Translations under genes and position numbers: made by a program | Assembly (NCBI GenBank): GCA_019058315.1 | Contig: JAHPZH010000003.1 | Location: 620,451-684,450 of the forward strand | Length of the DNA: 64,000 nt | From: Candidatus Helarchaeota archaeon | GTDB lineage: Archaea; Asgardarchaeota; Lokiarchaeia; Helarchaeales; RDOG01 | Direction of reading: 5' to 3' | In this document: positions 1 through 64,000 of the stretch, one piece after another | How positions within the stretch are numbered: the first letter of the stretch is position 1 | Layout: every line of letters begins with the position of its first letter | The notes under the pieces: model-generated | The model's input: the letters and a program-made list of their open reading frames with translations, nothing else | Databases searched by the model: none | Told to the model about the DNA's origin: nothing

Positions 1-2133
1 GGACACAGACCCCTCTTGACTATTGGAGAAGAGGTATTGGATTATTATAGGTTTAATTATATAACAAAAGATGTAGGTTACAACTCATATGGAACACCTG
101 TATGCGTATTAGCTTATGATTCAAGGATCCACACAGATAAACCACTTCAAGAATTCAAGGAAATCGCAAAACAAATGTCCAATTTTGCATCCTATGTCTA
201 TTTTGATTATGCTAACGTAAAACAAGAGATTTCTACAAACACAGAATTTGAACCATTATTAGAACCTAGACTCTGGATTAGGGACAAAAGCTTGGGTATT
301 GATAAAAATTTCAAATTTTCTCCCTCAGCCATGGCAAATTTTCTTTCGGGAGTTCGAAGGAAATTGCGAAATAAAGATGCTCCAGACCCTTCTTTTGATG
401 AAAGTGTAAATGGTGAGGTTCATGAATTTGAACAAGTGGAAGAGGATGATCAATTATCTCCCGAGGATTTGGAACATATTAATATTGATGCAGATCTCCC
501 CGAAAGCGTAAAACAAGCTGCTAGAGTCTATGAGACTGAAGAACACACCGAACCTGTTGATGCTGTAATGCAGGAATTAGAAGAATTTGAAAAAGACGCT
601 AGATTAGATAATTCTTTAATAGACCAAGAAATAGTCGTCCGTCACGAGACCCCATTTTTACAAAAAGAACTTTTCAAAACTGCAAAAAATAAAGGAAATG
701 GAATTATTATAGACTCAAATAACTTTCTACATTCATTTTTACCAGAAATAAATATAATTAAGAAGGATTATGGATATATTCCCGATTATTATTTAATGCA
801 TGTCTTTGATTTCTTATATAGAAAATTGGATGAATGGGGTTTTGGCCCTATAATCTTCTATACCGACCCTGATTTCTACATATATTTATTACCAGAACCC
901 CAAAAAAGCAGAAAAATTGCTCATTTTAAAACAAAAGAAAAGTATCTATATTATCAAGCTTCAACAGAAGAGTCAAATTATTTCGAACATCAGCGCAAAT
1001 TGGGTCTTTTTAGGCAAGTTGAAAAAGGTGGGGATACAGACATGGAGATTTTGGTTGAAGGTTCCACTCATGATTATAAAATTTTAACTAACGACCAATT
1101 TAACCAGTCCAGATACGACCAATTTTGGGAATATGTCGCAAGTAACAGGCTTACATTCAAAATTGACAAATCTGCAATGACCATTTATGATTCAAAAAAT
1201 AATCAAATGGGAGAGCCATTATTTCTTATCAAACTTCCCGGAGATATTAAGGAAAAAGTATCTTCAATAGTTAAGACTAAGGCAGACATTCATCCACAGA
1301 TAAGAAGATTGACATCAGAAAATGCGAAAGAAATAACAAACGGTCTTGCAAAGGGGTATAGAGCTAATATTCTTGAAAAGCTCTCTATACACCCGATGAA
1401 CACATTGGAATTACAAAAATCCATTAATGGAAAAAATGAAGTAATCTCAATAGCAATTAAGGCATTAGCTGATGAAAATAAAATTGTCAGAATCGGATCA
1501 AAGTGGACAATAAACACATCAACCAGTTTACCACATCATGAGATAAGTAATTTTGAGACTTCAGTAATCGAAATCGTTTTTGGAGCATTTCATGCAAAAA
1601 TTGGACCGATTATTTTGTTTCCAACATGTAGCGAATGTTTAGACAAGTTCAATAAGGATAAGAACACAATTGATAGTATTTCCGAATTTGATTTACGACA
1701 CCATTTGAAATTGACTAATTGTAAATGCCCATTACCTAAAACAGGAATCCCTCGAGATGTAGTTAGAACACAACATTTAAACATCACGCTAAATTCTAAA
1801 GGGTTCCAAACTAGTGAGGGAGAGCATACCTTTCTATCATATAGATGGAGTAAAAAGGTAACCGACTCAGCAAGACAAGAATTAAGCTGGGCTATCTTGA
1901 TATATGTAAATCCAAAAAATCCAGTTTATAATATTGAAAGGGAGTTAATTAGAGATTTCTTATGGAGTTATGATTTTAACATAGATGAGGGCATAAGAAG
2001 TTTAGTCGAGCAAGGATTTAAGGGGGCAGAACTTGACGAGAAATTTTATGATCTAATGTACGAATATTTGATGAATTTCATTGATGATCTTACAAAAAGA
2101 ATTCATCACACATTAAATGAGTTAAAGGAGTGA
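1..2133 (+). CDS. 5'-truncated multidomain protein: acidic linker, winged-helix-like segment and C-terminal longin/uDENN-like domain
   Basis: Frame is open from base 1 (GGA CAC AGA CCC CTC TTG), so the TTG at 16 is probably not the start. wHTH-like RANILEKLSIHPMNTLELQKSI...IAIKALADENKIVRIG. IVFGAFHAKIGPIILFP resembles the first strands of longin/uDENN domains. Confidence 0.55.
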   Translation, partial: GHRPLLTIGEEVLDYYRFNYITKDVGYNSYGTPVCVLAYDSRIHTDKPLQEFKEIAKQMSNFASYVYFDYANVKQEISTNTEFEPLLEPRLWIRDKSLGIDKNFKFSPSAMANFLSGVRRKLRNKDAPDPSFDESVNGEVHEFEQVEEDDQLSPEDLEHINIDADLPESVKQAARVYETEEHTEPVDAVMQELEEFEKDARLDNSLIDQEIVVRHETPFLQKELFKTAKNKGNGIIIDSNNFLHSFLPEINIIKKDYGYIPDYYLMHVFDFLYRKLDEWGFGPIIFYTDPDFYIYLLPEPQKSRKIAHFKTKEKYLYYQASTEESNYFEHQRKLGLFRQVEKGGDTDMEILVEGSTHDYKILTNDQFNQSRYDQFWEYVASNRLTFKIDKSAMTIYDSKNNQMGEPLFLIKLPGDIKEKVSSIVKTKADIHPQIRRLTSENAKEITNGLAKGYRANILEKLSIHPMNTLELQKSINGKNEVISIAIKALADENKIVRIGSKWTINTSTSLPHHEISNFETSVIEIVFGAFHAKIGPIILFPTCSECLDKFNKDKNTIDSISEFDLRHHLKLTNCKCPLPKTGIPRDVVRTQHLNITLNSKGFQTSEGEHTFLSYRWSKKVTDSARQELSWAILIYVNPKNPVYNIERELIRDFLWSYDFNIDEGIRSLVEQGFKGAELDEKFYDLMYEYLMNFIDDLTKRIHHTLNELKE

Positions 2134-2139
2134 GTTAAT

Positions 2140-3204
2140 ATGAGCACAAATACGGACTATAAGTTGATTATATGTGGAATCTCAGGAGTTGGCAAGACCA
2201 GCATAGAACGCCATTTCTTTCATGGGAGAACCTATAATGAAATTGAAAATATGAATTTGGGACCTACTAAAGATGTTTTTTATTTTACTGAAAAACCCTT
2301 CAAACTCGGTTCTATGACAATACGTGCAGTTGATACAGGAGGCCAAAAATTGCTCCGTAAAAAACTTCATGGAGAAATGGAAGATTTATGCTGGATTGGG
2401 ACAGATGCATGTATTTACGTTATAGATATGGCTAGTGACATTATCAAATACGAAGAAATGTTACTTGAAAATGAAACATTGCCAGATAATTTTATTTGGA
2501 AACGGTTGGATGAGGCAAAAGAAGAACTAAAAAAAGTCCTTAATTCGTTAGTTAAATTCACTGTCCCTACTTCTAAGGTTAGGTTGATCATCCTACTTCA
2601 TAAATGGGATATATTGAAAGATTTTCCAAGAGATGTACAAGAAGAATGGCGACAGTGGTTACAAGACGAATTGGCGAAAATTGAAGATGAATGCCAATTT
2701 AACATACTTAATGGGAATAATGGTAGTAAAATTGAATTCTTAGGCTTTCACACCACTTCAATAATGGATAATAGTTGTAAGGCTGCTATTCGTAAAATTT
2801 TACCCCCACAAGAACAGTTGAAAAGGATACTAAGAGGATTTGTCGATAATTGTAAGGACCTTAAAGCAGACCAGGTCTACATAGCAGCTTTAAACGAGGA
2901 CGGTCTGGAAATTGAAAGCATACAATTTCCATCTATGATGGATACAGAACATTATTATGAAAATATCATAAGGTATTGTGTCCCTACTCTAAATCTACAG
3001 GAAAAATTTAAGTCAAATAGCATCATATCACTCTGTTTATTGAAAGAACCAGACCTACTATTGGCAGTTCAGCCCATATCAAAGGAAATTTCTGTTGTTG
3101 TTGTCACCGACATAACAGATTTAAATAAACTCAGAATTGTCATGGAGAGACTTAATGAAACACTTCGACATGTAAATAACATCATCAATATTTATTTTCA
3201 ATAG
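2140..3204 (+). CDS. Rag/Gtr-like small GTPase with C-terminal roadblock/longin-like domain
   Basis: G1 GISGVGKTS, G2 LGPTKDV, G3 DTGGQ, G4 LLHKWD, G5 TTSIMD (HKxD and TSI are typical of Rag-type GTPases). About 130-aa alpha/beta C-terminal domain. Confidence 0.8.
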   Translation: MSTNTDYKLIICGISGVGKTSIERHFFHGRTYNEIENMNLGPTKDVFYFTEKPFKLGSMTIRAVDTGGQKLLRKKLHGEMEDLCWIGTDACIYVIDMASDIIKYEEMLLENETLPDNFIWKRLDEAKEELKKVLNSLVKFTVPTSKVRLIILLHKWDILKDFPRDVQEEWRQWLQDELAKIEDECQFNILNGNNGSKIEFLGFHTTSIMDNSCKAAIRKILPPQEQLKRILRGFVDNCKDLKADQVYIAALNEDGLEIESIQFPSMMDTEHYYENIIRYCVPTLNLQEKFKSNSIISLCLLKEPDLLLAVQPISKEISVVVVTDITDLNKLRIVMERLNETLRHVNNIINIYFQ

Positions 3205-3236
3205 AGGATGAAGGTTATATTACTGGGGATAATTAA

Positions 3237-5210
3237 ATGACTAGTGTTTTTTCTAAATTACCTTTTGAAGTGGAAAAATTCTTCCCCTTTGAAAAACTAA
3301 GACCTGGACAATCAATGTTGGCTAAAGAAATTTATTATAGTGTCCTTTCTAGAAAAAATGTGGTCATTGAAGCATCAAATGGTCTGGGCAAGACAATTAC
3401 TTCATTAATAGCCCTCCTTCCGATAGTGGAAAAGGAAAATAAAACTTTAATCTACTGCACTAGAACACATAGCCAAATGGAAAGGGTGCTGGAAGAACTT
3501 AATCGCATTCGTCAAGTAAAAAAATGGAAAATTACGGGAGTAAGTTTACAAGGCAGAACCGAAATGTGCATTAATCCCCAAATTCAATTAGCAGCTTTAA
3601 ATACCGCTGATGCCATGAATCTTTGTTCCACACTTCGTAAAAATAAGAATTGTCCTTGGTTTGAAAATTTGAAAAATAGCTCTGTATTGATCAATAAATT
3701 ACGGGGGTTTCCAATTTCCGCAGCACAAATGATCAATATTGGGAGAAAATTTAATATATGCCCATATTTTCTAGCACGGACTTTAATAAAACAGGCTCAT
3801 ATAGTTGTAACAACCTATTTATATATAATACATCCTGCAATACGCCAAATTTTCCTAAACGATATTGAAGTTCCCCTTTCTGAATGTATACTATTATTCG
3901 ATGAAAGCCATAATTTGCATGATCTAGTAATGCAGATGGCATCGGATTATGTTTCAAAGATCTCCTTGGAAAGAGCTTTAAGCGAATTTCATAATTACAT
4001 GTTCAGTAACGATACTGTTGAAGAATTTTTAACAAGATTCCATCGTTTACTTGAAGATAAAGGTTCATTCTATAAAGGTAATTATGGAGAAGAAGAATTT
4101 CCCGTTGGTAAAAGGGAGATTAAGGAAATTCTTAATCAATATAGTGATAATCATTTGGAACTAGCTGAATTAATAATCCAATTCGGAAAATCAGTTCGCA
4201 ATAAAAGAATGAAAGCGGGACATCCCTCAAGATCTTCCCTCTACAAATTCGGTCAGTTTCTTATCACGTTAATACAGACTATTGATGATAAAAAGTTTCT
4301 ACATGAATATGCTTACTCAGGATCTAAAAAGAAGTTAAAAATAAAATATTATATAAAATGTTTGGATGCAAGACCATTATTAAATGAATTAGCAGAAGCA
4401 AGGGCAATAGTTTGTCTTTCAGGGACACTGGAACCTATTGATGCCTATTTAGATCTATGTGGTTTTTCTAGATTTACTACTACTTCAAAAGTTCTTCCTT
4501 CACCCTTTCCAGCAAATCATCTTTTAATAATAACTGTTCAAAGTGTTGATACAAAGTATTATAACAGGACTCCAAGCAATTATAAGATGTTCAAAGAACG
4601 CTGCATAGAGGTTGTGAAAAATACCCCTAATAACACGGGTATTTTTTGTGCTTCCTACGGAGTCTTAGAGGGAGTGTTAAATGCCGGTCTATATGATGAC
4701 GTTGAGACTCTAGGGAAAGAATTATTCATTGAACAAGCGGATTTAACGAGTAAGGATAATGAGTTAATGATCCAAAATTATAAAGAAATTGGACGAAATG
4801 GAGGCAGTGCAGTGTTAGCTGGTGTGTGTGGAGGTCGAAATTCCGAAGGTGTCGACTTTCCAGGACCAGAGATGAATTCGGTTGTTATAGTGGGACTTCC
4901 ACTCGCTAAACCTACATATACATTGGAAGCATTGCAGAAATATTATCAGGAACAATTTGGAGGGGATAAAGGAAGAGAATATGGTTATTACTTGCCAGCA
5001 TTAAGAAAGTCAAACCAAGCGGCTGGTAGACCCGTTAGGAGGTTGATAGATAAGGGTGCAATTGTTTTTTTGGATGAGCGATATGCATTTCCCTATTACA
5101 AACGTTATTTATCTTGTTGGATTCGAGATTCTATGATTACAATCTTGAACCAAAAAGGAATTCTAGAAGAAGAAATAAAGAATTTTTATCAGAATAGAAA
5201 TTACTTGTAA
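3237..5210 (+). CDS. xpd: XPD/Rad3-family Fe-S 5'-3' DNA helicase
   Basis: Q motif LRPGQ, Walker A ASNGLGKT, four Fe-S Cys (MCIN, NLCS, NCPW, ICPY), DESH box, SGTL, SEGVDF, QAAGRPVR. Confidence 0.92.
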   Translation: MTSVFSKLPFEVEKFFPFEKLRPGQSMLAKEIYYSVLSRKNVVIEASNGLGKTITSLIALLPIVEKENKTLIYCTRTHSQMERVLEELNRIRQVKKWKITGVSLQGRTEMCINPQIQLAALNTADAMNLCSTLRKNKNCPWFENLKNSSVLINKLRGFPISAAQMINIGRKFNICPYFLARTLIKQAHIVVTTYLYIIHPAIRQIFLNDIEVPLSECILLFDESHNLHDLVMQMASDYVSKISLERALSEFHNYMFSNDTVEEFLTRFHRLLEDKGSFYKGNYGEEEFPVGKREIKEILNQYSDNHLELAELIIQFGKSVRNKRMKAGHPSRSSLYKFGQFLITLIQTIDDKKFLHEYAYSGSKKKLKIKYYIKCLDARPLLNELAEARAIVCLSGTLEPIDAYLDLCGFSRFTTTSKVLPSPFPANHLLIITVQSVDTKYYNRTPSNYKMFKERCIEVVKNTPNNTGIFCASYGVLEGVLNAGLYDDVETLGKELFIEQADLTSKDNELMIQNYKEIGRNGGSAVLAGVCGGRNSEGVDFPGPEMNSVVIVGLPLAKPTYTLEALQKYYQEQFGGDKGREYGYYLPALRKSNQAAGRPVRRLIDKGAIVFLDERYAFPYYKRYLSCWIRDSMITILNQKGILEEEIKNFYQNRNYL

Positions 5211-5372
5211 TACTGTAACATATTTAGTTAACCCATGGAGAATATCCTTAAGGGTAATAATCTTCAAAATTTCATGAAGACTTAGTAGATTCTTCTTTCT
5301 AATTTAAAATAAATTTTTTAACTTGTAATAGATCTTAAATCAAAAAATTTGTAAAAATATATTTTTTAAATT

Positions 5373-6542
5373 CTACTCTTTTAAAGCTCTTAAGATTAGA
5401 TCGGTAATGTCAATTACGTTCAGTGATGTATCTGTCTTTTTGGCAGCATCTTTTAAATTTTTCAAGCAAAAAGGACAGTTTGTTGTAAGAATATCAGCAT
5501 TAATCTCTTTAGCTTCTTGAATTCTATCGACTCCAATTTCTAATGCTAATTCGGGAAAACCACTTTTAACACCTCCACCTGCACCACAGCACCAAGTATT
5601 TTCCCTATTTCTTTTCATTTCGATGAGTTTTAACTTAGGAATATTTAGGAGTATATTTCTAGGAGCATCATAAATTCTAGAAGAATGACTAAGATGGCAA
5701 GGATCATGATATGTGACAATTTCATTAGTCTCATTTTCAAATTTTAATTTTCCATCTTTTAATAATTGTTCAATGAATTCTGTAATGTGTAAAATTTTAA
5801 ATGGTAATTCACCAAGTATATCAAAATAGTCATTTTTTATCGTTTTATAGCATCCAGCGCAATGTGTAATTACAATTTTAGCTCCTGCATTTTTTATAGC
5901 TTCCACATTCTGACCTGCCAGTTCTCTCGCTAAAGTTTTTTTGCCAATCCTTAGAGCAATACTTCCACAACATTTTTCATCCTCACCAAGAATTCCGAAT
6001 TCAACATTGGCTTTCTCTAATATTTTAATCACATTATCTATGATACTAGGCATTCTATAACTTCCTGTACATCCAATGAAGAAAATAATTTCGGCATTAT
6101 TTGGAATTTTTTTATCCTTTAACCAATTTATGCGTTCTATATGTTTTTCCATATACGGATTAAATTCTTTTTGACACCAATCCAATATTTCTTTATGCCT
6201 TGGTAAGATATATCCATTTTCTAACAGATCTTCTCGAAATACCTCCCATAATTTTATATGATCTAACCAATAAGAATTTGGTAAATTTATGCAAGGATCA
6301 TAACTGTTATGACAAATTTCTTTACAAGAACCACATGTAGTGCATTTGAAGAAGTTTTCTGCAATTTCTTTACTAAGCTCTAATCTACCTTCAAGTAAAC
6401 CTTCTAATACTCTAAATCTACCTCTCGCATGTGTTGGTTCAAAACCAGCAGTATGTTCATAGATTGGGCAGACACCATATCGTCCTACACTTGGACGGTA
6501 CCCAATTCTGCAGTCTCCAATACCTGAACATGAATATATCAT
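5373..6542 (-). CDS. Fe-S oxidoreductase with two CCG domains (GlcF/GlpC/HdrD-like)
   Basis: CTTCGSCKEIC ferredoxin motif, EKCCG, YHDPCHL, WCCGAGGG, CPFC. Start uncertain (see findings). Confidence 0.88.
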   Translation of the reverse strand: MIYSCSGIGDCRIGYRPSVGRYGVCPIYEHTAGFEPTHARGRFRVLEGLLEGRLELSKEIAENFFKCTTCGSCKEICHNSYDPCINLPNSYWLDHIKLWEVFREDLLENGYILPRHKEILDWCQKEFNPYMEKHIERINWLKDKKIPNNAEIIFFIGCTGSYRMPSIIDNVIKILEKANVEFGILGEDEKCCGSIALRIGKKTLARELAGQNVEAIKNAGAKIVITHCAGCYKTIKNDYFDILGELPFKILHITEFIEQLLKDGKLKFENETNEIVTYHDPCHLSHSSRIYDAPRNILLNIPKLKLIEMKRNRENTWCCGAGGGVKSGFPELALEIGVDRIQEAKEINADILTTNCPFCLKNLKDAAKKTDTSLNVIDITDLILRALKE

Positions 6543-6587
6543 TTTCTCATATTTTCTTAGATTAATTAATTTATCATTTGGAATTTT

Positions 6588-8093
6588 TTATTCACCATCC
6601 ATCCCTAATTTGTATTTACCAGGAGAAAGAATCCCTTTTGGATCTAAAGTTTGTTTAATATTCTTTAAAAATTCATAAAATTGTTCTGAAAAAGCACCTG
6701 CATTTATTAAAGCTCTTGAATATCTTAAACCTGTCATATATGGCATAAAACCATTTTTTATCAATGCCTCCGAGCAGGAATCCCACAACTCTCCATTTAA
6801 TTTCCTAAATTCAGGTTTATTCCAAACTACTAAACCCATTACAGCATCTATCATTGTGTGTTCAGACAATCCAAAGAAAGTTCCTATTGCTGGAATGGCT
6901 TTTGCGGCATTTATTTTAAGGTCATTATCTTTTACCCAATTAGACATTTCCTTTAAGAGAATCGGATATTGATGCATAGACACATACCCATCTGCAGATT
7001 GACCAACGCTTCCTGGTCCTAATGCACCCCATCCCATATGCGCAAATTGCCAATATCCATTTTTTTCATGTACCCAATTATAAAATTCATTAAAATCAAG
7101 TTCTTCAATTCCATTTTCATTTTTGGTTATTTGGGTAACAATCTTGATGTTTTCTTCTAACTGTGCTTCAGTATCGGCTATAATTGAGTATGAAATAATA
7201 GGTCGTTTCCGTGGATTAATTTCATTTAATTTTTCATAAATCGGTGGTAATTGAGGAAGAATTTTAGTCGATTGAGCAATTACCCAGGAAGAATCAAAAA
7301 ATATCGCTTGATATATTCCTAAATTACTCTTTTTACGACAATTTAAAAATATTTTAAGAGTTTTTTCTACAGGTCTTTTTTTAACAGTAAATGAATGACT
7401 AACTAAATAATTGGGTTTTTTATAAATATTCAATGATGCTTCAGTTTTGATTCCCATTATTCCATTATCGCCTAAAAAAATACCTAACAAATCGGGTCCG
7501 AAACCATGTCTACTGAACGGTTTGGTAATATACTTACTCGCTCCTGAGCCTATTTCTATAATGTCTCCTTTTTTATTTGGTAAAACAACTTTCAATCCCA
7601 CACAATTTTTTGTTACTGGACCATACATTGTACTGCCTTCACCATAACTATTATTACTTAATCCTCCACCAATAACGGCAGACATTCCGCTTTCAGGACC
7701 AATATTTCCTGTATAAAAGCCTCTTTTCATCAAAGAAGTATTCAATTGAGCCCATGTTATTCCACACTGCGCTCTAACGGTCATTATTTCTTCATTTATT
7801 TCTAAAATCTTATCCATTCTCGTTGTATCAATTACAATTCCTCCTGGATTATATGGAACGATACCCTGTAGAAGATCTGCACCTCCTCCTCGCGGAATTA
7901 TTGGAATTCTCTCATTGTATGCAATCTTGACAATTTCAGAGATCTCCTCTGAGCTTTCTGGGCGTACAACAAAATCGGGTCGATTTTCTTCCACTACAGC
8001 ATCTACACCTCTTGAATAACTTTCTCTAATGTATTCTGCATCAGTGACAAATTCAGCTCCAACAATATTTCTTAATGAGCCAAGGATATTCAT
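6588..8093 (-). CDS. FAD-linked oxidase (GlcD/D-lactate dehydrogenase-like, VAO/PCMH family)
   Basis: PDFVVRPESSEEI, IPRGGG, IGGGLSNN, GIMGIKTE, C-terminal DPKGILSPGK. Confidence 0.88.
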   Translation of the reverse strand: MNILGSLRNIVGAEFVTDAEYIRESYSRGVDAVVEENRPDFVVRPESSEEISEIVKIAYNERIPIIPRGGGADLLQGIVPYNPGGIVIDTTRMDKILEINEEIMTVRAQCGITWAQLNTSLMKRGFYTGNIGPESGMSAVIGGGLSNNSYGEGSTMYGPVTKNCVGLKVVLPNKKGDIIEIGSGASKYITKPFSRHGFGPDLLGIFLGDNGIMGIKTEASLNIYKKPNYLVSHSFTVKKRPVEKTLKIFLNCRKKSNLGIYQAIFFDSSWVIAQSTKILPQLPPIYEKLNEINPRKRPIISYSIIADTEAQLEENIKIVTQITKNENGIEELDFNEFYNWVHEKNGYWQFAHMGWGALGPGSVGQSADGYVSMHQYPILLKEMSNWVKDNDLKINAAKAIPAIGTFFGLSEHTMIDAVMGLVVWNKPEFRKLNGELWDSCSEALIKNGFMPYMTGLRYSRALINAGAFSEQFYEFLKNIKQTLDPKGILSPGKYKLGMDGE

Positions 8094-8482
8094 AATTATC
8101 TCCTATTTTTAAATTATTTTTTGTTTTATATCATCTGCTTTTTAAAAAATGATGTTATTAAATATTTCTAAAATGGTTTTTAATAAAAAGACTATAACCA
8201 GAAATATTAAGACGAACTTTTAACTTTTTGGTTCGAATCTATATTTGTAGAGAAAGGTTATCGCGGTTTTCCGACAAATTGAAATCTTCTAACTATTTTT
8301 AAACAAAATAATACTTTAATCAACATCTCCTATTTTTTTAATCTTAATCAACTGTTCAAATATTTAAATTCATCAATTAAAAACAGTTTTAAAATCTTTA
8401 ATCGGATTCTTTCTATCTCCATAACCTTTTTAAAGGGTTCATCCTACCCGATGAAAATTATAACCTTTAAATGTAGATTTGT

Positions 8483-10243
8483 ATGTCACAAATAAATAAT
8501 TCAAAATCCTCATTAAGCATACCAAATACGAAAACCATTCATTTTCTTAAAGCTGCCAATTCCTATGTTTTAAATGAAAATTTTAAAAAAGGCCAGACAA
8601 CCACACTTCCCACAAAGATAGCAAACTACTTCCTAGCAAATAAAATTGCGGAAGAAGTCATTGAAAAAAAAGTAAGAACTGACTATGAAAGAATCAAAGA
8701 TAAATTGGAAGATAAAGAAGAAGAAAATAACGAAAAACCAAGATATGTCCGACATCCTCTAATTATTGAAAACACAATTGAAGCAAGACTATACCAAGAG
8801 GTCAGTTTTGCTGAAACAGTCAAGAAAAATTCCCTTGTAATTTTACCTACAGGACTAGGCAAGACAATAATTGCCGTCTTAAGTTCAGTTTATTGGCTAT
8901 CTCAAGATAAAACCAATAAAGTAATCATGTTTGCACCCACTAGACCGTTATTGGACCAGCATTTTGAAAATTTTTCTAAGTGGCTTAATTTGATGGATAA
9001 TGAAATTGTCCAGATCACAGGAAAAACATACAAAAAAAAGCGAGCTAAAATGTTTGAGAATGCCAGAATGATATTTATGACCCCCCAAATTACCCTTGAC
9101 GATTTCGATTTAAAAGATGTGGCTTTAATGATTTTTGACGAGTGTCATCGAGCTGTAAGGAGATATAGATATGTCAGTAACGCTGAAAAATATTTTATCG
9201 AGGCAACCAATCCCCATATTCTCGGATTGACTGCAACACCTGGCACACCAAAGAAGATTCTAAGTGTCATGCGAAACCTAAAAATAAATAAAGTTAGTCT
9301 GGCCAATGAGGAAACAGACACTGTAAAACCATACACTCATCAAATATACGAGGATTATGTAAGAATTACACTCCCTCCAGAATTAATGAAACTTCGTAAC
9401 TTCATTAACAATTCGCTAAAACGGAAATTGTCTATTTTAAGCCATCATCCACTTGTCAAAAAATATGTGGAAGATAAATACAGAATCAATCCCCACGATC
9501 TTTCACGGATTGTAAAGATGCATATGGGAACCATGGTTTCAGTTAAACCTATTTTGATGCAGGTACTTAGTCTTACCTATTTATTGAATCTTGTCGAAGC
9601 TCAATCCATAAGAGCTTTGGAAAATAAGTTGATCGATCTGCAAGGGTCTAGAAATCCAATTTATCAAGAGATAAATTCCATATTGACTGACTTAAGAAGA
9701 AAAAATATAGAACATCCTAAACCTAAAATAGCATCAAATATTGTCCAAAATTACTGCAAAAACCATGAAGATTCAAGAGTTCTAGTCTTTGTTCAATATC
9801 TGGATAGTGTTGATATTGTCTTGGAGGAATTACAGGAAAAAGGACTAAAAGTAAATAAATTAGTCGGACAAAAGACCATGAGTCAGGATTTACAAAGAGA
9901 AATATTGGAAAAATTTAGAAATGGAGAGTTCCAAGTGCTAGTAGCAACCTCGGTAGCAGAAGAAGGATTGGATATAGCACAATGTGACCTAGTGGTTTTT
10001 TATGATTGTATACCCTCAGGTATTCGAACAGTTCAAAGGCGAGGTAGGACCGGGAGACGTCGTGCTGGGATGTTAATTTATCTTTATACAGAAGGTACTT
10101 GGGAGGAAAGTTTTATTTATATATCAAGAAAGCGGATTAAAGAGACAAATCATATTTTAAAGCTCATGGAACGACAGGACGATCCGCTAGATTTTTTAAG
10201 GGAGTATTTACATTCAAAAAATAAGAAAATGAATTCGTATTAA
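8483..10243 (+). CDS. hef: Hef/FANCM/Mph1-like SF2 helicase with no C-terminal ERCC4 nuclease domain
   Basis: EARLYQ, LPTGLGKT, APTRPL, DECHRA, LGLTATPG, HPK, TSVAEEGLDI, QRRGRTGR. Ends about 50 aa after motif VI. Confidence 0.88.
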   Translation: MSQINNSKSSLSIPNTKTIHFLKAANSYVLNENFKKGQTTTLPTKIANYFLANKIAEEVIEKKVRTDYERIKDKLEDKEEENNEKPRYVRHPLIIENTIEARLYQEVSFAETVKKNSLVILPTGLGKTIIAVLSSVYWLSQDKTNKVIMFAPTRPLLDQHFENFSKWLNLMDNEIVQITGKTYKKKRAKMFENARMIFMTPQITLDDFDLKDVALMIFDECHRAVRRYRYVSNAEKYFIEATNPHILGLTATPGTPKKILSVMRNLKINKVSLANEETDTVKPYTHQIYEDYVRITLPPELMKLRNFINNSLKRKLSILSHHPLVKKYVEDKYRINPHDLSRIVKMHMGTMVSVKPILMQVLSLTYLLNLVEAQSIRALENKLIDLQGSRNPIYQEINSILTDLRRKNIEHPKPKIASNIVQNYCKNHEDSRVLVFVQYLDSVDIVLEELQEKGLKVNKLVGQKTMSQDLQREILEKFRNGEFQVLVATSVAEEGLDIAQCDLVVFYDCIPSGIRTVQRRGRTGRRRAGMLIYLYTEGTWEESFIYISRKRIKETNHILKLMERQDDPLDFLREYLHSKNKKMNSY

Positions 10244-10357
10244 TTTACGTTGATAATATAGTTATCAGTATTTGCTACATAACAAAATTTCAAATTTCGA
10301 TGGTGAAAATTAAAGTAGAAATCATGAAAGACAAATTTTAAATCTTATATCTTTCAG

Positions 10358-10894
10358 ATGGTTTTACTAAAGGGTGATTGTAGAATGAAGGATTTAAAAC
10401 CAGAACGAAAAATTCAAGTTTATACGGGTGTAGTAGCTCTATTTGGTGGAATTTTTTTTACTATTGTAGGATTGGACTATCGAATATCTCCATGGAATAT
10501 ATTTCATACATACATAACAGAACCTCCTTGGCTATTATTGGGGTTAATTTATTTGTATTTTGGGTGTGTTGAAATAATTCAGTACCAATATATAAAATCT
10601 CACTATCTGCAATATCCTAGTAATGATCTATGTGATCTATGCGGTGAACATGTAGAAAAGATAAATATAAGAGGGTATTCAGGGTTCAGACTTATATTAT
10701 GCAAAAAATGTCATAAGAAAGTCTTAACGATTAATGGAATAGGTTTAGAGATCTTATTTCTTATGTTAATTCTATTACTCTTTTTTATATACCCCAGACT
10801 TGCTGATTCGTATAAAATAATTGGATTTTATATGTTTCTTGGCATTGCAGTCGGGATTCCTCCAATCATTATTTTTCTAATTCGAAGATATTAA
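10358..10894 (+). CDS. 4-TM membrane protein with central CxxC...CxxC zinc ribbon
   Basis: Four hydrophobic segments flanking CDLC...CKKC. Confidence 0.7.
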   Translation: MVLLKGDCRMKDLKPERKIQVYTGVVALFGGIFFTIVGLDYRISPWNIFHTYITEPPWLLLGLIYLYFGCVEIIQYQYIKSHYLQYPSNDLCDLCGEHVEKINIRGYSGFRLILCKKCHKKVLTINGIGLEILFLMLILLLFFIYPRLADSYKIIGFYMFLGIAVGIPPIIIFLIRRY

Positions 10895-11189
10895 GCTTTT
10901 AAATTTTTATTTTATCGAAAAATCATAAATGCTTAAAAATCTATAACATTGTTTTAATTCAAATTAATAGTTAAAGACATTTAATTTGATTTTATTTTTT
11001 ATTACTTCTTTATTCCTATATTGTTTATAAGAATACCAAATTTATAAATTTATCTTATATTAATTAATCCCTCCTGTCTATATGGCAAGTTACTAGCTCT
11101 ACACCCAGTTTTGAATTTTTTACAAGAATAATATTTATAAAGGATTCATCATGCTTGGCTATTTTAAAATTTTTTTAGGAGTAAAAACC

Positions 11190-12233
11190 ATGAGTTTCGC
11201 GAAAAAATTTGATTTAGAATTAGATGATCTTCCGAGCATGACACCTCGAATTTCCAAGATATTAAAGCAAAATAGAATAACTTCCGTATCAACATTAGCT
11301 GCAACTAGCCTAAGGGAGCTGGTGGGACTTTATATTGACAGTGATACCGCTCAGACACTAATTGATGAGGCAGACGCAACAATGAGGCAAAGTGGATTTG
11401 GTTTTGTAATGGGATCAAAACTGTTAGATGAAGTTGATCAAGTTGAAGTTTTAACCACAGGTTGTAAAAGCCTAGACGTACTTTTAGGTGGAGGATTAGA
11501 CACCCAAAGATTATATGAATTTTATGGTCCCAATGGTGTCGGAAAGACTAATTTTCTTCATCAACTCATATGCACAGCCATGTTACCAAAAAGTAAAGGA
11601 GGTTTAGCCTCACGGGTGGTCTATATTGATGCAGAAGGTAATTTTAGCACCAAGCGAATTAGGATGATAGCCCCTGAATTCGATCTGAACGTTAATCAAG
11701 TGATAAAAAATATCCCTTTAATAAAGATCCACAACATAAGCGAGCTATTAAGCACATTAGAACATCATTTATATCCCGAAATGGAACAAACTGGAGCAAG
11801 GGTAGTTCTATTAGACAGTATAACCTATAATGTCCGTGGGGAATATATAGGAGAAAAAAATTTGCCTATCAGACAAGGAACACTTGGCAAAATAGCTCAT
11901 GCATTGAAAAAAGCATCACAAGCATTCAATGCAGTTGTAGTTGTGGTAAATCAAATAACGAAAAACCCCAAGACTGATGAAGTGACCTATTCTGGTGGCA
12001 ATGTTCTTGGACATGCAGTACAAGTGAGAGTTTCTATGACCAAGGCAGAAAAAGAGAGTAATGACTTGTATAAAAAAGATAGTACATCTCATAAAATACG
12101 GTTTTTTGTAGATAAAGCTGTCGATTTGCCAAGACAATCTTGTATCGTAATGATGGACAGTAGGGGTTTTCGGGATATTGAACCAGGATCCCAAGATGCT
12201 CAGGAAGAAGTAAAAGCAAAACAAGAGGTATAA
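11190..12233 (+). CDS. RadA/Rad51-family recombinase paralog with N-terminal HhH-like domain
   Basis: TTGCKSLDVLLGGGL, Walker A GPNGVGKT, YIDAEGNF, Walker B VLLDS, VVVNQ, GGNVLGH. ATG at 11190 follows a GGAG SD, preferred over the track's 11151. Confidence 0.88.
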   Translation: MSFAKKFDLELDDLPSMTPRISKILKQNRITSVSTLAATSLRELVGLYIDSDTAQTLIDEADATMRQSGFGFVMGSKLLDEVDQVEVLTTGCKSLDVLLGGGLDTQRLYEFYGPNGVGKTNFLHQLICTAMLPKSKGGLASRVVYIDAEGNFSTKRIRMIAPEFDLNVNQVIKNIPLIKIHNISELLSTLEHHLYPEMEQTGARVVLLDSITYNVRGEYIGEKNLPIRQGTLGKIAHALKKASQAFNAVVVVVNQITKNPKTDEVTYSGGNVLGHAVQVRVSMTKAEKESNDLYKKDSTSHKIRFFVDKAVDLPRQSCIVMMDSRGFRDIEPGSQDAQEEVKAKQEV

Positions 12234-12262
12234 ATAATTTTTTAAAAATAAATGGTGGAGAA

Positions 12263-13744
12263 ATGTCACTAGTATCTTTTTTTAAAAAAGCAAAACAGCT
12301 ATCGGAAAACCTCAATTCTTGGGACCGGAAGTCAAAAGTCATGATTATCGGCCATAGGGATGGGGATGGTATAGCTGCTACTACAGTATTAAATCAGGGT
12401 CTAAAACACCTAGGTTTTGAAAAAATCATACCTCAAATATTGTTAAGCCCCGATATAGATCTTCTGATTTCTATGATAAAAAATAATAGTCCAAAATATG
12501 TTATTACATGCGATATTGGTGCAGAATTTGCACCAACTCTGGAAAAAAGAGTTAAGGATTTCATCATAACCGATCATCATCCTAAAAAAATCAGTAACTA
12601 TGGAGCGAAACAGCTGAATTGTATCGAATTTGGACTTGATGATGAAATTGACGCTTCAGGATCAACGACTGCACTATCTCTATTAACCAACTTATTTGAT
12701 GATACTTTTTGGGATTCAGATAAGGGAAAAGTAATCCTAGCATTCGCTGTAGCTGGAGCAATATCTGATTTTCAGTTTCAAAAAGGCATCCATAAAGTCA
12801 ATGGTGTCATTTTAAACAAAGCAAAAATTCACAGTGCAGTAGTTGTGTCAAAAGATATTTCGATTTTTGGTCGAAGTATGTATCCTGCATATATTGCAAT
12901 AAATCGAGCGAGTATTCCTGGACTAACAGATTATTATTTTTGCAGAGATATCATTAATGCGAGTATAGATCCAAGGATAGGAAGTTATTGGAAGCGTATT
13001 ATTGATCTAGATCAAGAGGAAAAGAAAAATATAATTGACATCATAATTTCCCAATTATCAGAGTTTTCCCATAAGATTAACATTAAAGAATTCCTAGCAA
13101 AAGAAGTTATAGGGGATGTATTTGATCTCATAGCTCTTTATGGATGGGATTGCACGTTAATTCGTGATGGTAGGGCAACCTTTGATCCAAGAGAAATACT
13201 ACATCAGGTAAATTATTGCTGCCGATTAGGTCACTGGGATATAGCTTTGGATTTATTAAACCATAAAATGGTATCAGATCACACAATGAAGACGATTTCT
13301 GAATTTCATAGACAAGGAGATCAAGAGGTTGCAGAAGCATTAAAAGCCTATCAAAATAACCTCATCGAACTCCAATCAGATTGTGATGGAAAGGTACTAC
13401 TAGCAGATTTCACTGACCTTATTTTTTATGACGAAGTTGGAGTTATCGCAGGAGTGATTATGAAGCAAGATCGTGACATAGACATCATGCTCTCCTCATG
13501 TCGAATGGAAAATAATGGGTTATACAAGGTCAGCGTTCGTGCCAGAAGCAATGTATGGGAAATGGTCGATTCTGATAATGAATTTGCAGATGCTAAGAAA
13601 GTATATGAAAAGACTAAAATAGAGACCGGCAGCGAAATTAAATATGGAGGACATAGATTTGCAATGTCGGGGTATTTACCTAAAGAAACTATTCCTATTT
13701 TGTTTAAAAATATGGTAACTTATTATAAAAAATTAATAAATTAA
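12263..13744 (+). CDS. Archaeal RecJ/GAN/Cdc45-like DHH phosphoesterase
   Basis: HRDGDG, TCDIG, ITDHH, GAISD, DHHA1-type GGHRFAMSG. Confidence 0.85.
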   Translation: MSLVSFFKKAKQLSENLNSWDRKSKVMIIGHRDGDGIAATTVLNQGLKHLGFEKIIPQILLSPDIDLLISMIKNNSPKYVITCDIGAEFAPTLEKRVKDFIITDHHPKKISNYGAKQLNCIEFGLDDEIDASGSTTALSLLTNLFDDTFWDSDKGKVILAFAVAGAISDFQFQKGIHKVNGVILNKAKIHSAVVVSKDISIFGRSMYPAYIAINRASIPGLTDYYFCRDIINASIDPRIGSYWKRIIDLDQEEKKNIIDIIISQLSEFSHKINIKEFLAKEVIGDVFDLIALYGWDCTLIRDGRATFDPREILHQVNYCCRLGHWDIALDLLNHKMVSDHTMKTISEFHRQGDQEVAEALKAYQNNLIELQSDCDGKVLLADFTDLIFYDEVGVIAGVIMKQDRDIDIMLSSCRMENNGLYKVSVRARSNVWEMVDSDNEFADAKKVYEKTKIETGSEIKYGGHRFAMSGYLPKETIPILFKNMVTYYKKLIN

Positions 13745-13758
13745 GGGAGTGAAAATTT

Positions 13759-14472
13759 ATGCAAAACGTAAAAATTAATGACCTAGAATCTGGTGACAAG
13801 GGGTTTAATATCAAAGTCAAGGTTCTAAAAAAGACCACAGACCGGGTTGTGACTATAAAAAAGACCGGAATGCAAAACAGGGTTGCGAACTTCGTTGTCG
13901 CGGATGACACGGGTCAGTTAAACTTAACTGTATGGGGAGTTGAGATCGATAAAATCCCTATCGATAAGACCATCTCTATTCAAAAAAGTTATGTAAGTGA
14001 GTTTAATGGTAGGCTTTCTTTAAATATTGGAAAATATAGTGAATGGAAAGCATCTAAGGATGAAATAACAATAAAAGATACTCCAAAATCACCAGAACCT
14101 ATGGTAAAATCACATGTTAAAATTTGTAGTGCTCCAGCTAAAAAGAAAGGGATTAACTTGGATAAAGTAAAAGTCCTCGAAATATCCAATATCAGATCAG
14201 TCAAAGTTAAGCGTGACGGTTCTGAACATGAGGTAGCTGATGCACTACTGGGAGACGATACTGGTTGTATAAAATGTTCCTTATGGGATGAGGATATCCG
14301 AAAAATTAAGGAGGATATGATTCTAAGGATTTTTAACGCGTATATTTCAGAATTTCGTAACATTCCACAATTAAATTTGAGCCGATTCAGTAAATATGAA
14401 ATCTTAGAGCCAGAAGATCTTGAAGTGGACTTGGAAAATAATTTATCTCTTAAGGAAAAAGCACAAACATAG
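13759..14472 (+). CDS. Single-stranded DNA-binding protein/RPA-like, two OB folds (copy 1)
   Basis: Two repeats of the VA...GDDTG.I...LW...I.NAY..EF...QLN archaeal SSB OB pattern. Confidence 0.85.
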   Translation: MQNVKINDLESGDKGFNIKVKVLKKTTDRVVTIKKTGMQNRVANFVVADDTGQLNLTVWGVEIDKIPIDKTISIQKSYVSEFNGRLSLNIGKYSEWKASKDEITIKDTPKSPEPMVKSHVKICSAPAKKKGINLDKVKVLEISNIRSVKVKRDGSEHEVADALLGDDTGCIKCSLWDEDIRKIKEDMILRIFNAYISEFRNIPQLNLSRFSKYEILEPEDLEVDLENNLSLKEKAQT

Positions 14473-14625
14473 ATGGTTTATTCTTTTTCTATTCTGGTAA
14501 GGTAAATTAATTAAAAAGTTTTGTTTTAATAAAAGAAAAAGGATAACCAAATTCTTAATAAATGAAATAAGATTAATATTTTATCTTATAAGAGGAATAC
14601 TTCACCTCTAATAATAAAATCTATA

Positions 14626-14928
14626 TTAGCATCCACATTTTAAGGTTTCATTATAGATATGCTTTGCTTGTACATATATTTCTTCTTTTTTAAAGAATTT
14701 TACTTTATCTTGTATAATTTGACCATGTAGTAAAATTTTATCATTTGGTCGTAGGATTACTCGAGCATATTTCCAACCTAAAGAAATTGAAGGACGAATA
14801 AAAACGGGAAGTTCTTCAGGGATACCCTCAATTTTTTCATCTAATTTTAGAACGAACTTTATATAACTTGTAGGATATAAATAAGAAACACTTCCACGAA
14901 GAGTTCCTTTAAATAATATTTTTGTCAT
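14626..14928 (-). CDS. Small hypothetical protein, possibly OB-fold
   Basis: Beta-rich pattern LRPNDKILLHGQI...VQAKHIYN. Ends in CGC. Confidence 0.55.
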   Translation of the reverse strand: MTKILFKGTLRGSVSYLYPTSYIKFVLKLDEKIEGIPEELPVFIRPSISLGWKYARVILRPNDKILLHGQIIQDKVKFFKKEEIYVQAKHIYNETLKCGC

Positions 14929-15046
14929 TTTAAAGAAATCCCTCTATTTACTAATTGTTTTAATCAACTACTTGGTTTCCTTTTTTCATAATATTTTTAA
15001 GTACTTTATTAATTTTAGCTATTGAAAATTATAGAGTTTATAACTT

Positions 15047-16888
15047 CTATGTTTTGGAGACTGTTGTTTTACTGATTTTTTCTTCAAGCATTTTGATTTT
15101 TTTTCGTTTTTTATATATATTTACAGCCAATATAGTAAATGCCGCGACAACATTTGCGAAAACTATTAAATAAAGGAATGAGATATCACGGCTTGCTCCT
15201 ATTGGTGGAATGAAGGGAGCACGAATATCATATTTTATTCCTACAAAAACCGTATCTGAAATTCCATATTGATTATGGAAATCATAATATTCAATAGTAT
15301 AATTGAATATCCCCTCTACACTTCGATTTATAGGGATTTTTAAATTTGTATTTTTCGTCCATGTCGTCCAATTTATCCACAAAAGGCTATTATTATTATT
15401 AGTATTTGTTACCCAGACCCGATATTTTCCTCCGCCAGTCTCATCATAAAGTACCCAATTTATTCTTTCTGAACTGATAATATCTGTTAGAATATCAGCT
15501 GGGTGGTTTGAAGTAGGTTTTTCACTCATAATTGTATACATTATTTCTTGATCAGTTCCCCACACACCAACCGTATCGTCATCCCATGCTACATGTATAT
15601 TTCCGCCATTTTCAACAGCTATGCTTGTCGCACCACTCCAACCATCGTTCCACCCTGTATTATCATCTGAAATCACGGTTGCATTTAACCAACCTGCAGC
15701 GGTATAATTTGTGTACATTACTTCCATATCACTTCCCCACTCACCATTTGTATCATCATGCCAGGTCACATGCACATTTCCGCCACCATCCACTGCGACA
15801 CTTGGAGTATAACTTTCTCCATTGTTCCAACCGTAAAGATCAGAAATTACGGTTGCATTTGACCATCCACTGATGTTATAATTTGTGTACATTATTTCTA
15901 TATCACTTCCCCACTCGCCGTCCGTATAATCCTGCCAGGTCACATGTACATTTCCGCTATTATCCGCGGCGACGCTTGGGGACAGACTATTACCATTGTT
16001 CCACCCATAAAGGCCGGAAATCGCGGTTGCGTTGGACCAGATCCCTGCGGTACAATTTGTGTACATTATTTCACTATCTGATCCCCATTCACCATCCGTA
16101 CTATCACTCCAAACCACATGCAAATTATCATTACCGTCCACAGCGATACGTGGGGATCCACTGCTACCATTATTCCACCCATAAATATCGGAAATCACTG
16201 TTGCGTTTGACCAACCTGTGATAGTATAGTTAGCATACATTATTTCAGTATCAGTTCCCCACTCACCGTCCGTATAATCTTGCCAGACTACGTGTACAAT
16301 ACCTCTACCATCCACAGCGATGCTTGGTTCATGACTATCACCGTCGTTCCACCTGTAAAGATCGGAAATCGCGGTGGCGTTGGACCAGCCTGAGGGAGTG
16401 TATTTTGCATACATTATTTCTCTATCAGATCCCCACTCACCGTCTGTATCATCATACCAGACTACATGTACGTTTCCGCTACCGTCAACAGCGATGCTTG
16501 GGCGCAGACTAGCATCATCATTCCATCCATAAAGGTCGGAAATCGGGGTGGCATTTGACCAGCCCATGGTTGTGTAATTTGTATACATTATTTCACTATC
16601 CGTTCCCCATTCGCCATCAGTTTCATCTTGCCAGACCACGTGTACATTTCCTCTACTGTCTACAGCGATATTTGTGTACCAACTAGTGCCATCGTTCCAC
16701 CCAGTGTCATCATCGGAAATAACAGAGGAATTAGACCAACTTGAAATAGAGAATGAAACAAAATTGGTTCCATTAACTGAAGGCGAGAAAAAATTAACCG
16801 GATCAGATTTGGAGACTTTATTAAAATTAAAAATTATAAAAATCATGAAAATTAACGTAAAAATTGTTATTATTTTTTTACATTTCAT
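15047..16888 (-). CDS. Secreted, C-terminally membrane-anchored 7-repeat beta-propeller surface glycoprotein
   Basis: N-terminal hydrophobic signal, seven ~58-aa repeats, an Ig-like beta segment, C-terminal TM followed by KKRKK. Confidence 0.8.
   Translation of the reverse strand: MKCKKIITIFTLIFMIFIIFNFNKVSKSDPVNFFSPSVNGTNFVSFSISSWSNSSVISDDDTGWNDGTSWYTNIAVDSRGNVHVVWQDETDGEWGTDSEIMYTNYTTMGWSNATPISDLYGWNDDASLRPSIAVDGSGNVHVVWYDDTDGEWGSDREIMYAKYTPSGWSNATAISDLYRWNDGDSHEPSIAVDGRGIVHVVWQDYTDGEWGTDTEIMYANYTITGWSNATVISDIYGWNNGSSGSPRIAVDGNDNLHVVWSDSTDGEWGSDSEIMYTNCTAGIWSNATAISGLYGWNNGNSLSPSVAADNSGNVHVTWQDYTDGEWGSDIEIMYTNYNISGWSNATVISDLYGWNNGESYTPSVAVDGGGNVHVTWHDDTNGEWGSDMEVMYTNYTAAGWLNATVISDDNTGWNDGWSGATSIAVENGGNIHVAWDDDTVGVWGTDQEIMYTIMSEKPTSNHPADILTDIISSERINWVLYDETGGGKYRVWVTNTNNNNSLLWINWTTWTKNTNLKIPINRSVEGIFNYTIEYYDFHNQYGISDTVFVGIKYDIRAPFIPPIGASRDISFLYLIVFANVVAAFTILAVNIYKKRKKIKMLEEKISKTTVSKT
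15531..16738 (-). repeat. Seven tandem ~174-bp coding repeats
   Basis: Consensus WSNATxISDLYGWNxGxSxxPSIAVDxxGNVHVxWxDxTDGEWGSDxEIMYTNYT, also visible at DNA level. Confidence 0.9.
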
Positions 16889-17024
16889 AACATCACTTCA
16901 TTTTTAAAACGTATAGTAATGAAAATATATTTTTTTTAATTTAAATTTTTTATAATTTAAAGATTAAGACACATGGAATTAAAGTCAATTTTGACATGGA
17001 GAGAATTTAATTTGTTGAAAGACT

Positions 17025-17699
17025 TCATTTATTTAATTTTCCAAAAAAGCAATAATGTTTTAAATTATCGATCCAGAATTTTTGAATTTCAAAGTTTTTA
17101 AATTCTTTATACAAGAGTTTTTTATTAAAGCTGTAATGGGGAACACCCTTTTCGTCTCCACCCAGTATTATATAAGTCCTTGGAGCAATATATTTGATTC
17201 CAAATTGTCTTTCTACTGGCACCTCTTTTTTAGACTTCTTTTTTGGAACAGTGATAAAAATAAACCCATTTGGTTTCAGGACTCTTTCTATTTCCTTAAT
17301 TGTTATTCTAATCTCTGATATTACGTTATGGTGAATTGCACGAACACATATTACAGCATCAAAAGAGTTATCCATATATGGAAGTCTTTGGTACATTGAG
17401 CTAGTAACGAGTTCAGCATGGAGTTTTTTTTCTTCTAATTGAGATTTTGCTTTTTTAATCCCTTCATTTGAAAAGTCAAGACCATACATCTCAAACCCCG
17501 ACTCAACCAAGTATAAAATATGTCTCCCAGAACCACAAGCTAGATCTAATATTCTTTTATATTTATTATTTTTACAAATTTCTGCAAATTCGGGTAGCCC
17601 TTCTTGAATTCCAGAAAGAAAACTTTTAGTTTTCTTTACATCTCGAAAAATCTCATCCCATCGCTTTTTACTATGTTCCTCTAGAACCACAATTATCAC
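17025..17699 (-). CDS. Class I SAM-dependent methyltransferase
   Basis: ILDLACGSGR, GLDFS, SFDAVIC, RVLKPNG. Confidence 0.88.
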   Translation of the reverse strand: MIIVVLEEHSKKRWDEIFRDVKKTKSFLSGIQEGLPEFAEICKNNKYKRILDLACGSGRHILYLVESGFEMYGLDFSNEGIKKAKSQLEEKKLHAELVTSSMYQRLPYMDNSFDAVICVRAIHHNVISEIRITIKEIERVLKPNGFIFITVPKKKSKKEVPVERQFGIKYIAPRTYIILGGDEKGVPHYSFNKKLLYKEFKNFEIQKFWIDNLKHYCFFGKLNK

Positions 17700-17929
17700 T
17701 ATTTCTCTTTATGTTCATCCCTAATTATAAGCAATTCTGCATTTTATTCTTACGGTTTTTCCTTATTTTTAGGTTTCTTTTTTATTTTCTTGTTCTTCAA
17801 AGGAAATATCTTGCGATGGTACCAATAGTCTTTATTTAGCATTATTTAATCACATATCTTATTTTTTAATCTATGGAACAAGCCAAGCATAATTAGTATT
17901 TATAAGGGTTTCTATCAATTGAAAAAAAG

Positions 17930-18163
17930 TTAGTTATATCCATATCTGCGTATAATATATTCCATCATTTCGCTGCAATCCCTAAGAGCACACATAGCAT
18001 CTATGCCTATTAGAATGTGGTCTTCCACTCCAGTTTCATAATATTTTTCCCACGCTAAATTATGCACTTCGAAAATTTTCTCTCTAAATACAAATATATC
18101 ATCCAGATTAAGACCAGAATTCATTTTATTCACGATTCTATTATAATTGTTGTTATACTGCAA
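17930..18163 (-). CDS. Small hypothetical protein
   Basis: Short ORF with plausible helical composition. No motif recognised; start uncertain. Confidence 0.4.
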   Translation of the reverse strand: MQYNNNYNRIVNKMNSGLNLDDIFVFREKIFEVHNLAWEKYYETGVEDHILIGIDAMCALRDCSEMMEYIIRRYGYN

Positions 18164-18548
18164 ATTTTATATTATATTTCTAAGTAATTTCCTAGTTTTT
18201 AAGAGGAATAAGGGTTCATGATAACTAAAAAAACCAAAAGAAAATTTGCGCATTTTCTATTTTTAAATAATACTTTCAGTCATCTCTCCCCCCAATGTTC
18301 ATTTAATCTGATCGATCTAAGTAAAAATCTATTTAAATTACATTTCTCACAAACAACATTAAGTGATGAATATGGCAAGCACAAATACCAAACAAGAAAT
18401 CGAAGCTGTATGGTCCCCTGGACTTAGCACGACGGCGAAAATTAATTATCTAAAAAATCATTTTAATGGAAAATTGGAAACTTTATCCTTCTGGGAATTA
18501 TACAGATTTGTAAAAACGCTCAATTCTTAATTTTTTTATTTATTTTTC

Positions 18549-18908
18549 TTGGGTTCTACTATGAAAAAAGAATTTTGCGTTAAATGCTATTCAATTGAAA
18601 AAGGAATAACATTATTTATTTCTATTTTTCTTTACGGTACAATATTTCTCTCTTTATATGCAATTAAGATACTAGGATATGTTGAAATCCATCCAGTAAC
18701 GAAATTGAATTTCGACTTCTTTATGTTATTTTATTGCTTTGTTCCATTGATATATTTTTTAGTTTTAAAATATGCGTATGAAGGAATTAGCGGGGAAAGT
18801 TGGGAAATTGCTTATCATAAATTAGTAGTATTAGTTCTTATAATCTCCTTAATCCATAGAATTATCGATTTTTCATGGGGTTTATATTTAATAATAAAAC
18901 CCTTGTAA
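18549..18908 (+). CDS. Small 3-TM membrane protein
   Basis: Three hydrophobic segments and an N-terminal CVKC. Confidence 0.6.
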   Translation: MGSTMKKEFCVKCYSIEKGITLFISIFLYGTIFLSLYAIKILGYVEIHPVTKLNFDFFMLFYCFVPLIYFLVLKYAYEGISGESWEIAYHKLVVLVLIISLIHRIIDFSWGLYLIIKPL

Positions 18909-18972
18909 AATCTCAGATTTTTATTTTTATAGAAATAACAATATATAGGATGGAATTAAAGCTCGTAAAGGG

Positions 18973-19044
18973 TGAATCTCACCCTTTTAAAATGAGAACC
19001 TTTGTCTAAGGGGGATGCAAAATGATCTCAAAGGGTGAGATTCA
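18973..19044. other. Intergenic long-stem hairpin element, copy E1
   Basis: Perfect 15-bp inverted repeat TGAATCTCACCCTTT (18973-18987) / AAAGGGTGAGATTCA (19030-19044) with a 42-nt spacer. Confidence 0.7.
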
Positions 19045-19374
19045 ATATTTAATAATACAATATTTAACCCGATCAATCCATTATTGGTTGTTTTTTATAT
19101 TATTGATCACAATATTTAAAATTAATGTTCAGCTACGACAAATTTTAGGTTATGTTTGGTTCATAATTGAAAAATTTGTAGATTTATAGAGAGGTATTTG
19201 GATTTTTAAATTGACTAACTAGGTCTTTTATGAAGCACTAATGTTAGAAAATACCATAACATAATACAAGGAGTATAAATATTATTTTAAAAATAAAGTG
19301 GTGGTTTTATGTCGATATTATTTGTCTTTAAAAATAAGTTTAGATATCATGAGAACTTTAGGGAGTAAATAATA

Positions 19375-20091
19375 ATGGATTATATAAAAGTTCAGGGCTT
19401 AAAGTCCGATTCCAAAGGTTTTAACATTAAAGTTAAGGTATTAGAAAAGGTTTCTGATAGGATAGTAACTATTAAAAAGACGAATATGCAGAATAGGGTT
19501 GCAAATTTTCTTGTTGGAGATGAGACTGGTCAGATAACTTTGAATGTATGGGGAGATGAAATTGACAAAATTCCTATTAATGGAATTATTTCAATTCAAA
19601 AAAGCTATGTAAATGAATTCAACAATAAATTATTCATTAATATTGGAAAATACAGTAGTTGGGCCGAATCTAATGGAGAGATTAGTGTTAAAGAAACACC
19701 CCAACCTCCGAACGAATCAAAAAATAATTCGAATATTAAAATTTGTAGTGTTCCTACAAAAAAGAAAGGAATTAACTTAGATAAAGTCAAAGTATTAGAA
19801 ATTTCAAATATAAGACAAGTGAAAGTAAAAAAGGATGGTTCTGAGCATGAAGTCGCGGATGCTTTACTAGGAGACGACACCGGCTGTATAAAATGTGCTT
19901 TATGGGACGAAGATATTCGAAAAATTAAAGAGGATATGATCTTACGGATTCATAATGCTTATATAACAGAATATCGTGAAATTCCACAACTGAATTTAAG
20001 CAAGTTTAGCAAATACGAAATTCTACCACCAGAAGATCTTGATATAGACTTAGAAAATAACCTATCACTTCAAGAAGAAGCTCAGACATAA
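19375..20091 (+). CDS. Single-stranded DNA-binding protein/RPA-like, two OB folds (copy 2)
   Basis: Collinear paralog of 13759-14472, with a near-identical C-terminal OB fold. Confidence 0.85.
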   Translation: MDYIKVQGLKSDSKGFNIKVKVLEKVSDRIVTIKKTNMQNRVANFLVGDETGQITLNVWGDEIDKIPINGIISIQKSYVNEFNNKLFINIGKYSSWAESNGEISVKETPQPPNESKNNSNIKICSVPTKKKGINLDKVKVLEISNIRQVKVKKDGSEHEVADALLGDDTGCIKCALWDEDIRKIKEDMILRIHNAYITEYREIPQLNLSKFSKYEILPPEDLDIDLENNLSLQEEAQT

Positions 20092-20120
20092 TTTATATTG
20101 GTGCTTTATTATTTCTAATT

Positions 20121-20591
20121 ATGACTAGCAAATTAATTATTGAGCGGATTTCAGAGAGTAATTTTGACGATTTCATTTATTTAATTGAGAAATTAGCCGA
20201 ATACGAAAAACTTGACCCCCCTGATGCTCAAGCTAAAATAAGACTAAAGAGAGACGGGTTGTCTGAAGATCCCAAATATGAAGCTTATTTAGGCTTTTTG
20301 AATGGAAAGCCTATAGGTTATATAATCTTCTTTTTTACTTATTCATCCTTTCTCGCCCTGCCAACTCTCTATTTAGAAGATATTTTTATTCTAAAGGACT
20401 ACAGAAGAGAAGGTTTTGGACAGAAAATGTTTAATTTTTGTGTTAAACAAGCGCAAATAAGAGGATGCGGAAGGATGGAGTGGTGTGTTTTAACTTGGAA
20501 TGAACCTGCAATTAAATTTTATGAAAAAATTGGTGCATCACGTTTAAATTGGTATTTTTATAGATTAACTAAAGATGAATTCATAAAATAA
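20121..20591 (+). CDS. GNAT acetyltransferase (SSAT/diamine N-acetyltransferase-like)
   Basis: LAEYEKL, LYLEDIFI, YRREGFG, MEWCVLTWNEPAIKFYEKIGA. Confidence 0.9.
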   Translation: MTSKLIIERISESNFDDFIYLIEKLAEYEKLDPPDAQAKIRLKRDGLSEDPKYEAYLGFLNGKPIGYIIFFFTYSSFLALPTLYLEDIFILKDYRREGFGQKMFNFCVKQAQIRGCGRMEWCVLTWNEPAIKFYEKIGASRLNWYFYRLTKDEFIK

Positions 20592-20617
20592 AACAACGTT
20601 TAATTATTAAATAAGGG

Positions 20618-20691
20618 TGAACCTCACCCCCGCTAAAAAGGGGAATGTAGGGAGGAGGGGGTTAAAAAGTAGATTGCGGGGGCAAGGTTCA
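20618..20691 (-). other. Intergenic long-stem hairpin element, copy E2 (candidate structured RNA)
   Basis: 16-bp inverted repeat 20618-20633 / 20676-20691 with a 42-nt spacer. Its two mismatches become G.U pairs on the minus strand. Confidence 0.7.
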
Positions 20692-20784
20692 TAGTTATAT
20701 TCCTACGGTTTCCTAATAAATACCAATTCAATTTAGTATTTAAACTTTGCTAGTACAGATATATATATTTTTTTTGTGTATTGA

Positions 20785-21687
20785 TTATACTTTAATCGAG
20801 CTTGAACTTACTTTAACCAAAGTTGAAGAACATTCAGGACATAAATAGTCGCCTTCATTTTTAACTTTGAAAAACGTATTACAATTTGTACAAGTAAGCA
20901 CAACACTTTCGATTGTAGTAGGAGTGGCAACATTCAGTAATTTGGATACATAAACAATTTGATTTTCGCACCAGTTAACACCATCCTCGAATTTAGCTTG
21001 TTTTGCCCAAAATAATGCTTCTTTGAGATATTTCAGGGTCTCATGTTTATTTCCTGCTTGGAAATATGCATTAGCTTTATTTGCAGCATCATCGTATTTT
21101 TTATATGATACTTCGGAATGAATTTGAGTTTTTTCGTATTGTATTCCTGCTTCCTTCAATTTATCTATGTATTTAGGGTCAATTACCATCTTTACAAGAG
21201 TGGTAAAAGCTGATTCTACAGACTCACCAGATTTTGCACTAGTTTCAAAATAAAGAGTATTATATTTTTTAGCAAGATCTTGAGCTTCTTCCGTAGAAAC
21301 TTGTTGATCAGGTAAATCTATTTTATTACCTATGAGAATTAGAGGAATTTGTCCAGCGTGATCATAAACTTCTTTAAACCATTTTCCAATATTATAAAAA
21401 CTTTGACGACTAGTCTTATCAAAAACTACAAAACCACTAGTACTGCCATTATAATACATTGGACGGACATAACTAAACTGTTCTTGCCCTCCAGTATCCC
21501 AAATCTGGAATTTTACACTTTGATCATCAACATTTAGAATTTTTGTGCTAAAATCCACTCCAATAGTCATTTTATAATCGTCTTTAAATTTACCTTCTGT
21601 GTAACGAATGGAAAGAGCAGTCTTTCCTACTCCACCATCTCCCACTATAATACATTTTAAAATATAATCATATTTTTGAGAACTCAT
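20785..21687 (-). CDS. Rab-like small GTPase with C-terminal helical domain and zinc ribbon
   Basis: GDGGVGKT, YKMTIGVDF (RabF1-like), QIWDTGGQE, GNKID, ETSAK. C-terminal CTNC...CPEC. Confidence 0.9.
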   Translation of the reverse strand: MSSQKYDYILKCIIVGDGGVGKTALSIRYTEGKFKDDYKMTIGVDFSTKILNVDDQSVKFQIWDTGGQEQFSYVRPMYYNGSTSGFVVFDKTSRQSFYNIGKWFKEVYDHAGQIPLILIGNKIDLPDQQVSTEEAQDLAKKYNTLYFETSAKSGESVESAFTTLVKMVIDPKYIDKLKEAGIQYEKTQIHSEVSYKKYDDAANKANAYFQAGNKHETLKYLKEALFWAKQAKFEDGVNWCENQIVYVSKLLNVATPTTIESVVLTCTNCNTFFKVKNEGDYLCPECSSTLVKVSSSSIKV

Positions 21688-21945
21688 AAAAATAATTCTC
21701 CCTATATAGTGTCGAAAAGATTTAATAATTCAATGAATTTTTCTTAATAAATTTATTTATTAGATAGTGTTTAAAACTCTATTTGTTTTTATCCGATGGG
21801 ATTTTCGCAAATTGTAATAAAAAAAATAGGTTTTTCGCAAAAATTTATTTGAGATTTCTCGATTTTGGTTATAATATCTTAATCTAGACATAGTTAAAAA
21901 AAAAATCCATTTAAAAGAAGTATAATATTTTAAAATTTAAAAGAG

Positions 21946-23427
21946 TCAAGAACCGATAATTGAAATATATTTTTTATAAGCCTCTTCCCATTCTGAAACA
22001 TTTTGAGGAGAATACGATTCAATATCAAATGAATTTCTTACAATTGTCCGAAGATCAGAAAGAGTCGAAATTTCATTCGAATAGAAACATTGAACTAATA
22101 TATTACCGATAGATGTTGATTCAGAAGGTCCAGCCTTTACTTCTAAATTTGTAGCATTGGCAGCAAATTGATTTAAGAGTTTATTTTTGGATCCTCCTCC
22201 AAAGATATGGAATTTATTGATAGATTTCTTTGTAATTTCTTTTAATTTTATGTATACTTCTTTATATTTACACGCTAATGACTCGAGAATACATCTTGTA
22301 ATTTCGCCAATACTATTTGGTATTTTTTGATTAGTTTTTTTGCAATATTGTTTTATCGTTTCAGGCATATTCATAGGATTTAAAAATACAGGATCCTCAG
22401 GATTAATAAAAGAGTTAAATGGTTTAGCTTTCTTGGCCTCTTTCGTCAAATAATCATATGAAAATTCCTTGCCTGATTGTTCCCAAATTCTTTTACATTC
22501 TTGAAGCAACCATAACCCTATAATATTTTTAAGGAAGCGAATAGTGTTTTTAACTCCACCTTCATTTGTAAAATTGTATTTTAATGCTATATCCGATGTA
22601 TTTGGGGCATCTAACTCTACCCCCATAAGGGCCCATGTTCCACTGCTAAGATACAAGAAATCGCTACCTTGGGCAGGAACAGCGGCTATTGCGGCAGCAG
22701 TATCGTGAGATGCAGTTGCAATAACTGGTATTTCACTCATACCTGTTTCATTCGCTATTGCTGGCAATAAATTTCCAATTTTAGTGCCTGGCTGAATAAT
22801 TTCGGGAAACATATCCAGTTCCAACCCTAATTTTTGAATTATAGTTTTTGACCAATTTTTAGCTTTTAAATCATACATTTGGGAAGTAGATGTAAGAGTA
22901 TATTCACAAAAGGCTTTTTTTGTGAATAAATAATTAAAGAAGTCTGCAATCATTAAATATTTTCTCGCTATTTTTAGAAGTGGTGATTTAGAAAGGACCA
23001 TTGAATATAATTGAACTAAACTATTGATTTGAATGAATTGTAGACCAGAAATTTGAAAAAGTTGTTTTTTTGGAATAAGCTCGGTTAATTTTTCTATAAC
23101 TCCATTTGTTCTTTTATCTCGATAATTATAGGGATTACCTACTACCATACCGTTACTATTTAATAAAACGAAATCAACTCCCCAAGAATCAATACCTATA
23201 CTATCTACATTTCCATGTTTTTGAGCAGTTTCGAAAAGCCCTTTTTTCATTTTATCAAAAAATCCTAACACATTCCAGAATAAGGAATCAAATATCCGAG
23301 TTATACCGGTTTCGAAACGATAAATTTCTTCTATTTCTAATTTTTTTTCTTTTTTAGATAAAATTCCTAATATTGCTCTACCACTCGAAGCTCCTAAATC
23401 ATATGCAAGAATTTTCTTATCAGTCAT
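21946..23427 (-). CDS. rhaB: Rhamnulokinase-like FGGY carbohydrate kinase
   Basis: DLGASSGR, GIDSWGVDF, YRDKRT, SHDTAAA, SSGTWAL, FTNEGG, GLWLLQEC. Confidence 0.85.
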   Translation of the reverse strand: MTDKKILAYDLGASSGRAILGILSKKEKKLEIEEIYRFETGITRIFDSLFWNVLGFFDKMKKGLFETAQKHGNVDSIGIDSWGVDFVLLNSNGMVVGNPYNYRDKRTNGVIEKLTELIPKKQLFQISGLQFIQINSLVQLYSMVLSKSPLLKIARKYLMIADFFNYLFTKKAFCEYTLTSTSQMYDLKAKNWSKTIIQKLGLELDMFPEIIQPGTKIGNLLPAIANETGMSEIPVIATASHDTAAAIAAVPAQGSDFLYLSSGTWALMGVELDAPNTSDIALKYNFTNEGGVKNTIRFLKNIIGLWLLQECKRIWEQSGKEFSYDYLTKEAKKAKPFNSFINPEDPVFLNPMNMPETIKQYCKKTNQKIPNSIGEITRCILESLACKYKEVYIKLKEITKKSINKFHIFGGGSKNKLLNQFAANATNLEVKAGPSESTSIGNILVQCFYSNEISTLSDLRTIVRNSFDIESYSPQNVSEWEEAYKKYISIIGS

Positions 23428-23565
23428 TTTAAATCATCAAATTCCTTGGTTTATGAGATCTAAAAAATATTTTTGATAAATTTAAGTTCAATTTTTTCTT
23501 AATATTTATATTCCTCATTAATTACTTAATTTTAAATTAACAAAATGCGTAACGGGTAAAAAAAA

Positions 23566-24279
23566 TTGAAGAATACTGAATTTAAATTGGTTTTTTTTGA
23601 TTTTGATCAAACAATAATTAATTCTGGAGTAGGTTTTTCTGCTGCATATAAAAAATTAGCTGAAAAATTTGAATCAATATTAAAAATCCAAGGTTTACAG
23701 TTAGATTCAGAAGTAATCTTGAATAAAATCCTCACTAAAGACAAGGAATTTAATAAAAATAAAATTTATGATCGTGATTTATGGTGGAACCCGATTTTAA
23801 AGGAATTTAATGTGAAACAAGAATTAAGTCAAGATAAAATCAAAAGACTAACGGAGACTTATTGGAATACAGTTATTGAATACACAGAACCTTATCCAGA
23901 TACATTTGAAATTTTAGATTATTTAAAGGATAAATATAAACTAGCCCTTATATCAGATACTGATGGATTGAAAGGAATGAAAAAAATAAGGATTCAAAAA
24001 AGTAATATTGCACAATATTTCGATTATATAATTGTTCCAGGTGATGATACGAAATCAGTTAAACCAGATCCGGAACCTTTTTTACGGATTGCTAAACAGG
24101 CTAAAGTCAAACCCTCTAAAAAAGAATGTTTAATGATTGGTGATAAACCCTTTACTGACATTAAAGGAGCAAAAAACGCTGGATTTACAACAGTTTTAAT
24201 TCATCGAGCGGATTGGAATGTAGACCCAGTTCCGGATTATCTCATTAAAGAATTGAGGGAATTAAAAGAAATTCTTTAA
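23566..24279 (+). CDS. HAD-superfamily hydrolase
   Basis: FDFDQT motif I, KPDPEPF, MIGDKPFTDIKGA. Confidence 0.9.
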   Translation: MKNTEFKLVFFDFDQTIINSGVGFSAAYKKLAEKFESILKIQGLQLDSEVILNKILTKDKEFNKNKIYDRDLWWNPILKEFNVKQELSQDKIKRLTETYWNTVIEYTEPYPDTFEILDYLKDKYKLALISDTDGLKGMKKIRIQKSNIAQYFDYIIVPGDDTKSVKPDPEPFLRIAKQAKVKPSKKECLMIGDKPFTDIKGAKNAGFTTVLIHRADWNVDPVPDYLIKELRELKEIL

Positions 24280-24381
24280 TTTGAAGATAAAATCTATCAA
24301 ATCTAAAATGAATTTCATTTCTTTTCTTTCGGATATGGATATATTCATTCCATAAGTTAGATTTCCTAGAGATGCTATCAT
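24262..24381 (-). CDS. Candidate 39-aa small protein (below the ORF-track cutoff)
   Basis: AGGTGATAAAAAA-ATG strong SD. Peptide MIASLGNLTYGMNISISERKEMKFILDLIDFIFKLKNFF. Confidence 0.4.
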   Translation of the reverse strand: MIASLGNLTYGMNISISERKEMKFILDLIDFIFKLKNFF

Positions 24382-24491
24382 TTTTTTATCACCTTCATTT
24401 TCAATTTTTTTTTTTTTTTTTATTTCCTAAAATTTAACCAATTTTTTATAAAAAAGATAAAAATTTCAAATTATAATAAAAAAATTTTGGA

Positions 24492-24896
24492 TTATTCTAT
24501 ATCTACTGTACGATCAGGTTCTTTTTTTGGTAAATGAACAGTCAATATCCCTAGTTTTAATGTTGCATAAACTTTTTCTGCTACCACATTTGGTGGGAGT
24601 GGATAAAAATGTGGTTCATCATCAATTTCAATGGTTAATGTATCTGCACTTGCTTTAGCACTAATTTTATCTTTTTCAATACCTGGGACTTCAATTTGAA
24701 GTACATATTCATCTTCTTTATCTTCATAATTGTAAAATGGAAATCCCATTCTTAAACGTCTCATGATACGACCAATGGGAGATTTAAAACCAAACAAAGA
24801 CCCGAATAAATTAAATTTTGAATGGTGATGTGCCCCTAGATGGTGTGGTTCCATTGAGTCGTCCCATCTTTTAAACCATTTTCTAAATTCGCTCAT
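24492..24896 (-). CDS. Hsp20/alpha-crystallin small heat-shock protein
   Basis: IEVPGIEKDKI, LPPNV...ATLKLGILTVHLPK. GGAGGTGA SD. Confidence 0.88.
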   Translation of the reverse strand: MSEFRKWFKRWDDSMEPHHLGAHHHSKFNLFGSLFGFKSPIGRIMRRLRMGFPFYNYEDKEDEYVLQIEVPGIEKDKISAKASADTLTIEIDDEPHFYPLPPNVVAEKVYATLKLGILTVHLPKKEPDRTVDIE

Positions 24897-24920
24897 TTTT
24901 TTCTTTCACCTCCTTCATTT

Positions 24921-25442
24921 CTATTCAATTGGTATATTTACAAATTTCATATCTTTCTCAATTTCTTTTATTTTTTCTTGTTTCTTTTCAATAACGTGAT
25001 TAATCTTTGAAAGTTGTTCTTCAAGGTAATTTTTTCGTCTTTCTAACCTCTTAATTTCTTTTTTAAGGTGATATATTCTTCTCATATCAGTATCTTCTCT
25101 GGGAAAGTCAAAGAAGAAAAAATTTGAAAACTTTTGATGAAATTTCTCAAATCCATCAATCATGTCATCATCCACAATATTTTCTAGCTTTTTTTCTCCT
25201 TCATCAGTTAAACTGTATTTTCTTTTATAGTCATCCCCAGATTCTTCTTGAATCCAATTTCTTTTGAGAAATTTTTTAAGAATTGGATATATAGTACCTG
25301 ATTTAGCTTTGAAAGAAGTATCTCCAAACTCTTTTTTTAGTTCATTTATGATTTCGTTACCATAAAGAGGTTTTTCTTTTAAAACTCTAAGCACAAGTAA
25401 TTCAATTGGACTTATTCTATGATGTTTTCCACGATAATACAT
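24921..25442 (-). CDS. PadR-family transcription regulator with C-terminal coiled coil
   Basis: LYGNEII, SGTIYPILKK, RKYSLTDEG. Confidence 0.9.
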   Translation of the reverse strand: MYYRGKHHRISPIELLVLRVLKEKPLYGNEIINELKKEFGDTSFKAKSGTIYPILKKFLKRNWIQEESGDDYKRKYSLTDEGEKKLENIVDDDMIDGFEKFHQKFSNFFFFDFPREDTDMRRIYHLKKEIKRLERRKNYLEEQLSKINHVIEKKQEKIKEIEKDMKFVNIPIE

Positions 25443-25462
25443 ATTTTATCATTTTTTACTTT

Positions 25463-25499
25463 TGTAGATGTCTACATTATTATAGTAGAATTCTACTAT
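25463..25499. promoter_or_regulatory. Two tandem palindromic operators (GTAGAnnTCTAC) upstream of padR-hsp20
   Basis: TGTAGATGTCTACA (25463-25476) and ATAGTAGAATTCTACTAT (25482-25499), cores 21 bp apart. They abut a minus-strand TTTAAATA TATA-like box at about 25498-25505. Confidence 0.75.
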
Positions 25500-25664
25500 T
25501 TAAATGTTTAGGAAAAAAGTAATTTAGAAAAAGTAATTAGATATATCAAAAAATAAAATAAACAAATTAAAATAGGGTTGAAAGGGTTTCTGTAAAAATA
25601 AGAGTAAAAAGGCGTTGTTATTAGTTAAATCCATAATTAATTATCATGATAAGGGATTTAAGCC

Positions 25665-25743
25665 GGCCTACCACTTTGAAGAAGGGAGGGAGGGGATAAT
25701 TATAAAGGAGAGGTAAAAAAAGCAGTTTTCAAAGAAGTAAGCC
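25665..25743 (-). other. Intergenic long-stem hairpin element, copy E3 (candidate structured RNA)
   Basis: Arms 25665-25680 / 25728-25743 form 15 of 16 pairs on the minus strand, including 2 G.U. 47-nt C/U-rich loop similar to E2. Confidence 0.55.
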
Positions 25744-26165
25744 TTTTGCCATCCCATTACCATTACTTAATTATTGGATTTTTATATTTTTTTTAATAAC
25801 CTCTTTATAATAATTTTTCCTATTATAATTTCTTTGGTATTAATCTTTTTCCTCACTCTACAGAATAATTATTTATCCTTCGAGAAATTTATAATACCTC
25901 GATATAATAACCAACTTAAAAGTATATATACCTTATGAGTCCAATTATACGAAAAACCATACTTTTCTACACATGATTAGTCAAAAAAATGTGCATGTAT
26001 GCCTTTTAAATAATATAAAGAGCTTAAGTCAATTCAATTTTACTTAATTTTAATTTTTATCATTTTTTTAATTATACACTAATTAAATCAATTTTATTCG
26101 ATTACTAAGAAAAAAACTAATTAAATTCATAAGAGCGAAGATTTGTTTAAGAATTCTTTATTATT

Positions 26166-27134
26166 CTAAATTTCAGGTAGAAATATTTTATATAATTTTC
26201 TTAAAGATGGAATTCCATGGATTTCTTCTTTAAAAAACGGAATAGTAATGGGATTATACTGCTTAAATCTCTCTTGAATTATTTTTAACTCATGATCTTG
26301 AATTATTTTTTTGGCTTTACAAAATTCACAGTCAGTACTTATTGGAAAAATTTTATTAACAAGCAATTGTCCAATTGGAATCTCATAATTATTTATTTCG
26401 TTTATTAGTCGAGCGGTTTCATTAATACTTAGAGTTTCAGGGATAGTCACAACATTAAATCGAGTTGTTTTCTCATTTGATAGCAAATTCTTTGTTCTAA
26501 TAGCCCAATCTTTTATTTTTTCCATGAATTCTGCAGGATCATCAAACCCTTCTTTATCTTCTTTCTTCTTTCTCCTAAAAAAACCTGCAAGTTTTTCAGC
26601 AAAAACACCCACCTTTTGTCGTAATTGAATAAGGCGCATTGCCGTACCTTTCATGAAATCAGGAAAAGATAAAAAACGGAGAGTATGACCTGTTGGGGCA
26701 GTATCAATTATAATTAGATCAAAATCTGAATGCAGGTTAAAAGTTCTATTTAAATCAATAACACTAAATCCATCAATCATACCCGGAACTAATTCTAGTG
26801 AATCACCCAAAATAAATTTATATTCTGGATATTTATCTAGATAAGGTTGATAGTCTTTGGCAACTTGAGCAGTTTCTATTTCTTTTACAGATAGTTTAGA
26901 AATTCCATCAACTGATACTATTTGTCCACCCGTTAAATCTTGGTCAAAGATATCGCTTAAAGAATGTGCTGGGTCTGAGGATATCAATAAAGTTTTAGTT
27001 TTATGTTCTGCTGCCCAGAGTGCAGTTGCTGAAGCTAAGCTGGTCTTTCCAACACCACCTTTGCCACCAAATAATAATAGATGGCGACCATTTTCCTGTA
27101 AAAATTTTGCAATGGAGTCCATTTTATCATCCAT
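26166..27134 (-). CDS. ArsA/Get3(TRC40)-family ATPase, single domain, Get3-like
   Basis: GKGGVGKT, SSDPAHSLSD, DTAPTGHT, VNK, C-terminal CEFC (CxxC). Confidence 0.88.
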   Translation of the reverse strand: MDDKMDSIAKFLQENGRHLLLFGGKGGVGKTSLASATALWAAEHKTKTLLISSDPAHSLSDIFDQDLTGGQIVSVDGISKLSVKEIETAQVAKDYQPYLDKYPEYKFILGDSLELVPGMIDGFSVIDLNRTFNLHSDFDLIIIDTAPTGHTLRFLSFPDFMKGTAMRLIQLRQKVGVFAEKLAGFFRRKKKEDKEGFDDPAEFMEKIKDWAIRTKNLLSNEKTTRFNVVTIPETLSINETARLINEINNYEIPIGQLLVNKIFPISTDCEFCKAKKIIQDHELKIIQERFKQYNPITIPFFKEEIHGIPSLRKLYKIFLPEI

Positions 27135-27212
27135 TTATCTTTAAATTACTTAGTTATTAATTTCATATAAATAATTTAAAATATTCATTTAGTTTCACTA
27201 TCTATTAATAAA

Positions 27213-28067
27213 TTATTTCCATGATTCTAAAACGACTATCGTAGTTCTTTGAATCATAAACTCTCCAAGATGCTGTCTGAAAAATTTAATTCTTTTATTA
27301 AATGAAAGTTCTTCTTCAATATATCTATTAAATTTTTCATCTGTCCACCCCACATTCTTCAGGAATTGGAGGTAGAAATCCTTCGAAGACTGAATTAATT
27401 TTAAATAAGCGGATTTATTAAAGGTCTTTTCCCATAAATCAATTAATTTTTCCGTTATCTTCGTTTTTTGTTCAAAAATATATTCATACCGTTCAGAATT
27501 TAATTCAAATTTTGAAAATAAATTTTGAATATAATTGCCTTCATCTTTTATCGGGCAACCCATTTTCTCTACACCTTTTAAATATTCGCTGTAAAAATAA
27601 GAATCTTCAATTTCAATTGGAATTTTTTCAAATTTACTTTTCTCTATAACTAAAGATATGAATCTACCATCTTTCTTCTTAACCCTTATCATTTCATCTA
27701 TAGCATTTAAAGGATTTTCTAACCATTCCAATAAACCAAAGGATGTTATTACATTAAATTCGTCTCTTGGAAAATCCATAGTATAGACATCACCATATGA
27801 TAAATGGATGTTCTCGGGTTTACCCCAATGCTTTTGACCCCAATTTATTAAATTTTGGTCAATATCGATACCATAAATTTGGTAAGCATTTTTATACATT
27901 TTATAAATTAGTCGAGGTACTGTCCCAATCCCACAACCGACATCTAATATCTTTTCTTGATTTTTTAATTTAATGATTTTTTTAAAAAAATCCCTAAACT
28001 TACTATCTTTAATGTAATTTTCCCTACTTCTTTTCATTAAATCCGCAAAATTCCAATTTATTTTCAA
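27213..28067 (-). CDS. Class I SAM-dependent methyltransferase
   Basis: ILDVGCGIG, YGIDID, GDVYTMDF. Confidence 0.85.
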   Translation of the reverse strand: MKINWNFADLMKRSRENYIKDSKFRDFFKKIIKLKNQEKILDVGCGIGTVPRLIYKMYKNAYQIYGIDIDQNLINWGQKHWGKPENIHLSYGDVYTMDFPRDEFNVITSFGLLEWLENPLNAIDEMIRVKKKDGRFISLVIEKSKFEKIPIEIEDSYFYSEYLKGVEKMGCPIKDEGNYIQNLFSKFELNSERYEYIFEQKTKITEKLIDLWEKTFNKSAYLKLIQSSKDFYLQFLKNVGWTDEKFNRYIEEELSFNKRIKFFRQHLGEFMIQRTTIVVLESWK

Positions 28068-28149
28068 ATTGATACCTCTTCATTATAAAACACACTCTAT
28101 AAAGTATAAAAATTATCAAATTGCGTTTTTAACAAAATTAAAATAGAAT

Positions 28150-31100
28150 ATGTTATTTATTTACATTATGAATTCAAGATTTCTTCCATTTTGGGAAATT
28201 CCACAATATAAATTAAAAAAGACATATGATTTATTAAGAGCTGAATTTCAAAACGCTTCCAAATACATTATAAGTGAATTCAAGAAGGATAGAATCAAAG
28301 GCTTTGGTAATCTGGAGAGGACTTTTTGGGGTTTATTGACAGCTTATTGTTTAAATAAAGTAAAGGATTTAAATCCGAAAAGTATAGAGAAATTTATTTT
28401 TCAATTTCGCTCATCAGGGGGAGGATTTTTTTCTGAAGGTTCTAATATTCCAGATGTTCATTCAACTTTTTTTGCAATTTATAGTCTAAGAATTTTAGGG
28501 TTTGACTTAAATGAGGATGAAAAACAAATAACAGCAAAATTTTTATTACAAAATCAAAGAGGAGATGGATTTTCCCATTGTAATGATCGTAATTGTAAAA
28601 AATGTGGGGGAAAGACATTAATTGAATCAACTTTTTATGCAATTTCATCATTATATTTATTGGATAAGTTAAATGAACTTGATTTAAACCTTGCTTCAAA
28701 GTATCTATCAAAAAGATTACCTAAGAGTAATATTAATAACGCTCTAATTATTCTAGCAGACATTCTTGTTGAAGGTTCAGCTCGAATAGATGAAAATGTA
28801 TCCTATTTATTAGATTTTCAAACAGATGACGGTTGTTTTTGTGAGAAGGAAGAGGGAGAAGAAGATCTCGAAAACACTTTTTGGGTCATTTCTTGTTTGC
28901 GAGCCATAAAACTTAATTTTAATAGAGGGTTAGTTTATGATAAATTTCTCAGAAAATTAAGAAGAAAAGATGGGGGATATAATAAACAACCTCTTAATAC
29001 AGAATCAGATTTGATCGATACTGCTCATGCTATTGCTATTTATTCATTAATAATTCCTGATTTAGTAGACCAAATCGAAAATGACATTTTAGGTTCAATT
29101 GATTTACAAAAAGAAGTATATTTAATCAATCTAGCAGATAAAAATTTTGTTGATGAAAAATTTGTATTAAAGATATTAGGAGGACTTCAAGAATATAAGT
29201 GGTTTACTGTTGAACTTATTCATTCTAAAGACCTAATTGATAGTTTCTTAAAAAAACTTGGTTCAAGTGAGAGAGAGTTAACAAGCAAAATAATCAAAAA
29301 ATTAAAAAAATTGCATAATATCTCCATAGATTTGGGTGAATTCGCAAAATCACTCAAGATTCCTGTTTCAAAGGGATCAAGTTATTTACCATCCGAAGAA
29401 GTCGTTAAAAACAGTATAAACAAATTATTAGATAATAAATTCATTATCGGAGAATTAGAAGAAGCTAGAAAACGATTAAAGAAAACCTCATATCTTAAAC
29501 TCCAATTCATTCCTAATTATGTACTAGTTCGGAAACAAAAATTCGATTTTGAAGAAATAATGAAAGAAAGGGAGAATCTATCAAATGTAGATAAGCATAT
29601 TAAGGAATTAATAGATGCTGCTCTTAAAATTCCTGATGAATTTAATATGGAAATTAAAAATTTATTAGATATTGATGAGGTAGAACTGGCCCGGGAGAAG
29701 TTAGAGGGGAGTTTCGATCAAAAAATAAATGATTTAGAGGATTATGATAAATCTGTCAGATTCTTAAAAGATAGCCTTAGATATGTTAAAGTTGAAATTT
29801 TAGATTCTTATCTGAACTGGTTAGCTATTTCCAAAAACGTTGAAAATGAATTAGAAGGTCTTAAAAAAATATTAGAAAGAAATATATTAGAAAAAGAAAG
29901 ACTTATTGATGCTTATAATAAATTAAATGAGCTCGTAAATTATGTGGAGGAAAATATTAGTAAGTTTAATGAAGATATGGATAATTTAAATGCATTTTTC
30001 ATTGATACATGTAGACTCCATAATTTGGATAAAAAGAAACAGGATATTATAGTTAAAGCTTCAACTTTAGAAGATAATATTAAAAAAATTGCGGGAGAGG
30101 TCCAAGATAGGTCTAAAGAAATTTCCCATATTACAAATAAAGTAAAATTCTTAAAGAACGTAATTGTTTCTGAAGATTTAAGTATAAGTAAAAGAATTGT
30201 GACTCAAGAATTAAGAGAAAAATTACAACCATTTGAGGGTTGGTTAGAAAATCAGTGGAATACAAAAAGACATTTGACTCATCAAAAATTAGAGACTATT
30301 CGTTCAAAGATACATAAAAGAGAAGAATTAAAAAATATTATAGCATCAAGGAAAAAAACCTTTAAAGTAAAACTTGAGGAGATTCCAAGCCAAATTCAGC
30401 GATTTGTAGATCAAAACAAATATGATCTAGCTAATGAAAAGCTTAATAGTTCAATTAATGATATATTAGAATTCCTCTCAAATACGGCTCAATTTATTCA
30501 AGATTTCATTCAGGATACGAATAAATTATTAGAAGAATTTGAATTAACTGCTGAAGATATTCCCTTATTATGGCAAGACTCTATGGAACAGATGAGAGAA
30601 GACTTGGAGAAGATGAAAATTGAAGTTTTGAAACAAATTATTTCAGAACAAGAAATGGATAAGAAGAATCAACTTGACGCCACAATTAACAAACATATCG
30701 ATGATGTAAGTAAAAAGCTGACAGAAATCTCACAATTAAGTAAAATTGACTATGAAAAAATAACAATAAATATGAAGGATCTTTTAAAAAATAAGATTAA
30801 AGAGATAGAAGATCATTGTAATAGCGCGAACAATGAGATTTCTACATTTGTCAAAAATACATCTAAATCATTTCCTAATTTTCAAGATACAACTAATATT
30901 AGTATTCATAAATGGCAGACTTTCCTTGATTCATTACCAACAGTTTTCAATCAAGTTAATGAGCAGACTCTTTCAGATTTCACTATAAATGTTATAAAAT
31001 CATTATCTAGACCGGAGAATGGTGGAAGGGTAGATTTAGAGGAAATTAGTAGAATTTTAGGACTAAATGTTGGGCAAGTAAAGAAATTGTTGCAAAAATT

Positions 31101-32571
31101 GATTTCTGTTTCGAAATTGGAGGCTAGAATAGAAGAAAAACAAATGGTTCCCTTATATGTAGAAAATAAGATGCAATTAGAGTTTGAAAAATTAATTGTT
31201 CAATTTCAAGAAGAGCTTGATTTAAATCTTGTAAAATTTCTGAATTTTTTTGTTACATCATATGAAAGAAAACAATTAGATAATAATGAACCTGAAATCC
31301 GTGAGCGAGTTAAAGAATTTAAGAATAATATCAATAATTATGATGTTGAATTAAAGGTAAAATTTGAGAATCAAATAAAAAATATCTATAATGAACCATT
31401 ATTACTCGATTGGGGGAATTTAAAAAATAAATTAAATAGCAAATTAGAAGGTGTTATTCGAATTTTAAACACCCGAAATGAATATAAAGCTTCATTTTTA
31501 GAAAAAATTCAAAATTTTAGGGATAAATTGGAAGATATAACTAAGACTATAGTTGATAAAATAGAGGATAGAAAAGAATTACCAAAATTAATAGATAAGT
31601 TAAGTGCAAAAGAAGATGATCTAAGACTAGCTATTATAGACCAAAGACATATTTTTAAAAATAATATAACCCAACTTACAAATGATATAGAGCATTTTGA
31701 TGGGATAATTGAAGATGCACATGCAAATTTTATTTTTGAAACTGATAAAATCTTGTTAGATTTAAAAAATTTAAAAAGAAAATTAGAGGAGAAAATAATA
31801 GAGAAACAGTGCGAATCCGAAAAAGAAAATTTAAAGGAAAAAATACTAAGTCATACTGAGGAATTCAAAGAATTAGTAGATGTAATGGATAAAGAGGTTT
31901 ATAATATAATTGAAACTGGAAATTTATCAGAAGCAGCAACCACATTAAAACAATCTTATGAAGAAAATAAAAATTATATTAAGACCGCGGATAATTCTAT
32001 TTCTGAATTCATTAAAATGAATTCTAGAGTTTATCGCGGTTTTAAAGATACTTGCGTTTTAATCTTGAGAGATTGGAATACATTTGAATTAGAAAATCAT
32101 TTAATGAAAGCATTTACTGTTCTTCAAGATCGAATCGTTATTCGTAACATCGAATATGCTGAACGAGCTTTTCATGGAAATCGAATTAAAATTGATGTGC
32201 TAGCTTCAAAAATATCTATGAAATCAAAAATATTTAAAGAAAGATTATTTGATATTCTAGGAACATCAGAAGAATTAACTGGAAAATATGATGTTAAAAC
32301 TAATGAATATATCTTTCGACCTGATGAGGAACCTAAGACGGTTATACCCACTACCCCATCAATACCAGCTGTAACTAAAAAGGGTTTTTCTGATATTGTA
32401 TCCCAAATAGCACCTGTTTTTACAATTATAGCTGCATTTGCTACAGTAACATGGTATATTTATAGTTCAACACAAAGTCTAGTTGTTGCTGTTCTAGTTC
32501 CGAGTATTGGATTACCTATTGCCTTTATATTTATGTATTTATATTATCGTAAATTTAGGAAAAAGGATTAA
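28150..32571 (+). CDS. 1473-aa protein: prenyltransferase/terpene-cyclase-like alpha-alpha barrel, several winged-helix (PCI-like) domains, long coiled coils, C-terminal 2-TM anchor
   Basis: QW-like repeats (QFRSSGGGF, NQRGDGF, FQTDDGCF, RRKDGGY) each followed by an xxTFxAI helix. WH-like GRVDLEEISRILGL...LEARI and RIKIDVLASKISM...GKYD. Two hydrophobic helices then RKFRKKD. Confidence 0.7.
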   Translation: MLFIYIMNSRFLPFWEIPQYKLKKTYDLLRAEFQNASKYIISEFKKDRIKGFGNLERTFWGLLTAYCLNKVKDLNPKSIEKFIFQFRSSGGGFFSEGSNIPDVHSTFFAIYSLRILGFDLNEDEKQITAKFLLQNQRGDGFSHCNDRNCKKCGGKTLIESTFYAISSLYLLDKLNELDLNLASKYLSKRLPKSNINNALIILADILVEGSARIDENVSYLLDFQTDDGCFCEKEEGEEDLENTFWVISCLRAIKLNFNRGLVYDKFLRKLRRKDGGYNKQPLNTESDLIDTAHAIAIYSLIIPDLVDQIENDILGSIDLQKEVYLINLADKNFVDEKFVLKILGGLQEYKWFTVELIHSKDLIDSFLKKLGSSERELTSKIIKKLKKLHNISIDLGEFAKSLKIPVSKGSSYLPSEEVVKNSINKLLDNKFIIGELEEARKRLKKTSYLKLQFIPNYVLVRKQKFDFEEIMKERENLSNVDKHIKELIDAALKIPDEFNMEIKNLLDIDEVELAREKLEGSFDQKINDLEDYDKSVRFLKDSLRYVKVEILDSYLNWLAISKNVENELEGLKKILERNILEKERLIDAYNKLNELVNYVEENISKFNEDMDNLNAFFIDTCRLHNLDKKKQDIIVKASTLEDNIKKIAGEVQDRSKEISHITNKVKFLKNVIVSEDLSISKRIVTQELREKLQPFEGWLENQWNTKRHLTHQKLETIRSKIHKREELKNIIASRKKTFKVKLEEIPSQIQRFVDQNKYDLANEKLNSSINDILEFLSNTAQFIQDFIQDTNKLLEEFELTAEDIPLLWQDSMEQMREDLEKMKIEVLKQIISEQEMDKKNQLDATINKHIDDVSKKLTEISQLSKIDYEKITINMKDLLKNKIKEIEDHCNSANNEISTFVKNTSKSFPNFQDTTNISIHKWQTFLDSLPTVFNQVNEQTLSDFTINVIKSLSRPENGGRVDLEEISRILGLNVGQVKKLLQKLISVSKLEARIEEKQMVPLYVENKMQLEFEKLIVQFQEELDLNLVKFLNFFVTSYERKQLDNNEPEIRERVKEFKNNINNYDVELKVKFENQIKNIYNEPLLLDWGNLKNKLNSKLEGVIRILNTRNEYKASFLEKIQNFRDKLEDITKTIVDKIEDRKELPKLIDKLSAKEDDLRLAIIDQRHIFKNNITQLTNDIEHFDGIIEDAHANFIFETDKILLDLKNLKRKLEEKIIEKQCESEKENLKEKILSHTEEFKELVDVMDKEVYNIIETGNLSEAATTLKQSYEENKNYIKTADNSISEFIKMNSRVYRGFKDTCVLILRDWNTFELENHLMKAFTVLQDRIVIRNIEYAERAFHGNRIKIDVLASKISMKSKIFKERLFDILGTSEELTGKYDVKTNEYIFRPDEEPKTVIPTTPSIPAVTKKGFSDIVSQIAPVFTIIAAFATVTWYIYSSTQSLVVAVLVPSIGLPIAFIFMYLYYRKFRKKD

Positions 32572-32576
32572 TTTCT

Positions 32577-32774
32577 TTGGAGTTCAATTGGAGACATCCG
32601 AAATTTATTGCCGTATTATCAGGCGTTCCCACAGGTTTGGTTGTAGCGATTTATATTTTTATTACAGGAGATGAAAGTTTAACTATATGGTTTTTTGGCA
32701 TTTCATTACTTATCGGGTTAATAATTGCTATAATACTTATTTATCATAAATCTACAAAAAATAAAAATGGATAG
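32577..32774 (+). CDS. Small 2-TM membrane protein
   Basis: Two hydrophobic helices and a basic tail. Gaps of 5 nt and 8 nt to its neighbours. Confidence 0.6.
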   Translation: MEFNWRHPKFIAVLSGVPTGLVVAIYIFITGDESLTIWFFGISLLIGLIIAIILIYHKSTKNKNG

Positions 32775-32782
32775 GGATTCTA

Positions 32783-33244
32783 TTGCAAGGTAAATTTTTT
32801 AATGACTTTAATATTGGAGATAAATTCATTACAGCTAGACGAACTTTAACTGAATATGATTTAGAAACATTCTGCAATCTTGTTTGGTTTAATTCGAGTA
32901 TGTTCTTTGATGATATTTATGCAAGTGAAGAAATGCCCTATAAATCAAGAGTGTTTCCAGGACCTCTTATCATCCCTTTAGCAGTAGGTTTATTTTTAAA
33001 ATTAGGAATATATGAACGAACTATAATTGCATTGCTTGGAATTCAAAACATGAAGTTTAAAGCTCCTTTACGTATTGGCGATACGATGCAAGTCGATGTA
33101 GAAATTTTGGATAAGAAGGATTCAAAGACCTATCCAGATAGAGGAGTTTTAATCGTCCAATTTATTGTTAATAAAGCGCTACCAAAGTCTAAAAAAGAAT
33201 TTATTATGAGTTTTGAAATGGCTCATATGCTTAAAAAAAGATAA
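32783..33244 (+). CDS. MaoC-like hotdog-fold dehydratase
   Basis: FNDFNIGDKF...RRTLTEYD, RVFPGPL, FKAPLRIGDT. Confidence 0.85.
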   Translation: MQGKFFNDFNIGDKFITARRTLTEYDLETFCNLVWFNSSMFFDDIYASEEMPYKSRVFPGPLIIPLAVGLFLKLGIYERTIIALLGIQNMKFKAPLRIGDTMQVDVEILDKKDSKTYPDRGVLIVQFIVNKALPKSKKEFIMSFEMAHMLKKR

Positions 33245-33286
33245 AAACAATGATATTTATTTTAATTATATTCAAATCTTTAAGTT

Positions 33287-34117
33287 GTGATTCCGAGATT
33301 GCCAAAGAAAAAATCTGAAGATGACGAACTCATGGAGTTAGGGATTGGAGTAGGTCAGGATCAATTTTATTTAAATCTACCATATTTAGCACTTATTGAC
33401 ACTGATTTATGGAAAAGGAGAAATCCTTGGTCCTTTGATATTAAAACCCTTTTACCTGACTTTTTTGAACGAATGAAAGGAAATTTGAAATTTAAAATTT
33501 TAGGTAAAGCACTCCTCTCGGCAACGCAACTCCATCATGCAAAGATATTATGGTTAATTTATAGAGAAGAAAAGGAAAAAGAAAAGCAAGAAATAGAAAA
33601 GAAACAGAGAGAATCAAAGGAGCTTCCAAGCCTAAAAGTTCCAATCCGTCGTTTTTCAGAAGAAATAAGTAAAGAGGAGCTAATGGATCAGTTAATTAAG
33701 GTTCTACTCGATGATAAAAAAAGGACTGAACGAAGATTAAAGCGAAAGAAAAAAGATAAGGAAAAACAAATCCGAGAACAAAAACGCAAACGCCGTGTAC
33801 CTTTAATAGAGACCATGAAACCTAAGGACTTTGATTATGAAGTAGATGCTGATCGGATGAATGTTAAAGAACGAAATGAACAAGTATACAGTATGGCAAT
33901 TAAATTATTGAAAGAAGCTGCAGAAGCGGGAGAAGATGAAATTAGGTTTGAAAAACTTTTAAAAGCGCTTACAGAAATGGCATCAGATCCAAGAATATTA
34001 ATGGCACGGGTTCTTCTCTCAGTACTGTTTCTTATTTCAGACGGTCTTTTGTATGCTGAACAAGATATTGACACAAAAAGAATTTTTATAATGTTTCCAA
34101 TTGAAGCAGCAGCTTAA
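33287..34117 (+). CDS. scpA: Kleisin ScpA
   Basis: NPWSFDI...FFERM...GKALLSAT N-terminal kleisin motif. C-terminal WH with VLLSVLFL...LYAEQ. Adjacent to scpB and near smc. Confidence 0.8.
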   Translation: MIPRLPKKKSEDDELMELGIGVGQDQFYLNLPYLALIDTDLWKRRNPWSFDIKTLLPDFFERMKGNLKFKILGKALLSATQLHHAKILWLIYREEKEKEKQEIEKKQRESKELPSLKVPIRRFSEEISKEELMDQLIKVLLDDKKRTERRLKRKKKDKEKQIREQKRKRRVPLIETMKPKDFDYEVDADRMNVKERNEQVYSMAIKLLKEAAEAGEDEIRFEKLLKALTEMASDPRILMARVLLSVLFLISDGLLYAEQDIDTKRIFIMFPIEAAA

Positions 34118-34145
34118 TTTTTTTAAAAGGATATGAGCTAATAAT

Positions 34146-34991
34146 ATGCCAAATTTAGAACATGTTAAACTCGTGGAAGCTAGTCTTTTTATTGCAGGAC
34201 GTTCAATTAAAACGGATAATTTACTCACGCTTATTGATGGGAAAGGGAAAGAGGAATTAAATAACATTATAGAACAAATCTCAAAAAGTTTAGAGAAACG
34301 TAATAGTTTTATCGAAATCGTAAAAATTGAAGACGAATATATGATGCGGGTTAAGCCTGCAATTAGAAAAGAGTTAGGGGATATTGAGACTAGAAAATCG
34401 CTTCCGGATGAATTTATAAAAATATTAGCAATAATTGCTATGAAACAGCCTATTAAATATGGAGACATAAGGAAAATTTATTCTGGAAAAAATCTAAAGG
34501 AAAATGTCTCGGAATTATTGAGGAAAGGATTTATTCAAGTTAGAAAAGAAAAAAGAACTAAATTCTTAACAACTACACCTCATTTTGCTAATGTTTTTAA
34601 TTTAGATCCAGCAAATATGAAAAGTGAAATTCTTAGAATTCTAACAAAACGGCTTTCACAGCGTGCAGTTAAAGCACCAGAGATGATTAAGAGGGACGAA
34701 AAAGAGGATAAGGAAGTTTTAACGGAAGTTGAAATAAAGGAAATTGAAGAAAAATATTATGATTTAATGGAAAAGTTAGAAAAAGAAAGGGAAGAGGAGA
34801 GAAAACGTTTAGAAGAAGAAGAAAAAAAGAAAGCTGAAGAAGCAGCACTTATAAAAAATCTAGTTTTAGATCCCATGGCAAGTATATTTAAGCCTAAAAA
34901 AGAAGATAAAGAAGAAGATATGCCTAAAAAGGAAGATAAAGAAGAAGAAAAGGAAGTCACAGAGAAAAATTCTGAAATAAAAGAGAGTTAA
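34146..34991 (+). CDS. scpB: Kite subunit ScpB, paralog 1 (charged C-terminal extension)
   Basis: LVEASLFIAGRSI, LAIIAMKQPI, ELLRKGFI, TTPHFANVFNL. Confidence 0.85.
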   Translation: MPNLEHVKLVEASLFIAGRSIKTDNLLTLIDGKGKEELNNIIEQISKSLEKRNSFIEIVKIEDEYMMRVKPAIRKELGDIETRKSLPDEFIKILAIIAMKQPIKYGDIRKIYSGKNLKENVSELLRKGFIQVRKEKRTKFLTTTPHFANVFNLDPANMKSEILRILTKRLSQRAVKAPEMIKRDEKEDKEVLTEVEIKEIEEKYYDLMEKLEKEREEERKRLEEEEKKKAEEAALIKNLVLDPMASIFKPKKEDKEEDMPKKEDKEEEKEVTEKNSEIKES

Positions 34992-35106
34992 TAAATTATA
35001 AAAGTAATCAAATTAAGTACAATAAGGATAATTTCATAATCAATCAATATATTTTTTCATCTCAAAGAGGGAGATTGAAATTAAAAATATTAAAAGAGAA
35101 GAGCTC

Positions 35107-35562
35107 GTGGATGAAAAAGCTCAAACCATTTTGTTACAAGCAACATACCCAGAAATAGTCTCGGTTCTTAAAAGAAGCATGGGGAAGGAAGCTTGTGTAG
35201 AAATTTTAAGAGATCTTGGAGCTATTGCGGCAAAAACAGTATCAGAATATTGGTTACCTAAGGGAAAAAACATTCAAGATATGGTTAAGGAAATTTTCAA
35301 AAAAATTCTAGATAATAAAGATATAAAAATCGTTAAAGAAAAAGGACAAAATTTTTTAGTTCAAGATTTTGAGTGTAGACTATGTTGGGAAGGAGTAGAA
35401 GAAGAGGATATTAACTATTGCGTATCAACATCCGCCTTTATAGAGGAAATATTAAATGTTATCAGGAAATCATATGTTTATCTACCCTCAGTCAAAGTTT
35501 CCACAATCAAATCTAAAGCAGCAGGAGCAGACCATTGTGAACATTTAATAGAATTCTTATGA
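35107..35562 (+). CDS. V4R/Bet3-fold domain protein
   Basis: LRDLG helix, ECRLC...YC...FIE, C-terminal KSKAAGADHCEH. Confidence 0.7.
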   Translation: MDEKAQTILLQATYPEIVSVLKRSMGKEACVEILRDLGAIAAKTVSEYWLPKGKNIQDMVKEIFKKILDNKDIKIVKEKGQNFLVQDFECRLCWEGVEEEDINYCVSTSAFIEEILNVIRKSYVYLPSVKVSTIKSKAAGADHCEHLIEFL

Positions 35563-35571
35563 GGGATAAAT

Positions 35572-36213
35572 TTGCCAGGTAGAAAAAAGTTAGGACTTTT
35601 AAGGAAAGCATTAGCAAAAGTAGGCAAACATGTAATGTGGACGTTTTCTAAAAAACTTAATAGGTTATTCCTTCATGGCTGCTGGAAAAGCGTTATATTA
35701 AAATTTTCGGAGTTAAATGAGAATGATGCTAATAAAGCTACTGAGATCTGGTTTGAGATAGGGAAGGCAGCAGGAGATAGCTTAATGTATGCTTGGTTAG
35801 ATAGAGGAAAAATGATTTTCTCTAAAAAGCTTGAGGATATGAAAGTTGTGGTTGAAACTGCTTGGTATAGCTTTTTAGGCGATCATACAGATGATGTAAG
35901 ATATTATGAAGCAGGTGATGGACATGAGGTTCCTAGAATCGTATGGCGATTCTGGAAATGTTGGATGTGTTCTGGAGTTTTTGAAGATGAAGACCTCAAA
36001 CATTTAGATTTAGAAAATCTTCAGGAATTTGGATATGGTGCGGCAGCAGCTGGGATTTTTGAAACAGCACTTCAAATGGTCCAAGATTATGTTGATAATC
36101 CATATCGAGTAGTAGTTCGAGAAACTAAATGTTTCTGCAGAGGGGATGATTATCAAGAATTTACAGCATATTTCTATCCAAAAGAAGAACCAGAATCATC
36201 CTTTGAGATATAA
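35572..36213 (+). CDS. V4R-domain protein
   Basis: FEIGKAAG, CWMC, AAGIF, VRETKCFCRGDDYQEF (V4R C-terminal signature). Confidence 0.78.
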   Translation: MPGRKKLGLLRKALAKVGKHVMWTFSKKLNRLFLHGCWKSVILKFSELNENDANKATEIWFEIGKAAGDSLMYAWLDRGKMIFSKKLEDMKVVVETAWYSFLGDHTDDVRYYEAGDGHEVPRIVWRFWKCWMCSGVFEDEDLKHLDLENLQEFGYGAAAAGIFETALQMVQDYVDNPYRVVVRETKCFCRGDDYQEFTAYFYPKEEPESSFEI

Positions 36214-36220
36214 TGGATAA

Positions 36221-37381
36221 TTAAAAGAAATTATCCAGCCAAGGTTTCATTTCCAAAATTAGAGGTTCTTTTGATATAAATTCGGGATTATCTGGACTGA
36301 CATAAGTTAAAAAGAACTTTTCTTTATCTTTGGTGACAATCCTCTCAAGAGTGCAATATTTTTTATTTTTTAATGCAAGGATTAATTTTAGAGCTTGGTC
36401 AGGAAATATATTTAATTCTTCGCCAAGAATAGTATTAAAAGCAAAATTTTTTGCAAGCTCCTTTTCGTCATCTCCGTTTTCGGCTATGCAAATGCCGGTT
36501 TCGTTATAAATTGAAATATATTTTGCATTTACTTTAGACTCAAAATTCATTAGAATATTTTTTATTATAGTATTAACTGGAGAAAGTTCTCTAAGACTTT
36601 CACTAAAAGCAGAGAAGATGCTGTTAAAATTAAAAATACTGGTTACATGGGTAAAAAATCGAATCTCTCCAAAGATTTTTTGGATTTCTTTGCTAATTGC
36701 TGTTTTTTCTTTTTTAATATCTGGTGGTTTCATTTTGTCTGATTTATGTAATAGAACAACTGAAACGGGAGCTTCCTCTAAATATTTGAAAATTTCAACA
36801 ATATTTTTTAAATATTCCAATGCTGCATTTGTTCTTTTAGTATCGGATATATCAATAACAAAGACAAAGAGACTTGTGTAGCCAAAATGTTCTTTTGGTT
36901 CAGATAGATATTTTTTTCTATAGATATCTTGTCCTCCGAGATCCCATATACTTAAATTATAGCCGAATAGTTCAATATTTTCATATTCTACACCTTTTGT
37001 TGGCTTTAGTGATTTGGTTTCTTTTCCATCTTTTGCCTCTTGTGGATTAAGGAGAGTCTGAATGATTGAAGTCTTACCAGCAGCGTCAATACCAGCAATA
37101 ACTATTTTCTTTTCGGTAGTTTTCGCCCCTGTTGCAACTTCATTAATTATACGAGCGGCAGTAGTTAATTTCTCTATTTTTAAGGATTCTACAGACTTTA
37201 ATAGTTTATCAGGACTTTCAATTTTAATTAAATCAGCAATTTTGGCAATATTGTTTTGATTTAGCACTTTAGCGGTATCTTCATCACAGCCTTTCAAAGA
37301 AGTTATATCTAATTCAAGAACTTTTTGTAAATCAGCTGGAACTTTTTTAACATTTAATAGGGCAGCAATTTTAGAGGACAT
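36221..37381 (-). CDS. Arf/Rag-like GTPase with N-terminal HhH-like domain and C-terminal roadblock/longin-like domain
   Basis: DITSLKGCDEDTAKVL (HhH-like), GIDAAGKTS, KPTKG, WDLGGQ, LLHKSD, VTSIF. C-terminal ISIYNETGICIAE. Confidence 0.82.
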   Translation of the reverse strand: MSSKIAALLNVKKVPADLQKVLELDITSLKGCDEDTAKVLNQNNIAKIADLIKIESPDKLLKSVESLKIEKLTTAARIINEVATGAKTTEKKIVIAGIDAAGKTSIIQTLLNPQEAKDGKETKSLKPTKGVEYENIELFGYNLSIWDLGGQDIYRKKYLSEPKEHFGYTSLFVFVIDISDTKRTNAALEYLKNIVEIFKYLEEAPVSVVLLHKSDKMKPPDIKKEKTAISKEIQKIFGEIRFFTHVTSIFNFNSIFSAFSESLRELSPVNTIIKNILMNFESKVNAKYISIYNETGICIAENGDDEKELAKNFAFNTILGEELNIFPDQALKLILALKNKKYCTLERIVTKDKEKFFLTYVSPDNPEFISKEPLILEMKPWLDNFF

Positions 37382-37470
37382 AGCAATCCCTTATTTTTTA
37401 AAATCAATGATGTAATATATTTATACAAGATTATTTTTATATTTTTAAATTATTTTTTACAGTGCTTTAA

Positions 37471-38502
37471 ATGGCAAATGAGAAAGAACAAGACGAAGAT
37501 GCAGTAGAATCTCAAGACATTGAGGATGAAGATGAAGAAATAGAAAAAATGTTAGAAGAATTAGAGGAAGAAGAATTAGAAGAAGAAGGATTAGAGAAAG
37601 AAGAAATAATGGAGACCCAGCCAGAGATTAAAACGGATTTGGAAAAGGATATAGATATAAAAGACATTGAAATTACCTCAGAGATGGAACTCCCTATTCA
37701 TGAACAAGAATCACCACCTAAGACACAAAATTCGACTGAAGAAACATCAATAATGGCTCAGGTTTCAAAAGCTAAAGATTTAGAACAATTAATTGAAACA
37801 GAGGAACAAAAAAGCATTGAAGGTGAGGAATCCTTAATGTCTGATCAAGCACTTGATGAATTAGAAGCCATAGAAGATAAATCAGCTAAAGATCAATTTA
37901 AAGACCTTCATGCATATATTGAAGCCATTTTATTTGAGGTTGGAAAACCTCTTAAAGAATCAGAACTTGTTGACTTATTATTTGAAAAATATAAAGCTGA
38001 TAGAAATAGGATTAGATGGGGGTTAAGAATAGTAATGAGAGCTTTAGAAGCCCAGAATAGTTCAATCCAATTAATAAACCCCACTAAGGATTTTTGGTCT
38101 TTTCAACTTCACAGAGAGCTATCAGATGACTTTTTAGACAAAATAGAGAAATTTATCCCTGAAGAGGAATTTATTTCTAAAAGAGAAACCGTATTTTTAA
38201 CCGAAATAGCTTATAGACAACCAGTTACTACAACAGATATATTAAAGATTTTAGGTGCTGATGGATATGATTATATACGCTCTCTAGAAGAAAAAGATCT
38301 TATATTTATGACAAAAGAAGGGCAATCTAATATCTTAAGAACCACCGAAAAATTTGCACAAATTTTTGGTTTTGATACACAATTAAGAAGTTTAAAACTT
38401 CAACTAGTTTGGAGGCTTAAAAAATTAGCTAGATCCGAAGCAGCAAGAGATAAAGCTACTTTAGCTCTATTAAAGAAAGATAGAGAAAAGTACGAATCTT
38501 AA
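37471..38502 (+). CDS. scpB: Kite subunit ScpB, paralog 2 (about 140-aa acidic N-terminal extension)
   Basis: YIEAILFEVGKPL, LTEIAYRQPVT, LEEKDLI, RTTEKFAQIFG. Directly upstream of smc. Confidence 0.85.
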   Translation: MANEKEQDEDAVESQDIEDEDEEIEKMLEELEEEELEEEGLEKEEIMETQPEIKTDLEKDIDIKDIEITSEMELPIHEQESPPKTQNSTEETSIMAQVSKAKDLEQLIETEEQKSIEGEESLMSDQALDELEAIEDKSAKDQFKDLHAYIEAILFEVGKPLKESELVDLLFEKYKADRNRIRWGLRIVMRALEAQNSSIQLINPTKDFWSFQLHRELSDDFLDKIEKFIPEEEFISKRETVFLTEIAYRQPVTTTDILKILGADGYDYIRSLEEKDLIFMTKEGQSNILRTTEKFAQIFGFDTQLRSLKLQLVWRLKKLARSEAARDKATLALLKKDREKYES

Positions 38503-38607
38503 TTTAATAAAAATAGAGAAATGACAAAATAATATCATAGTAATTAAATATTTAAATTATTATTGGAATTAGATTAATTAAAATGGTTACCTTTTTAAAA
38601 TTGGTGA

Positions 38608-41600
38608 ATGGAAAAGATGACATTTATCAAACGCATCGATATGACAGGATTTAAGTCATACGGAAGAGGAACTATATCTTTAGGATTTGGTCCTGGATTT
38701 ACGGGAATAATTGGACCAAATGGTTCAGGAAAAAGTAATATAGTAGATGCAATTTCCTATACATTAGGGGAATTGAGCTCGAAAAGTATGCGAGCGAAGG
38801 ATTTAAGGGATCTCATATATTCAGGAACTGGAGGTGATAATCCTGCCGATTTCGCTTCCGTTAATATTGTGTTTGATAATTCCGATAAAAAGATTCCGGT
38901 TCCTTTTGATGAAGTTATGGTACAAAGAGATATAAAAAGAAAGGGAGGAGGTTCCGTTTATAGGTTTAATGGGAAACGATCTACTAGAACTGAGATCATG
39001 GATAAATTAAAGATTGCCAATATTGATGTAAAAGAGGGGTTTAATTTAGTGTTGCAGGGGAGAATTGCAGAACTTGCTGCTATGAATCCCGATGAACGTA
39101 GGGAATTAATTGAGGATTTAGCGGGGACAAATGAATTTGATGAAAAAAAAATTGCGAGTATAAGTGAATTAGAAAAGGCTGAAATAAAACTAAGTGAATT
39201 AGAATTATTAATTAATGAAACCGAGACTAATGTAAAGAGATTGGATAAAGAAAAAAAAGATGTGGAAGAATGGGAGCTAGTTGTAGAACAAATATTTGAT
39301 AATAAAACCCAACTTTTATCTTTTCGACATGGAAATTTAGTTGAAGAATTAAAGGGATTCCAAACCAAAAGTGACGAGTTACTTAAAGAAATAAAGGAAG
39401 TAGAAGAGGAGAAAAATAAAAAAATTAAGATCTTAGACGAAGTAAATAAAAGTATTGAGGATGTCAAAAATAAAATAAATAAAAAACAGACCGACCTTGA
39501 AAATGTTCAAGCAGATATTTCTAATTTAAAATCAACCATTACTGGGCTCAAAAGGGATGTAACACATAGAGAAAAACGAATTAAAGAAATGGAGCAAGAA
39601 CAAGAAGATACTAAATCAAGAATTCAAAATATTAAAAAGAATCAAGACAAATTAGGAAGTGAAGTTACAGATATTGAAAGTAAGTTGGGTGTACTTGGAA
39701 AAAAGAGGGATGAAGAAAGAGCAGAACAAGAAAGATTAAATAAATTGATTCAAAAAAGTCAAACGCAATTTGAAACTCTTCAAACCCGTGCTACGGAAAT
39801 TCAAAAACAAATAGAAATGAAAACTAAAAAATTAAATAATTTAGAAATTCAAAAATCAATGAAATTATCTGGAGCAGAAATAAAACAAAATACATATGAT
39901 TCCAGAAAGCGTGAATTGGAATCACGTAAAAGAACATATAATCAGAATTTAGAATCCCTTAAAGCTTTAGAATTAGAAATAGTTCAATCGAAAGAACTAC
40001 TTCAAGTAGCATCACATAGAGTTGACTCATCAGATTCTAAAAGATCAACATATGAAGAAAGATTAGAACAGTTATATGATTTAAAATCCAAATTGGAAAA
40101 AAACACCTCATCTCTTGAAGCAAAAATTGACACTATTCAGAGTTTTCAAGGAGGAGATACGAATCCTGTAATTAAAAAAATTATGGGAAAAAAGGAAAAA
40201 AATGAAATTGTTGGTATTATCGGCAGATTTGGCGATTTAATAAATCTTGATGAACTTGATCCTAATGATAAAGCAGCACTTATTCCTTATTTGAATACTA
40301 TTATTGTTGATAGCACATTAACTGCTGCTGAAGCAATTCAAATTCTTAAAGATGAGCAAATAGGATATGGTTCTTTTATCCCTCTAGAAGAATTAGGAGA
40401 AATAATAATTGGACAAAATCTTCCATTTAAATTCTTGGAGGATCTTGACAGAAAGATGAAGGCAACGGCATTTATTTTTAATGATACTGTTGTTACTGAA
40501 AATCTTCATTCAGCAATTGATCTATTTATTAAAAATATTGAAGAAAAGAAATATGGAACTCAAATTCTGACTTTACAAGGTGAGAAAATCTCTAGAGAGG
40601 GGATTATTTCTGGTGGTGCTAGTTTAGAATTTGCTGAAACTCAAATATTAGATTTAAAAAAGAAATTAGAAGAACAGCAAGGAGAAGTTGGCAAGATTAG
40701 TGAAGAACAGATTATAACCAAACAAAAACTTGCTAAATTAAATGACTTATTAGCTGAAGTTAAAAGAAAACAAGAAAATGTAAAACAGAATATAAAGAAT
40801 AAACAAGAGAAAATGGATAGTATAACTAAGCTGATTGAGGAAGATAAATTTCATATCAATAGAATTGAGCAAGAATTAGAATCTTTAAAATTGAATATTG
40901 AAGCGATTAATACCTTATCAGCGAATATTGAACGTGAAAAGTCGGAAACTGAAACATCTGTTGCAGTACTTAAAGAAGATAAGAAAGTTATTGACGATGA
41001 GATTGAAAAAACTGAGATGACTAAGCTTTTAGATTCTGTTCGTAAGGTAGAAAAAGAATTATCGAAATTAGAAATTGATTATAGTAAAAATGAAGCTATA
41101 AAGAGTGAAAAATTACAACAGATAAATGATATCCTCGATAAAAATATAAAAGAAAAAGAGTCTCAAGTTCAAAATCTAATCAAAGAAATTGAGCAAGCAA
41201 GAAAAGATATTGAAAAATTTAATAGTGAAAAAAATCAAGCTGAAAAAGATTTAACTGCTAAAACAAAGGGTGAAGAAGATTTTAAAAAGGAAATTCAAGA
41301 ACTTCAAGATTCTATTAGTACAAAGTTAAACGAGATAGAAGCGAAGCGAAATGAAAATACTGCTCTTAATAGAAGAATAGAAAGATTACGTGAACAAGTA
41401 GGTGAAATCAAAGTCAATCAAGAGAGAGTAAAAACAGAATTGAGTAATGTCCAAAAACAGATTGAAGAAGAAGAGATAGAATTGATTCAACTTAAGAAAG
41501 AGGTTGATGAAAAAAAGCTTGAAAGCAAAATTCGAGAACTTTTAGACAGAAAACGACAGCTTGAACCAGTTAATGCCCTTGCTATAAAGCAGTTCCATGA

Positions 41601-42177
41601 AGCAAATCAAAGATACCAAGATTTAAAATCCCGACACGAAGAACTTCAAGAAGAAAGAAAAATTATAGTTGATTTTATCAATAAAATAGAATATGAAAAA
41701 GAAAATGTATTCATGAAAATTTTTAACGAAATTAATAAAGAATTCGGTAAAATCTTCAAAATGATCGCTGGAGGTAATGCTTGGATGGAGTTGGAAAATG
41801 AGGAGAACCCATTTGAAGGTGGAATCACTATTAATGCCGAACCGCATGGTAAAAAAGTAAAATCTGTAAGAGCTATGTCAGGAGGCGAAAAATCATTAAC
41901 TGCATTATCTCTAATTTTTGCAATGCAAAAAGTCGAGCCTTCACCATTCTATATTTTAGATGAGATCGATGCTGCATTAGATGTCATGAATGTGAGACGT
42001 GTAGCAAAAGTAATTGAGAAGATGAGTAAAGAATCTCAATGTATCCTCATTACTCACAGAGATATTGCCATGAGATACGCCAATTTACTTTATGGTGTTA
42101 CAAATATAAAAGGGATCTCAAAAGTGGTTTCTGTTGAATTGTCTGATGAAAGCACACTTCGTGAATTAAGCTCTTAA
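38608..42177 (+). CDS. smc: Chromosome segregation protein SMC (condensin-type)
   Basis: GFKSYG, GPNGSGKSN, Q-loop VLQG, hinge GIIGRFGDLI...TLQGEKISREGIISGG, MSGGEKS, YILDEIDAALD, ITHR. Confidence 0.97.
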   Translation: MEKMTFIKRIDMTGFKSYGRGTISLGFGPGFTGIIGPNGSGKSNIVDAISYTLGELSSKSMRAKDLRDLIYSGTGGDNPADFASVNIVFDNSDKKIPVPFDEVMVQRDIKRKGGGSVYRFNGKRSTRTEIMDKLKIANIDVKEGFNLVLQGRIAELAAMNPDERRELIEDLAGTNEFDEKKIASISELEKAEIKLSELELLINETETNVKRLDKEKKDVEEWELVVEQIFDNKTQLLSFRHGNLVEELKGFQTKSDELLKEIKEVEEEKNKKIKILDEVNKSIEDVKNKINKKQTDLENVQADISNLKSTITGLKRDVTHREKRIKEMEQEQEDTKSRIQNIKKNQDKLGSEVTDIESKLGVLGKKRDEERAEQERLNKLIQKSQTQFETLQTRATEIQKQIEMKTKKLNNLEIQKSMKLSGAEIKQNTYDSRKRELESRKRTYNQNLESLKALELEIVQSKELLQVASHRVDSSDSKRSTYEERLEQLYDLKSKLEKNTSSLEAKIDTIQSFQGGDTNPVIKKIMGKKEKNEIVGIIGRFGDLINLDELDPNDKAALIPYLNTIIVDSTLTAAEAIQILKDEQIGYGSFIPLEELGEIIIGQNLPFKFLEDLDRKMKATAFIFNDTVVTENLHSAIDLFIKNIEEKKYGTQILTLQGEKISREGIISGGASLEFAETQILDLKKKLEEQQGEVGKISEEQIITKQKLAKLNDLLAEVKRKQENVKQNIKNKQEKMDSITKLIEEDKFHINRIEQELESLKLNIEAINTLSANIEREKSETETSVAVLKEDKKVIDDEIEKTEMTKLLDSVRKVEKELSKLEIDYSKNEAIKSEKLQQINDILDKNIKEKESQVQNLIKEIEQARKDIEKFNSEKNQAEKDLTAKTKGEEDFKKEIQELQDSISTKLNEIEAKRNENTALNRRIERLREQVGEIKVNQERVKTELSNVQKQIEEEEIELIQLKKEVDEKKLESKIRELLDRKRQLEPVNALAIKQFHEANQRYQDLKSRHEELQEERKIIVDFINKIEYEKENVFMKIFNEINKEFGKIFKMIAGGNAWMELENEENPFEGGITINAEPHGKKVKSVRAMSGGEKSLTALSLIFAMQKVEPSPFYILDEIDAALDVMNVRRVAKVIEKMSKESQCILITHRDIAMRYANLLYGVTNIKGISKVVSVELSDESTLRELSS

Positions 42178-42215
42178 CAGTCATAAAATATTTTTAATAT
42201 TCTATTTTTCAAATT

Positions 42216-43271
42216 TTAAATTTCATTTTCTCCAATTTTTTTAACTACTTGTGCCGGAACACCATATGCAATACAGTATGGAGGTATATCATCAACAACC
42301 ACTGAGCCTGCGCCTATAATCGACCCTTCTCCTATAGTAACGCCAGGTAAGATTGTCGAATACGCCCCAACTCGCGCATTTTTTTCTAGTTTTATTGGAC
42401 CTATACAAATTGTCAAGGGATCTTGATTCATAAAATTATGTGTTAATAACTGACAACCTATACCCACACCAGAACCTTCCTCAAATTCTATTAAATCAGG
42501 AAATAATGGGTCTATACGAGTCCATTGGCTAATACATACATTTTTTGCTATTTTTAATTTCGCTATCCTACGATAAATTCGATTTTTAGTTCTAGGCCAT
42601 GAAGTAAAATTCCTAATTATTTGTGTAACAAAACTTAGAATCCCACTCTTTAAATAGAGAGCTATTGAAACATCAGGATTTTTTCTGAGTTTATGAAAAG
42701 CCTCTTGTATTTTTAATATTGCAACTGCATCATAAACATATGAAATTGTAGAATCATTTTTTTGAAGGTGAATGTATGTTAATTTTCCCTTTTCTTCAAC
42801 CGTATATGTTAATTTATGATAATCCTTTCTTTGTCTCCATATATCTTCAAAAAAAGTTGAAATATCAAACCATTTCTCCAAGATTAATGATAGTATTGGC
42901 AAAAATGCAAAAAGCATAGTTGCAAGTAAAATTAATTTAATTTCTATTAAAAGCAATTCGTAGAATATAACAGTTAAAATAGTATATAATACCAAACCAA
43001 TTAAACTCGAAATTATCATTAATGCTCCAAATAGAGTTATCAGCATTCCTTTAACACGATTACGTTTAATATAAGAATATCCCCCACCGTAAATGAATCC
43101 TCCAATACAAAAATCGGCTACTATCCCAACATATACCCAAATTATCCACTCATTGAATATTTTATAGAGAATGGGTTCTAATACTTGAAAAATTTCCGCA
43201 TGAAAAATAAATATGATAAAGAGTCCTGTCAGAATTATGATTAAAATGCCAATTTTTTTTAGAATTCCCAT
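42216..43271 (-). CDS. Membrane-anchored hexapeptide-repeat acyltransferase
   Basis: Four N-terminal TM helices. LbetaH motif ILPGVTIGEGSIIGAGSVVVDDIP...GVPA. Confidence 0.85.
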   Translation of the reverse strand: MGILKKIGILIIILTGLFIIFIFHAEIFQVLEPILYKIFNEWIIWVYVGIVADFCIGGFIYGGGYSYIKRNRVKGMLITLFGALMIISSLIGLVLYTILTVIFYELLLIEIKLILLATMLFAFLPILSLILEKWFDISTFFEDIWRQRKDYHKLTYTVEEKGKLTYIHLQKNDSTISYVYDAVAILKIQEAFHKLRKNPDVSIALYLKSGILSFVTQIIRNFTSWPRTKNRIYRRIAKLKIAKNVCISQWTRIDPLFPDLIEFEEGSGVGIGCQLLTHNFMNQDPLTICIGPIKLEKNARVGAYSTILPGVTIGEGSIIGAGSVVVDDIPPYCIAYGVPAQVVKKIGENEI

Positions 43272-43421
43272 CTCTAATTCACACTATTTTTAATTTTATT
43301 TTATAAAGATAAGAATCACGACTTCAAATTTTATTATATTAAAAAGGATAAATTAAATAAGCTATTCTTAGTTTTCATTATAAAGCTTTGTCTAGTATTA
43401 AAACATGGAAATGATCTATAA

Positions 43422-44012
43422 ATGAGTCAAGTTGAGCAAAAAAAACGACTATCCCCGACCCAATATAGATTAATAGGATATATTCCGATTATTATTTGTT
43501 TTCCCTTGACCTTTATAATATTTCAGCCTTCTATTATTGAAATTATTGCAGCATCTATAGCTGGATTATTTACTGCTGTTTATGATTGGAGCATTGAAGC
43601 ATATGCCTACAAAAAAGACCTTTGGTTTTGTTATGGGGGTTGTCAGAAAATCGAGATTGGAAGTAAAACAATTGATTTTAAGCATGTTCCAATAGATATG
43701 ATAATCAGTTTTTGGTTTTTTGGTTTTATGTTTAGTATATTATCAACTTTTCCAGATAGAAATAGAGTAATGTATAAAATAATTACAGATCCTGCTTTAA
43801 CAAACCCAGCCCTTGATCCGGTTTGGATTATTGCACTTTGTTTTATTTTGGCAACATTTGGAGCAATTTTTGACTATAGACATATTGGTTGTGGGGTTTG
43901 GAAACCTGGGGAAAACTGGAGTTTCCCAAAATGTGCGTATATTGCTTGGTTATCCTTAATTGCTTTTACTACTATTTTATTTTATGGATTATTAGGTATT
44001 TTCATGTTATAA
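43422..44012 (+). CDS. Polytopic membrane protein
   Basis: About five hydrophobic helices with repeated D...G/DLW loops. Confidence 0.7.
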   Translation: MSQVEQKKRLSPTQYRLIGYIPIIICFPLTFIIFQPSIIEIIAASIAGLFTAVYDWSIEAYAYKKDLWFCYGGCQKIEIGSKTIDFKHVPIDMIISFWFFGFMFSILSTFPDRNRVMYKIITDPALTNPALDPVWIIALCFILATFGAIFDYRHIGCGVWKPGENWSFPKCAYIAWLSLIAFTTILFYGLLGIFML

Positions 44013-44047
44013 TTTAATATTAAGATAAAAAAAAGGAAGCTTAGAGT

Positions 44048-44368
44048 TTAATCTTCTTCTTCTTCTTCTGGTATTGCTTCTGAAGCTTCTGTTTTAATCT
44101 CAACAATTTTTTTTGTATCTGGGCTAATGATAACTACCAATTTTTCTTTTCCTATGTCTTCAAGCTCAACTAGCCATAAATTTTTAGGGGGAGGTGAGCC
44201 AACATTTGCCTTTGGATTCTTTTTTATCCATGCTTCAGATTCTTTCGGTTTCATTTTTGTAACCATGACTGTGCAGTCAGGACGTTTCTCTTCAAACTCA
44301 TTTACTTTATCATTTTCATATGCTATTTCAATCGCTGCTTCATCATCAAATTTTGCCATATCATTCAC
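44048..44368 (-). CDS. Small acidic hypothetical protein (PepSY-like pattern)
   Basis: EAAIEIA...LWLVEL...VVIISPDTKKIVEI. The true start may be the ATG at 44359 after an AGGTGA SD. Confidence 0.6.
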   Translation of the reverse strand: MNDMAKFDDEAAIEIAYENDKVNEFEEKRPDCTVMVTKMKPKESEAWIKKNPKANVGSPPPKNLWLVELEDIGKEKLVVIISPDTKKIVEIKTEASEAIPEEEEED

Positions 44369-44597
44369 CTAATTATATTTTTGAATTTTAATTTTCAAAT
44401 ATATTTTTTTAAAAAATATAATTTTTAATTTTAAATAATTCTCTTAATTTTTGAAAACTCATTATTCCTAATTACATATAATACAAAAAGTAATATGGTC
44501 TAAAAAAATAGAAAATTTTTTTAATTTTGTAAAAAAGAATAGGAAATAATTAATTAAAATTGAGAATAAGTATTAATTTAAAAAATACATCCCAGTC

Positions 44598-45155
44598 TTA
44601 TAAACTTTTTAAAGTTTGATTTAATTTATCCTCAGAAAAAATGCTAGTTTTAAAAATTTTTACAGAGAATTTTAGAGATTCAAATTTCTTATTAATCTTC
44701 TCATATAATTCCTGAAATAACTCTTTAAAAATTTTTGAATTTTGTAATTCTGGATCAGATTTATGTAAAAATACAACGAATTTGGGCACTAATTTCTGCA
44801 GTTTTATAACAGAGATTATATCTGAAAAATAACGTATAGCTTCTTCGTATCTATCGGGATCTTGAATATCAATAACATATATTACTGTGTCTACATAACT
44901 AAAGTAATAATCTTTTCGTTTAAAATATTCATCACGAAAGGTAACTTGACCACCGAAATCCCAAACAATGATTTTTTCACTATTTATCTCTAATTCCTCA
45001 ATATTAAGCCCTTTAGTAGGTTTTAAAGTTATAGTCGATTCTGGAGATAATTGTTTTTTTACTATCCTTAATATTGAGGTTTTTCCAGCGTTGTCAAGAC
45101 CTAATAGTATAATTTTTTTGTTAATTTCAGCAGCAGTGTCGTTCATATTGATCAT
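44598..45155 (-). CDS. Stand-alone Arf/Rag-like small GTPase
   Basis: GLDNAGKTS, KPTKG, WDFGGQ, FLHKSD, KTSIF. Confidence 0.88.
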   Translation of the reverse strand: MINMNDTAAEINKKIILLGLDNAGKTSILRIVKKQLSPESTITLKPTKGLNIEELEINSEKIIVWDFGGQVTFRDEYFKRKDYYFSYVDTVIYVIDIQDPDRYEEAIRYFSDIISVIKLQKLVPKFVVFLHKSDPELQNSKIFKELFQELYEKINKKFESLKFSVKIFKTSIFSEDKLNQTLKSL

Positions 45156-45388
45156 GCCTACTGAACAATTTTAGGACAATTTATTATCTTTTTCATCCTT
45201 ATGCAATAACTAAGTATCATACTTTAATTCCACAGATGATAGAGATTGCGAATGAGATTAAACCAAAAAAGCTTGTCCTTACACATTTAGTACCCACTAT
45301 TGCTTCACCAAAATATCTTGTAAGAAAAATTAAGGAAGGTTATGATGGGGAAGTAATCTGTGCTAACGATCTGGATTCTTTTTAATTT

Positions 45389-45781
45389 TTAAATACAAAG
45401 ATTTGCAATACAATTATCAAAATTTGATAACTCAGGAATTAGACCTTTTTTTTCAAATGTATAACGTTGATTATTTGAAAACTCATTCAGAAATTCATTC
45501 ATTATTTGTTTAAAATTAGGCAACAGATAGCTTGAAGTATCGTTTTTATCACTTAGAAAAACGAAAATTAATTTATTTTTACGTATAAAATGAAATTTTA
45601 ATGTTTCCGTACAAATATAAGAAATATTTTCACCTATTGAAGTCTTACAAAAACGATCCATTGCGGCAATAAATCCTGAAACGAGTTGTTCATTAGGTGG
45701 AATATTTTTCACTGATTTATTGTATAAACATATACCCGTATTGTATATTACAAAAATTCCTTTGATCATTGAAATCTCCAA
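45389..45781 (-). CDS. Stand-alone longin-like domain protein
   Basis: GIFVIYNTGICLY...QLVSGFIAAMDRF, matching the longin beta-beta-alpha-beta-beta-beta-alpha pattern. Confidence 0.72.
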   Translation of the reverse strand: MEISMIKGIFVIYNTGICLYNKSVKNIPPNEQLVSGFIAAMDRFCKTSIGENISYICTETLKFHFIRKNKLIFVFLSDKNDTSSYLLPNFKQIMNEFLNEFSNNQRYTFEKKGLIPELSNFDNCIANLCI

Positions 45782-46012
45782 AATTTATTAAGGTAAAGAA
45801 TAATTTCAAAATTTATTTTTAAACCCATCAATTTAAGAATGCGTAAATAAATGCGAGTTTATTATTCAGCGTTAATTTTGTATTTTGGAGAATTATATTG
45901 AATTTTTCTCATAGAAATTTGTTCATATAATTCAATATTCTTAAAAATTCTTAATTTTATCTAGAAAAGGAAATAGTCTATCGAAAAAAATGAAAAAAAA
46001 GATACCTCATTT

Positions 46013-46038
46013 TTTTTGCGCATCATAATGCGCAAAAA
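46013..46038. terminator. Perfect 11-bp hairpin just 3' of the GTPase gene (terminator/stability element or operator)
   Basis: TTTTTGCGCAT-cata-ATGCGCAAAAA. Confidence 0.45.
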
Positions 46039-46051
46039 TTCTAGAAAAATA

Positions 46052-46603
46052 TTATAATATCTGAAATTTCTGAAAAATGGTGTAAACAGAAGTTTTGAAA
46101 AACTTTATTGGAATATTCAAAGGTCTAAAGATAGTTTTAATTTTCCCAGTTAGTTGATCGAATAATTTTTCATATTTTTCTGAAGAAAGTAATTCAGGAT
46201 CGAACTTATGAGCGAAAATGATAAATTGTGGAAGAGGTTTTTGTAATTTTACTACCCCACTAATGTTTAATAAATATGTAATAGATTCATCATAACGATC
46301 TGGGTCTTGAATATCAATAACATAAATTAGTTTATTGATATTGCTAAAATAATAATCTTTCCGACGAAAATATTCTTCACGAAATGCTAATTGCCCTCCG
46401 AAATCCCAAACCATAAATTTTGTTCCATCAGATGCAGTAAATTCTTCTATATTTGCCCCTGTTGTTGGTTTCACATTTGCAAACAATTGAGGGGTTAATT
46501 CTTGTTTTAAAGTTTTTAAAATAGTAGTTTTTCCTGCATTATCAAGCCCTATAATAACCATTTTTTGTGTTGGATTAACCGAATCTTCACTCAATAGTTT
46601 CAA
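46052..46603 (-). CDS. Stand-alone Arf/Rag-like small GTPase, paralog of 44598-45155
   Basis: GLDNAGKTT, KPTTG, WDFGGQ, FAHKFD, KTSVY. Shares RKDYYFS and YVIDIQDPDRY with its paralog. Confidence 0.88.
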   Translation of the reverse strand: MKLLSEDSVNPTQKMVIIGLDNAGKTTILKTLKQELTPQLFANVKPTTGANIEEFTASDGTKFMVWDFGGQLAFREEYFRRKDYYFSNINKLIYVIDIQDPDRYDESITYLLNISGVVKLQKPLPQFIIFAHKFDPELLSSEKYEKLFDQLTGKIKTIFRPLNIPIKFFKTSVYTIFQKFQIL

Positions 46604-46803
46604 CCAATCCCGTTTTTTAAAGAAGGGTAATATAAATGAATTTGTTAAATGAAATAAAATTCTCTTTTCAACCTTTTATTTCTTAGGTAAATTCAATTTT
46701 AATCAGAAATTAAAAAAAATTTAAAATCTATTTATCTTAACTTAAATCGAATAAATTAATGTAAATTTCAATTTGTTCAATAAATATTATAGGTATTGTA
46801 GAA

Positions 46804-47475
46804 ATGAAGATTATTTTTGATCAATTAGTGAAAAGAAGATTCCCAGATTTACATATTGGGCTTGGATTTATTTCTGGTCTTATAAATAAGCAAAAAGATG
46901 TATTTGAGGAAAAAAAAGTATCAATTTATAGTAAATTGAAGAAAAAATATACTTTGGAAACACTAAAGGATTTAGAGATTGTGAGAGCTTATAGGGATTT
47001 TTTTTGGACATTAGGTATAGATCCGACCAAAAATAGACCTTCTGCAGAAGCCTTAATTCGCCGAGTTTTAAAAGGCAAGTCTATTCCAAGAATAAATTGT
47101 GTAGTTGATGCTTATAATCTTGCATCTATGGAGAGCGGAATTTCATTAGCAGCTTTTGATTCTGATCTTCTTATAGGAGATCTAAAAATGCGTTTCGCCA
47201 AAGCGGGTGAAATATTTCTGGGTATTGGGATGAAAGAAGCTAAAATTCTTAAAGGAAAAGAATTAATCATTAATGATCAGGATCAAATAATTGCAGTTTA
47301 TCCTTACAGGGATGCAGATAGCACTAAAGTTACTAAAAGCACAAAAAACGTAGTTTTATTGGTTTGTGGAGTTCCAGGTATAACAACAGATATATTGAAA
47401 GAAACTGCTGATCTTGCTATTGAATATATCACTTATTTATGTGGAGGAAAGGGGAGTTATCATATTGTTGAATAA
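46804..47475 (+). CDS. Stand-alone B3/B4-domain protein (PheRS-beta editing-like)
   Basis: AYRDFFWTLGIDPTKNRPSAEALIRR, INCVVDAYN. Confidence 0.9.
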   Translation: MKIIFDQLVKRRFPDLHIGLGFISGLINKQKDVFEEKKVSIYSKLKKKYTLETLKDLEIVRAYRDFFWTLGIDPTKNRPSAEALIRRVLKGKSIPRINCVVDAYNLASMESGISLAAFDSDLLIGDLKMRFAKAGEIFLGIGMKEAKILKGKELIINDQDQIIAVYPYRDADSTKVTKSTKNVVLLVCGVPGITTDILKETADLAIEYITYLCGGKGSYHIVE

Positions 47476-47669
47476 TAAAAAGGATAAATATAATTTCAAA
47501 TCTTTAATGTGTTAAAATTTGAGTTCAATTTAGTTAAATATACTATTTTTTTTAATTTTTACTTAAAATTTGTTTCCATTTATAATTTAAATCCATATCT
47601 TTTTATATGTCAAAAATTTTTTTAACGAACTCTTAATTGTCATTTAGAAATATAATGTGTTAAGGTGTC

Positions 47670-48878
47670 TTGTACGTGACAACGACTGAGGAATTACCAT
47701 TAACGGAAAAATTATCGAAACTGAAGAAATTTATTTCTTATTGTTTTCAGTGTGGAACTTGTAGCGGAATTTGCACTTTGAGCTATGTTAGACCCACATA
47801 TAGTCCCAGAAATATAATTTATAAATATTTAGTTAATAAAGAAAAAGATTTAGATAATTTAGAACTTGATGAATTTTTAGATTGCCTTACATGCAATTTA
47901 TGTTCAGCAAAATGCCCACAAGAAGTAGATATGGCAGAATTTATTCGTGAAATTCGCACTGAGCTTTATAAGAAAGGGATCTGTGTTGAAGAATCTCATG
48001 AAGGTATTACCTCAACTATTGCAAGGATCCAGACAAATGAAAATGTAAAGCCAAAACTTCCATCAAATTTCTTACCCAAAGGTATAGAAATTCTCGAAAA
48101 AGGAGAAGTTGTATATTTTCCAGGTTGCCTTGCAATTTTTGATAAATTATTTGATGGTTATCAAACAAATTTTAAGGGAATTGCTCAAGATTCAGTTCTT
48201 ATTCTTAATAAATTATTAGATGAGTCTATAGCTGTTGTTCCAGACTTAAAATGCTGTGGTCATGACAATTTCTGGAAGGGTGATTTTGAGACATTTGAAA
48301 AGCTAGCAAAATACAATATAAAAAGATTAAAAGAATCAGGAGCTAAATTGGTAGTATTTTCTTGTGCGGAAGGTTACCGAACATTTAAAAAAGACTATTC
48401 AAGATTTTTTGGCGACCTTCCCTTTGAAGTCAAGCACATTTCAGAAATAATTCAAGAAAAGATTCAAGAGAAGGGGATAAAATTTTCTAATGCTATTAAT
48501 AAGACTATTACTTATCATGATCCCTGTAGATTAGGGAGGTTTATGAATGTTTATGACCAACCAAGGGAAATTTTAACTGGTCAAGGGGAAGAATTTGTTA
48601 AATTTAAAGAAATGGAACGAATTAAAGAAAATGCTCAATGTTGTGGGGTTCCATTATTTGCAAATTGTAATGATTATACAAAAGCATTACGGCTTGATCG
48701 GTTAAAAGAGGCTGAAAAAACAGCGGAATTATTAGTAACCACATGTCCAAAATGTCAGCTTCATTTTAATTGTTTCTTGCGTGAGTTTAAAGAAGGTCCA
48801 AATAAAATTAATCTGGAGGTTGGCGACTTAGTGAATATTGTTGCCAGATTAATGGGTTTAAAAGGTGATAAAAAATGA
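47670..48878 (+). CDS. HdrD-like fused HdrC/HdrB Fe-S protein (two 4Fe-4S motifs plus CCG domains)
   Basis: CFQCGTCSGIC, CLTCNLCSAKCP, KCCG, YHDPCRLGR, QCCG, TCPKC. Overlaps the hdrA start by 4 nt. Confidence 0.88.
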   Translation: MYVTTTEELPLTEKLSKLKKFISYCFQCGTCSGICTLSYVRPTYSPRNIIYKYLVNKEKDLDNLELDEFLDCLTCNLCSAKCPQEVDMAEFIREIRTELYKKGICVEESHEGITSTIARIQTNENVKPKLPSNFLPKGIEILEKGEVVYFPGCLAIFDKLFDGYQTNFKGIAQDSVLILNKLLDESIAVVPDLKCCGHDNFWKGDFETFEKLAKYNIKRLKESGAKLVVFSCAEGYRTFKKDYSRFFGDLPFEVKHISEIIQEKIQEKGIKFSNAINKTITYHDPCRLGRFMNVYDQPREILTGQGEEFVKFKEMERIKENAQCCGVPLFANCNDYTKALRLDRLKEAEKTAELLVTTCPKCQLHFNCFLREFKEGPNKINLEVGDLVNIVARLMGLKGDKK

Positions 48879-51800
48879 GTAGTTTAGAAAAAGTAGGTGC
48901 TGTTTTAGTAATTGGTGGAGGAGTAGCAGGAATACAAGCATCATTAGACTTAGCAGAGATGGGCTTTAAAGTATATTTAGTTGAGAAAAGTCCAAGCATT
49001 GGAGGAAGAATGTCGCAGTTAGATAAAACATTCCCAACAAATGATTGCTCACTTTGTATACTCGCCCCGAAGATGGTTGAGGTTTTTAGACACCAAAATA
49101 TCAATTTGATGACATACTGTGAAGTAATTGGAGTTGAGGGTGAAGCTGGAAATTTTACAGTCTCAATAAATAAAAAAGCCAGGTATGTTGATGAAACTAA
49201 ATGCAAAGGTTGTGGAGATTGTGCTGCGAAATGTCCAATGAGAGGCAAATTTCCAGACGAATTTAATATGGGGCTTGGAAAGAGAGGTGCGATTTATACT
49301 CCATTTCCTCAAGCTGTTCCTCCAGTTTATTTAATTGATAAAGAAAATTGCTTATTTTTTCAAAAAGGTATTTGTAAAGTCTGTCAAAAATTCTGTAAAG
49401 CAAATTGTATAGATTTTGAAATGAAGGATGAAGTACTTAAACTGAAAGTTGGAGCTATAGTTGTCGTCACTGGGTTCGATCAAATAGACCCTTCAATTTT
49501 ACCTCAATATGGTTATCAATTTGAAAATGTCATAACAGGATTAGAATTTGAACGATTAATGTGTGCTTCTGGACCTACTAGAGGGCATATTCAACGTGTT
49601 TCAGATGATAAACATCCTCATAAAATCGCTATGTTATCATGTGTAGGATCTCGGAATGAAAGAGGAGGAGTTCCTTATTGTTCAAGTGTTTGTTGTATGT
49701 ATATAGCTAAAGAATGTATAATTACGAAAGAACATGCTCCAGATATTGATATGTTCGTGTTCAAGAGTGATGTTCGATCTTATGGAAAGGGATTTAATGA
49801 ATTTATTCAAAGAGCACAAAGAGAGTATGGAGTAAAATATATTACAGGAAGAGTAGCATTTGTTGAGGAAGATCCCGAAACTAAAAATCTGATAATTTAT
49901 TATGAAGATATTGAAACTGGCGAATCTAAAGAAATGGAAGTTGATCTAGTTGTATTAGCAGTTGCATTAGTTCCATCTAAGGGCACTGTTGAATTGGCGA
50001 AAGTTTTGGGTGTTGATATAGACATCAATAATTTCTTTGCTGAAAAATCAGAAACTGATCCAGTCGAATCTACTAGACCGGGTATTTATATTTGTGGATA
50101 TGGACAAGCTCCAAAAGACATTCCTGAATCGGTAGCAGATGCAAGTGGTGCAGCAGCCAAAGCTGGAGAATTGTTGTCTTCGGTAAGGGGCACTTTAGCA
50201 AAGAAAAAAGTATTTGAACTTCCCGAAAAAGAAATTGGACCTGATGATGAACCAAGAATTGGAGTCATGGTCTGTCATTGTGGAATTAATATCGGAGGAG
50301 TAGTTAATGTTCCACAAGTCGTCGAATATGTCAAGACGCTTCCTAACGTTATTCATGTAGAAGAAAATTTATATTCTTGTTCTAGCGATTCACAACAAAG
50401 AATTAAAGATTTGATTGCAGAACATAACTTGAATAGATACATAGTAGCATCATGTACACCCCGAACTCATGAACCACTCTTTGCTTTAACTTGCCGAGAA
50501 GGAGGTTTAAACCCTTATTTATTTGAATTAGTTAATATTCGTGACCAATGTTCATGGGTGCACATGAGTGAGCCAGAAGCAGCGACGCAAAAAGCAAAAG
50601 ATCTCCTAAGAATGACCATTTCTAAATCAAGACTTCTAAGACCGCTTCAAAGAGGACAGGTTCAGGTTGTTCAACATGCATTAGTTATAGGAGGAGGAAT
50701 TTCAGGAATGACAGCCGCCCTAAATATTGCTAATGAGGGATATCAAACATACCTTATAACAAATGAAGAGAAATTAGGTGGAATTTTAAATCAAGTCCAT
50801 AAAGTTTTCCCCTCAGAAGAAAAAGCTTCGGATATTTTGGCTCCGTTATTAAAAGAAATTGAAAAGCATGATAAAATCGAAGTCTTTACATCATCTAAAA
50901 TAAAAAATGTTGGCGGTTATGTAGGAAATTTTAAAGCTGAAATAGAAGACATTGATGGTAATATAGCCGAGAGGGAAATGGGAGTAGTTATAGTAGCCAC
51001 AGGAGGCAAAGAATTAAAACCCAAAGGATATCTCAAGTACGGAGAATATGAACAGGTTATAACTCAATTAGAATTGGAGCAAAAATTGAAAGAAGGTTCG
51101 ATTAATAAGGATATTAAAAATGTAGTTATGTTACTATGTGCAAATGCCAGAGAAAATGAAGGTCTTTTTACTTATTGTTCTAAAATATGCTGCTCTGTAG
51201 CTATTAAAAACGCTATGATTCTCAAAGAAATAAATCCTGATATTAATGTAACCATTCTCTATCGTGATATACAAATGGCAGGGAAAGTGGCGGAACAATA
51301 TTATAGAACTTCACGAGAAAAAATAAATTATATCCAATATGATCTTGAAAAACTACCAGAAGTGACCAAAAATTCGGGTAATCACATTAACCTTAAACTT
51401 TATAATGTTTTAAACACTGATCAAATTGAACTTGATTGTGATCTTCTTGTATTAGCAACTCCAATGGTGCCTCAAAGTGGAGTAGAAGAATTGGCTCAAT
51501 TTTTAAAAATCCCCACTATGAAGGATATACCTCCCTTCTTCCTTGAAGCACATGTAAAACTTAGACCTCTTGATTTTGCAACTGAAGGCATATTTTTATG
51601 CGGAGCTGCACAATGGCCTAAACCTCTTCATGAATGCGCATCGCAAGCTCTCGGTGCTGCGGCGAGAGCAAGTCGACTCCTTGCTGCCGGAGTTATAGAA
51701 ACTGAAGGAATCATTTCAGAAATAGATCCTGAGAAATGTATAGCTTGCGGAAGATGTAGAGAAGTATGTGCTTATAATGCAATTGAAGAAGTAATATTTG

Positions 51801-51973
51801 AAAAAGAATTTGAAAATGTTAAATTAATTGAAGTGAAATCCAGAATTATCCCAGCACTCTGTAAAGGGTGCGGAACTTGTGCCCCAATTTGCCCCGTTTC
51901 AGCTATAACCTCAAAACATTTTACAACGCCACAACTAAAAGCTATGGTAAAGAGTTATTTAACAGAGGATTAA
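48875..51973 (+). CDS. hdrA: Heterodisulfide reductase subunit A-like flavoprotein (long form, two FAD modules)
   Basis: IGGGVAG, LDKTFPTNDCSLC, CSSVCC, CHCGINI, ASCTPRTHE, NIRDQCSW, second IGGGISG, EAHVKLRP, C-terminal ferredoxin motifs. No in-frame UGA. Confidence 0.95.
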   Translation: MSSLEKVGAVLVIGGGVAGIQASLDLAEMGFKVYLVEKSPSIGGRMSQLDKTFPTNDCSLCILAPKMVEVFRHQNINLMTYCEVIGVEGEAGNFTVSINKKARYVDETKCKGCGDCAAKCPMRGKFPDEFNMGLGKRGAIYTPFPQAVPPVYLIDKENCLFFQKGICKVCQKFCKANCIDFEMKDEVLKLKVGAIVVVTGFDQIDPSILPQYGYQFENVITGLEFERLMCASGPTRGHIQRVSDDKHPHKIAMLSCVGSRNERGGVPYCSSVCCMYIAKECIITKEHAPDIDMFVFKSDVRSYGKGFNEFIQRAQREYGVKYITGRVAFVEEDPETKNLIIYYEDIETGESKEMEVDLVVLAVALVPSKGTVELAKVLGVDIDINNFFAEKSETDPVESTRPGIYICGYGQAPKDIPESVADASGAAAKAGELLSSVRGTLAKKKVFELPEKEIGPDDEPRIGVMVCHCGINIGGVVNVPQVVEYVKTLPNVIHVEENLYSCSSDSQQRIKDLIAEHNLNRYIVASCTPRTHEPLFALTCREGGLNPYLFELVNIRDQCSWVHMSEPEAATQKAKDLLRMTISKSRLLRPLQRGQVQVVQHALVIGGGISGMTAALNIANEGYQTYLITNEEKLGGILNQVHKVFPSEEKASDILAPLLKEIEKHDKIEVFTSSKIKNVGGYVGNFKAEIEDIDGNIAEREMGVVIVATGGKELKPKGYLKYGEYEQVITQLELEQKLKEGSINKDIKNVVMLLCANARENEGLFTYCSKICCSVAIKNAMILKEINPDINVTILYRDIQMAGKVAEQYYRTSREKINYIQYDLEKLPEVTKNSGNHINLKLYNVLNTDQIELDCDLLVLATPMVPQSGVEELAQFLKIPTMKDIPPFFLEAHVKLRPLDFATEGIFLCGAAQWPKPLHECASQALGAAARASRLLAAGVIETEGIISEIDPEKCIACGRCREVCAYNAIEEVIFEKEFENVKLIEVKSRIIPALCKGCGTCAPICPVSAITSKHFTTPQLKAMVKSYLTED

Positions 51974-52023
51974 ATCTACTCCATTTTTTAAAATAGAAAA
52001 AAAATAAATTATAAATTATTGTA

Positions 52024-54768
52024 TTAACGTTTTTTCCGTAGTATTATGACCAATACTATAACGACTATAGCAGCTACAGCAGCAAGACCAATTATTAATG
52101 GCAAATTAACAAGAGATTCTCCTGTGGGAATAATTATATAGATGGGGGTAGTTCGAGCGGGAGATGGTTTTGGATAAAGACCAGTATTACGTTCATCATG
52201 GCGAAACTTAGGCCATGGAAACATTGAATCAATATATGGTCCTTTACAATTAAATGCCCATACAAAACCTCCGATTGACCCCGAAATAATTGCATGTGAC
52301 CCAATAACAACTTCTACTAATCCATCGCCATCAAGATCTGCAAGTGCAGGACTAGAATAAATTGTGCAATTTGTGTATATAGGCCAGCCTGTAACATTCG
52401 TTCCATCGTGATTTAAAGCCCAAATAAAGTTATCCATAGCACCAATTACTACTTCTAACATACCATCACCATCAATATCACCTATAGCTGGAGAGGAAGC
52501 ATAAACATCACTTACATTTGCTGGCCATCCAGGTAAATTTTGTCCCGTGTAATTAAGAGCACAAACATTATAGTCATCTGTACCCACTACTATATCTAAA
52601 TACCCATCATTATCTATGTCACCAAGAGCTGGGGATGAAATCCCAAATCCTCCAGATCCTATACTTACTGGCCATCCATTTATGTAGTCCCCAGTATAAT
52701 CAAAGACGTGAAGATTATTATTACCCCACTTAACAATAATTTCTAATTTACCATCCTTATTAATGTCTCCAAGTGCAGGAGTAGAATGTGTAGCACCTCC
52801 TATGAAAAAAGGCCACCCAGTCATATTATTTCCAGTTGAATCAAGCACCCATATATTTCCATCATCTGAACAGATCACGATTTCCAATTTTCCATCACCA
52901 TTGATATCACCAAGAGCTGGAGAAGACCACACATCACCTCCTGTTAACACTGGCCAACCTGTCATATTTTTCCCAGTTGAATTAAATACATAAATGTGAT
53001 TATCATTTGAGCCAACAACAACATCTAATTTTCCATCACCGTCTATATCGCCAAGAGCTGGTGAAGATCGTATATCACCTCCAGTTGAAACTGGCCATCC
53101 GGGTAAATTGTATCCAGTTGCATTTACTGCATAAACTTGTCCACCACCAGTTCCAACTACGATATCCAATATACCATCACCATTAAGATCACCAATAGCT
53201 GGGGAAGAACGGACAGCATCTCCTGTGTTTATAGGCCAAAGTCCAGCAACATCAGTCCCATCTTGATTTAAAGCCATTATCAAACGACCATTTGTGCCTA
53301 TTACCACTTCTAACTTATTATCATTATCTATGTCAACTAGAGCAGGAGAAGAAAAAACATCAAATTTTAATGGAGGAATTTGCACTGGCCATCCAGGTGG
53401 TGAAAGAAAATAAAGACCTGCATTTTGTTCATCATTATGGAACTTAGGCCATGGAAGTCCTTGCAGAGAACTATTACAATTTATTGCCCAAATATAATTA
53501 TCATCAGACCCAAAGACAACTTCAAAAAATCCATCACCATCTATATCACCGAGAGCTGGAGATGAGCCTATATAATCTCCTGTTTCTACTTCCCAATCCG
53601 AAATATTATTACCAGAAGAATCTAGAGCCCAGAGATAATTGTCATCTGATCCTACAACTATATCTGTTAGATTATCGCCATCGATATCGCCTAGAGCAGG
53701 AGAAGATCTCACAGTACTTCCCGTCATTACAGGCCAACCAGTGACATTTGATCCATCAGGATTTATAGCCCATATTTGCTTATCCATTGAACCAATTACA
53801 ACTTCTAACCGTCCATCATAATCAATATCCCCAAGAGCGGGAGAAGAATATATTAAACTTCCAGTTTTTACAGGCCATCCTGTCATATTGTGTCCAGTTG
53901 CATTAACAGCCCAAATGTGAAAATCAGTTGAGCCAACTATAACGTCTAACTTGCCATCGCCATCGATATCACCAATAGCTGGGGAAGATCTTACGTCAGC
54001 CCCCGTTTTTACAGGCCATAAACCTGTTAAATTATGTCCTGTTGAATTTAACGCCCAAATATAATCATCATCAGAGCCAACTACTATATCTAGTGACCCA
54101 TCCCCGTCAATATCGCCAATAGCAGGAGTAGACCCTACAAGACCATTGGTTTTTATGGGCCATCCTGTTACATTTGTTCCATCGTGATTGAATGCCCAAA
54201 TATACTCATCATATGATCCTACGACTATTTCTAATCTTCCATCATTATCAATATCACCCAAGGCAGGTGATGAGATTATATCATCTCCAGTAGTTACAGG
54301 CCATCCTGGAACATATGTTCCATCATCATTTAATACATGTATTTTATCATCATTTGATCCAATTACAATTTCAAGCTTTCCATCATTATCAATGTCACCA
54401 AGAGCTGGAGAGGAACTTATTGGTTCTCCTGTCTTTACTGGCCATCCCGTTACGTTATATCCAGTTGAATTTAATACATAAATATAGGTATCTTGAGATC
54501 CAAATATAGTCTCTAATTGCCCATCTCCATCAATATCTCCAAGAACTGGAGAAGAATATACTATACCTCCTGTTTGTACAGGCCATAAACCAGATACATT
54601 TGATGGATCTTTTTTAACAAGATCTACTGTATCTTGTTTTATCGTTTCAATTTGTGTTAGCGTATTGATTGGTCCCTTAAGCAGCGTTAGTAAAATTGGT
54701 AGTATTATTATTATAGTCAATAGAAATATTCTTGTTAAAGTCATTTTTCTTTGCATATTTTGAACCAT
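52024..54768 (-). CDS. Membrane-anchored surface protein with 16 FG-GAP/VCBS-like Ca-binding repeats (two 8-repeat propellers)
   Basis: GWPVxTG...SSPALGDIDGDGxLEIVVGSxD repeated 8+8 times, each set closed by WPKFxxDExNxGLY. N-terminal signal and C-terminal TM followed by RKKR. Confidence 0.85.
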   Translation of the reverse strand: MVQNMQRKMTLTRIFLLTIIIILPILLTLLKGPINTLTQIETIKQDTVDLVKKDPSNVSGLWPVQTGGIVYSSPVLGDIDGDGQLETIFGSQDTYIYVLNSTGYNVTGWPVKTGEPISSSPALGDIDNDGKLEIVIGSNDDKIHVLNDDGTYVPGWPVTTGDDIISSPALGDIDNDGRLEIVVGSYDEYIWAFNHDGTNVTGWPIKTNGLVGSTPAIGDIDGDGSLDIVVGSDDDYIWALNSTGHNLTGLWPVKTGADVRSSPAIGDIDGDGKLDVIVGSTDFHIWAVNATGHNMTGWPVKTGSLIYSSPALGDIDYDGRLEVVIGSMDKQIWAINPDGSNVTGWPVMTGSTVRSSPALGDIDGDNLTDIVVGSDDNYLWALDSSGNNISDWEVETGDYIGSSPALGDIDGDGFFEVVFGSDDNYIWAINCNSSLQGLPWPKFHNDEQNAGLYFLSPPGWPVQIPPLKFDVFSSPALVDIDNDNKLEVVIGTNGRLIMALNQDGTDVAGLWPINTGDAVRSSPAIGDLNGDGILDIVVGTGGGQVYAVNATGYNLPGWPVSTGGDIRSSPALGDIDGDGKLDVVVGSNDNHIYVFNSTGKNMTGWPVLTGGDVWSSPALGDINGDGKLEIVICSDDGNIWVLDSTGNNMTGWPFFIGGATHSTPALGDINKDGKLEIIVKWGNNNLHVFDYTGDYINGWPVSIGSGGFGISSPALGDIDNDGYLDIVVGTDDYNVCALNYTGQNLPGWPANVSDVYASSPAIGDIDGDGMLEVVIGAMDNFIWALNHDGTNVTGWPIYTNCTIYSSPALADLDGDGLVEVVIGSHAIISGSIGGFVWAFNCKGPYIDSMFPWPKFRHDERNTGLYPKPSPARTTPIYIIIPTGESLVNLPLIIGLAAVAAIVVIVLVIILRKKR

Positions 54769-54899
54769 CCAAATTCATAAATTCTTAATTTTTATTATTT
54801 ATCAACTAAAATCAATTGATAATAAATCATGAAAAAAAAATTTAATAACCTTATTTTAATTGTATTTTAAAAAATAAATTAACAAATTACGGTGAAATC

Positions 54900-55337
54900 A
54901 TGAGTGGCGAATTCAATCCTCGCATTGTAGCATTCCTCTGCAATTGGTGCGGATATGCGGGGGCTGATCTGGCAGGAGTAAGCCGATTTCAATATCCTCC
55001 CACAATCCGTATTATTCGAGTAATGTGTTCGGGCAGAATCCAACCTTCATTTGTTCTCGAAGCATTTGAAAAAGGAGCAGACGGAGTATTAGTCTGCGGG
55101 TGACACATTGGAGATTGCCATTATATTCATGGAAATGAATATGCAAAGGAAAGAATAGAGATGACAAAAAGTCTGCTGGAAACTGTTGGAATTAATCCAA
55201 AGAGATTGCGTCTTGAATGGATTTCTGCAGCTGAAGGACAGAAGTTTGCATCTTTAATACATGAATTTACAAATGATATTAAACAATTAGGACCATTTGC
55301 AACTAAAAGTAAAAAGGTTGAAATACCAAATAAATAG
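54900..55337 (+). CDS. mvhD: MvhD/VhuD hydrogenase Fe-S subunit, selenoprotein (UGA at 55101-55103 read as Sec), 145 aa
   Basis: [38 protein letters not shown], then [12 protein letters not shown] in the same frame to TAG at 55335-55337. The UGA sits at the conserved Cys of G-C-H-x-G-D-C-H-Y. Confidence 0.93.
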
Positions 55338-55341
55338 TATA

Positions 55342-55409
55342 TTAAAGTTGGATGATTCACATCTGAAAAATTAATAGATGTGATGAGATGGCCGCAAGCC
55401 AAACTTTAA
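55342..55409 (+). promoter_or_regulatory. Eukaryote-like SECIS element in the mvhD 3' UTR
   Basis: AUGAU (55352-56), stem UCACAUCU/AGAUGUGA (55357-64/55376-83), A-rich apical loop, UGAG (55384-87), basal stem UUAAAGUU/AACUUUAA (55342-49/55402-09). Confidence 0.85.
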
Positions 55410-55530
55410 ATCTGGTATGAAAATTCTACTTCTTTTTTCCTCTATCCCATTAGTTAAAGAATTAAAATTTATTAACAAATTTACTTTTTCTAAAATAAAG
55501 AATCTTTACAAATTCTAATAGTTGATTTAA

Positions 55531-56730
55531 ATGAGTGAGATCAAGATAAATTGGAAAGGACATCTTGAAAAATATCAGAATGCTATGGAGGAACTTAATC
55601 TGGATTTTTGTGTACTCACAAGAGTTAAATCATTGACTTATTTGCATGGTGCATTCGTACCTTGGAGAAGTGCGATATTTTTACCCAAGAAAGGTTCGGG
55701 AGATCCAATTTTATATACAGTTCTTTTGGATGTAGAACGCTGCAAGGCAGAGGGGCAATTAGCGGTTGATGGTTGGGGTCCCATGAAAGGGTTCTATTTG
55801 GAAAAGAAGATTCAAAAGGCAGCAAAAAAGGCAGGAGTATATAATCCAAACGGATCACCTCCAAGAATTGGTGTAGAGCTTGGTCAAGATATTTGTATAA
55901 GTGGCGGTATGCTGCAATACACTGAAGCTGAGCTCATTAAAAGTGTCTTTCCAGGTTGTGAACTAGTTGATTTTAATGAAAAAATTGAACAAATCCAGTT
56001 CATAAAAGAACCTGAAGAAATTGCTATGTTACGAAAAGCAAGTGGGATAACAGATATTGGGCAGGAAGCTGTAAAAAAAGAACTAAGCGAAAGACCCTCT
56101 GGAAAAGTATTTACTGAGAATGAAATTGCTGGAATTGGGACAAAAGCTATGCGAGATGCTGGGAGCAATTGGGAATGGACTTTCACAGGTGCCCAAGAAA
56201 TTGGTTCGGGTTACCGAGCAAGTTATATTTGGGGAGGTTGTACCCCAGCAACAAATAAAAAAATTAAAGAAGGCGAATCTCTACTTGTGGATCTTCATAG
56301 CGAATATGGGTGCTATTTAGGAGATCTGAGTCACAATTACGTACTTGGTAAATGCTCATCAGAATTAAAAGAGTTTAACGAAGTTTATGAACAATTGTGT
56401 TATACACTAATAGACAACATGGTCCCCGGAAAAACATTTGGTGAATGCTTTGAAGAAGTTTCTAAAGTAGCTAATTCGGCTGGATTTGGTAACGAACTTT
56501 TTCTAGCCGTTGGTCACGGTATTGGGTGTATTGGAAATGAGTCTTGGCCAATTATCACCTTTGGAAAAGAGTGGGGTAAAATGGAGTTCGTTCCTGGAAT
56601 GGTCGAGATAGCTGCGGTTGTTTTTAATAGACCAGATCTTGGTGGATTAAGGTTAGAATCTCCTACTCTTGTCACAAATAAAGGTGCGGAAGTGCTTCCA
56701 AAGACACCTTTTGAAGTTGATTATGTTTAG
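55531..56730 (+). CDS. M24-family (Xaa-Pro peptidase/creatinase-like) protein
   Basis: IKEPEEIAMLRKA, LLVDL...YLGDLS, GHGIG, GGLRLE...LVT. Confidence 0.85.
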   Translation: MSEIKINWKGHLEKYQNAMEELNLDFCVLTRVKSLTYLHGAFVPWRSAIFLPKKGSGDPILYTVLLDVERCKAEGQLAVDGWGPMKGFYLEKKIQKAAKKAGVYNPNGSPPRIGVELGQDICISGGMLQYTEAELIKSVFPGCELVDFNEKIEQIQFIKEPEEIAMLRKASGITDIGQEAVKKELSERPSGKVFTENEIAGIGTKAMRDAGSNWEWTFTGAQEIGSGYRASYIWGGCTPATNKKIKEGESLLVDLHSEYGCYLGDLSHNYVLGKCSSELKEFNEVYEQLCYTLIDNMVPGKTFGECFEEVSKVANSAGFGNELFLAVGHGIGCIGNESWPIITFGKEWGKMEFVPGMVEIAAVVFNRPDLGGLRLESPTLVTNKGAEVLPKTPFEVDYV

Positions 56731-56767
56731 ATTAATACTTGATTTGAGGCAATTTCTAGTGATTTAA

Positions 56768-57703
56768 ATGAATCCAAAACATGAACTTGCAGAGAGGCCC
56801 GATTTCAATGTATATGTTAGTGGTATGAATGCTACGGTGCGAATGAAATGGAATGATATAGAGAAATATATCATACCTGGTAAAATAGTTGATGTAGGTT
56901 GTGGGACGGGTGAATTAACAAAAATTATCGCAAAAAAATTTCTCGATTCTCAAGTTATAGGCATTGATATATCGGATTATTTCGTTCAATTATCCCGAAA
57001 AAACACGAAGGATTTAGGGAATGTCGAAATACAGCAGTGTGATATTGTTTTTAAAGAATTTGAACCAGAAACCATTACAACAAAAATATTTTCTTCTGTT
57101 ATCCATGAATTAGTATCTTATAAAGGCTATAATAAAGAAATTCCTAAAAAAGTAATAAGAGGTTCATTTAGAGAACTTAAACCAGGTGGTAGGATTATTA
57201 TTAGAGATGGTGTAAGTCCAGGGGATTATGAAATATACATTTGGTTTAATGATAAAAATGGAATAAATGAGTTAGATCATAAGAAAAATATAAAGCTTAA
57301 TTTTAAAGATTTAAGCACAGAAGCTCGTTTCATACGATTCTGTTTGCAATTCAAGGGTAAAGAATGGGATTATAGACCAGTCAGAATTAATAATAAAAAA
57401 TTATATGTTTTGGATGCGCATTTTGCACATGAATTTATGAGTAAGAAAGAATATGTCGAAAATTGGGATGTTGAAGCTCTTGAGGAATTTGGCATATTTA
57501 CTATTGAAGAATATAAACAGACTCTTGAAAATGCAGATTTTGACATAGTTGAAATTAAAACTTACAAAAATCCTTGGATTGTAAAAAATTGGTATGAAAA
57601 TAAACTAAAATTATATAGATATGAAAATAATAAGCTTAATGAGCTAGATTATTTTCCAACGAATATTATAATTATAGCTGAAAAACCTAAAGAAACTAAT
57701 TAA
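56768..57703 (+). CDS. Class I SAM-dependent methyltransferase
   Basis: IVDVGCGTG, IGIDIS, SSVIHE, LKPGGRIIIRD. Confidence 0.88.
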   Translation: MNPKHELAERPDFNVYVSGMNATVRMKWNDIEKYIIPGKIVDVGCGTGELTKIIAKKFLDSQVIGIDISDYFVQLSRKNTKDLGNVEIQQCDIVFKEFEPETITTKIFSSVIHELVSYKGYNKEIPKKVIRGSFRELKPGGRIIIRDGVSPGDYEIYIWFNDKNGINELDHKKNIKLNFKDLSTEARFIRFCLQFKGKEWDYRPVRINNKKLYVLDAHFAHEFMSKKEYVENWDVEALEEFGIFTIEEYKQTLENADFDIVEIKTYKNPWIVKNWYENKLKLYRYENNKLNELDYFPTNIIIIAEKPKETN

Positions 57704-57799
57704 CTAAACAAGAATTCAATTTTTTTAATCGATTTTATATAAATCTTGAATTAAATTAAAAAAAAAATTGAGGTAATTTTGACCTCATCTCGTATAGAA

Positions 57800-58798
57800 T
57801 TAGAGTAAATCGAGGATTTGTACTAGTATTAATTGAATATCATCGATCTGTGCAATTAGGTTTCCTGCCATTTCTTCTTCGATGATATGAAACCTATCAG
57901 CGATTTTTATTATAATCTCGCTTATGCAAGTTTGACATTTTGTTATCCAGACACGTATTTTAGCACATTCGGTGTTATTTTCTAGATATAAATCAAGAGC
58001 AGTTTCCATATTATTTTCTGCCTTATTTGTAATATAAGTTAAGATTATTCTAAGCAAACTACAATTGATTTCTCCAATAGAACCTTTTAAGATACCGAGT
58101 TGTTCTATCACTTCTTCCATTAGAATTTGTTCTGGTGGTTTTTCTTTGTAATCGGGTATGCCATTTCCATCATAGTCTAAACTTATAATAACTACATCCC
58201 AACCTGAATCAGCAGGTGCAGGACTGTAGCCAGACCAAGTTAAAATTCTTATATCATTGCTACCTTCAGTCCAATCATTAATGCCATCGCCATCTAGATC
58301 TGTAGAGAATGAAAAATTGTACCAATTAAATTCTGTTCCTGATATAGTTTTCCAGATTTTAACTTGAGAGGGGTAGTAATCCGGATCATTTACTGATACG
58401 TATGTAACTTGGTCTTGAAATCCTAATGGTGGAGGATAAGTCCCATTTTTTGTTATTTTAGCTTTGAATTCAATAAATATTTTGCTTGTATTTGTAGGAA
58501 CTTTAGAAAAATTAATTACCCATGGATTACTCCAAACATCCATCCAGCCAAATCCATCAAGAGTGAGATCAGAACAATTGTCATTATCTATGCCAATTAT
58601 TGAATATAATCCTTTATTTTCAATGATCCATGAACTTTTTTGCTCACTCATGCCATCTTGAGAATTCTGGATTCCTTGAAGTGCCAGAAGTCCATAAAGT
58701 GTGGGAAACGTTGAACCAGTATTTAAATATGCAAAACTAAGACCAAACGAACATAAAATGATTACTATAGCTATTGCTCCAGTTTGATTCTTCTTCAT
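57800..58798 (-). CDS. Secreted or N-anchored protein with DxDGDG Ca-binding loops and a helical C-terminus
   Basis: N-terminal TM/signal, DLDGDGINDWTE, DYDGNGIPDYKE. Confidence 0.7.
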   Translation of the reverse strand: MKKNQTGAIAIVIILCSFGLSFAYLNTGSTFPTLYGLLALQGIQNSQDGMSEQKSSWIIENKGLYSIIGIDNDNCSDLTLDGFGWMDVWSNPWVINFSKVPTNTSKIFIEFKAKITKNGTYPPPLGFQDQVTYVSVNDPDYYPSQVKIWKTISGTEFNWYNFSFSTDLDGDGINDWTEGSNDIRILTWSGYSPAPADSGWDVVIISLDYDGNGIPDYKEKPPEQILMEEVIEQLGILKGSIGEINCSLLRIILTYITNKAENNMETALDLYLENNTECAKIRVWITKCQTCISEIIIKIADRFHIIEEEMAGNLIAQIDDIQLILVQILDLL

Positions 58799-59119
58799 TT
58801 TTGTCCCCGAGCTATATTAGTAAATTAGTAAGAAATTATTTTTTCACAAATATAAAAAGATTTCTTTAAGAATCTCATTAATATGTTAAAAAATTTTGAG
58901 ATTTGTTATTTTTATCGAAAATATAATTGCGAAATTTTACATTATTTAAATCAGAGAATATTTTTTATTAGTCTTATTTATTTATATTATAATTTTAATC
59001 AGTCTTGTTGATATAAAGTTAAAAACCAATAATATTCTATTAATATGAAATATGTGTCATTAGTACATTTTTAATAAAATACGGTGATTTATTGATCTTT
59101 TTTCTAATAAAAGAAGAAT

Positions 59120-60136
59120 TCATTCTATTAAATTAGATGTTTTGAATTTTTCTAGTTTAAAAATATAAAGAATGATGAGAATTCCACAAATAATTATTGA
59201 AACTGGAATAATTACATACAATGTTATTTCAGGACCATGCCAAGGAAGAGCAGCATGAAAAATATATGCAAAATATAATAATAGTAATGAAATATAATAA
59301 GAATCAGTTCTACGAGTAATTTCGCATAATATCAAGCCGAAAAGAGTAAATGTTAAAGCAAACCCAAAAGTATGCCAAGGATAAGCAAATCCAAAACAAA
59401 CTGAAATTATAAGATATGCAAATATTGTTTTAGTTTTGCTCATAAACATTTTAAATCCCCATTTATAGAAAAATGAAGTCATAGCCCATAATTGGATGAA
59501 TTTTATAACAAAAAAAAAGAAATACATTGTAAAATTGAATAAAGAACAGCAATGCCAAAGAGCTGAAACTGCTCCATAGCCATATGCGCTTAAAACTACA
59601 ATAAATATTTCTTTATCAATATTTTTTTTAGAAATTGCAAAATCTTCTTTATTAAATTTAAAGATTATTTTGAACAATTCTGGGAGTAATCCTATTACGA
59701 TTAGACTTAACATGGAATGAAAGAATAACGGACCCATTCCTAAGGGAGCATTTGGATCCCACCAAGAATATCCTATTAAAAAATTTATTATTATAAAGCC
59801 TCCAGTTGTCCCAAAAAAAGCAATAATTTCAATTTTGTTTACTGGTCGTTTTTTAAATGAAATTGGCTCCCATTGCATAAGAAACAAAATACAGATTCCT
59901 AGAATAATAAAACCTAGTATAGCTAAGGATTTCATACCAATCTCGCCACCTAATTCCCACATTCCTTCTATCCAAGTTCTACCATTAATCGGAGGTTCGC
60001 CAACAACGTTTAGAGAGAGATATTCTAAAAGATTAATGGGAACAAATATAATTAAATTAATTGTGATTGTAACGAATATTAAAACAATTAAAAGACTCTT
60101 CGATTTTTCAGTTAATACATTAAACATATTTCTCAT
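59120..60136 (-). CDS. Polytopic membrane protein with a degenerate CPBP (CAAX-protease-like) C-terminal region
   Basis: About ten TM helices. FGFAYPWH...FGLIL...RRTDSYYISLLL resembles CPBP motifs, but no EExxxR motif is present. Confidence 0.55.
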   Translation of the reverse strand: MRNMFNVLTEKSKSLLIVLIFVTITINLIIFVPINLLEYLSLNVVGEPPINGRTWIEGMWELGGEIGMKSLAILGFIILGICILFLMQWEPISFKKRPVNKIEIIAFFGTTGGFIIINFLIGYSWWDPNAPLGMGPLFFHSMLSLIVIGLLPELFKIIFKFNKEDFAISKKNIDKEIFIVVLSAYGYGAVSALWHCCSLFNFTMYFFFFVIKFIQLWAMTSFFYKWGFKMFMSKTKTIFAYLIISVCFGFAYPWHTFGFALTFTLFGLILCEITRRTDSYYISLLLLYFAYIFHAALPWHGPEITLYVIIPVSIIICGILIILYIFKLEKFKTSNLIE

Positions 60137-60199
60137 AGCGCATCATCAAAAATAATCTTATAATTTTAAAAAAAAAAGATATTTATTTTTAGATTAATT

Positions 60200-60685
60200 C
60201 TAAATTTTTGCTTTTGTTTTTTGAAGAGCTATAATTTCTAATACTACAATTACACCAGCAAGAATAAAAGTGACAATTGCCCTCACAAGTGTAATATTAA
60301 GTTCTCTGATTGAAGCAGGCATGGATATTATGACTAAAAATTGCATAAAAGAATCGCCTTCGAAAAGCAGAAGCCAAATCAATGTTCTCATTGGAAGAAT
60401 GGATATTGTATTAAGTATAAATATCGTATTGCCAATTTCCGATCCAAAAAGTAGACCTATTGCGCCCATTCCAACCCCAAAACCAACCTTGAAAAGATCT
60501 TCACTATCCCAGATACCACTTATAAATATGAAAATTCCCGAGTTAATTACTATTAATACTCCTAAGATCCTAAGGATGTCAACTAATCGAGGAGCATCTT
60601 CATATACTGGAAATCCTGTTAACACAAAACCTATAATCAAGATAATTATTCCAAGTGTAAATACATCTCTATTTTCTATTGCCAT
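60200..60685 (-). CDS. Membrane protein (4-5 TM)
   Basis: Hydrophobic helices throughout; GGAG SD. Confidence 0.7.
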   Translation of the reverse strand: MAIENRDVFTLGIIILIIGFVLTGFPVYEDAPRLVDILRILGVLIVINSGIFIFISGIWDSEDLFKVGFGVGMGAIGLLFGSEIGNTIFILNTISILPMRTLIWLLLFEGDSFMQFLVIISMPASIRELNITLVRAIVTFILAGVIVVLEIIALQKTKAKI

Positions 60686-60902
60686 ATCATTTGCTCCATT
60701 TCAAAATTATATAATAATGAATTATAAATAAACTATTTTATGAATTTTTTTAAATAAATTGCCTAGGAATATAGATTTAGTTATTTGTTTATTTTTACGA
60801 AATTAACTTGTAATTCAAAATTATTAAACCCTCAGTGTTTTAGTTATACTAACCTAGGTCTTAAATACTAACTTTCGTTTTTATTCTCAAAAATAGAGGT
60901 GA

Positions 60903-61178
60903 GTGTTTATGGATTTTAATAATAAAACCCAAGTAGAAAATAAGATAGCAGAACTTATAGCTGAGGTTAAAAAAGAAGGATGTGCCAAGGCAAAATATGA
61001 AGAATTGGGTTCTATTCTAAATAAAATAGGTCAAGATGAAGACCTTTTAAAAAAATATGAAACACTATTTGATGATGCATTAGACGAAATGATGATGTCA
61101 GGAGTTAGCATGGAAAAATGTGGTTGTGATCCATTACTTAAAAAAATCCCAGCGGATAAAGAGCCGAAAAAACCTTAA
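60903..61178 (+). CDS. Small hypothetical protein
   Basis: GAGGTGA SD, charged helical composition, KCGCDP. Confidence 0.6.
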   Translation: MFMDFNNKTQVENKIAELIAEVKKEGCAKAKYEELGSILNKIGQDEDLLKKYETLFDDALDEMMMSGVSMEKCGCDPLLKKIPADKEPKKP

Positions 61179-61209
61179 TCTTTTTATTTTTATTATTATA
61201 CTGGACATT

Positions 61210-61518
61210 TTAAAATGTCTGTACTACATCCCAGTCTAAAATATGGTATTCATTATTAATCTCTTCAATATTTAAATTTATAATCGTTTCTTCTTCTTGA
61301 GTCCATTCAATACTCCATCGTGCGATTATTTTTGATGGTTCAATATAGATATTCCATTCTCCCACGCACCAAATATCTTTTTGAATTTTCCCTTTTCTTC
61401 CTTTAATTGAATCTTCACTTAATGGTAAACCGCTTAATAATGAATTATTCTTATTTTCTTGGATAAACCCAATAATACAATGTTCAATAAGATCTAAATT
61501 CGGAACTTTTTCTCTCAT
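61210..61518 (-). CDS. Small hypothetical protein
   Basis: Plausible beta-rich ORF with AAAGGA SD. No motif recognised. Confidence 0.55.
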   Translation of the reverse strand: MREKVPNLDLIEHCIIGFIQENKNNSLLSGLPLSEDSIKGRKGKIQKDIWCVGEWNIYIEPSKIIARWSIEWTQEEETIINLNIEEINNEYHILDWDVVQTF

Positions 61519-61633
61519 TATATTTCCTTTATCTTTTATTTATTTTACAAAATTTTTTAACACATAATCCATATATGTCTTTTACATAAAAGCAAATACC
61601 AAAATAAGAAAGATATGATTAAGAGGCTTAATA

Positions 61634-62821
61634 ATGGAAAAGAAGAAATTTAAGTTCTTACGTGGATTTGCCACAAGAGCTATTCATTCTACAATACCAA
61701 AAGAAGAGGAAAGTCGTCCTATTACCTCACCGATATATCAGACTACATCCTTTGATGTAAAAGATGCGTTTATAAAACAAATCAGCCCTAAATATATTTA
61801 TACAAGAGGAGGCAATCCAACATTACACGAATTAGAAGTAAAACTTGCAAATTTAGAAAATGGTGATATAGGGGAGACCTTTGCATCAGGTATGGGTGCT
61901 ATTTCTACAACTGTTCTTTCAATCGCTAAAAAGGGGGATGAAATAATTGCAGACTATGAATTATATGGAGGTACCCAAGGTCTATTTAATAGTGTTGTTC
62001 GAGACTGTGGAATTAAAGTCAATTATATAGACATGACTAATTTCGATCAGGTTCTAGAAGCTATTAATAATAGAACCAAACTTATTTTCCTTGAAACTCC
62101 GGCTAATCCAACTTTAAAAATTACTAATTTAGAAGAAATTTCAAAAATTGCTAAAGAGAAAGAAATTATTACAGCTGCGGATAATACCTTTAATAGTCCA
62201 TATAATTCACGTCCATTGGAGCATGGTATAAATTTTGTAATACATTCTCTCACAAAATTTATTGGAGGTCATGGAGACGCTATAGGTGGTGTGGCAGTAT
62301 CAAAAAGGAGCGATTTTAAATTAATGACTGAAATTAAAAAGAATGCACATGGAATTGGAGCGTGTTTATCACCTTTTAATGCTTTTCTATTTCTTAGAGG
62401 TTTAAAGACTTTAGAACTTAGGATGCAAAGACATAATTATAATGCAACAGAATTAGCCAAAGCTCTCGAGGAAAGAACTGATAAAATCGGAAAAGTTCTT
62501 TATCCGGGATTACCTTCGCATCCTCAGCATGAATTAGCAAAAAAACAGATGGATGGATTTGGTTGTATTGTAAGTTTTTATTTGAAAAAAGGAACTAATG
62601 TCCAGAAATTCCTTAGGAATCTAGAAATTCCACATTATACTGTTAGTCTTGGAGATTGCGATAGTTTAATTGAAGACCCTTATAATCTAACGCATTTTTC
62701 AGTTTCCCATAAAGTTAAAAAAATGATAGGAATAACAAAATACATGATTAGAGTAAGTGTTGGTCTAGAAAACGTGGATGATTTAATAGATGATTTTAAT
62801 AATTCATTAGATTTACTATGA
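61634..62821 (+). CDS. PLP-dependent trans-sulfuration enzyme (methionine gamma-lyase/cystathionine gamma-synthase family)
   Basis: PIYQTTSF, YTRGGNPT, SGMGAI, ETPANP, DNTF, HSLTKFIGGHGD, RGLKTL, SLG, IRVSVGLE. Confidence 0.93.
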   Translation: MEKKKFKFLRGFATRAIHSTIPKEEESRPITSPIYQTTSFDVKDAFIKQISPKYIYTRGGNPTLHELEVKLANLENGDIGETFASGMGAISTTVLSIAKKGDEIIADYELYGGTQGLFNSVVRDCGIKVNYIDMTNFDQVLEAINNRTKLIFLETPANPTLKITNLEEISKIAKEKEIITAADNTFNSPYNSRPLEHGINFVIHSLTKFIGGHGDAIGGVAVSKRSDFKLMTEIKKNAHGIGACLSPFNAFLFLRGLKTLELRMQRHNYNATELAKALEERTDKIGKVLYPGLPSHPQHELAKKQMDGFGCIVSFYLKKGTNVQKFLRNLEIPHYTVSLGDCDSLIEDPYNLTHFSVSHKVKKMIGITKYMIRVSVGLENVDDLIDDFNNSLDLL

Positions 62822-62827
62822 AATATA

Positions 62828-63793
62828 ATGAAGATCAGTGAATTATCAAAATTTAAGCATAGTAACCCTATTTTATCATTAGCTATTTCCTCTGATGGAA
62901 AATATATCGTTTGCGGCTCAAATGATATTCATATTTGGGATATAACAAATGAAAAGCTTGTCCGTATTCTTGAAGGAAAAAATGATATTTTTTATTCTCT
63001 AGCATTTTCTAATGACTCAAAATACATCATTGGTGGTTCTCTTGATAAAACTCTTAAAATTTGGGAAATTGATACAGGAAAACTTGTTCATATTCTTGAA
63101 GGTCATGAACAACCTATTGTTGCAGTTAAGGTAACTCCAAATGGAAAATATATTGTTAGTGGATCTCGTGATTTTAGCGTTAAAGTGTGGAATATGGATA
63201 GTGGTGACTGTTTCCAAACGTTTAATGCGCACTGGGGTCCCGTAAAATCGATTGCAATTTCTCCAGATGGAAAATATCTTGTGAGTGGTTCTGGTGAATA
63301 TCGTTATTCAGGAACCAAAGATTACACCCTTAAACTTTGGGATTTAGAGAAGGGTATGCCTCTGCATACATTCATCGGACATGAGCACGATATACCCTCT
63401 GTTGAATTTTCACCCGATGGAAAATTTATTATCAGTGGTTCTTGGGATAATTCAATAAAAATCTGGAGATTAAAAACACGTACTCTTATCGATTCTATTG
63501 AAGATGCACAAGATTCTGTTCCAGTATATTCAATTGCAATCTCACAAGATGGAAAATATATTATTGGTGCCTTACAGAATGGTAATATTAAATTTTGGGA
63601 TTTTAAAACTAGGAGATATCTATATACACTAAAAGCACATAAGGGAGTGATCTGGTCGATATTAGTTTCTAATGACGATAATTATCTCATCAGTGGATCA
63701 GATGATAAATTAGTAAAAGTCTGGAACTTTTTAGAATTAAAGAAAGAATGTGAAATGAAAGTTAAATTAAAAATAGGGGATAAATACTTTTAA
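62828..63793 (+). CDS. WD40-repeat beta-propeller (7 blades)
   Basis: Repeated GH...V...SPDGKY.VSGS.D..K.W pattern. Confidence 0.92.
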   Translation: MKISELSKFKHSNPILSLAISSDGKYIVCGSNDIHIWDITNEKLVRILEGKNDIFYSLAFSNDSKYIIGGSLDKTLKIWEIDTGKLVHILEGHEQPIVAVKVTPNGKYIVSGSRDFSVKVWNMDSGDCFQTFNAHWGPVKSIAISPDGKYLVSGSGEYRYSGTKDYTLKLWDLEKGMPLHTFIGHEHDIPSVEFSPDGKFIISGSWDNSIKIWRLKTRTLIDSIEDAQDSVPVYSIAISQDGKYIIGALQNGNIKFWDFKTRRYLYTLKAHKGVIWSILVSNDDNYLISGSDDKLVKVWNFLELKKECEMKVKLKIGDKYF

Positions 63794-63884
63794 TATCAGT
63801 ATTAATATTCATGTGAGTATCTGAACTTTTGGGGGAAGGTTGTAAATAATTAGGAACCCTATAAAGAATAATTTGGTTTGAAAA

Positions 63885-64000
63885 GTGCAAAAAGAGTGTA
63901 AATGGTATACAGTTTGCCCCATGAAGAGATTTTATGAACAGGGAAAATTGGATGAAAAGTGGATTAGATTATATTGTAGGGGAGATTGGAAGATTTGCGT
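63885..64000 (+). CDS. 3'-truncated small Cys-rich protein (not in the ORF track)
   Basis: GTG start, MQKECKWYTVCPMKRFYEQGKLDEKWIRLYCRGDWKIC running off the window. C-x5-C-P...Y-C-x6-C pattern of a small metal-binding family. Confidence 0.65.
   Translation, partial: MQKECKWYTVCPMKRFYEQGKLDEKWIRLYCRGDWKIC

Follow-up and report, generated by a model that had tools for sequence, protein, structure and literature searches.

Rag GTPases and their longin GAPs, GATOR1 and folliculin, form the core of eukaryotic nutrient signaling at the lysosome. Folliculin-FNIP2 (yeast Lst7-Lst4; PDB 6NZD, 6ULG and 8DHB) is the GAP for RagC/D and Gtr2, while GATOR1/SEACIT (PDB 6CES, 7T3B, 8ADL and 9H4Q), with its arginine finger on NPRL2/Npr2, is the GAP for RagA/B and Gtr1. 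In eukaryotes, GAP longins function paired with a second longin subunit as heterodimers; no such subunit is evident at the locus described here. Among prokaryotes, MglA-MglB (Myxococcus/Thermus) pairs a Ras-like GTPase with a roadblock GAP, a regulator of the roadblock/longin superfamily, in one operon and acts at the membrane or cell pole. MglB forms a roadblock dimer and is not known to contribute an arginine finger.

In Asgard archaea, NPRL2/FLCN-like longins and Rag-like GTPases are already known, each separately. A GP motif, defined at the start of strand 2, together with an arginine finger is the signature of GAP longins and has been reported in Asgard "FLCN/SMCR8-type" longins (PMC12290439), and NPRL2-like Asgard longins have been described as well (Liu et al., preprint 10.1101/2020.10.19.343400); their partner GTPase family, ArfR or Rag/Gtr, was left open (PMC12290439; 10.1101/2020.10.19.343400). 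The conserved FLCN-like DENN operon of Liu et al. carries a non-Rag GTPase, and Asgards lack TOR (10.1101/2020.10.19.343400). MK-D1 GTPases are generally not found in operons with longin or roadblock genes (Tran et al., PMC10933270), and Asgard longin-GTPase fusion proteins have been described (PMC10933270). Here, we describe an operon in which a longin with a GP loop and a candidate Arg finger is encoded next to a Gtr1/RagA-family GTPase.

A conserved gene pair encodes a Rag/Gtr-family GTPase and a longin protein

The window is a 64,000-nt stretch of DNA from an uncultured Asgard (Helarchaeota-like) archaeon, and positions below follow its numbering. An earlier note on this sequence had proposed a coupled pair of a minimal Rag GTPase and an NPRL2/GATOR1-like longin regulator at its start, where the following features are found.

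1..2133, + strand: 3′ part of ORF1 (P0004), residues 625-1334 of a 1334-aa protein
2127..2139, + strand: GGAG Shine-Dalgarno-like site (2127-2130) that overlaps the TGA stop codon of ORF1 (2131-2133); the GTPase ATG follows after a 6-nt gap
2140..3204, + strand: Gtr1/RagA-family GTPase (P0002), 354 aa (Pfam Gtr1_RagA, G motifs, PDB sequence matches)
2176-2199, + strand: GTPase G1, GISGVGKT
2266-2268, + strand: switch I Thr43, within LGPTKDV
2332-2346, + strand: G3, DTGGQ
2599-2610, + strand: G4, HKWD (LLHKWD)
2752-2769, + strand: G5, TTSIMD
~2803-3201, + strand: GTPase C-terminal domain, ~130 aa after the G domain
3237..5210, + strand: XPD/Rad3 helicase (TIGR00604, 333 bits), a conserved downstream neighbor

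The GTPase motifs that the note had listed (GISGVGKTS, LGPTKDV, DTGGQ, LLHKWD and TTSIMD) are all present in the translation of 2140-3204, and GISGVGKT, T43, DTGGQ including the catalytic Gln69, HKWD and TSIMD are invariant among six orthologues. Pfam Gtr1_RagA (PF04670) matched the protein with 54.3 bits (cut-off, 22; E = 1.6e-14) and its orthologue P0008 with 45.6 bits, and five more orthologues carry a precomputed Pfam match. The top PDB sequence matches were Gtr1 and RagA, followed by RagC and Gtr2. Judged by sequence comparison, the family assignment is far beyond chance. A roadblock fold of the C-terminal domain is plausible: its language-model neighbors are eukaryotic Gtr1_RagA clusters (0.86-0.87; a lead only), and an hhalign comparison with roadblock proteins encoded in the same genome, at P = 0.013 and in the expected helix-strand-strand register, is suggestive only. 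A Robl_LC7 scan gave no match at the GTPase locus, and a PDB profile search with the C-terminal alignment returned no matches. Rag GTPases are obligate dimers of two Rags (RagA/B with RagC/D); the operon contains no second Rag gene, and the genome has four weaker Rag-like matches at other places.

ORF1 indeed lies 6 nt upstream of the GTPase gene (stop codon ending at 2133, ATG at 2140), with intergenic gaps of −1 to 17 nt at other loci. The pairing proved conserved, with a longin-bearing gene followed directly by a Gtr1_RagA GTPase gene in 8/8 loci found, spanning GTPase identities down to ~25-30% and ORF1 identities below 25%; at one of the eight, a small NYN-like gene sits between the two. 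A contig profile search with the GTPase alignment found a single locus, in G001, and the G001 orthologue of ORF1, too diverged for the six-frame search described below, was located by synteny. Other ORF1 domains come and go while the adjacency persists, and one lineage has a short 369-aa wHTH-plus-longin version of ORF1, which points to the wHTH-longin module as the constant partner.

The operon order (827-aa surface protein, two small 2-TM proteins, ORF1, GTPase, XPD) is conserved across all six genes. The XPD/Rad3 helicase gene is probably in the same transcription unit as the GTPase gene, with no evident functional tie. The neighboring surface protein and small membrane proteins, together with an RNase domain, lend no support to the "nutrient switch" suggested earlier.

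ORF1 is a multidomain membrane protein

The window edge truncates ORF1, so that the gene as first read was incomplete: its true start lies 1,872 nt upstream and the full gene (L002:12129-16133) encodes 1334 aa. The following domains fall within the window.

691..1233, + strand: putative NYN/Zc3h12a-like RNase domain, ~residues 855-1035 (PF11977 match in an orthologue)
1306..1518, + strand: probable wHTH, ~residues 1060-1130 (sub-threshold HTH-type matches only)
1564..2130, + strand: FLCN/NPRL2-type C-terminal longin domain, residues 1146-1334 (AF2 model, structure search)

Over its full length, ORF1 combines a two-helix membrane hairpin (~residues 215-265, outside the window; hydrophobic in 6/6 full-length orthologues) with a putative NYN/Zc3h12a-like RNase domain, a probable wHTH and, at the C-terminus, a longin. 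A Pfam/NCBIfam scan of ORF1 gave no match, and an Atlas language-model search with its N-terminus (score 0.79) found nothing. For residues 850-1334, a word-indexed search returned the query itself only, and a six-frame search of 40 relatives returned only a same-genome paralogue. PF11977 fell below threshold on the window's own ORF1 protein and matched its orthologue P0017 with 38.6 bits (cut-off, 23) and P0014 and P0013 with E ~0.02; the NYN regions align collinearly among orthologues. The acidic motifs of the domain read IIIDSNN (703-723), GDTDME (1030-1047) and LTNDQF (1084-1101) in ORF1, and the D/N, DxD and D motifs are retained in its orthologues and lost in paralogues P0009 and P0023. 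Against the PDB, the NYN profile gave a marginal KHNYN match alone (E = 0.028). The wHTH segment noted earlier is probably real: HTH_Cmi2_C matched 3/7 segments scanned with E = 0.02-0.12 (one being paralogue P0009) and Sulfolobus_pRN matched with E = 0.009, all sub-threshold, and the domain is absent or degraded in P0012 and P0014.

The C-terminal domain of ORF1 resembles GAP-type longins in modeled structure

The longin call of the earlier note had rested on one short motif, IEIVFGAFHAKIGPIILFP, which is located exactly at nt 1567-1623; it now rests on a fold model, residue conservation and structure matches. From an alignment of 2 sequences, AF2 gave a poor initial model (pLDDT 48), which did not enter the structure searches. 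The model from an 8-sequence alignment (pLDDT 88.1; pTM 0.85) shows the strand-strand-[insert]-helix-three strands-helices topology of a longin fold. We compared this model exhaustively with 48,161 PDB representatives by VIA-align, and only 7 reached Z ≥ 8: 6nzd_H (Z 10.1; rmsd 3.7, 145 aligned), 8adl_S (9.5; 3.7, 136), 8fw5_B (9.4; 3.2, 131), 6ulg_N (9.1), 7o2w_A (9.0), 8yqg_B (8.7) and 4zy8_C (8.0). These scores of 8-10 are moderately above the background of Z 7-8 quoted by the tool. The seven chains belong to folliculin, SEA/GATOR1 (SEACIT), C9orf72-SMCR8 and Lst4 entries and to one Lokiarchaeal longin; chain lengths and residue ranges suggest that the matched chains are FLCN, NPRL2/Npr2, FNIP2/Lst4 and C9orf72-SMCR8. 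Further VIA-align scores were Z 10.2 for 6ulg_L (rmsd 3.9, 154 aligned) and 9.7 for 9v0j_A (3.3, 132). SNARE, coat, TRAPP and Mon1-Ccz1 longins did not exceed Z 7.0 in the 48,161-representative search, and other longins did not exceed 7.3 overall. By shape, the ESM-Atlas neighbors (TM by query, 0.56-0.59) were clusters with Pfam NPR2 and Folliculin, and the same longin subfamily emerged from two libraries and two aligners. The modeled C-terminus of ORF1 thus adopts a longin fold whose nearest structures are GAP-type rather than generic longins. The proposed NPRL2/GATOR1-like resemblance is supported by comparison of the model with solved structures (Z 9.3-9.7), with the likeness to folliculin at least as good (Z 10.1-10.2, the best match). 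The "DENN-type" label is not supported: ORF1 ends at the last helix of the longin, with no DENN domain after it. The operon holds no second longin gene.

At the sequence level, the domain stands apart. Identity to the PDB structure matches is 10-14%, Pfam NPR2 (PF06218) and Folliculin (PF11704) gave no match to ORF1 at E ≤ 5, and genome-wide scans with both HMMs gave none at the ORF1 locus. A PDB profile search with the longin alignment found no match, and an hhalign comparison between the ORF1 longin family and the Folliculin-positive longins that this genome encodes was not significant (P = 0.11). The Atlas language-model search scored at chance level by the tool's own calibration (0.80-0.83), its rank-6 cluster having NPR2 on 19% of members. 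Word-indexed searches with the longin alignment returned none at "near" lengths and known members only at "longer" lengths. The longin sequence family, with 9 representatives among 1.84 billion proteins, is new. A longin-profile search of 400 Asgard genomes placed the regulator family in 2/400 and in one Asgard family only; the three marginal matches contained stop codons or had E > 0.001. With this narrow distribution of the regulator family and no sequence-profile link to NPR2/Folliculin, the word "antecedent" is not supported in its phylogenetic sense.

The domain has the following further features.

1603..1608, + strand: G1159-P1160, the "GP" in the loop joining strands 1 and 2; its Gly (G20 of the domain) is invariant in the family
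1627..1728, + strand: insertion bounded by CxxC (CSEC, 1627-1638) and CxC (CKC, 1720-1728), a putative four-Cys zinc site
1873..1875, + strand: Arg1249, invariant and a candidate arginine finger, on the loop preceding strand 5

Across 8 longin sequences, 9/195 positions are invariant, including G1159 and R1249, the latter in 8/8 sequences at 17-48% identity. The GP motif is present in the window's ORF1; in the family, its Pro is kept in 3/9 members and replaced by G, A, S or Y in 6/9. Of the CSEC..HH..CKC insertion noted earlier, the four cysteines of CxxC...CxC are conserved and the two histidines are not, and the His pair was rejected as zinc ligands for that reason. The Cys pairs are kept in 7 family members, the insertion is missing in P0007 and P0017, and model confidence is low in its middle; the insertion may bind metal (zinc).

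Folliculin and the ORF1 longin share several traits: a G(P) loop joins strands 1 and 2, an Arg sits on the loop that precedes strand 5, the partner belongs to the Rag family (a prediction for ORF1), and an insertion beside the GP loop divides a putative Cys-rich zinc module. In FLCN, this module is HxCx2H...Cx2C, split around the GP loop (PMC3438538), whereas the putative ORF1 ligands lie elsewhere (CxxC after strand 2, and CxC). Unlike folliculin, ORF1 has no DENN domain, FNIP-like second longin subunit or Folliculin Pfam match, and its longin forms the C-terminus of a 1334-aa membrane protein that also carries a putative NYN RNase. Likeness to GATOR1 extends to Atlas neighbors with Pfam NPR2 and to a GTPase that best matches Gtr1 and RagA; however, the locus lacks the NPRL2 C-terminal domains, NPRL3 and DEPDC5 counterparts and an NPR2 Pfam match, and nothing ties it to amino-acid sensing or TOR. 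The same genome also encodes longin-GTPase fusions (L041), in which a GP plus [S/A]RGG longin is physically joined to a small GTPase; one copy passes Pfam Folliculin (24.1 bits; cut-off, 23.3). These are single polypeptides with a Rab-like G domain, whereas ORF1 and its Rag-like GTPase are separate, translationally coupled genes. Compared with MglA-MglB, the ORF1 longin has a candidate Arg finger and the GTPase is of the Rag type.

A predicted complex places the invariant arginine at the nucleotide pocket

The complex model that joins the longin domain to the GTPase reached an ipSAE of 0.66, against 0.00 for the best of 3 controls; the mark applied was reached by 58/80 solved complexes and 2/110 mismatched pairs, a calibration from which our own alignments and the riding GTP/Mg depart. 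At least 95% of contacts agreed between runs, and partner pLDDT was ≥83. The score may have been raised by already solved like complexes (FLCN-RagC and GATOR1-RagA). The modeled interface joins GTPase residues 15-16, 39-45 and 69-79 to longin-domain residues 15-21 and 110-114. In the model, the GP loop (longin residues 15-21) touches the P-loop, switch I and Q69 of the GTPase, R1249 touches residues 16 (P-loop) and 42 (switch I), and the pose persists when GTP and Mg are bound. Conservation is higher at the predicted interface residues than in the remaining longin domain (permutation P = 0.012). This controlled model supports binding of the longin to the GTPase as the earlier note envisaged, with predicted docking at the nucleotide pocket and the family's invariant Arg there.

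Possible functions of the pair

We regard it as somewhat probable that ORF1 and the GTPase form a cognate regulator-GTPase pair, with the longin acting as a GAP at the membrane. The helical hairpin would anchor ORF1 in the membrane, leaving its C-terminal part (thioredoxin-like region, NYN RNase, wHTH and longin) presumably cytoplasmic. The folliculin/NPRL2/SMCR8-type longin would dock on the co-translated Rag/Gtr-like GTPase at the nucleotide pocket, the longin's strand 1-strand 2 G(P) loop lying against catalytic Gln69 and switch II and its Arg1249 serving as an arginine finger inserted beside the P-loop and switch I. Docked in this way, the longin would act as a GAP and turn off the GTPase at the membrane. 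The GTPase cycle may also be linked with the NYN RNase or with the surface-protein operon.

The longin might instead bind the GTPase without being a GAP, as a GEF (like TRAPP, Mon1-Ccz1, DENN and Ragulator), a membrane anchor or an effector docking site through which the GTP-bound GTPase controls the NYN RNase. Longin and roadblock domains are more often GEFs or scaffolds, as are most characterized regulators of this kind (PMC10933270, PMC12290439), docking at the switch regions suits a GEF or effector equally, ORF1 is membrane-anchored with an output-like RNase domain, and the Pro of the GP motif is not conserved. We nevertheless think this unlikely, as the Arg placed at the P-loop is invariant across the family, the modeled pose is kept with GTP and Mg, and the nearest structures are GAP-type, with Mon1-Ccz1, TRAPP and DENN1 reaching only Z 5.4-7.0.

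Computed interfaces are not measurements, and the two proteins could simply be co-expressed in one membrane/surface-structure operon without contact, the longin having another partner. Conservation of the six-gene order as a whole, beyond the pair, would suit such an arrangement, as would the 23 roadblock matches in the genome and its numerous further small GTPases (35 first-look candidates; five matches at E ≤ 0.001). However, adjacency (overlap or gaps of 6-17 nt) holds in 8/8 loci while other ORF1 domains vary, and the complex score is well above every control, which makes lack of contact improbable. It is more improbable still, to the point of being nearly negligible, that the FLCN/NPRL2 resemblance is convergent or a modeling artifact, i.e., a generic longin/roadblock-like alpha/beta sandwich with a chance Arg. 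The low identity to PDB matches, the missing profile link and the poor 2-sequence model would fit an artifact, but the 8-sequence model is confident, the agreement of libraries and aligners points to one subfamily, and both the Arg and the Gly are invariant across divergent sequences.

What is new here is the conserved operonic pairing and its membrane/RNase context. Tentatively, and with rather more doubt than confidence, we suggest that the operon is the first genomic evidence of Asgard Arg-finger (FLCN/NPRL2-type) longins as cognate GAPs of Rag/Gtr-family GTPases, in an archaeal form of the switch that would be bolted to the membrane and wired to an NYN ribonuclease and a cell-surface gene cluster instead of TOR. 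The locus singles out two translationally coupled genes, with the finger residue predicted, whose products lend themselves to direct expression and assay, and so offers a defined prokaryotic pair for asking whether the eukaryotic Rag-GAP switch predates eukaryotes. If this reading is true, the Rag-longin-GAP switch does so, and the locus suggests an ancestral wiring, through a membrane anchor and an RNase, unlike the eukaryotic one.

Gene layout and the Rag-type GTPase

The window lies at C11:620451–684450 (C11 being our name for its contig) in a 5.8-Mb assembly of 12 contigs with ~33% G+C. It opens with three ORFs in the same orientation, listed here with two domains of the first:

1–2133 (+): 3′ part of ORF1, reading frame open at the 5′ edge of the window
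691–1233 (+): NYN/Zc3h12a-like RNase domain in the middle of ORF1, assigned via orthologues
1306–1518 (+): possible winged helix-turn-helix (wHTH), HTH matches sub-threshold only
2140–3204 (+): GTPase P0002, 354 aa
3237–5210 (+): XPD/Rad3 helicase, 657 aa (TIGR00604, 333 bits)

Assembly sequence upstream of the window supplied full-length ORF1 (P0004; 1334 aa), whose residue 625 is the first encoded in the window. The TGA stop of ORF1 (2131–2133) is followed 6 nt downstream by the GTPase ATG, ahead of which lies a Shine-Dalgarno-like GGAG (2127–2130). Translation of the window recovered every motif quoted in the earlier note, each in its place.

P0002 matched Pfam Gtr1_RagA with 54.3 bits (cut-off, 22), and other GTPase models (G-alpha, Arf, Roc, and Ras) scored far lower. 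Its closest solved relatives by sequence were yeast Gtr1 and human RagA, followed by RagC and Gtr2. Across six orthologues, the P-loop, switch-I Thr43, DxGGQ (with Gln69), HKWD, and the G5 Ser-Ile-x-Asp core (TSIMD in P0002) are invariant. The ~130 residues C-terminal to the G domain probably adopt a roadblock fold; compared by profile with the genome's own roadblock proteins, they gave a suggestive match (P = 0.013, aligned over the expected helix-strand-strand start; two control profiles, P = 0.35 and 0.7). Language-model neighbours of this part were eukaryotic Gtr1_RagA clusters, which we treat as a lead only; Robl_LC7 (Pfam) and a PDB profile search gave no match in the region. Solved Lokiarchaeal structures are 9m28 ([quoted passage not shown]), with no sequence match to P0002 at E < 1, and 8yqg (a "Roadblock-Longin" protein). 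Elsewhere in the window, a weak Rag-like GTPase match (36845–37120, − strand) falls in a 389-aa open frame (E = 1.8e-4 to P0002).

Fold of the ORF1 C-terminal domain

An AF2 model of the ORF1 C-terminal domain (residues 1146–1334) was poor with two sequences (pLDDT 48) and confident with eight (pLDDT 88.1, pTM 0.85), with the element order strand, strand, insertion, helix, three strands, helices. The top PDB rows in Foldseek were SEA complex, KICSTOR-GATOR1, GATOR1-Rag, and FLCN entries (E = 1e-3 to 3e-2; probability, 0.8–1.0). In an exhaustive search of 48,161 PDB representatives, only seven chains reached Z ≥ 8, namely folliculin, SEA/GATOR1, C9orf72-SMCR8, and Lst4 entries and the Lokiarchaeal protein 8yqg; SNARE, coat, TRAPP, Mon1-Ccz1, and DENN1 longins scored Z = 5.4–7.0.

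Structural alignments of the modelled domain (VIA-align; PDB chain, Z, rmsd, residues aligned)
6ulg_L, 10.2, 3.9, 154
6nzd_H, 10.1, 3.7, 145
9v0j_A, 9.7, 3.3, 132
8adl_S, 9.5, 3.7, 136

Since the search gives entry titles only, the identity of the matched chains (FLCN, NPRL2/Npr2, FNIP2, and the like) is deduced from their lengths and the residues they cover. An independent ESM-Atlas shape search returned clusters with Pfam NPR2 and Folliculin, Asgard hypothetical proteins, and Asgard longin-GTPase fusions. The longin call of the earlier note is thus upheld at the level of the modelled fold, the nearest PDB chains coming from FLCN/GATOR1/SEA/SMCR8 entries.

Nine of the 195 longin positions are invariant in a family at 17–48% identity, among them the Gly of the "GP" loop (G1159) and an Arg just ahead of strand 5, again in a loop (R1249). 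A GP motif plus an arginine finger is the signature that divides GAP longins (FLCN, NPRL2, and SMCR8/C9orf72) from other longins and is found in some Asgard longins (PMC12290439); the Pro of GP is retained in just three of the nine family members. As modelled, the ORF1 C-terminal domain is a GAP-type longin. The insertion following strand 2, noted earlier as CSEC..HH..CKC, is bounded by CxxC and CxC pairs conserved in seven members (it is missing in two); the two His are not conserved. In folliculin and Lst7, too, this loop is flanked by the two halves of a putative zinc module (HxCx2H...Cx2C; PMC3438538, PMC4703059), with ligand positions that differ from those of the ORF1 CxxC/CxC.

Predicted complex of the longin and the GTPase

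A complex was predicted for the complete GTPase, bound to GTP and Mg, and the longin domain, from alignments of 6 and 8 rows, respectively. The ipSAE was 0.66 (best of three controls, 0.00), passing a mark that 58 of 80 solved complexes and 2 of 110 mismatched pairs attained, a calibration from which our own alignments and the GTP/Mg ligands depart. At least 95% of contacts were common to the runs, and partner pLDDT was at least 83. Although the C-terminal domain of the GTPase was also on offer, the model places the longin on the nucleotide pocket, with domain residues 15–21 (FHAKIGP loop) and 110–114 (R1249 and neighbours) predicted to contact GTPase residues 15–16 (P-loop), 39–45 (switch I), and 69–79 (Gln69 and switch II). 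In the prediction, the invariant Arg, R1249, lies at this pocket. The predicted interface is conserved above the rest of the longin domain (p = 0.012, not independent of the alignment used). Because similar complexes have already been solved, the pass may reflect likeness to them. GAP catalysis by the ORF1 longin is a well-motivated reading that we favour by a small measure.

ORF1 architecture and family

ORF1 has no family match in Pfam or NCBIfam. When all 1.84 billion representatives were scanned by HMMER with the C-terminal domain, a nine-protein family emerged, the majority 1150–1370 aa long. Two hydrophobic helices at about residues 195–265 occur in 6/6 full-length members; the pair would form a membrane hairpin whose flanks share one side, presumably the cytoplasm. 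The middle domain is assigned as NYN/Zc3h12a-like because the orthologue P0017 scores 38.6 bits with PF11977 (cut-off, 23), two further orthologues match at E of about 0.02, and the regions align collinearly. The NYN acidic motifs are kept in ORF1 orthologues and lost in the paralogue P0009 and the small extra gene P0023. P0011 is without the NYN domain, P0012 and P0014 are without the wHTH, and P0015 (369 aa) consists of wHTH and longin alone; the modules are individually dispensable, and what stays constant in the family is the C-terminal domain.

P0009 (389 aa; L026:5268–6437, − strand, in the G000:C1:23270–24058 region of the window's genome) is a paralogue of the NYN-like plus wHTH module, with no membrane hairpin or longin and with acidic NYN residues partly lost. 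At another locus (L053:3–1753, + strand), the ORF1 homologue seems to be truncated or in two pieces: a 478-aa NYN, wHTH, and longin gene begins at 317, preceded by an 83-aa open fragment that is similar to the acidic linker and stops at 254. A genuine split, a frameshift, or a fault in the assembly could each account for this.

Conservation of the gene pair and its putative operon

In the window's genome, the pair belongs to a six-gene cluster with gaps of 20, 9, 18, 6, and 32 nt, of which genes 1–3 occupy L002:9094–12110 (+), shortly before the window:

Gene 1: 827-aa protein with N- and C-terminal hydrophobic helices and many N-x-S/T sites
Gene 2: 87-aa 2-TM protein
Gene 3: 79-aa 2-TM protein, paralogous to gene 2
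Genes 4–6: ORF1, GTPase, and XPD

The 827-aa product, with its many N-glycosylation sequons, is a putative surface protein. The one other genome of the same family that the analysis covered has matching gene order (803-aa gene, small genes, 1354-aa gene, GTPase, and XPD); between the two, the GTPases are 30% identical and the large proteins barely alignable. Six more metagenomic contigs contain a family member, and 6/6 have a Gtr1_RagA-type GTPase directly downstream. The pairing thus holds in 8/8 loci from about five distinct lineages, with intergenic distances between −1 nt (an overlap) and 17 nt, and one locus has a small NYN-like gene in between. This gene (P0023; L031:9116–9610, + strand; 164 aa) is degenerate and overlaps the ORF1 homologue and the GTPase by 4 nt on each side. 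The cluster order is identical in L030, L025, and L031, with the 827-aa and 2-TM genes tightly packed ahead of ORF1. XPD/Rad3 is always 3′ of the GTPase where contigs extend far enough, and RadA is nearby in two loci.

Distribution and relation to known longins

Among 400 Asgard genomes, the ORF1 longin family was found in two, each belonging to the same family as the window's genome; the specific GTPase clade was found in 2 of 41. The window's genome also encodes a second, FLCN-like membrane-bound longin (311 aa; L040:2967–3902, − strand; G000:C3 about 347966–348901), with an N-terminal longin carrying "DSARGG" and a multi-TM C-terminus (Pfam Folliculin, 18.9 bits, below cut-off). Two Rag-like GTPase genes lie ~2 kb from it (L040:5888–6808, + strand, and 8920–9852, − strand; 306 and 310 aa). 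Three clustered paralogues are longin-Rab-like GTPase fusions, two in tandem (L041:867–1877 and 1941–2951, + strand) and the third on the opposite strand (2974–4005, − strand; together G000:C1 about 31.9–35.0 kb), with an N-terminal longin bearing a GP loop and [S/A]RGG; one scores 24.1 bits with Pfam Folliculin, above the cut-off of 23.3.

Earlier work had described Rag-like GTPases and fusions of longins to GTPases in Asgards (PMC10933270), longins resembling NPRL2 and a DENN/LAMTOR1-like operon whose GTPase is not a Rag (10.1101/2020.10.19.343400), and Asgard GP/Arg longins whose partner was unknown (PMC12290439). The earlier note had further cast the pair as a possible antecedent of a eukaryotic nutrient switch. 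Nothing tested here supports an antecedent: Pfam, a PDB profile search, genome-wide HMM scans, and hhalign gave no sequence-profile tie between the ORF1 longin and NPR2 or Folliculin, and the family has the narrow distribution described. The nutrient role is likewise unsupported, as the operon context shows no sign of nutrient sensing; what it suggests is a link to RNA and to the membrane or cell surface. The observation of the note is confirmed, and its core reading, a conserved coupled pair of a Rag-like GTPase and an NPRL2/FLCN-like longin regulator, is supported. What is new is that such a longin is paired, in a conserved and translationally coupled arrangement, with a GTPase of the Gtr1/RagA family, together with the predicted membrane-hairpin and NYN architecture and the four-Cys insertion.

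Follow-up and report, generated by a model that had tools for sequence, protein, structure and literature searches.

A lineage-specific family of intergenic hairpins in Asgard archaea: candidate structured small RNAs carrying a bulge-helix-bulge motif in sister genomes

Asgard archaea are the closest prokaryotic relatives of eukaryotes and, to our knowledge, very few of their non-coding RNAs have been described. The range of the archaeal splicing endonuclease at present comprises, as far as we know, tRNA, rRNA and two mRNAs. The archaeal hBHBh' substrates are tRNA introns, the 16S/23S processing stems and the Haloferax HVO_1309 5'-UTR intron, and the intron of archaeal tRNA-Trp is itself a functional C/D box RNA (PMC7714728; PMC12558985). 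The Asgard endonuclease (EndA) is reported to be of the broad-specificity (alpha-beta)2 type (PMC5829648). Another relevant group consists of small RNAs whose C/U-rich loops mask Shine-Dalgarno (SD) sequences: the multicopy LhrC of Listeria, and RsaE, RNAIII and SprD of Staphylococcus, which carry a UCCC motif (PMC4132741, PMC2790875). In Methanosarcina mazei, sRNA41 masks ribosome binding sites (reviewed in PMC5867862).

The window analysed here is a stretch of 64,000 nucleotides from a Candidatus Helarchaeota genome. The original prediction placed three hairpins in it, E1, E2 and E3, as members of an undescribed structured, multi-copy element. E1 (18973-19044) and E2 (20618-20691) were found as described, the compensatory differences between their stems are real, and the window has exactly two occurrences (0.13 expected) of the word that they have in common, AAGGGTGAAYCTCACCC. 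All three copies lie on the minus strand:

18964..19067, minus strand: E1, a diverged family copy with a 15-bp stem (18973-18987/19030-19044)
19113..19120, minus strand: TTTAAATA, a possible promoter 68 nt upstream of the E1 stem
20603..20716, minus strand: E2, a full family unit with leader, stem, C/U-rich loop and 3' UCACCC tail
20618-20633/20676-20691: the 16-bp stem of E2, enclosing a 42-nt C/U-rich loop (20634-20675)
20737..20744, minus strand: TATA box TTTAAATA of E2, with AAAG before the box and a predicted start near 20713
25639..25772, minus strand: E3, a probable, strongly diverged copy with an outer helix GGGAU/AUCCC and an A-rich internal loop
25665-25680/25728-25743: the 16-bp stem of E3, whose loop holds U7 and CCCCUCCCUCCC

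The copies were scored with covariance models. E2 scores 113 bits with R1, built from this genome's own core copies, and 50 bits with R2, built without E3. E1 reaches 39.7 bits with R1 (genome-wide E 6e-6) and is not recovered by R2 at E<=0.01; its loop is missing the CCUCC core and has a small helix of its own. The folds of E1 and E2 beat dinucleotide shuffles on both strands (z -3.0 to -6.1), with minus-strand values of -5.2 and -6.1, respectively. Membership of E3 had been called uncertain, and it is: the hairpin at 25665-25743 exists, its folding energy is no better than that of shuffles (z about 0), and it scores 24.9 bits with R2 (E 3.6e-4 in 164 kb, roughly 0.01 genome-wide) and 18.3 bits with R1. 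Its high score with a further model, R3, was discounted because E3 is part of the R3 training alignment. E3 is thus a probable, albeit weak, member as judged from these scores. The switch hairpin that the original prediction read into the left arm, GGGUGA-NNN-UCACCC, did not hold up as a family trait: of the roughly 13 copies here, only E1, E2 and one other have it, and the relatives do not.

The covariance models find 13-14 dispersed copies in this genome. A search with a loop word finds eight, with unlike stems. Four copies here, E2 among these, have different stems and yet the same 33-nt loop core, letter for letter. The homologs that the original prediction proposed to seek in other Asgard genomes were also found, with 1-2, 1, 11, 9 and 8 copies in five genomes from the same order, plus a single copy in each of two genomes of another Asgard family. 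At least three families of the phylum have conserved it. Some copies stand in tandem, in clusters of two or three. In three genera copies sit at a shared locus, downstream of the same multi-zinc-ribbon gene, and in two genera downstream of a D-aminoacyl-tRNA deacylase gene; the zinc-ribbon neighbour has no ortholog in this genome, so that its synteny is a comparison among the relatives. In public collections the exact loop word has one true homolog, in the Helarchaeota MAG JALGVI01; three metagenome matches, two other genome matches and two viral ones lack the fold and were set aside as chance. With Rfam 15, nothing in the window reaches a gathering threshold and nothing falls on the elements at E<=5, in keeping with the element having been called undescribed.

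The fold is supported by covariation at two levels. Across 39 model-aligned copies, 84.7% of positions pair, against 56.4% after shuffling (93% in the inner stem), and double changes occur at 25 of 25 modelled pairs, even though the stems differ almost completely in sequence; as the model's own structure guided this alignment and copies from one genome are related, its shuffle statistics overstate independence. A MAFFT alignment of 12 relatives, given a three-helix structure drawn by hand, has 82% of its cells paired, compared with 64.5% when shuffled and 39-47% when slid, and double changes are found at 20 of 25 pairs, which none of 500 shuffles attained. Among these relatives the outer helix is 72.5% paired with compensatory changes at 9 of its 10 pairs, and the inner helix 86% paired with 10 of 11. 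The pyrimidine-rich loop is kept across the 39 copies as a U-run, CCCCUCCUCCCUACAUU and a second U-run.

The mismatches are strand-asymmetric. In the two inner helices of the 39 copies, G.U outnumbers A.C by 37:10 on the C-rich strand (14:3 in this genome's core copies), which bears out the proposed selection on the minus, C/U-rich strand. The count of four in five stem mismatches becoming G.U on the minus strand only was also reproduced (2/2 in E2 and 2/3 in E3, the third being U.U).

In the sister genomes, the copies carry a canonical bulge-helix-bulge at the base of the stem, namely a 4-bp helix with two 3-nt bulges. The 5' strand runs outer helix, RGUG, 3-nt bulge, inner helix, and the 3' strand inner helix, CACY, 3-nt bulge, outer helix; each bulge sits 3' of its own central-helix half, a geometry that is correct only on the C-rich strand. 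Outside this genome, 26 of the 27 copies have a 5' bulge of 3 nt, and AAA, AAU or AUA forms the 3' bulge. Three pairs of the central RGUG/CACY helix are 100% paired in the sister genomes, the fourth being A-U in four cases, G-C in three, G.U in two and other in three, and the helix covaries (GUG/CAC to GCG/CGC, AUG/CAU or GAG/CUC). With the same geometry routine, three tRNA introns of this genome come out exactly: 19 nt in Met, 63 nt in Ile and 138 nt in Ser. Among the copies of this genome, only C6:211490-211612 has the canonical motif. E1-E3 are without it: their bulges are 4-11 nt long or absent, and they have no such 4-bp helix. The processing step may therefore not apply to the window copies. 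This genome has genes for both enzymes, with two EndA-family ORFs and one RtcB. The bulge-helix-bulge, missing from the original prediction, is the most informative feature of the family, degenerate as it is in E1-E3.

Two known RNA classes were considered and rejected. For a Y RNA (Ro60-bound), a search of this genome, which is 94% complete, found no TROVE-domain protein (PF05731). For a kink-turn RNA (C/D, H/ACA), there is no tandem sheared G.A: a Watson-Crick helix (GG.../...CC) follows the AAA bulge, and the 3' strand has no GA.

Upstream sequences bear both on the strand and on the origin of the transcript. The exact box TTTAAATA lies 22-23 nt upstream of the conserved leader start (GGAAG/GGAAA/GAAAA) in E2 and three other copies, and over the 39 members an exact TTTAWATA stands upstream nine times on the C-rich strand and once on the opposite one. 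E2 and its three close paralogs are thus probably primary transcripts with a TATA box of their own. The TTTAAATA at 19113..19120 is a possible E1 promoter, at a position not common to other copies. In the sister genomes no consistent promoter was seen. This last observation would suit an element that acts in cis at the 3' end of the upstream gene and is no independent regulatory RNA, whether a 3'-UTR terminator or stabiliser or an excised 3'-UTR intron that leaves a small protective hairpin: most sister-genome copies have no evident promoter, about 15 of 22 copies follow a gene co-oriented with their C-rich strand, often 17-65 nt past the stop (E2 lies 94 nt after a Ras-family GTPase gene), and after bulge-helix-bulge excision the outer helix would remain, as a hairpin of 10-11 bp. 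We nevertheless judge this reading unlikely, since the upstream gene is divergent in seven copies, E1 included, and 15:7 is not significant; since a terminator needs no 30-nt conserved loop; and given both the exact TATA box at a fixed distance in four copies here and the tandem clusters.

The G.U excess, the 9:1 bias of TATA boxes, the orthologous loci across genera and the handedness of the bulge-helix-bulge together argue for an RNA made from the C-rich (minus) strand. T-runs of at least 5 after the element do not tell the strands apart (13/39 versus 15/39). That the functional strand is instead the G-rich (plus) one, as a hairpin terminator or through a purine-rich, G-quadruplex-capable or SD-like loop, is very unlikely. 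A T7-T8 run directly after the hairpin in three close paralogs, the four G-runs of the loop and the slightly better plus-strand fold of E1 speak for it; however, no such T-run is found in E1, E2, E3 or any relative, and on the G-rich strand the stem mismatches become A.C, the bulge-helix-bulge has the wrong handedness and the TATA boxes point nine to one the other way.

The same data bear on a palindromic repeat that acts as DNA (of a MITE, REP or PATE kind), mobilised by a transposase in trans and devoid of RNA function. The copies are multiple, intergenic and in either orientation relative to genes; this large genome holds about 13 of them, against 1-11 in relatives, with local clusters; and one copy is decayed (C10:181k), while three are near-identical, flanks included. 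On the other hand, the loop is conserved and the arms vary between copies, the reverse of transposase-recognised ends, the G.U pairs are strand-asymmetric, the 4-bp helix and 3-nt bulges are exact and covarying, as fits an RNA-processing signal, and copies occupy orthologous positions in different genera. No transposase or integrase is found among the neighbour genes in the neighbourhoods examined, and viral contigs have no family match. We accordingly give little credence to a DNA repeat, and the MITE reading offered by the original prediction is not upheld. No target-site duplication was seen in the sequences inspected by eye.

An integron-type attC recombination site folding as single-stranded DNA is extremely improbable. 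The element is an imperfect palindrome of attC size that adjoins a GNAT gene, and RYYYAAC and GTTRRRY words occur by chance in two copies. However, E1, E2 and the majority of copies lack the core words, a cassette array is absent, and an intI with an adjacent site array was not seen in the neighbourhoods examined. Moreover, attC sites have conserved stem ends and a variable loop, whereas the conserved part here is the centre, that is, the loop.

What the loop might bind is suggested by the ribosome. The 16S rRNA of this organism ends in GGAUCACCUCCU; its tail CACCUCCU compares with CCCCUCCUCCC of the loop, which is unpaired in predicted folds, and GGAGG, GAGG and GGUG have their peak 9-14 nt ahead of start codons. 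The anti-SD-like loop announced by the original prediction is present, lies between U-tracts and resembles the CCUCCU of the 16S 3' tail. SD pairing alone does not explain about 30 conserved loop positions. The 28-nt loop has no extended complementary target in the genome: pairing at 25/28 or more is confined to the opposite strand of the family itself. The T5-T7 runs within the loop could terminate archaeal transcription.

Other roles for parts of the element were tried and rejected. As guide RNAs (miRNA-like/Argonaute), the arms yield one 18-nt match with one mismatch (E 0.11) and nothing else near-perfect in the genome. A pseudoknot between leader and loop (GGUUAAAAA with UUUUUAACC) could form in 4-5 copies here and not in E2 or the relatives. 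A 33-codon frame opens from a leader ATG in one copy; in the others it is interrupted by stops and by changes in length between A7 and A8.

The reading that we favour, with moderate confidence, is that E1, E2 and probably E3 are genes or remnants of genes of a lineage-specific structured small RNA family expressed from the minus strand, processed by EndA and RtcB in the sister genomes and acting through an anti-SD-like loop. The RNAs would be about 100-130 nt long and transcribed from the C/U-rich strand, and a long helix of free sequence would present a single-stranded loop of 42-50 nt with the order U-run, CCCC(AACCCC)CUCCUCCCUACAUU, U-run. In sister genomes, the tRNA-splicing endonuclease may cut both bulges, after which RtcB may join the ends of the excised 75-95-nt piece to give a circular RNA shaped like a dumbbell. 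In this genome the strict motif has been lost from most copies, E1-E3 included, and E2 and three paralogs would be promoter-driven. The loop could bind purine-rich SD-like sequences or a pyrimidine/U-tract-binding protein, e.g. SmAP, and the RNA could thereby serve as a translational regulator or a sponge.

A bolder version, which we consider doubtful, is that free-standing bulge-helix-bulge cassettes let the Asgard tRNA-splicing machinery produce stable dumbbell circular RNAs whose 45-nt loops mimic the anti-SD and titrate ribosome-binding sites or a pyrimidine-binding protein. If true, prokaryotes would have a counterpart to the circRNA sponges of eukaryotes, and the cassettes would be a candidate reservoir for the bulge-helix-bulge introns whose arrival in Asgard tRNA genes is still unexplained (bioRxiv 10.64898/2026.10.13.758758). 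More generally, if the motif is used, the substrates of the archaeal splicing endonuclease gain a dedicated multi-copy class, probably of circular regulatory RNAs. The processed form in sister genomes and the promoter-driven, motif-less form here offer a natural comparison. The family, absent from Rfam, has an unusually clean covariation signal, and our covariance models can be used to annotate it in further assemblies.

Among known systems, MITEs and the palindromic intergenic repeats of bacteria (REP/BIME, Correia, RUP) are, like this family, short, intergenic, hairpin-forming, multi-copy and sometimes clustered; unlike them, the family has arms that are not conserved between copies, no associated transposase, synteny across genera and strand-asymmetric pairing. 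With the SD-masking small RNAs it shares multi-copy paralogs, an A+T-rich genome and loop-exposed C-rich motifs complementary to the GGAGG-type ribosome binding sites of this organism. It differs from them in having neither sequence nor structural homology, a far longer loop (42-50 nt, about 30 positions conserved) and a bulge-helix-bulge-type processing motif for which they have no counterpart. Compared with hBHBh' substrates, the family is multi-copy and intergenic, outside tRNA, rRNA and known mRNA; its conserved part is the 'intron', the 'exons' being merely two strands of a helix; and its window copies are without the motif. By contrast, the sister copies have the 4-bp helix, the two 3-nt bulges on opposite strands and the two flanking helices of these substrates, the strand geometry of this genome's own tRNA introns, and a predicted excised part of 75-95 nt that lies within the range of known circularised introns.

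The hairpin family predicted in the window is real, and comparative data strongly support it as an Asgard RNA family not yet catalogued. Its three members in the window lie in an A+T-rich region (about 30% G+C) of contig C11 of this 5.8-Mb Asgard genome, and are all intergenic:

18973-19044, minus strand: hairpin E1, with an unknown ORF and an OB-fold/SSB-like gene as neighbours
20618-20691, minus strand: hairpin E2, between a GNAT acetyltransferase gene and a Ras-family GTPase gene, the latter with its 3' end towards the hairpin
25665-25743, minus strand: hairpin E3, flanked by a Get3/ArsA-like ATPase gene and padR-hsp20

E1 and E2 stand exactly where the original prediction placed them and on either strand fold far more stably than shuffled sequence; the 17-nt word said to be common to them occurs twice, against 0.13 expected. 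The third hairpin, E3, is present as predicted, with an unexceptional folding energy. An Rfam search returned no family matching E1-E3.

A genome-wide search for the E1/E2 stem word yielded one additional copy only. The E2 loop, used as a query, gave eight copies with mutually unlike stems, four of them sharing an identical 33-nt loop core. R1, a covariance model built on these eight loop-found copies (alignment A1), recovered five more diverged copies genome-wide, including E1 (39.7 bits, E 6e-6), and a search with R2, the model built from relatives, found 10 copies in this genome. Copies cluster on the same strand: three in 6.8 kb in the window (18964-25772), three in 3 kb on another contig (C1:428537-431422), and, in relatives, three in 0.7 kb (L062:1501-2179) in one genome and two in 0.5 kb in another, which suggests local duplication. 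A decayed copy (L006:146-296, i.e. C10:181404-181519) retains the loop and the 5' arm, the 3' arm being unpaired, and immediately next to one copy some eight 21-nt units (GTGTCCGRAAAGTCTGAATYC; L001:360-500, i.e. C1:22240-22380) are repeated in tandem.

Among 150 genomes of the class, R1 matched four genomes of the same order (E 2e-8 to 1e-4) and, weakly, 1 of the 127 genomes of the large sister family. The relatives' copies have a common loop, CUG-U6-AA-CCCC-AA-CCCCCUCCUCCCUACAUUUCC-U5-GA, on stems that are wholly different in sequence and keep their pairing. R2 found 9, 7, 7 and 2 copies in four relatives. Across 150 sampled genomes of the phylum it added single copies from two genomes that belong to another family; in these the same frame carries an extra small hairpin within the loop. 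Long hairpins with a U-run and CCCUCCUCC(C)UA in the loop also occur in the large sister family (L083, L084 and L086 in genomes G048, G103 and G059); they lack the GUG/CAC junction, score E ~1e-4 with R3, a later model trained with E3 included, and may represent a remoter branch of this theme within Lokiarchaeia.

The pairing was assessed on two alignments. In the first, the basis of R2, twelve relatives' copies were aligned with MAFFT and a three-helix structure was drawn by hand: 82% of the cells were paired, compared to 64.5% in shuffled controls and 39-47% in controls with slid partners, and double changes occurred at 20 of the 25 pairs, a number reached by none of 500 shuffles. In the second, 39 copies aligned to the covariance model gave 84.7% paired cells (56.4% shuffled), 93% pairing in the inner stem and double changes at all 25 pairs; because the model alignment was fitted to the structure, and because copies from one genome share ancestry, the figures from the MAFFT alignment deserve more trust.

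In every lineage other than this genome, the stem base is organised in one fixed way: on the 5' strand the outer helix, RGUG, 3 nt (AAA, AGA, AUA or GAA) and the inner helix follow one another, and on the 3' strand the inner helix, CACY, 3 nt (AAA, AAU or AUA) and the outer helix. The 3-nt 5' bulge is present in 26 of the 27 copies from outside this genome, the central helix covaries (GUG/CAC to GCG/CGC, AUG/CAU or GAG/CUC), and 9 of 12 copies have A-U, G-C or G.U as the fourth pair of this helix. This junction layout in the sister genomes is the definition of an archaeal splicing-endonuclease substrate, i.e. a 4-bp helix between two 3-nt bulges (PMC7714728). To verify the handedness on known substrates, a geometry routine for this bulge-helix-bulge layout, with cuts after the second bulge nucleotide, was applied to tRNA genes; it recovered exactly the ARAGORN introns of tRNA-Met (19 nt), tRNA-Ile (63 nt) and tRNA-Ser (138 nt) of this genome, which encodes two EndA-family (tRNA-splicing endonuclease) ORFs and one RtcB ligase; Asgard EndA has been reported to be of the broad-specificity (alpha-beta)2 type (PMC5829648). 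In a dense cluster of tRNA genes outside the window (C3:627669-631783), ARAGORN calls nine genes as intron-containing; several of the introns are at non-canonical positions, and the longest measures 138 nt. Asgard tRNA genes are reported to be heavily interrupted, and these introns are consistent with that.

Judging from the motif, excision at the bulge-helix-bulge is the most likely biogenesis in the sister genomes: cutting by EndA would release a 75-95-nt piece (inner stem, loop and CACY-AA), which would be circularised, as for other such products; ligation of the two outer strands would yield a small hairpin.

Four independent observations, namely a G.U excess, a TATA bias, co-oriented synteny and the handedness of the junction, favour the C/U-rich strand, minus in the window, as the RNA strand. 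Stem mismatches on this strand are G.U rather than A.C by 37:10 (two inner helices, 39 copies), and by 14:3 in the core copies of this genome. An exact match to the archaeal TATA consensus, TTTAWATA, precedes 9 of 39 copies on the C/U-rich strand versus 1 of 39 on the other, and in E2 and three paralogs it stands 22-23 nt before a conserved leader start (GGAAG, GGAAA or GAAAA):

20737-20744, minus strand: TATA box of E2, predicted start near 20713

Orthologous copies lie downstream of the same co-oriented genes across genera (a multi-zinc-ribbon protein gene in three, a D-aminoacyl-tRNA deacylase gene in two), and the handedness of the bulge-helix-bulge is correct on the C/U-rich strand only. 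T-runs after the element do not discriminate between strands (13 vs 15 of 39), and a T8 run after the hairpin on the G-rich strand is limited to three close paralogs. A cis-acting role in 3'-UTRs is possible, as about 15 of 22 copies have a co-oriented gene upstream. Ras-family GTPase genes are co-oriented and upstream of two copies (window 20785-21687, minus strand; L047:445-960), and MIT-domain, ubiquitin-like and RING-finger proteins are encoded next to others; all these gene classes are common in Asgard genomes, so this neighbourhood may be due to chance.

A mobile DNA repeat is disfavoured by this strand asymmetry and synteny, by the exact processing motif, by arms that are not conserved between copies, and by the absence of a transposase among the neighbouring genes examined. 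Readings as attC, Y RNA, kink-turn and guide precursor were tested and failed, the last because the stem arms match nothing else in the genome.

Within the RNA family, the window copies are derived forms. The only canonical junction in this genome (C6:211490-211612) encloses an A/U-rich loop. The core copies, including E2, keep a 3-bp helix remnant (GGU/ACC) between a 5' bulge of 7-11 nt and a 3' bulge of 4 nt; E1 has no central-helix remnant; in E3, an outer helix (GGGAU/AUCCC) is accompanied by A-rich internal loops of 7 nt. The UCACCC noted at the opening of E1 and E2 is there, and is what is left of the CACY half-helix; the alternative ('switch') hairpin that it was proposed to form was found in three copies only. 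The degenerate junction, combined with a fixed TATA box, suggests that the family here became promoter-driven and would no longer need excision.

The leader GGUUAAAAA is complementary to the loop sequence UUUUUAACC in four or five copies here (L001, L004, L007), and in two diverged copies the changes match in part; this gives a pseudoknot potential that is absent from E2 and from relatives. The invariant loop word CUACAU (window 20645-20650 and other copies) reads AUGUAG on the opposite strand, a start codon and then a stop, and there adjoins GGGAGGAGG; this is probably a coincidence.

As to how the RNA might act, the loop core contains CCUCCU, and GGAUCACCUCCU forms the 3' end of this genome's 16S rRNA. 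GGAGG, GAGG and GGUG peak 9-14 nt upstream of start codons, showing that Shine-Dalgarno pairing is in use in this organism, and the loop could mask such sites; no target with a longer complementarity to the loop was found in the genome. The conservation of about 30 loop positions across families argues for the additional involvement of a protein partner or tertiary contacts, and the U-runs on either side would make an Sm-like protein a candidate partner. For the possible masking role, the analogues are the multicopy LhrC and UCCC-motif RNAs of Firmicutes, which act by such masking (PMC4132741; PMC2790875), and sRNA41 of Methanosarcina, which masks likewise (PMC5867862).

Follow-up and report, generated by a model that had tools for sequence, protein, structure and literature searches.

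Background

The beta subunits of protein prenyltransferases (RabGGTase/GGTase-III, GGTase-I and FTase; PF00432) are built as an alpha/alpha toroid of six helical hairpins, with Gly-Gly-Phe loops in register. In PCI proteins, among them Rpn5/6/7 and subunits of the COP9 signalosome (CSN) and eIF3 (PF01399), a winged helix comes after a helical segment. DDRGK1 (UFBP1)-UFL1, the UFM1 ligase scaffold at the ER, has a membrane anchor and long helices, and its PCI-like winged helices are repeated. Golgins such as giantin, golgin-84 and CASP are large cytoplasmic helical proteins with a C-terminal membrane anchor and a distinct N-terminal end that potentially captures a partner (PMC4707255).

Features of these kinds are seen or predicted in a giant protein of a Candidatus Helarchaeota archaeon, which belongs to the class Lokiarchaeia. 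Lokiarchaeia are central to models of eukaryotic cell origin and are, to our knowledge, the only Asgard archaea in culture. In the literature that we searched no published description of such an architecture was found, and the database searches agree with this; the sequence-only reading had likewise taken the protein to be uncharacterised.

The giant gene and its neighbourhood

All coordinates refer to the window, that is, the whole stretch of 64,000 nt that was analysed (Candidatus Helarchaeota archaeon, GCA_019058315.1, contig JAHPZH010000003.1). The features are as follows.

28150..32571, + strand: giant gene P0001, 1473 aa, toroid-headed rod protein with a predicted membrane anchor
28228..29106, + strand: alpha/alpha toroid of 12 helices, residues 27-319, closest to protein prenyltransferase beta subunits
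28576..28605, + strand: zinc-knuckle-type motif H143-C144-x4-C149-x2-C152, inserted into the toroid's second Gly-Phe loop
29107..29532, + strand: WH1-2, residues 320-461, two winged helices right after the toroid (DSSP of the AF2 model)
29938..31152, + strand: repeat unit A, residues ~597-1001, helical segment plus PCI-type winged helix WH3 (953-1001)
31189..32313, + strand: repeat unit B, residues ~1014-1388, homologue of unit A, helical segment plus PCI-type WH4 (1340-1388)
32386..32547, + strand: predicted membrane hairpin, residues ~1413-1466, two hydrophobic helices with a 5-residue turn and Lys/Arg flanks
32577-32774, + strand: ORF of 65 aa encoding two hydrophobic helices, 5 nt 3' of P0001
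32783-33244, + strand: MaoC-like hot-dog hydratase, 153 aa (PF01575 and NCBIfam hydratase matches)
33287-34117, + strand: scpA (PDB 6ivh ScpA, E 1.7e-6)
34146-34991, + strand: scpB (PF04079, E 4e-25)
38608-42177: smc, to which the separate, conserved condensin cluster opened by scpA-scpB extends

The giant gene is a conserved gene and a chance ORF is ruled out. Its true start may lie at 28168, since the relatives start at the position of Met7. The ORF itself and the gaps given for it in the sequence-only reading proved exact: the two-helix peptide, MaoC, scpA and scpB follow on the same strand after 5, 8, 42 and 28 nt. The 65-aa ORF has no counterpart in the sister genus. MaoC, with a PF01575 score of 25.5 bits slightly below the 27-bit cut-off, is the sole neighbour that also adjoins the giant gene there (65% identity). 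For ScpA the Pfam search gave zero matches.

Given the shared strand and the short gaps, transcription may read through from the giant gene into scpA-scpB in the source genome. A scan for promoters and terminators of the bacterial type, which is unsuited to archaea, gave no signal above that of shuffled sequences. About 25 nt 5' of scpA lies an AT-rich, TATA-like stretch that differs from the upstream region in the sister genus; as the region has only 27-31% GC, this provides no promoter evidence. Contigs from four DNA runs consisted of short fragments only and none spanned the MaoC-scpA junction.

The toroid head

The toroid scores 57.6 bits against PF00432 (cut-off 26.5), and in the AF2 model of residues 1-470 (pLDDT 84) the 12 helices fall within residues 27-319. 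The best 50 Foldseek matches to the head are all protein prenyltransferase beta subunits, and so are the best six obtained with VIA-align (Z 22.7-25.4), the top match having Z 25.4 and an rmsd of 2.8 Å over 262 residues. Squalene cyclase is the next fold class in VIA-align, with a best Z of 18.7. Profile, model and both structure searches thus bear out the prenyltransferase-beta-like repeats that had been claimed.

Residues were mapped through a colinear MAFFT alignment with three RabGGT-beta-like proteins; a sequence-profile alignment to RabGGT-beta slipped between repeats and was unfit for this purpose. The catalytic zinc ligands of RabGGT-beta are D238, C240 and H290. In the MAFFT alignment the Asp/Cys/His columns (PD-V-C-YSWW and DxxH) hold D239, E241 and D290 in P0001, and in its relatives T/S, F/E/D/N and T/E; these positions are unconserved in the family. 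This confirms the earlier remark that the DxC...H triad is absent. The basic GRPxKKPD stretch that binds the diphosphate aligns with CFCEKEEGEED in P0001 and is neutral or acidic in the relatives. By this alignment the head has lost its Asp/Cys/His site for catalytic zinc, together with the basic residues for diphosphate binding. A search of the genome with PF01239 (PPTA) returned weak repeat matches, the best with 29.1 bits in a 1045-aa frame, and none of these is linked to the giant gene.

The HCxxxxCxxC insert that had been noticed is present at H143-C152 and constitutes an 8-residue insertion relative to the RabGGT-beta-like proteins. Across the class H143, C144 and C149 do not vary, and the fourth position is C or D. 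Such strict invariance could mark a catalytic metal site just as well.

Winged helices and rod

Four winged helices (residues ~320-358, 359-461, 953-1001 and 1340-1388) were located in the predicted structures, in keeping with the estimate of about four WH/PCI-like domains made before. WH3 carries a GGRV motif at residues 958-961. Units A and B align with an hhalign probability of 99.1% (E 1.1e-18 over 367 columns) and WH3 matches WH4 with E 4.2e-9: a ~370-aa unit of helical segment and PCI-type winged helix has been duplicated in tandem to form the rod.

Some 800 aa of the protein are alpha-helical, in segments of 27-76 residues with short breaks between them, and 10 of the 16 helical segments show heptad periodicity (p<0.05 against shuffles). 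Of the ~1000 aa of coiled coil proposed earlier, the helicity stands, but one continuous coiled coil is not established. The predicted rod model has a pTM of 0.35, too low to fix the global shape of the rod. With this model (1013 residues) Foldseek gave zero matches at E <= 0.001; the best matches, all weak, come almost entirely from PCI-domain subunits of the proteasome lid, CSN and eIF3. Direct comparison with PF01399 yields 15.4 bits for P0001 (cut-off 22; E 0.022) and 29.2 bits, above the cut-off, for a paralogous relative; five of the eight family members match.

Profiles of the winged helices match CSN2, eIF3e and Rpn6 with E 0.006-0.03, the WH4 profile finding CSN2 and eIF3e. For WH3 the best PDB match is a DDRGK1-UFL1 fusion, with an E of 7.8e-7 that is summed over several winged-helix repeats, and PCI proteins rank after it. 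The same fusion is the best PDB match of the WH1-2 profile (E 0.0024). A phmmer search of the PDB with the whole protein gave no matches.

Membrane hairpin and distribution

The C-terminal TM hairpin of the sequence-only reading is retained: it occurs in all full-length orthologues (~1440-1510 aa), and no N-terminal signal sequence was seen in P0001. From this layout the hairpin probably anchors the protein, with the bulk of the chain in the cytoplasm.

Of the 301 Asgard genomes sampled, 75 gave a match to the family, and these belong to a single class. Within the Lokiarchaeia 75 of the 78 sampled genomes are positive, mostly with one match each (68/68 in family f4 and 5/7 in family f5), and none of the ~220 other Asgard genomes in the sample has a match. 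Not only is the length of the orthologues held within the narrow range given above, conservation is also even over the full length, hairpin included. A metagenome scan with a single protein query gave no matches; when the alignment was used, one distant locus was found, where an M28 peptidase gene lies convergently downstream and condensin genes are lacking. In the ESM Atlas we found the family's own cluster and nothing else. Neighbours that are kept elsewhere include a DEAD-box helicase, an aminotransferase, an FAD/CCG oxidase, a C13 peptidase, TGT, Lsm, Rpb8 and a thermosome, and no common functional theme was found among them.

Possible roles of the protein

Reading the role from the domain types, we consider P0001 to be a non-enzymatic, membrane-anchored scaffold that faces the cytoplasm, with a probability of roughly 0.6. 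The hairpin would insert post-translationally, leaving ~1400 residues on the cytoplasmic side. Protein-protein assembly would fall to the PCI-type winged helices, as in the proteasome lid, CSN, eIF3 and DDRGK1-UFL1, and the toroid together with the zinc knuckle would serve as a binding head for a partner, either a protein or an isoprenoid. The giant gene would act independently of the condensin genes, its position before scpA-scpB being a lineage-specific rearrangement. The anatomy fits the long membrane tether or scaffold that had been suggested from the sequence; the condensin part of that suggestion is not supported. Should the protein organise something at the membrane's inner face, Asgard cell architecture would gain a concrete, testable component. 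In structure the head of P0001 is nearest to the beta subunits of eukaryotic protein prenyltransferases; the rod is made of winged helices of the PCI/DDRGK1 type, another module typical of eukaryotes.

The condensin part held that the protein is cotranscribed with ScpA and ScpB and tethers the chromosome to the membrane, its winged helices binding DNA or SMC-ScpAB. In the source genome the gene indeed lies on the same strand as scpA-scpB with gaps of 5-42 nt, it encodes four winged helices, and a complete condensin cluster follows directly downstream. Synteny, however, is not conserved in the sister genus, the order or the class. In the sister-genus genome G304, contig C157 bears the giant gene together with MaoC, and scpA-scpB-GTPase-scpB2-smc lie on contig C51, where the gene before scpA is divergently oriented. 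Eight further genomes have ScpB on another contig than the giant gene. ScpA, ScpB and SMC are absent within ~5-10 kb in the 25 orthologue loci examined, a set that leaves out the closest relatives P0002-P0004 (61-79% identity), and also within ~5-10 kb in 5 paralogue loci. Moreover, P0001 has winged helices of the PCI/DDRGK1 kind, a type known for protein-protein assembly and not for DNA binding, and ScpB is a weak, low-ranked match in the WH3 profile search (E 0.32). The position of the giant gene next to condensin genes is particular to the source genome. Because the linkage to scpAB is not conserved, the first of the two outcomes named beforehand as refuting, the chromosome-to-membrane link is unsupported, and we regard it as very improbable. 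A condensin-to-membrane story that rests on a genome-specific juxtaposition should not be carried forward.

Somewhat better placed, though still unlikely, is a membrane-tethered enzyme, in which the toroid is active through a relocated His-Cys-Cys(-Cys/Asp) zinc site and the rod just positions the head. The class-wide invariance of the three residues and the C or D at the fourth ligand position would suit such a site, the fold is nearest to zinc-dependent protein prenyltransferases, and from the repeat register the motif would lie on the toroid face that bears the catalytic-ligand loops in those enzymes. An activity of this kind might be, for example, the activation of a thiol so that a protein or lipid receives an alkyl or prenyl group. 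On the other hand, the canonical Asp/Cys/His ligands are missing and unconserved, as are the basic diphosphate-holding residues, an inserted hairpin with a Cys-rich knuckle of four ligands is what a structural zinc site typically looks like, and the search for a PPTA-type alpha subunit gave weak repeat matches at most. We find it doubtful, more so than the enzyme, that the anchored winged-helix array is a scaffold of the UFL1/DDRGK1 kind, which would bring to the membrane a large cytoplasmic machine (ribosome or translocon) or a system for ubiquitin-like conjugation. This alternative of the sequence-only reading receives some support from the profile search, as the DDRGK1-UFL1 fusion ranks first for both WH3 and WH1-2; P0001 shares a GGRV-x-[LI] motif with that fusion and has a membrane anchor and long helices, and other proteins of the genome match the UFL1 family model PF09743. 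Individual winged-helix matches are nevertheless marginal (17.3 and 12.3 bits), Ufm1 has zero matches and UFC1 a match below the cut-off in this 94%-complete genome, P0001 itself matches neither PF09743 nor PF09756, and P0001 and DDRGK1 carry their anchors at opposite ends. A golgin-like, Asgard-specific capture device, whose membrane-anchored rod holds a degenerate prenyltransferase-beta head out into the cytoplasm to grip a lipid-modified or Cys-bearing protein or a membrane, seems about as doubtful; one of the many Asgard small GTPases could be such a cargo. If true, both tether-based membrane organisation and the eukaryotic protein-prenylation fold would have a prokaryotic forerunner in this device. 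The non-enzymatic scaffold remains our preferred reading.

Comparison with known systems

With golgins the protein shares no kinship of sequence or fold. Its helices come in segments of 27-76 residues that are interrupted by winged helices, it has no known GTPase-binding site, and a dimeric coiled coil is not established for it. The likeness to DDRGK1-UFL1 is one of domain type only: the anchor of P0001 is a C-terminal hairpin, and its toroid head is absent from both DDRGK1 and UFL1. Compared to PCI proteins, P0001 lacks an MPN partner or a known lid-like complex and its own PF01399 score is below the cut-off, but it has two units in tandem per chain and a membrane anchor.

The closest resemblance in structure is to the prenyltransferase beta subunits, which superimpose on the head with an rmsd of ~3 Å over 255-277 residues (VIA-align Z 22.7-25.4). 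In contrast to these enzymes P0001 has neither the zinc triad nor the basic diphosphate-binding residues, and its third GGF loop is deleted whereas loop 2 has gained the 8-residue H-C-x4-C-x2-C insert. The toroid of P0001 is also fused to ~1150 more residues and a predicted membrane anchor.

Gene organization in the window

The giant gene, which encodes a toroid-headed, membrane-anchored rod protein, opens the following run:

28150-32571 (+): giant gene, open reading frame of 1473 codons
32577-32774 (+): 65-aa ORF with two hydrophobic helices, 5 nt after the giant gene
32783-33244 (+): MaoC-like protein, 153 aa; 25.5 bits against a cut-off of 27 bits (just below), plus NCBIfam hydratase matches; 8-nt gap
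33287-34117 (+): ScpA, 276 aa; without Pfam match, matches the solved ScpA 6ivh (E 1.7e-6); 42-nt gap
34146-34991 (+): ScpB, 281 aa; Pfam match (E 4e-25); 28-nt gap

Farther 3' come a Rag-like GTPase gene, encoded on the opposite strand, and genes for a second ScpB paralogue and for SMC. The coordinates and gene calls of the sequence-only reading proved right, as open frames, gaps and domain matches all agree. The two ScpB paralogues (34146-34991 and 37471-38502) are distinct, and one carries an acidic N-terminal extension of ~140 aa. The sister genus G304, of the same family, retains both at unchanged spacing (contig C51).

The condensin neighbourhood

From presumed co-transcription with scpA and scpB that reading had proposed a chromosome-to-membrane link. 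The linkage is absent in the sister genus, which we consider decisive, and at all other loci examined. In G304 the giant gene and MaoC (65% identity) are found together on contig C157; contig C51 has scpA (59% identity), scpB, the GTPase gene, scpB2 and smc, clustered as they are in the window, with a divergently oriented gene ahead of scpA. Because G304 splits the two groups between contigs, the breakpoint falls exactly in the 42-nt gap between MaoC and scpA, and it is a lineage-specific rearrangement that makes them adjacent in the window. A synteny comparison of 20 loci of orthologues or paralogues from across the class and two paralogue loci of the source genome, which leaves out the three closest relatives of the giant protein, found no ScpA, ScpB, MaoC or SMC homologue within ~5-10 kb. 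Also, ScpB is on another contig than the giant gene in a total of nine other genomes, G304 among them, including all other giant-carrying genomes of the order.

The MaoC-like hydratase (L064:8699-9169 in the sister genus) is the sole neighbour of the giant gene retained there; an opposite-strand zinc-ribbon ORF of 132 aa separates the two on C157. Next after MaoC comes a large surface protein (1487 aa, L064:4235-8698), in which a signal or anchor at the N-terminus is followed by a long extracellular part rich in Asn and Thr, probably glycosylated, then by a single TM helix and a cytoplasmic tail that contains a wHTH domain.

In other genomes the giant gene is flanked, often convergently, by genes for a DEAD-box helicase, aminotransferase, TGT, Lsm, Rpb8 or thermosome. 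No common functional theme is seen among these neighbours, which suggests that the giant gene usually stands alone. In the window, an ArsA/Get3-type ATPase (PF02374, E 5e-73; 26166-27134, minus strand) lies divergently ~1 kb upstream. In the sister genus the orthologous ATPase gene (E 6e-103; L067:13342-14292 on C164) lies ~4.6 kb away not from the giant orthologue but from a paralogue that lacks the hairpin. Since no ArsA homologue turned up beside the giant gene at 22 other loci, a link through tail-anchor insertion is only an idea.

The toroid head

Pfam assigns the giant protein to the prenyltransferase alpha/alpha toroid family (PF00432) with 57.6 bits against a cut-off of 26.5. An AlphaFold2 model of residues 1-470, built from 23 class-wide homologues, is confident (pLDDT 84, pTM 0.83) and shows a toroid of twelve helices (27-319), directly followed by winged helices at 320-358 and 359-461. 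The first 50 Foldseek matches in the PDB are protein prenyltransferase beta subunits only (RabGGTase/GGTase-III, FTase, GGTase-I). These also lead the all-against-representatives VIA-align comparison (Z 25.4-22.7, rmsd ~3 Å over 255-277 residues), ahead of squalene and other class II terpene cyclases (Z <=18.7) and other toroids (~15).

Three RabGGT-beta-like proteins, aligned colinearly with the giant head, served to map its residues. The five Gly-Gly-Phe loops keep register; the giant head lacks the third loop, and in the second it carries the H-C-x4-C-x2-C motif (H143-C152) as an insertion of 8 residues. At the catalytic Asp, Cys and His columns the giant protein has D239, E241 and D290, and its relatives have unconserved residues; where prenyltransferases have a basic stretch to hold the diphosphate, the giant protein and its relatives are acidic or neutral. 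H143, C144 and C149 are invariant in all members examined; the fourth motif position is Cys or Asp. Because the catalytic and basic residues are replaced and H-C-C is invariant, the head is a prenyltransferase-beta-fold derivative in which the known active site is lost and a zinc-knuckle-type motif is new.

The rod and its anchor

For residues 461-1473 the predicted structure is reliable locally (pLDDT 79), whereas its overall arrangement is not (pTM 0.35). Helices 27-76 residues long are set apart by short breaks; winged helices occupy 953-1001 and 1340-1388, and two hydrophobic helices lie at the C-terminal end. Of 16 rod helices, 10 show a heptad pattern beyond shuffles. Several lines point to winged helices of the PCI type. 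PF01399 (PCI) matches five of eight relatives (best E 2e-7), with 29.2 bits, above the cut-off, in a paralogous relative, against 15.4 bits, below it, in the giant protein itself. With the winged helices counted from the N-terminus, the WH3 profile finds as best PDB match a DDRGK1-UFL1 fusion sharing its GGRV motif (E 7.8e-7, summed over several winged helices), followed by Rpn6 and other PCI proteins; WH1-2 also matches DDRGK1-UFL1, and WH4 matches CSN2 and eIF3e. The Foldseek matches of the rod model, though weak (E >= 0.006), are in nearly every case PCI subunits, from the proteasome lid, CSN and eIF3.

In profile-profile comparison, residues ~597-997 are homologous to 1014-1383 (probability 99.1%, E 1.1e-18, 367 columns) and WH3 to WH4 (E 4.2e-9). 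The rod is thus a helical-plus-PCI-winged-helix unit duplicated in tandem.

Every orthologue of ~1440-1510 aa has the C-terminal hairpin, and conservation is even over the entire chain, including the anchor. As a signal sequence is absent and Lys/Arg flank the hairpin on either side, the bulk of the protein should be cytoplasmic.

Distribution and paralogues

A single-protein search found relatives solely in Asgard MAGs named Helarchaeota, Lokiarchaeota or Promethearchaeota, labelled by NCBI only as 'prenyltransferase/squalene oxidase repeat-containing' or 'hypothetical'. By the rod profile, 75 of the 301 genomes sampled from the phylum carry the gene. All of them belong to one class (family f4, 68/68; family f5, 5/7), and most give one hit each, in frames of ~1440-1510 aa; ~220 genomes of other classes gave zero matches at E <= 1e-8. 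Within the order, 6 of 7 genomes carry it. When 1.8 billion cluster representatives were searched exhaustively with a profile, ~55 clusters matched the full head plus winged helices, and beneath these came only generic prenyltransferase repeat proteins.

The source genome (G000) holds two shorter paralogues, both with toroid and PCI-type winged helices and without the hairpin, and three further proteins matching PF09743, the UFL1 winged-helix family model (two above cut-off):

C2:134627-138472 (L005:8784-12494): paralogue, 1236 aa
C3:730734-733916 (L006:8558-12352): paralogue, 1264 aa
C11:225662-226219: PF09743 match
C1:161036-161518: PF09743 match
C3:1256620-1257984: PF09743 match

UFL1-type winged-helix arrays seem common in this genome. 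Paralogues of the C3 type end in a conserved ~75-aa domain (MEYKDFEI...FIDG...W.GEL) without Pfam match, which looks roadblock- or longin-like. On the same strand, 144 nt 3' of the C3 paralogue, lies a 708-aa ORF (L006:12496-14622), perhaps a split rod or partial duplicate; it clusters with the giant family and matches PCI weakly (E 0.004). A PF00432 toroid match at C5:1041428-1041724 lies within an open frame of 14,439 codons, which may encode an extremely large protein.

Interpretation

The best-supported reading, to which we assign a probability of roughly 60%, is that the giant protein is a non-enzymatic, membrane-anchored cytoplasmic scaffold. The hairpin would fix it to the membrane, the duplicated PCI-type units would offer a long platform for protein-protein assembly, and the degenerate prenyltransferase head with its zinc knuckle may bind some partner. 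The invariant knuckle might also be taken for the new metal site of a tethered enzyme; with the known catalytic residues replaced, we consider this unlikely. A docking scaffold of the UFL1/DDRGK1 kind would agree with the profile matches of the winged helices, but the genome has no Ufm1 match and a UFC1 match only below cut-off, and the odds for it are somewhat poorer still. Least probable is a chromosome tether, suggested by the gene order of the window and by no other locus examined.

Summarizing, the window contributes a condensin neighbourhood, which proved incidental, and a giant-MaoC pairing shared by source genome and sister genus within the family. No description of toroid, winged-helix rod and hairpin in combination was found in a full-text literature search. 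Every module is from a known fold family, and C-terminally anchored helical scaffolds are known in eukaryotes, for example golgins and DDRGK1.

Follow-up and report, generated by a model that had tools for sequence, protein, structure and literature searches.

Prokaryotic SMC complexes are classically described as carrying kite homodimers, and a heterodimeric kite is attributed to eukaryotic Smc5/6 only. Specialists currently draw the same line between prokaryotic homodimers and the Smc5/6 heterodimer (10.1101/2025.03.10.642339). We analysed a window of 64,000 nucleotides from a Candidatus Helarchaeota archaeon (contig JAHPZH010000003.1, positions 620,451 to 684,450) in which one smc gene, one kleisin gene and two kite genes lie in the same neighbourhood. 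Do the two kites pair with each other on one Smc-ScpA, form alternative complexes, or work in different places?

Gene content of the locus

The original prediction for this locus named a scpA, a single smc and two clearly different ScpB proteins. All four genes were recovered on the + strand (Table 1), and smc is present in one copy within the locus. The genes fall into two transcription units, scpA-B1 and B2-smc, with 28 nt between scpA and B1 and 105 nt between B2 and smc, and B2 does not adjoin scpA. Two small Cys-rich genes between B1 and B2 were considered as further members and rejected, as they have no counterpart in the loci of two other Helarchaeales genomes (G001 and G005).

Table 1. 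Smc-ScpA and kite genes of the locus, in window coordinates
Gene	Product	Length (aa)	Position	Strand	Evidence
scpA	kleisin	276	33287..34117	+	N-domain match to PDB 6ivh; modelled C-domain best matches kleisin C-WHDs
ScpB1 (B1)	kite alpha	281	34146..34991	+	PF04079, 88.7 bits
ScpB2 (B2)	kite beta	343	37471..38502	+	PF04079, 72.1 bits
smc	SMC	1189	38608..42177	+	SMC_N, 185 bits; hinge, 26.1 bits

The kleisin and the SMC protein

The first ORF is an ScpA-type kleisin, despite the fact that Pfam returned no match for it, PF02616 included, even at E 10. Its identity follows from three results. The N-terminal domain matches the Thermococcus ScpA N-domain (6ivh; E 1.7e-6), the modelled C-terminal winged helix has kleisin C-domains as its best matches (4i99_C and 1w1w_E), and a profile of the orthologues picks up smc-adjoining ScpA genes in other Asgard genomes, some of which pass PF02616. 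The superposition with 4i99_C reached a target TM-score of 0.85 and an rmsd of 2.2 A, at a Foldseek E of only ~0.01 and with a mean model pLDDT of 63. An N-terminal helical domain, a long basic linker and the C-terminal winged helix make up the protein; the linker carries the conserved motifs RKRRVPL and FDYEVDxDR, and the segment between helix 3 and helix 4 is short. It is the sole strong ScpA-type match in the genome. A weak PF02616 match elsewhere was rejected as a second ScpA, because that protein is GrpE.

The ATPase motifs of the SMC protein are intact, with Walker A, signature and Walker B readable in the translation. The hinge has diverged and matched its model weakly, at 26.1 bits against a cut-off of 22.5 bits. 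Among solved structures, the best relatives were the Pyrococcus Smc heads (382 bits), followed by SMC2 (221 bits) and SMC4 (211 bits), and no SMC5 or SMC6 chain was found among the matches at E 1e-10. Similarity to solved chains was rejected as a means of sorting SMCs into SMC1-4-like and SMC5/6-like types, since all three Asgard types tested behaved alike and matched Smc and SMC1-4 first; in its best matches the window SMC resembles canonical Smc and SMC1-4, not SMC5/6.

Two kite lineages

B1 and B2 share only about 24-29% identity. Both match the ScpB family (B1 over residues 9-154, B2 over residues 149-306), both profiles find archaeal ScpB 6juv as their best solved relative (2.2e-34 for B1, 2.5e-30 for B2), and each carries the motifs EAxLF, IAxxQP and TTxxF, as predicted. 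The ScpB-wide motifs of the first winged helix are retained in B1 and B2 alike. Mean column identity within the B1 and B2 groups was 58% and 60%, respectively, and both kites are intact.

The two proteins differ most outside their cores. B1 consists of a double winged-helix core (residues 1-175) and a tail of mixed K/E charge, which the prediction had put at ~110 aa. It spans residues 176-281 (106 aa, with 39 D/E and 27 K/R) and does contain the announced PKKEDKEE duplication, with copies at residues 250 and 260. This tail is missing in one Helarchaeales family and in the short kite of a Heimdallarchaeia family described below, and tail length varies widely among orthologues. Identity of B1 to its orthologues was 37-62%, with one further orthologue at 88%. 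B2 was expected to have a very acidic N-terminal extension of ~140 aa, and an extension of about 118-148 aa was indeed found; the 118 aa ahead of the domain envelope hold 46 D/E and 10 K/R, giving a net charge of about -36. The B2 core is a double winged helix with the lineage signatures TKDxW, LTEIAYRQP and a C-terminal helix LKxQLVWRLKK. Across the beta kites these signatures read TKDxW, AYRQP and LKxQLxWRLK and are joined by the acidic arm, which is a conserved trait of the lineage and mainly C-terminal in the Heimdallarchaeia long kites. Judged from profiles and signatures, the alpha kite has stayed close to ordinary ScpB, and the beta kite represents a separate lineage with an acidic, probably disordered arm.

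Recurrence of the gene set in Asgard archaea

Co-occurrence of the two paralogues across Asgard archaea had been proposed as a check, and both kites were found to be kept together in Helarchaeales and in a family of Heimdallarchaeia. The order scpA-B1-...-B2-...-smc was found in three Helarchaeales genomes (G001, G005 and GCA_975963625.1), and the split contigs of a fourth (G006) fit it. In RDOG01 the four genes form a contiguous same-strand run, B2-smc-scpA-B1. In G003, B2 and smc are present on a contig that stops short of the expected place of B1. All 14 loci of the Heimdallarchaeia family have the order smc-scpA-(one gene)-short kite-long kite, with the kites in tandem. Two genomes of this type, one of them a single contig and the other 99% complete, contain only two kites, one long SMC and one ScpA. 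Exactly one ScpA and one SMC accompany the kites wherever a locus was examined, across two distant Asgard lineages and three gene orders. Each beta kite seen in the genomes searched shared its locus with an alpha kite, and none lay away from such loci; the contigs encoding a sister protein of B2 (P0146) and a B1-like protein (P0079) are too short to show a gene neighbourhood. No fused alpha-beta kite occurred among 222 related proteins. Published Prometheoarchaeum gene numbers were also mapped onto a genome (G219), a mapping that was dropped because just one of the two loci in G219 agreed with the positions.

The SMCs of all two-kite loci formed one clade (SH-aLRT 99), as did B2 with the Heimdallarchaeia long kites (100/98). 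The window ScpA aligns end to end with the Heimdallarchaeia ScpA of the two-kite loci at 29-30% identity, and the ScpAs of these loci share linker motifs (RRR..L and F.YE.D.DR) that are absent from single-kite ScpAs. Taken from these trees and alignments, the two-kite module has a common origin in two Asgard lineages, with SMC, ScpA and beta kite orthologous. Orthology of B1 to the Heimdallarchaeia short kite was not rejected: constraining the two as a clade gave a p-AU of 0.55 and improved the tree by 2.3 log-likelihood units over the free search. In profile scores, the short kite came nearer to generic ScpB than to B1. The short kite stands far from ordinary ScpB, and the two kite lineages diverged asymmetrically. 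A first quick tree placed B1 beside kites of the type found in a second operon on contig C3; this placement was put down to an effect of the root or of long branches and rejected, since ordinary Asgard ScpBs score higher with the B1 profile than with the B2 profile. We provisionally group these loci as a two-kite Smc-ScpA module of Asgard archaea, to which the window locus belongs by its SMC within the clade, its ScpA linker motifs and its alpha and beta kites.

Other SMC systems in the genome

The second operon on contig C3 encodes an SMC of 1175 aa, a kleisin of 220 aa and a kite of 163 aa. Because it has its own kite, the genome count is 2 SMCs to 2 kleisins to 3 kites. Operons of this type stand alone in another Helarchaeales family, in genomes without B1 and B2. 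A third SMC_N protein is encoded by a hinge-less SMC-like gene at 835 kb of the same contig, a locus to which PADLOC gave no Wadjet assignment. Further kleisin or kite genes occur elsewhere in the window genome and in G001.

A proposed heterodimeric kite and its alternatives

The original prediction proposed an asymmetric Smc2-ScpA-ScpB1-ScpB2 complex. Such a complex is the simplest reading because the paralogues are old and conserved, each locus has one ScpA and one SMC, the C3 operon is complete with kleisin and kite, and two Heimdallarchaeia genomes show a single long SMC and a single ScpA; the complex itself we infer from these observations. We therefore favour, at a probability of roughly 0.55, a heterodimeric alpha-beta kite on one canonical prokaryotic Smc-ScpA. 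Two distinct ScpB paralogues would take the kite position, an alpha and a beta subunit pairing through their N-terminal winged helices on one ScpA chain, in place of the ScpB homodimer of other prokaryotes. A kleisin touches the two copies of a kite homodimer in different ways. Duplication would therefore free each copy to specialise for its own side of the kleisin, as Nse1 and Nse3 do on Nse4. For the window, we infer that both kites bind ScpA and each other, and that the acidic arm modulates contact with DNA or chromatin. In a complex prediction of ScpA, B1 and B2 with B2 as the partner, a control in which ScpA was replaced scored equal to the real set.

The strongest competitor, though in our view an unlikely one, holds that B1 homodimers and B2 homodimers occupy the same Smc-ScpA in turn, as isoforms that differ in task or in how they are regulated, one bearing the acidic arm and one lacking it, for example. 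In solved structures, prokaryotic kites are homodimers (10.1101/2025.03.10.642339; the 6juv dimer, PMC7055376), both paralogues retain the motifs of the first winged helix, and the window places the kites in separate transcription units; clustering of the genes would suit two alternative homodimers just as well. Nevertheless, the adjacent kites of the Heimdallarchaeia loci and the four genes together in RDOG01 are arranged as for subunits made in a fixed ratio, and the distance of the Heimdallarchaeia short kite from ordinary ScpB, with the asymmetric divergence of the two lineages, fits a division of labour within one assembly.

Less probable still is that only one kite, probably B1, is a subunit of the complex, and that the beta kite works off the kleisin, either alone or on SMC, perhaps as an acidic-armed winged-helix protein that binds chromatin or has a regulatory role. 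In Euryarchaeota, the ScpB homologues fail to bind ScpA, and their function may be a separate one (PMC7055376); B2 shows a lineage-specific C-terminal helix and acidic arm, and is not adjacent to scpA in the window. Yet B2 and its relatives neighbour smc, scpA or the other kite wherever they were seen, through all three gene orders, and none was found outside such a locus in the genomes searched.

That a second smc-scpA set elsewhere might account for the extra kite had been foreseen in the original prediction. The genome does contain further SMC genes, one in the second smc-kleisin-kite operon and one for a third SMC_N protein, and the extra kite might serve either of them. However, the C3 operon comes with a kleisin and a kite of its own and occurs alone in Helarchaeales that lack B1 and B2, and the Heimdallarchaeia genomes with the kite pair carry only one long SMC and one ScpA, which makes this explanation very improbable. 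Hardly credible at all is a redundant or decaying lineage-specific duplicate, another possibility raised beforehand: tail lengths differ greatly between orthologues, but the reading frames are intact, the cores are conserved in all loci, and B2 has orthologues in a different Asgard class.

The heterodimeric alpha-beta kite can be extended to an obligate asymmetric Smc-ScpA holocomplex in two Asgard lineages, independent of Nse1-Nse3 and formed before or beside eukaryogenesis, in which the alpha kite would be structural and the acidic arm of the beta kite would mimic DNA or bind histones, and so control the entry of DNA or link loop extrusion to archaeal chromatin. This extended scenario is tentative and, taken as a whole, doubtful; the role of the acidic arms as DNA mimic or histone-binding region is speculation.

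Comparison with other SMC complexes

The locus resembles Smc-ScpAB (PDB 3W6J and 4I98; archaeal ScpB 6JUV) in its single smc with canonical ATPase motifs, its ScpA-type kleisin and its PF04079 kites. Unlike Smc-ScpAB, it combines each SMC and kleisin with a pair of diverged kite genes, not with a single one. The beta kite adds an acidic arm and a conserved C-terminal helix, the ScpA goes unrecognised by the Pfam model and carries linker motifs specific to its lineage, and the hinge has diverged.

Nse1-Nse3 of Smc5/6, bound to Nse4, is the only established heterodimeric kite (10.1101/2025.03.10.642339). The window shares with it two different kite paralogues together with one kleisin, but has one SMC gene instead of the Smc5-Smc6 pair and no sequence link to Nse1, Nse3 or MAGE: neither Pfam families nor the two profiles run against solved chains gave a match of B1 or B2 to Nse1, Nse3/MAGE or a RING up to E 10. 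The kites were cast in the original prediction as an intermediate toward eukaryote-style specialisation. This part did not hold, as both kites are ScpB-like and the single SMC resembles canonical Smc and SMC1-4; the pair would therefore parallel Nse1-Nse3 and not be its forerunner. Most likely, the two-kite pair arose separately from Nse1-Nse3 and is a parallel, not a homologue, of that duplication.

'Three kite paralogs' have been reported in some Asgard archaea, and paralogous kites were assigned to different SMC complexes (van Hooff et al., bioRxiv 10.1101/2024.01.07.573240). A table in the same work includes one Helarchaeales genome with two ScpB-like kites, on which the authors do not comment. 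We found no paper in the literature that describes the Asgard two-kite Smc-ScpA pair. If the proposed pairing is true, it would give prokaryotic Smc-ScpAB its first heterodimeric kite and offer a natural experiment on the passage of SMC accessory subunits from homodimers to heteromers, and it would refine the published scenario that gives every extra Asgard kite its own separate SMC complex. A conserved ratio of 1 SMC to 1 kleisin to 2 kites would show that symmetry breaking also took place in the closest prokaryotic relatives of eukaryotes. The four-protein system further bears on the asymmetry of SMC complexes, on the binding of kites by archaeal ScpA, which has been disputed since 2020, and on acidic kite arms in a cell with histones.

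The tandem-ScpB loci of Heimdallarchaeia represent the same module. There the kites are adjacent after smc-scpA and the arm is mainly C-terminal, whereas the window has the split arrangement scpA-B1/B2-smc and an N-terminal arm. Wadjet type II has a tandem KITE of four winged helices in one chain (10.1101/2025.03.10.642339), and is likewise a prokaryotic departure from the kite homodimer, with two non-identical halves on one kleisin. The Wadjet KITE, however, is made by fusion and belongs to a plasmid-defence SMC, whereas the window has two genes in a chromosomal Smc-ScpA locus.

In vitro tests of six euryarchaeal ScpA proteins found no binding to the respective ScpB, and the bacterial ScpB-binding segment is reportedly absent from archaeal ScpAs (PMC7055376). 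The window ScpA resembles that of the binary euryarchaeal Smc-ScpA (PMC7055376) in its short helix 3-4 segment and its 6ivh-like N-domain. In contrast to the binary system, the kite genes of the window are tightly linked to scpA and smc, and its ScpA has a longer conserved linker before the C-terminal domain.

Composition of the locus

The original prediction of scpA, smc and two different ScpB proteins in one locus was borne out by the gene coordinates and by matches to PF04079 and SMC_N. The charged tail foreseen for ScpB1 (kite alpha, B1) was found as well, with a length of 106 aa, a K/E-type composition and the duplicated PKKEDKEE at residues 250 and 260. Likewise, ScpB2 (kite beta, B2) carries the very acidic extension described earlier (118 aa; 46 D/E versus 10 K/R).

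Features of the smc-kleisin-kite locus in the window and of the second set of the source genome
Feature	Position	Strand	Evidence or remark
scpA, kleisin, 276 aa	33287-34117	+	ScpA N-domain match and modelled C-terminal winged helix
ScpB1 (kite alpha, B1)	34146-34991	+	PF04079, 88.7 bits
Small Cys-rich ORF, first	35107-35562	+	Between B1 and B2
Small Cys-rich ORF, second	35572-36213	+	Between B1 and B2
Gtr1/RagA-type GTPase, 386 aa	36221-37381	-	Divergent neighbour of B2
ScpB2 (kite beta, B2)	37471-38502	+	PF04079, 72.1 bits
smc	38608-42177	+	SMC_N, 185 bits; hinge model barely passed, 26.1 bits
C3 operon: smc (1175 aa, strong hinge), 220-aa kleisin, 163-aa kite	L020 (contig C3:660001-678000), 6766-11445

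The 276-aa ORF did not match Pfam. Its N-terminal domain resembles the Thermococcus ScpA N-domain (6ivh, E 1.7e-6). The top structural matches of its model (mean pLDDT 63; weak Foldseek E-values) were kleisin C-terminal winged helices, led by 4i99_C (target TM 0.85) and followed by Scc1-C, Brn1-C and B. subtilis ScpA-C. Furthermore, a profile built from its orthologues retrieved smc-adjacent ScpA genes in other Asgard genomes; several of these ScpAs passed PF02616. Because of the N-domain match, the C-domain model matches and the retrieval of smc-adjacent ScpAs, we conclude that the ORF is a kleisin. The two Cys-rich ORFs had no Pfam match and no counterpart in the loci of two other Helarchaeales genomes (G001 and G005), and therefore fall outside the SMC module.

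Conservation of the two-kite module

The gene order scpA-B1-...-GTPase (reverse)-B2-...-smc also occurs in G001, G005 and GCA_975963625.1. Split contigs of G006 are compatible with it (scpA-B1 on one, B2-smc on the other), and a contig of G003 holds smc, B2 and the GTPase and stops short of where B1 would be expected. The four genes are contiguous on a single strand in GCA_011365055.1 (family RDOG01), in the order B2-smc-scpA-B1. Identity to the window's copy is 37-62% for B1 orthologues (88% in one case) and 46-85% for those of B2.

A search of 250 Asgard genomes with the B2 profile gave top matches outside Helarchaeales that all belonged to one Heimdallarchaeia family, f25, of which one member is listed as 'Candidatus Heimdallarchaeota archaeon' in NCBI. 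In all 14 f25 loci examined, a short kite (186-198 aa) came immediately before a long one (365-520 aa). Where wide flanks were retrieved (three loci), smc (~1190 aa) and scpA (~286 aa) were present upstream in all three, with a single gene on the reverse strand between them and the kites. Exactly two kites were found in each of two f25 genomes, along with one long SMC and one kleisin of the ScpA type; one of these genomes is a single contig of 3.16 Mb and the other is 99% complete.

In a tree of 76 kites (IQ-TREE), B2 and the f25 long kites formed a clade (100/98), and the short kites formed a separate long branch of their own. Profile scores place the short kite closer to generic ScpB than to B1. 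When B1 and the short kites were constrained to group, the likelihood of the tree exceeded that of the free search by 2.3 log units (p-AU 0.55), a result by which their common origin is allowed, not shown. A tree built from 19 Asgard SMCs grouped those of every two-kite locus into one clade (SH-aLRT 99), distinct from the C3 type and from the SMCs found in single-kite operons. ScpAs of Helarchaeales and f25 can be aligned over their full length (29-30% identity) and share the linker motifs RRR..L and F.YE.D.DR, which are missing from single-kite ScpAs. Together, the SMC clade, the beta clade, the constraint test and the alignable ScpAs with their common motifs point to one origin of the SMC-ScpA-alpha-beta module, which would thus have been retained in three gene orders; for the alpha kite the qualification just given applies.

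Nearly all beta kites carry an acidic arm. This arm is N-terminal in Helarchaeales (net charge -2 to -36, the -2 case being a sequence labelled partial at source) and mainly C-terminal in f25 (-22 to -67). Ordinary ScpBs lack three signatures of the beta kites, namely TKDxW within the first wing, LTEIAYRQP and the C-terminal helix LKxQLxWRLK. Alpha kites are bare, save for the K/E tail in some Helarchaeales, and their tails are highly variable among close relatives. The B1 orthologue of RDOG01 (L059, 14652-15812, +) ends in a long low-complexity tail with ETE/AEKETE repeats.

Relation to known SMC systems

The B1 and B2 profiles matched archaeal ScpB 6juv best (2.2e-34 and 2.5e-30), with bacterial ScpBs next, and the kite searches retrieved no Nse1, Nse3 or MAGE chain or family up to E 10. 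Pyrococcus Smc was the closest match of the window's SMC, followed by SMC2 and SMC4, and its matches at E 1e-10 included neither SMC5 nor SMC6 chains. Judged by these sequence matches, the system classes as a Smc-ScpAB of the canonical type whose kite has been duplicated. The B1/B2 pair, likened in the original prediction to Nse1-Nse3 of eukaryotic Smc5/6, would be parallel to that pair and not its homologue.

Van Hooff et al. (bioRxiv 10.1101/2024.01.07.573240) proposed two SMC complexes for the TACK/Asgard ancestor, and assigned the three kites of some Asgard archaea to different complexes. Their table lists, uncommented, one Helarchaeales genome with two ScpB-like kites and one Nse1/3-related kite, and RDOG01 with none. 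Our literature search for a kite heterodimer or ScpB paralog found no description of the two-kite module. In contrast to this module, two genomes of another Asgard family (G046 and G098; L052-L055) match the 'two complexes' pattern, with two full smc-scpA-scpB operons of one kite each. A further operon of the long type, SMC (1472 aa)-ScpA (375 aa)-ScpB (374 aa), lies on an 8.6-kb contig of the Heimdall-family genome G199 (C70, L037). It is close to Lokiarchaeales operons; on so short a contig, transfer and bin contamination are indistinguishable.

Assignment of the two kites

Where one SMC, one ScpA and two kites are conserved as a module, the simplest reading is that they form one complex whose kite pair is mixed; we assign this reading a probability of roughly 55%. 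The strongest rival, though an unlikely one, is that the same SMC and ScpA are served by two alternative kite homodimers. Second among the alternatives, and rather improbable, is a beta kite working apart from the kleisin. The main caveat on kite-binding claims in archaea arises because six euryarchaeal ScpAs fail to bind their own ScpB (Jeon et al., PMC7055376).

An extra kite could instead serve another SMC system. The source genome (5.79 Mb, 12 contigs, 94% complete), which the names of close homologues assign to Helarchaeales, does hold a second SMC with a hinge on contig C3, together with its third PF04079 gene. The kleisin of this C3 operon is a weak match to the C-terminal part of ScpA. 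When all ORFs of the genome were searched with profiles, no additional kleisin of the ScpA or C3 type turned up, nor any other clear kite, giving a total of 2 SMCs, 2 kleisins and 3 kites. The C3 operon is self-sufficient, and its type stands alone, with neither B1 nor B2 found, in two Helarchaeales genomes of another family (L057, L058). Hence, a second smc/scpA elsewhere, named in the original prediction as a possible refutation, does not account for the two kites, and service to another system is very improbable. Decay of one kite is the least credible alternative of all: every reading frame of the Helarchaeales B1 and B2 orthologues is intact. The mixed kite pair remains our preferred reading.

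Neighbouring genes and additional SMC-like sets

The C3 operon is preceded by genes for an AAA ATPase (540 aa) and for a protein of 176 aa that weakly matches UFC1 (Ufm1-conjugating E2). A third SMC-like set (L022, contig C3:831001-842000, 2428-8793) comprises proteins of 487 aa (weak winged-helix match), 221 aa (marginal score against the kite profile, E 0.006), 953 aa (SMC_N, hinge-less) and 455 aa; PADLOC did not assign it to Wadjet. Besides its two-kite locus, the sister genome G001 carries a pair of ScpA-like (249 aa) and ScpB-like (183 aa) genes with no SMC within 16 kb (L025, contig C109:52001-68000, 7554-8820, -).

In the Helarchaeales loci whose assembly covers this stretch (G001, G003, G005, RDOG01 and GCA_975963625.1), a close orthologue of the Gtr1/RagA-type GTPase occupies the same place. 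GTPase genes next to the kites could reflect a functional link or only conserved synteny. In L034, the one Heimdall locus scanned with Pfam, the long kite is also followed by two small GTPase genes of the Ras family.
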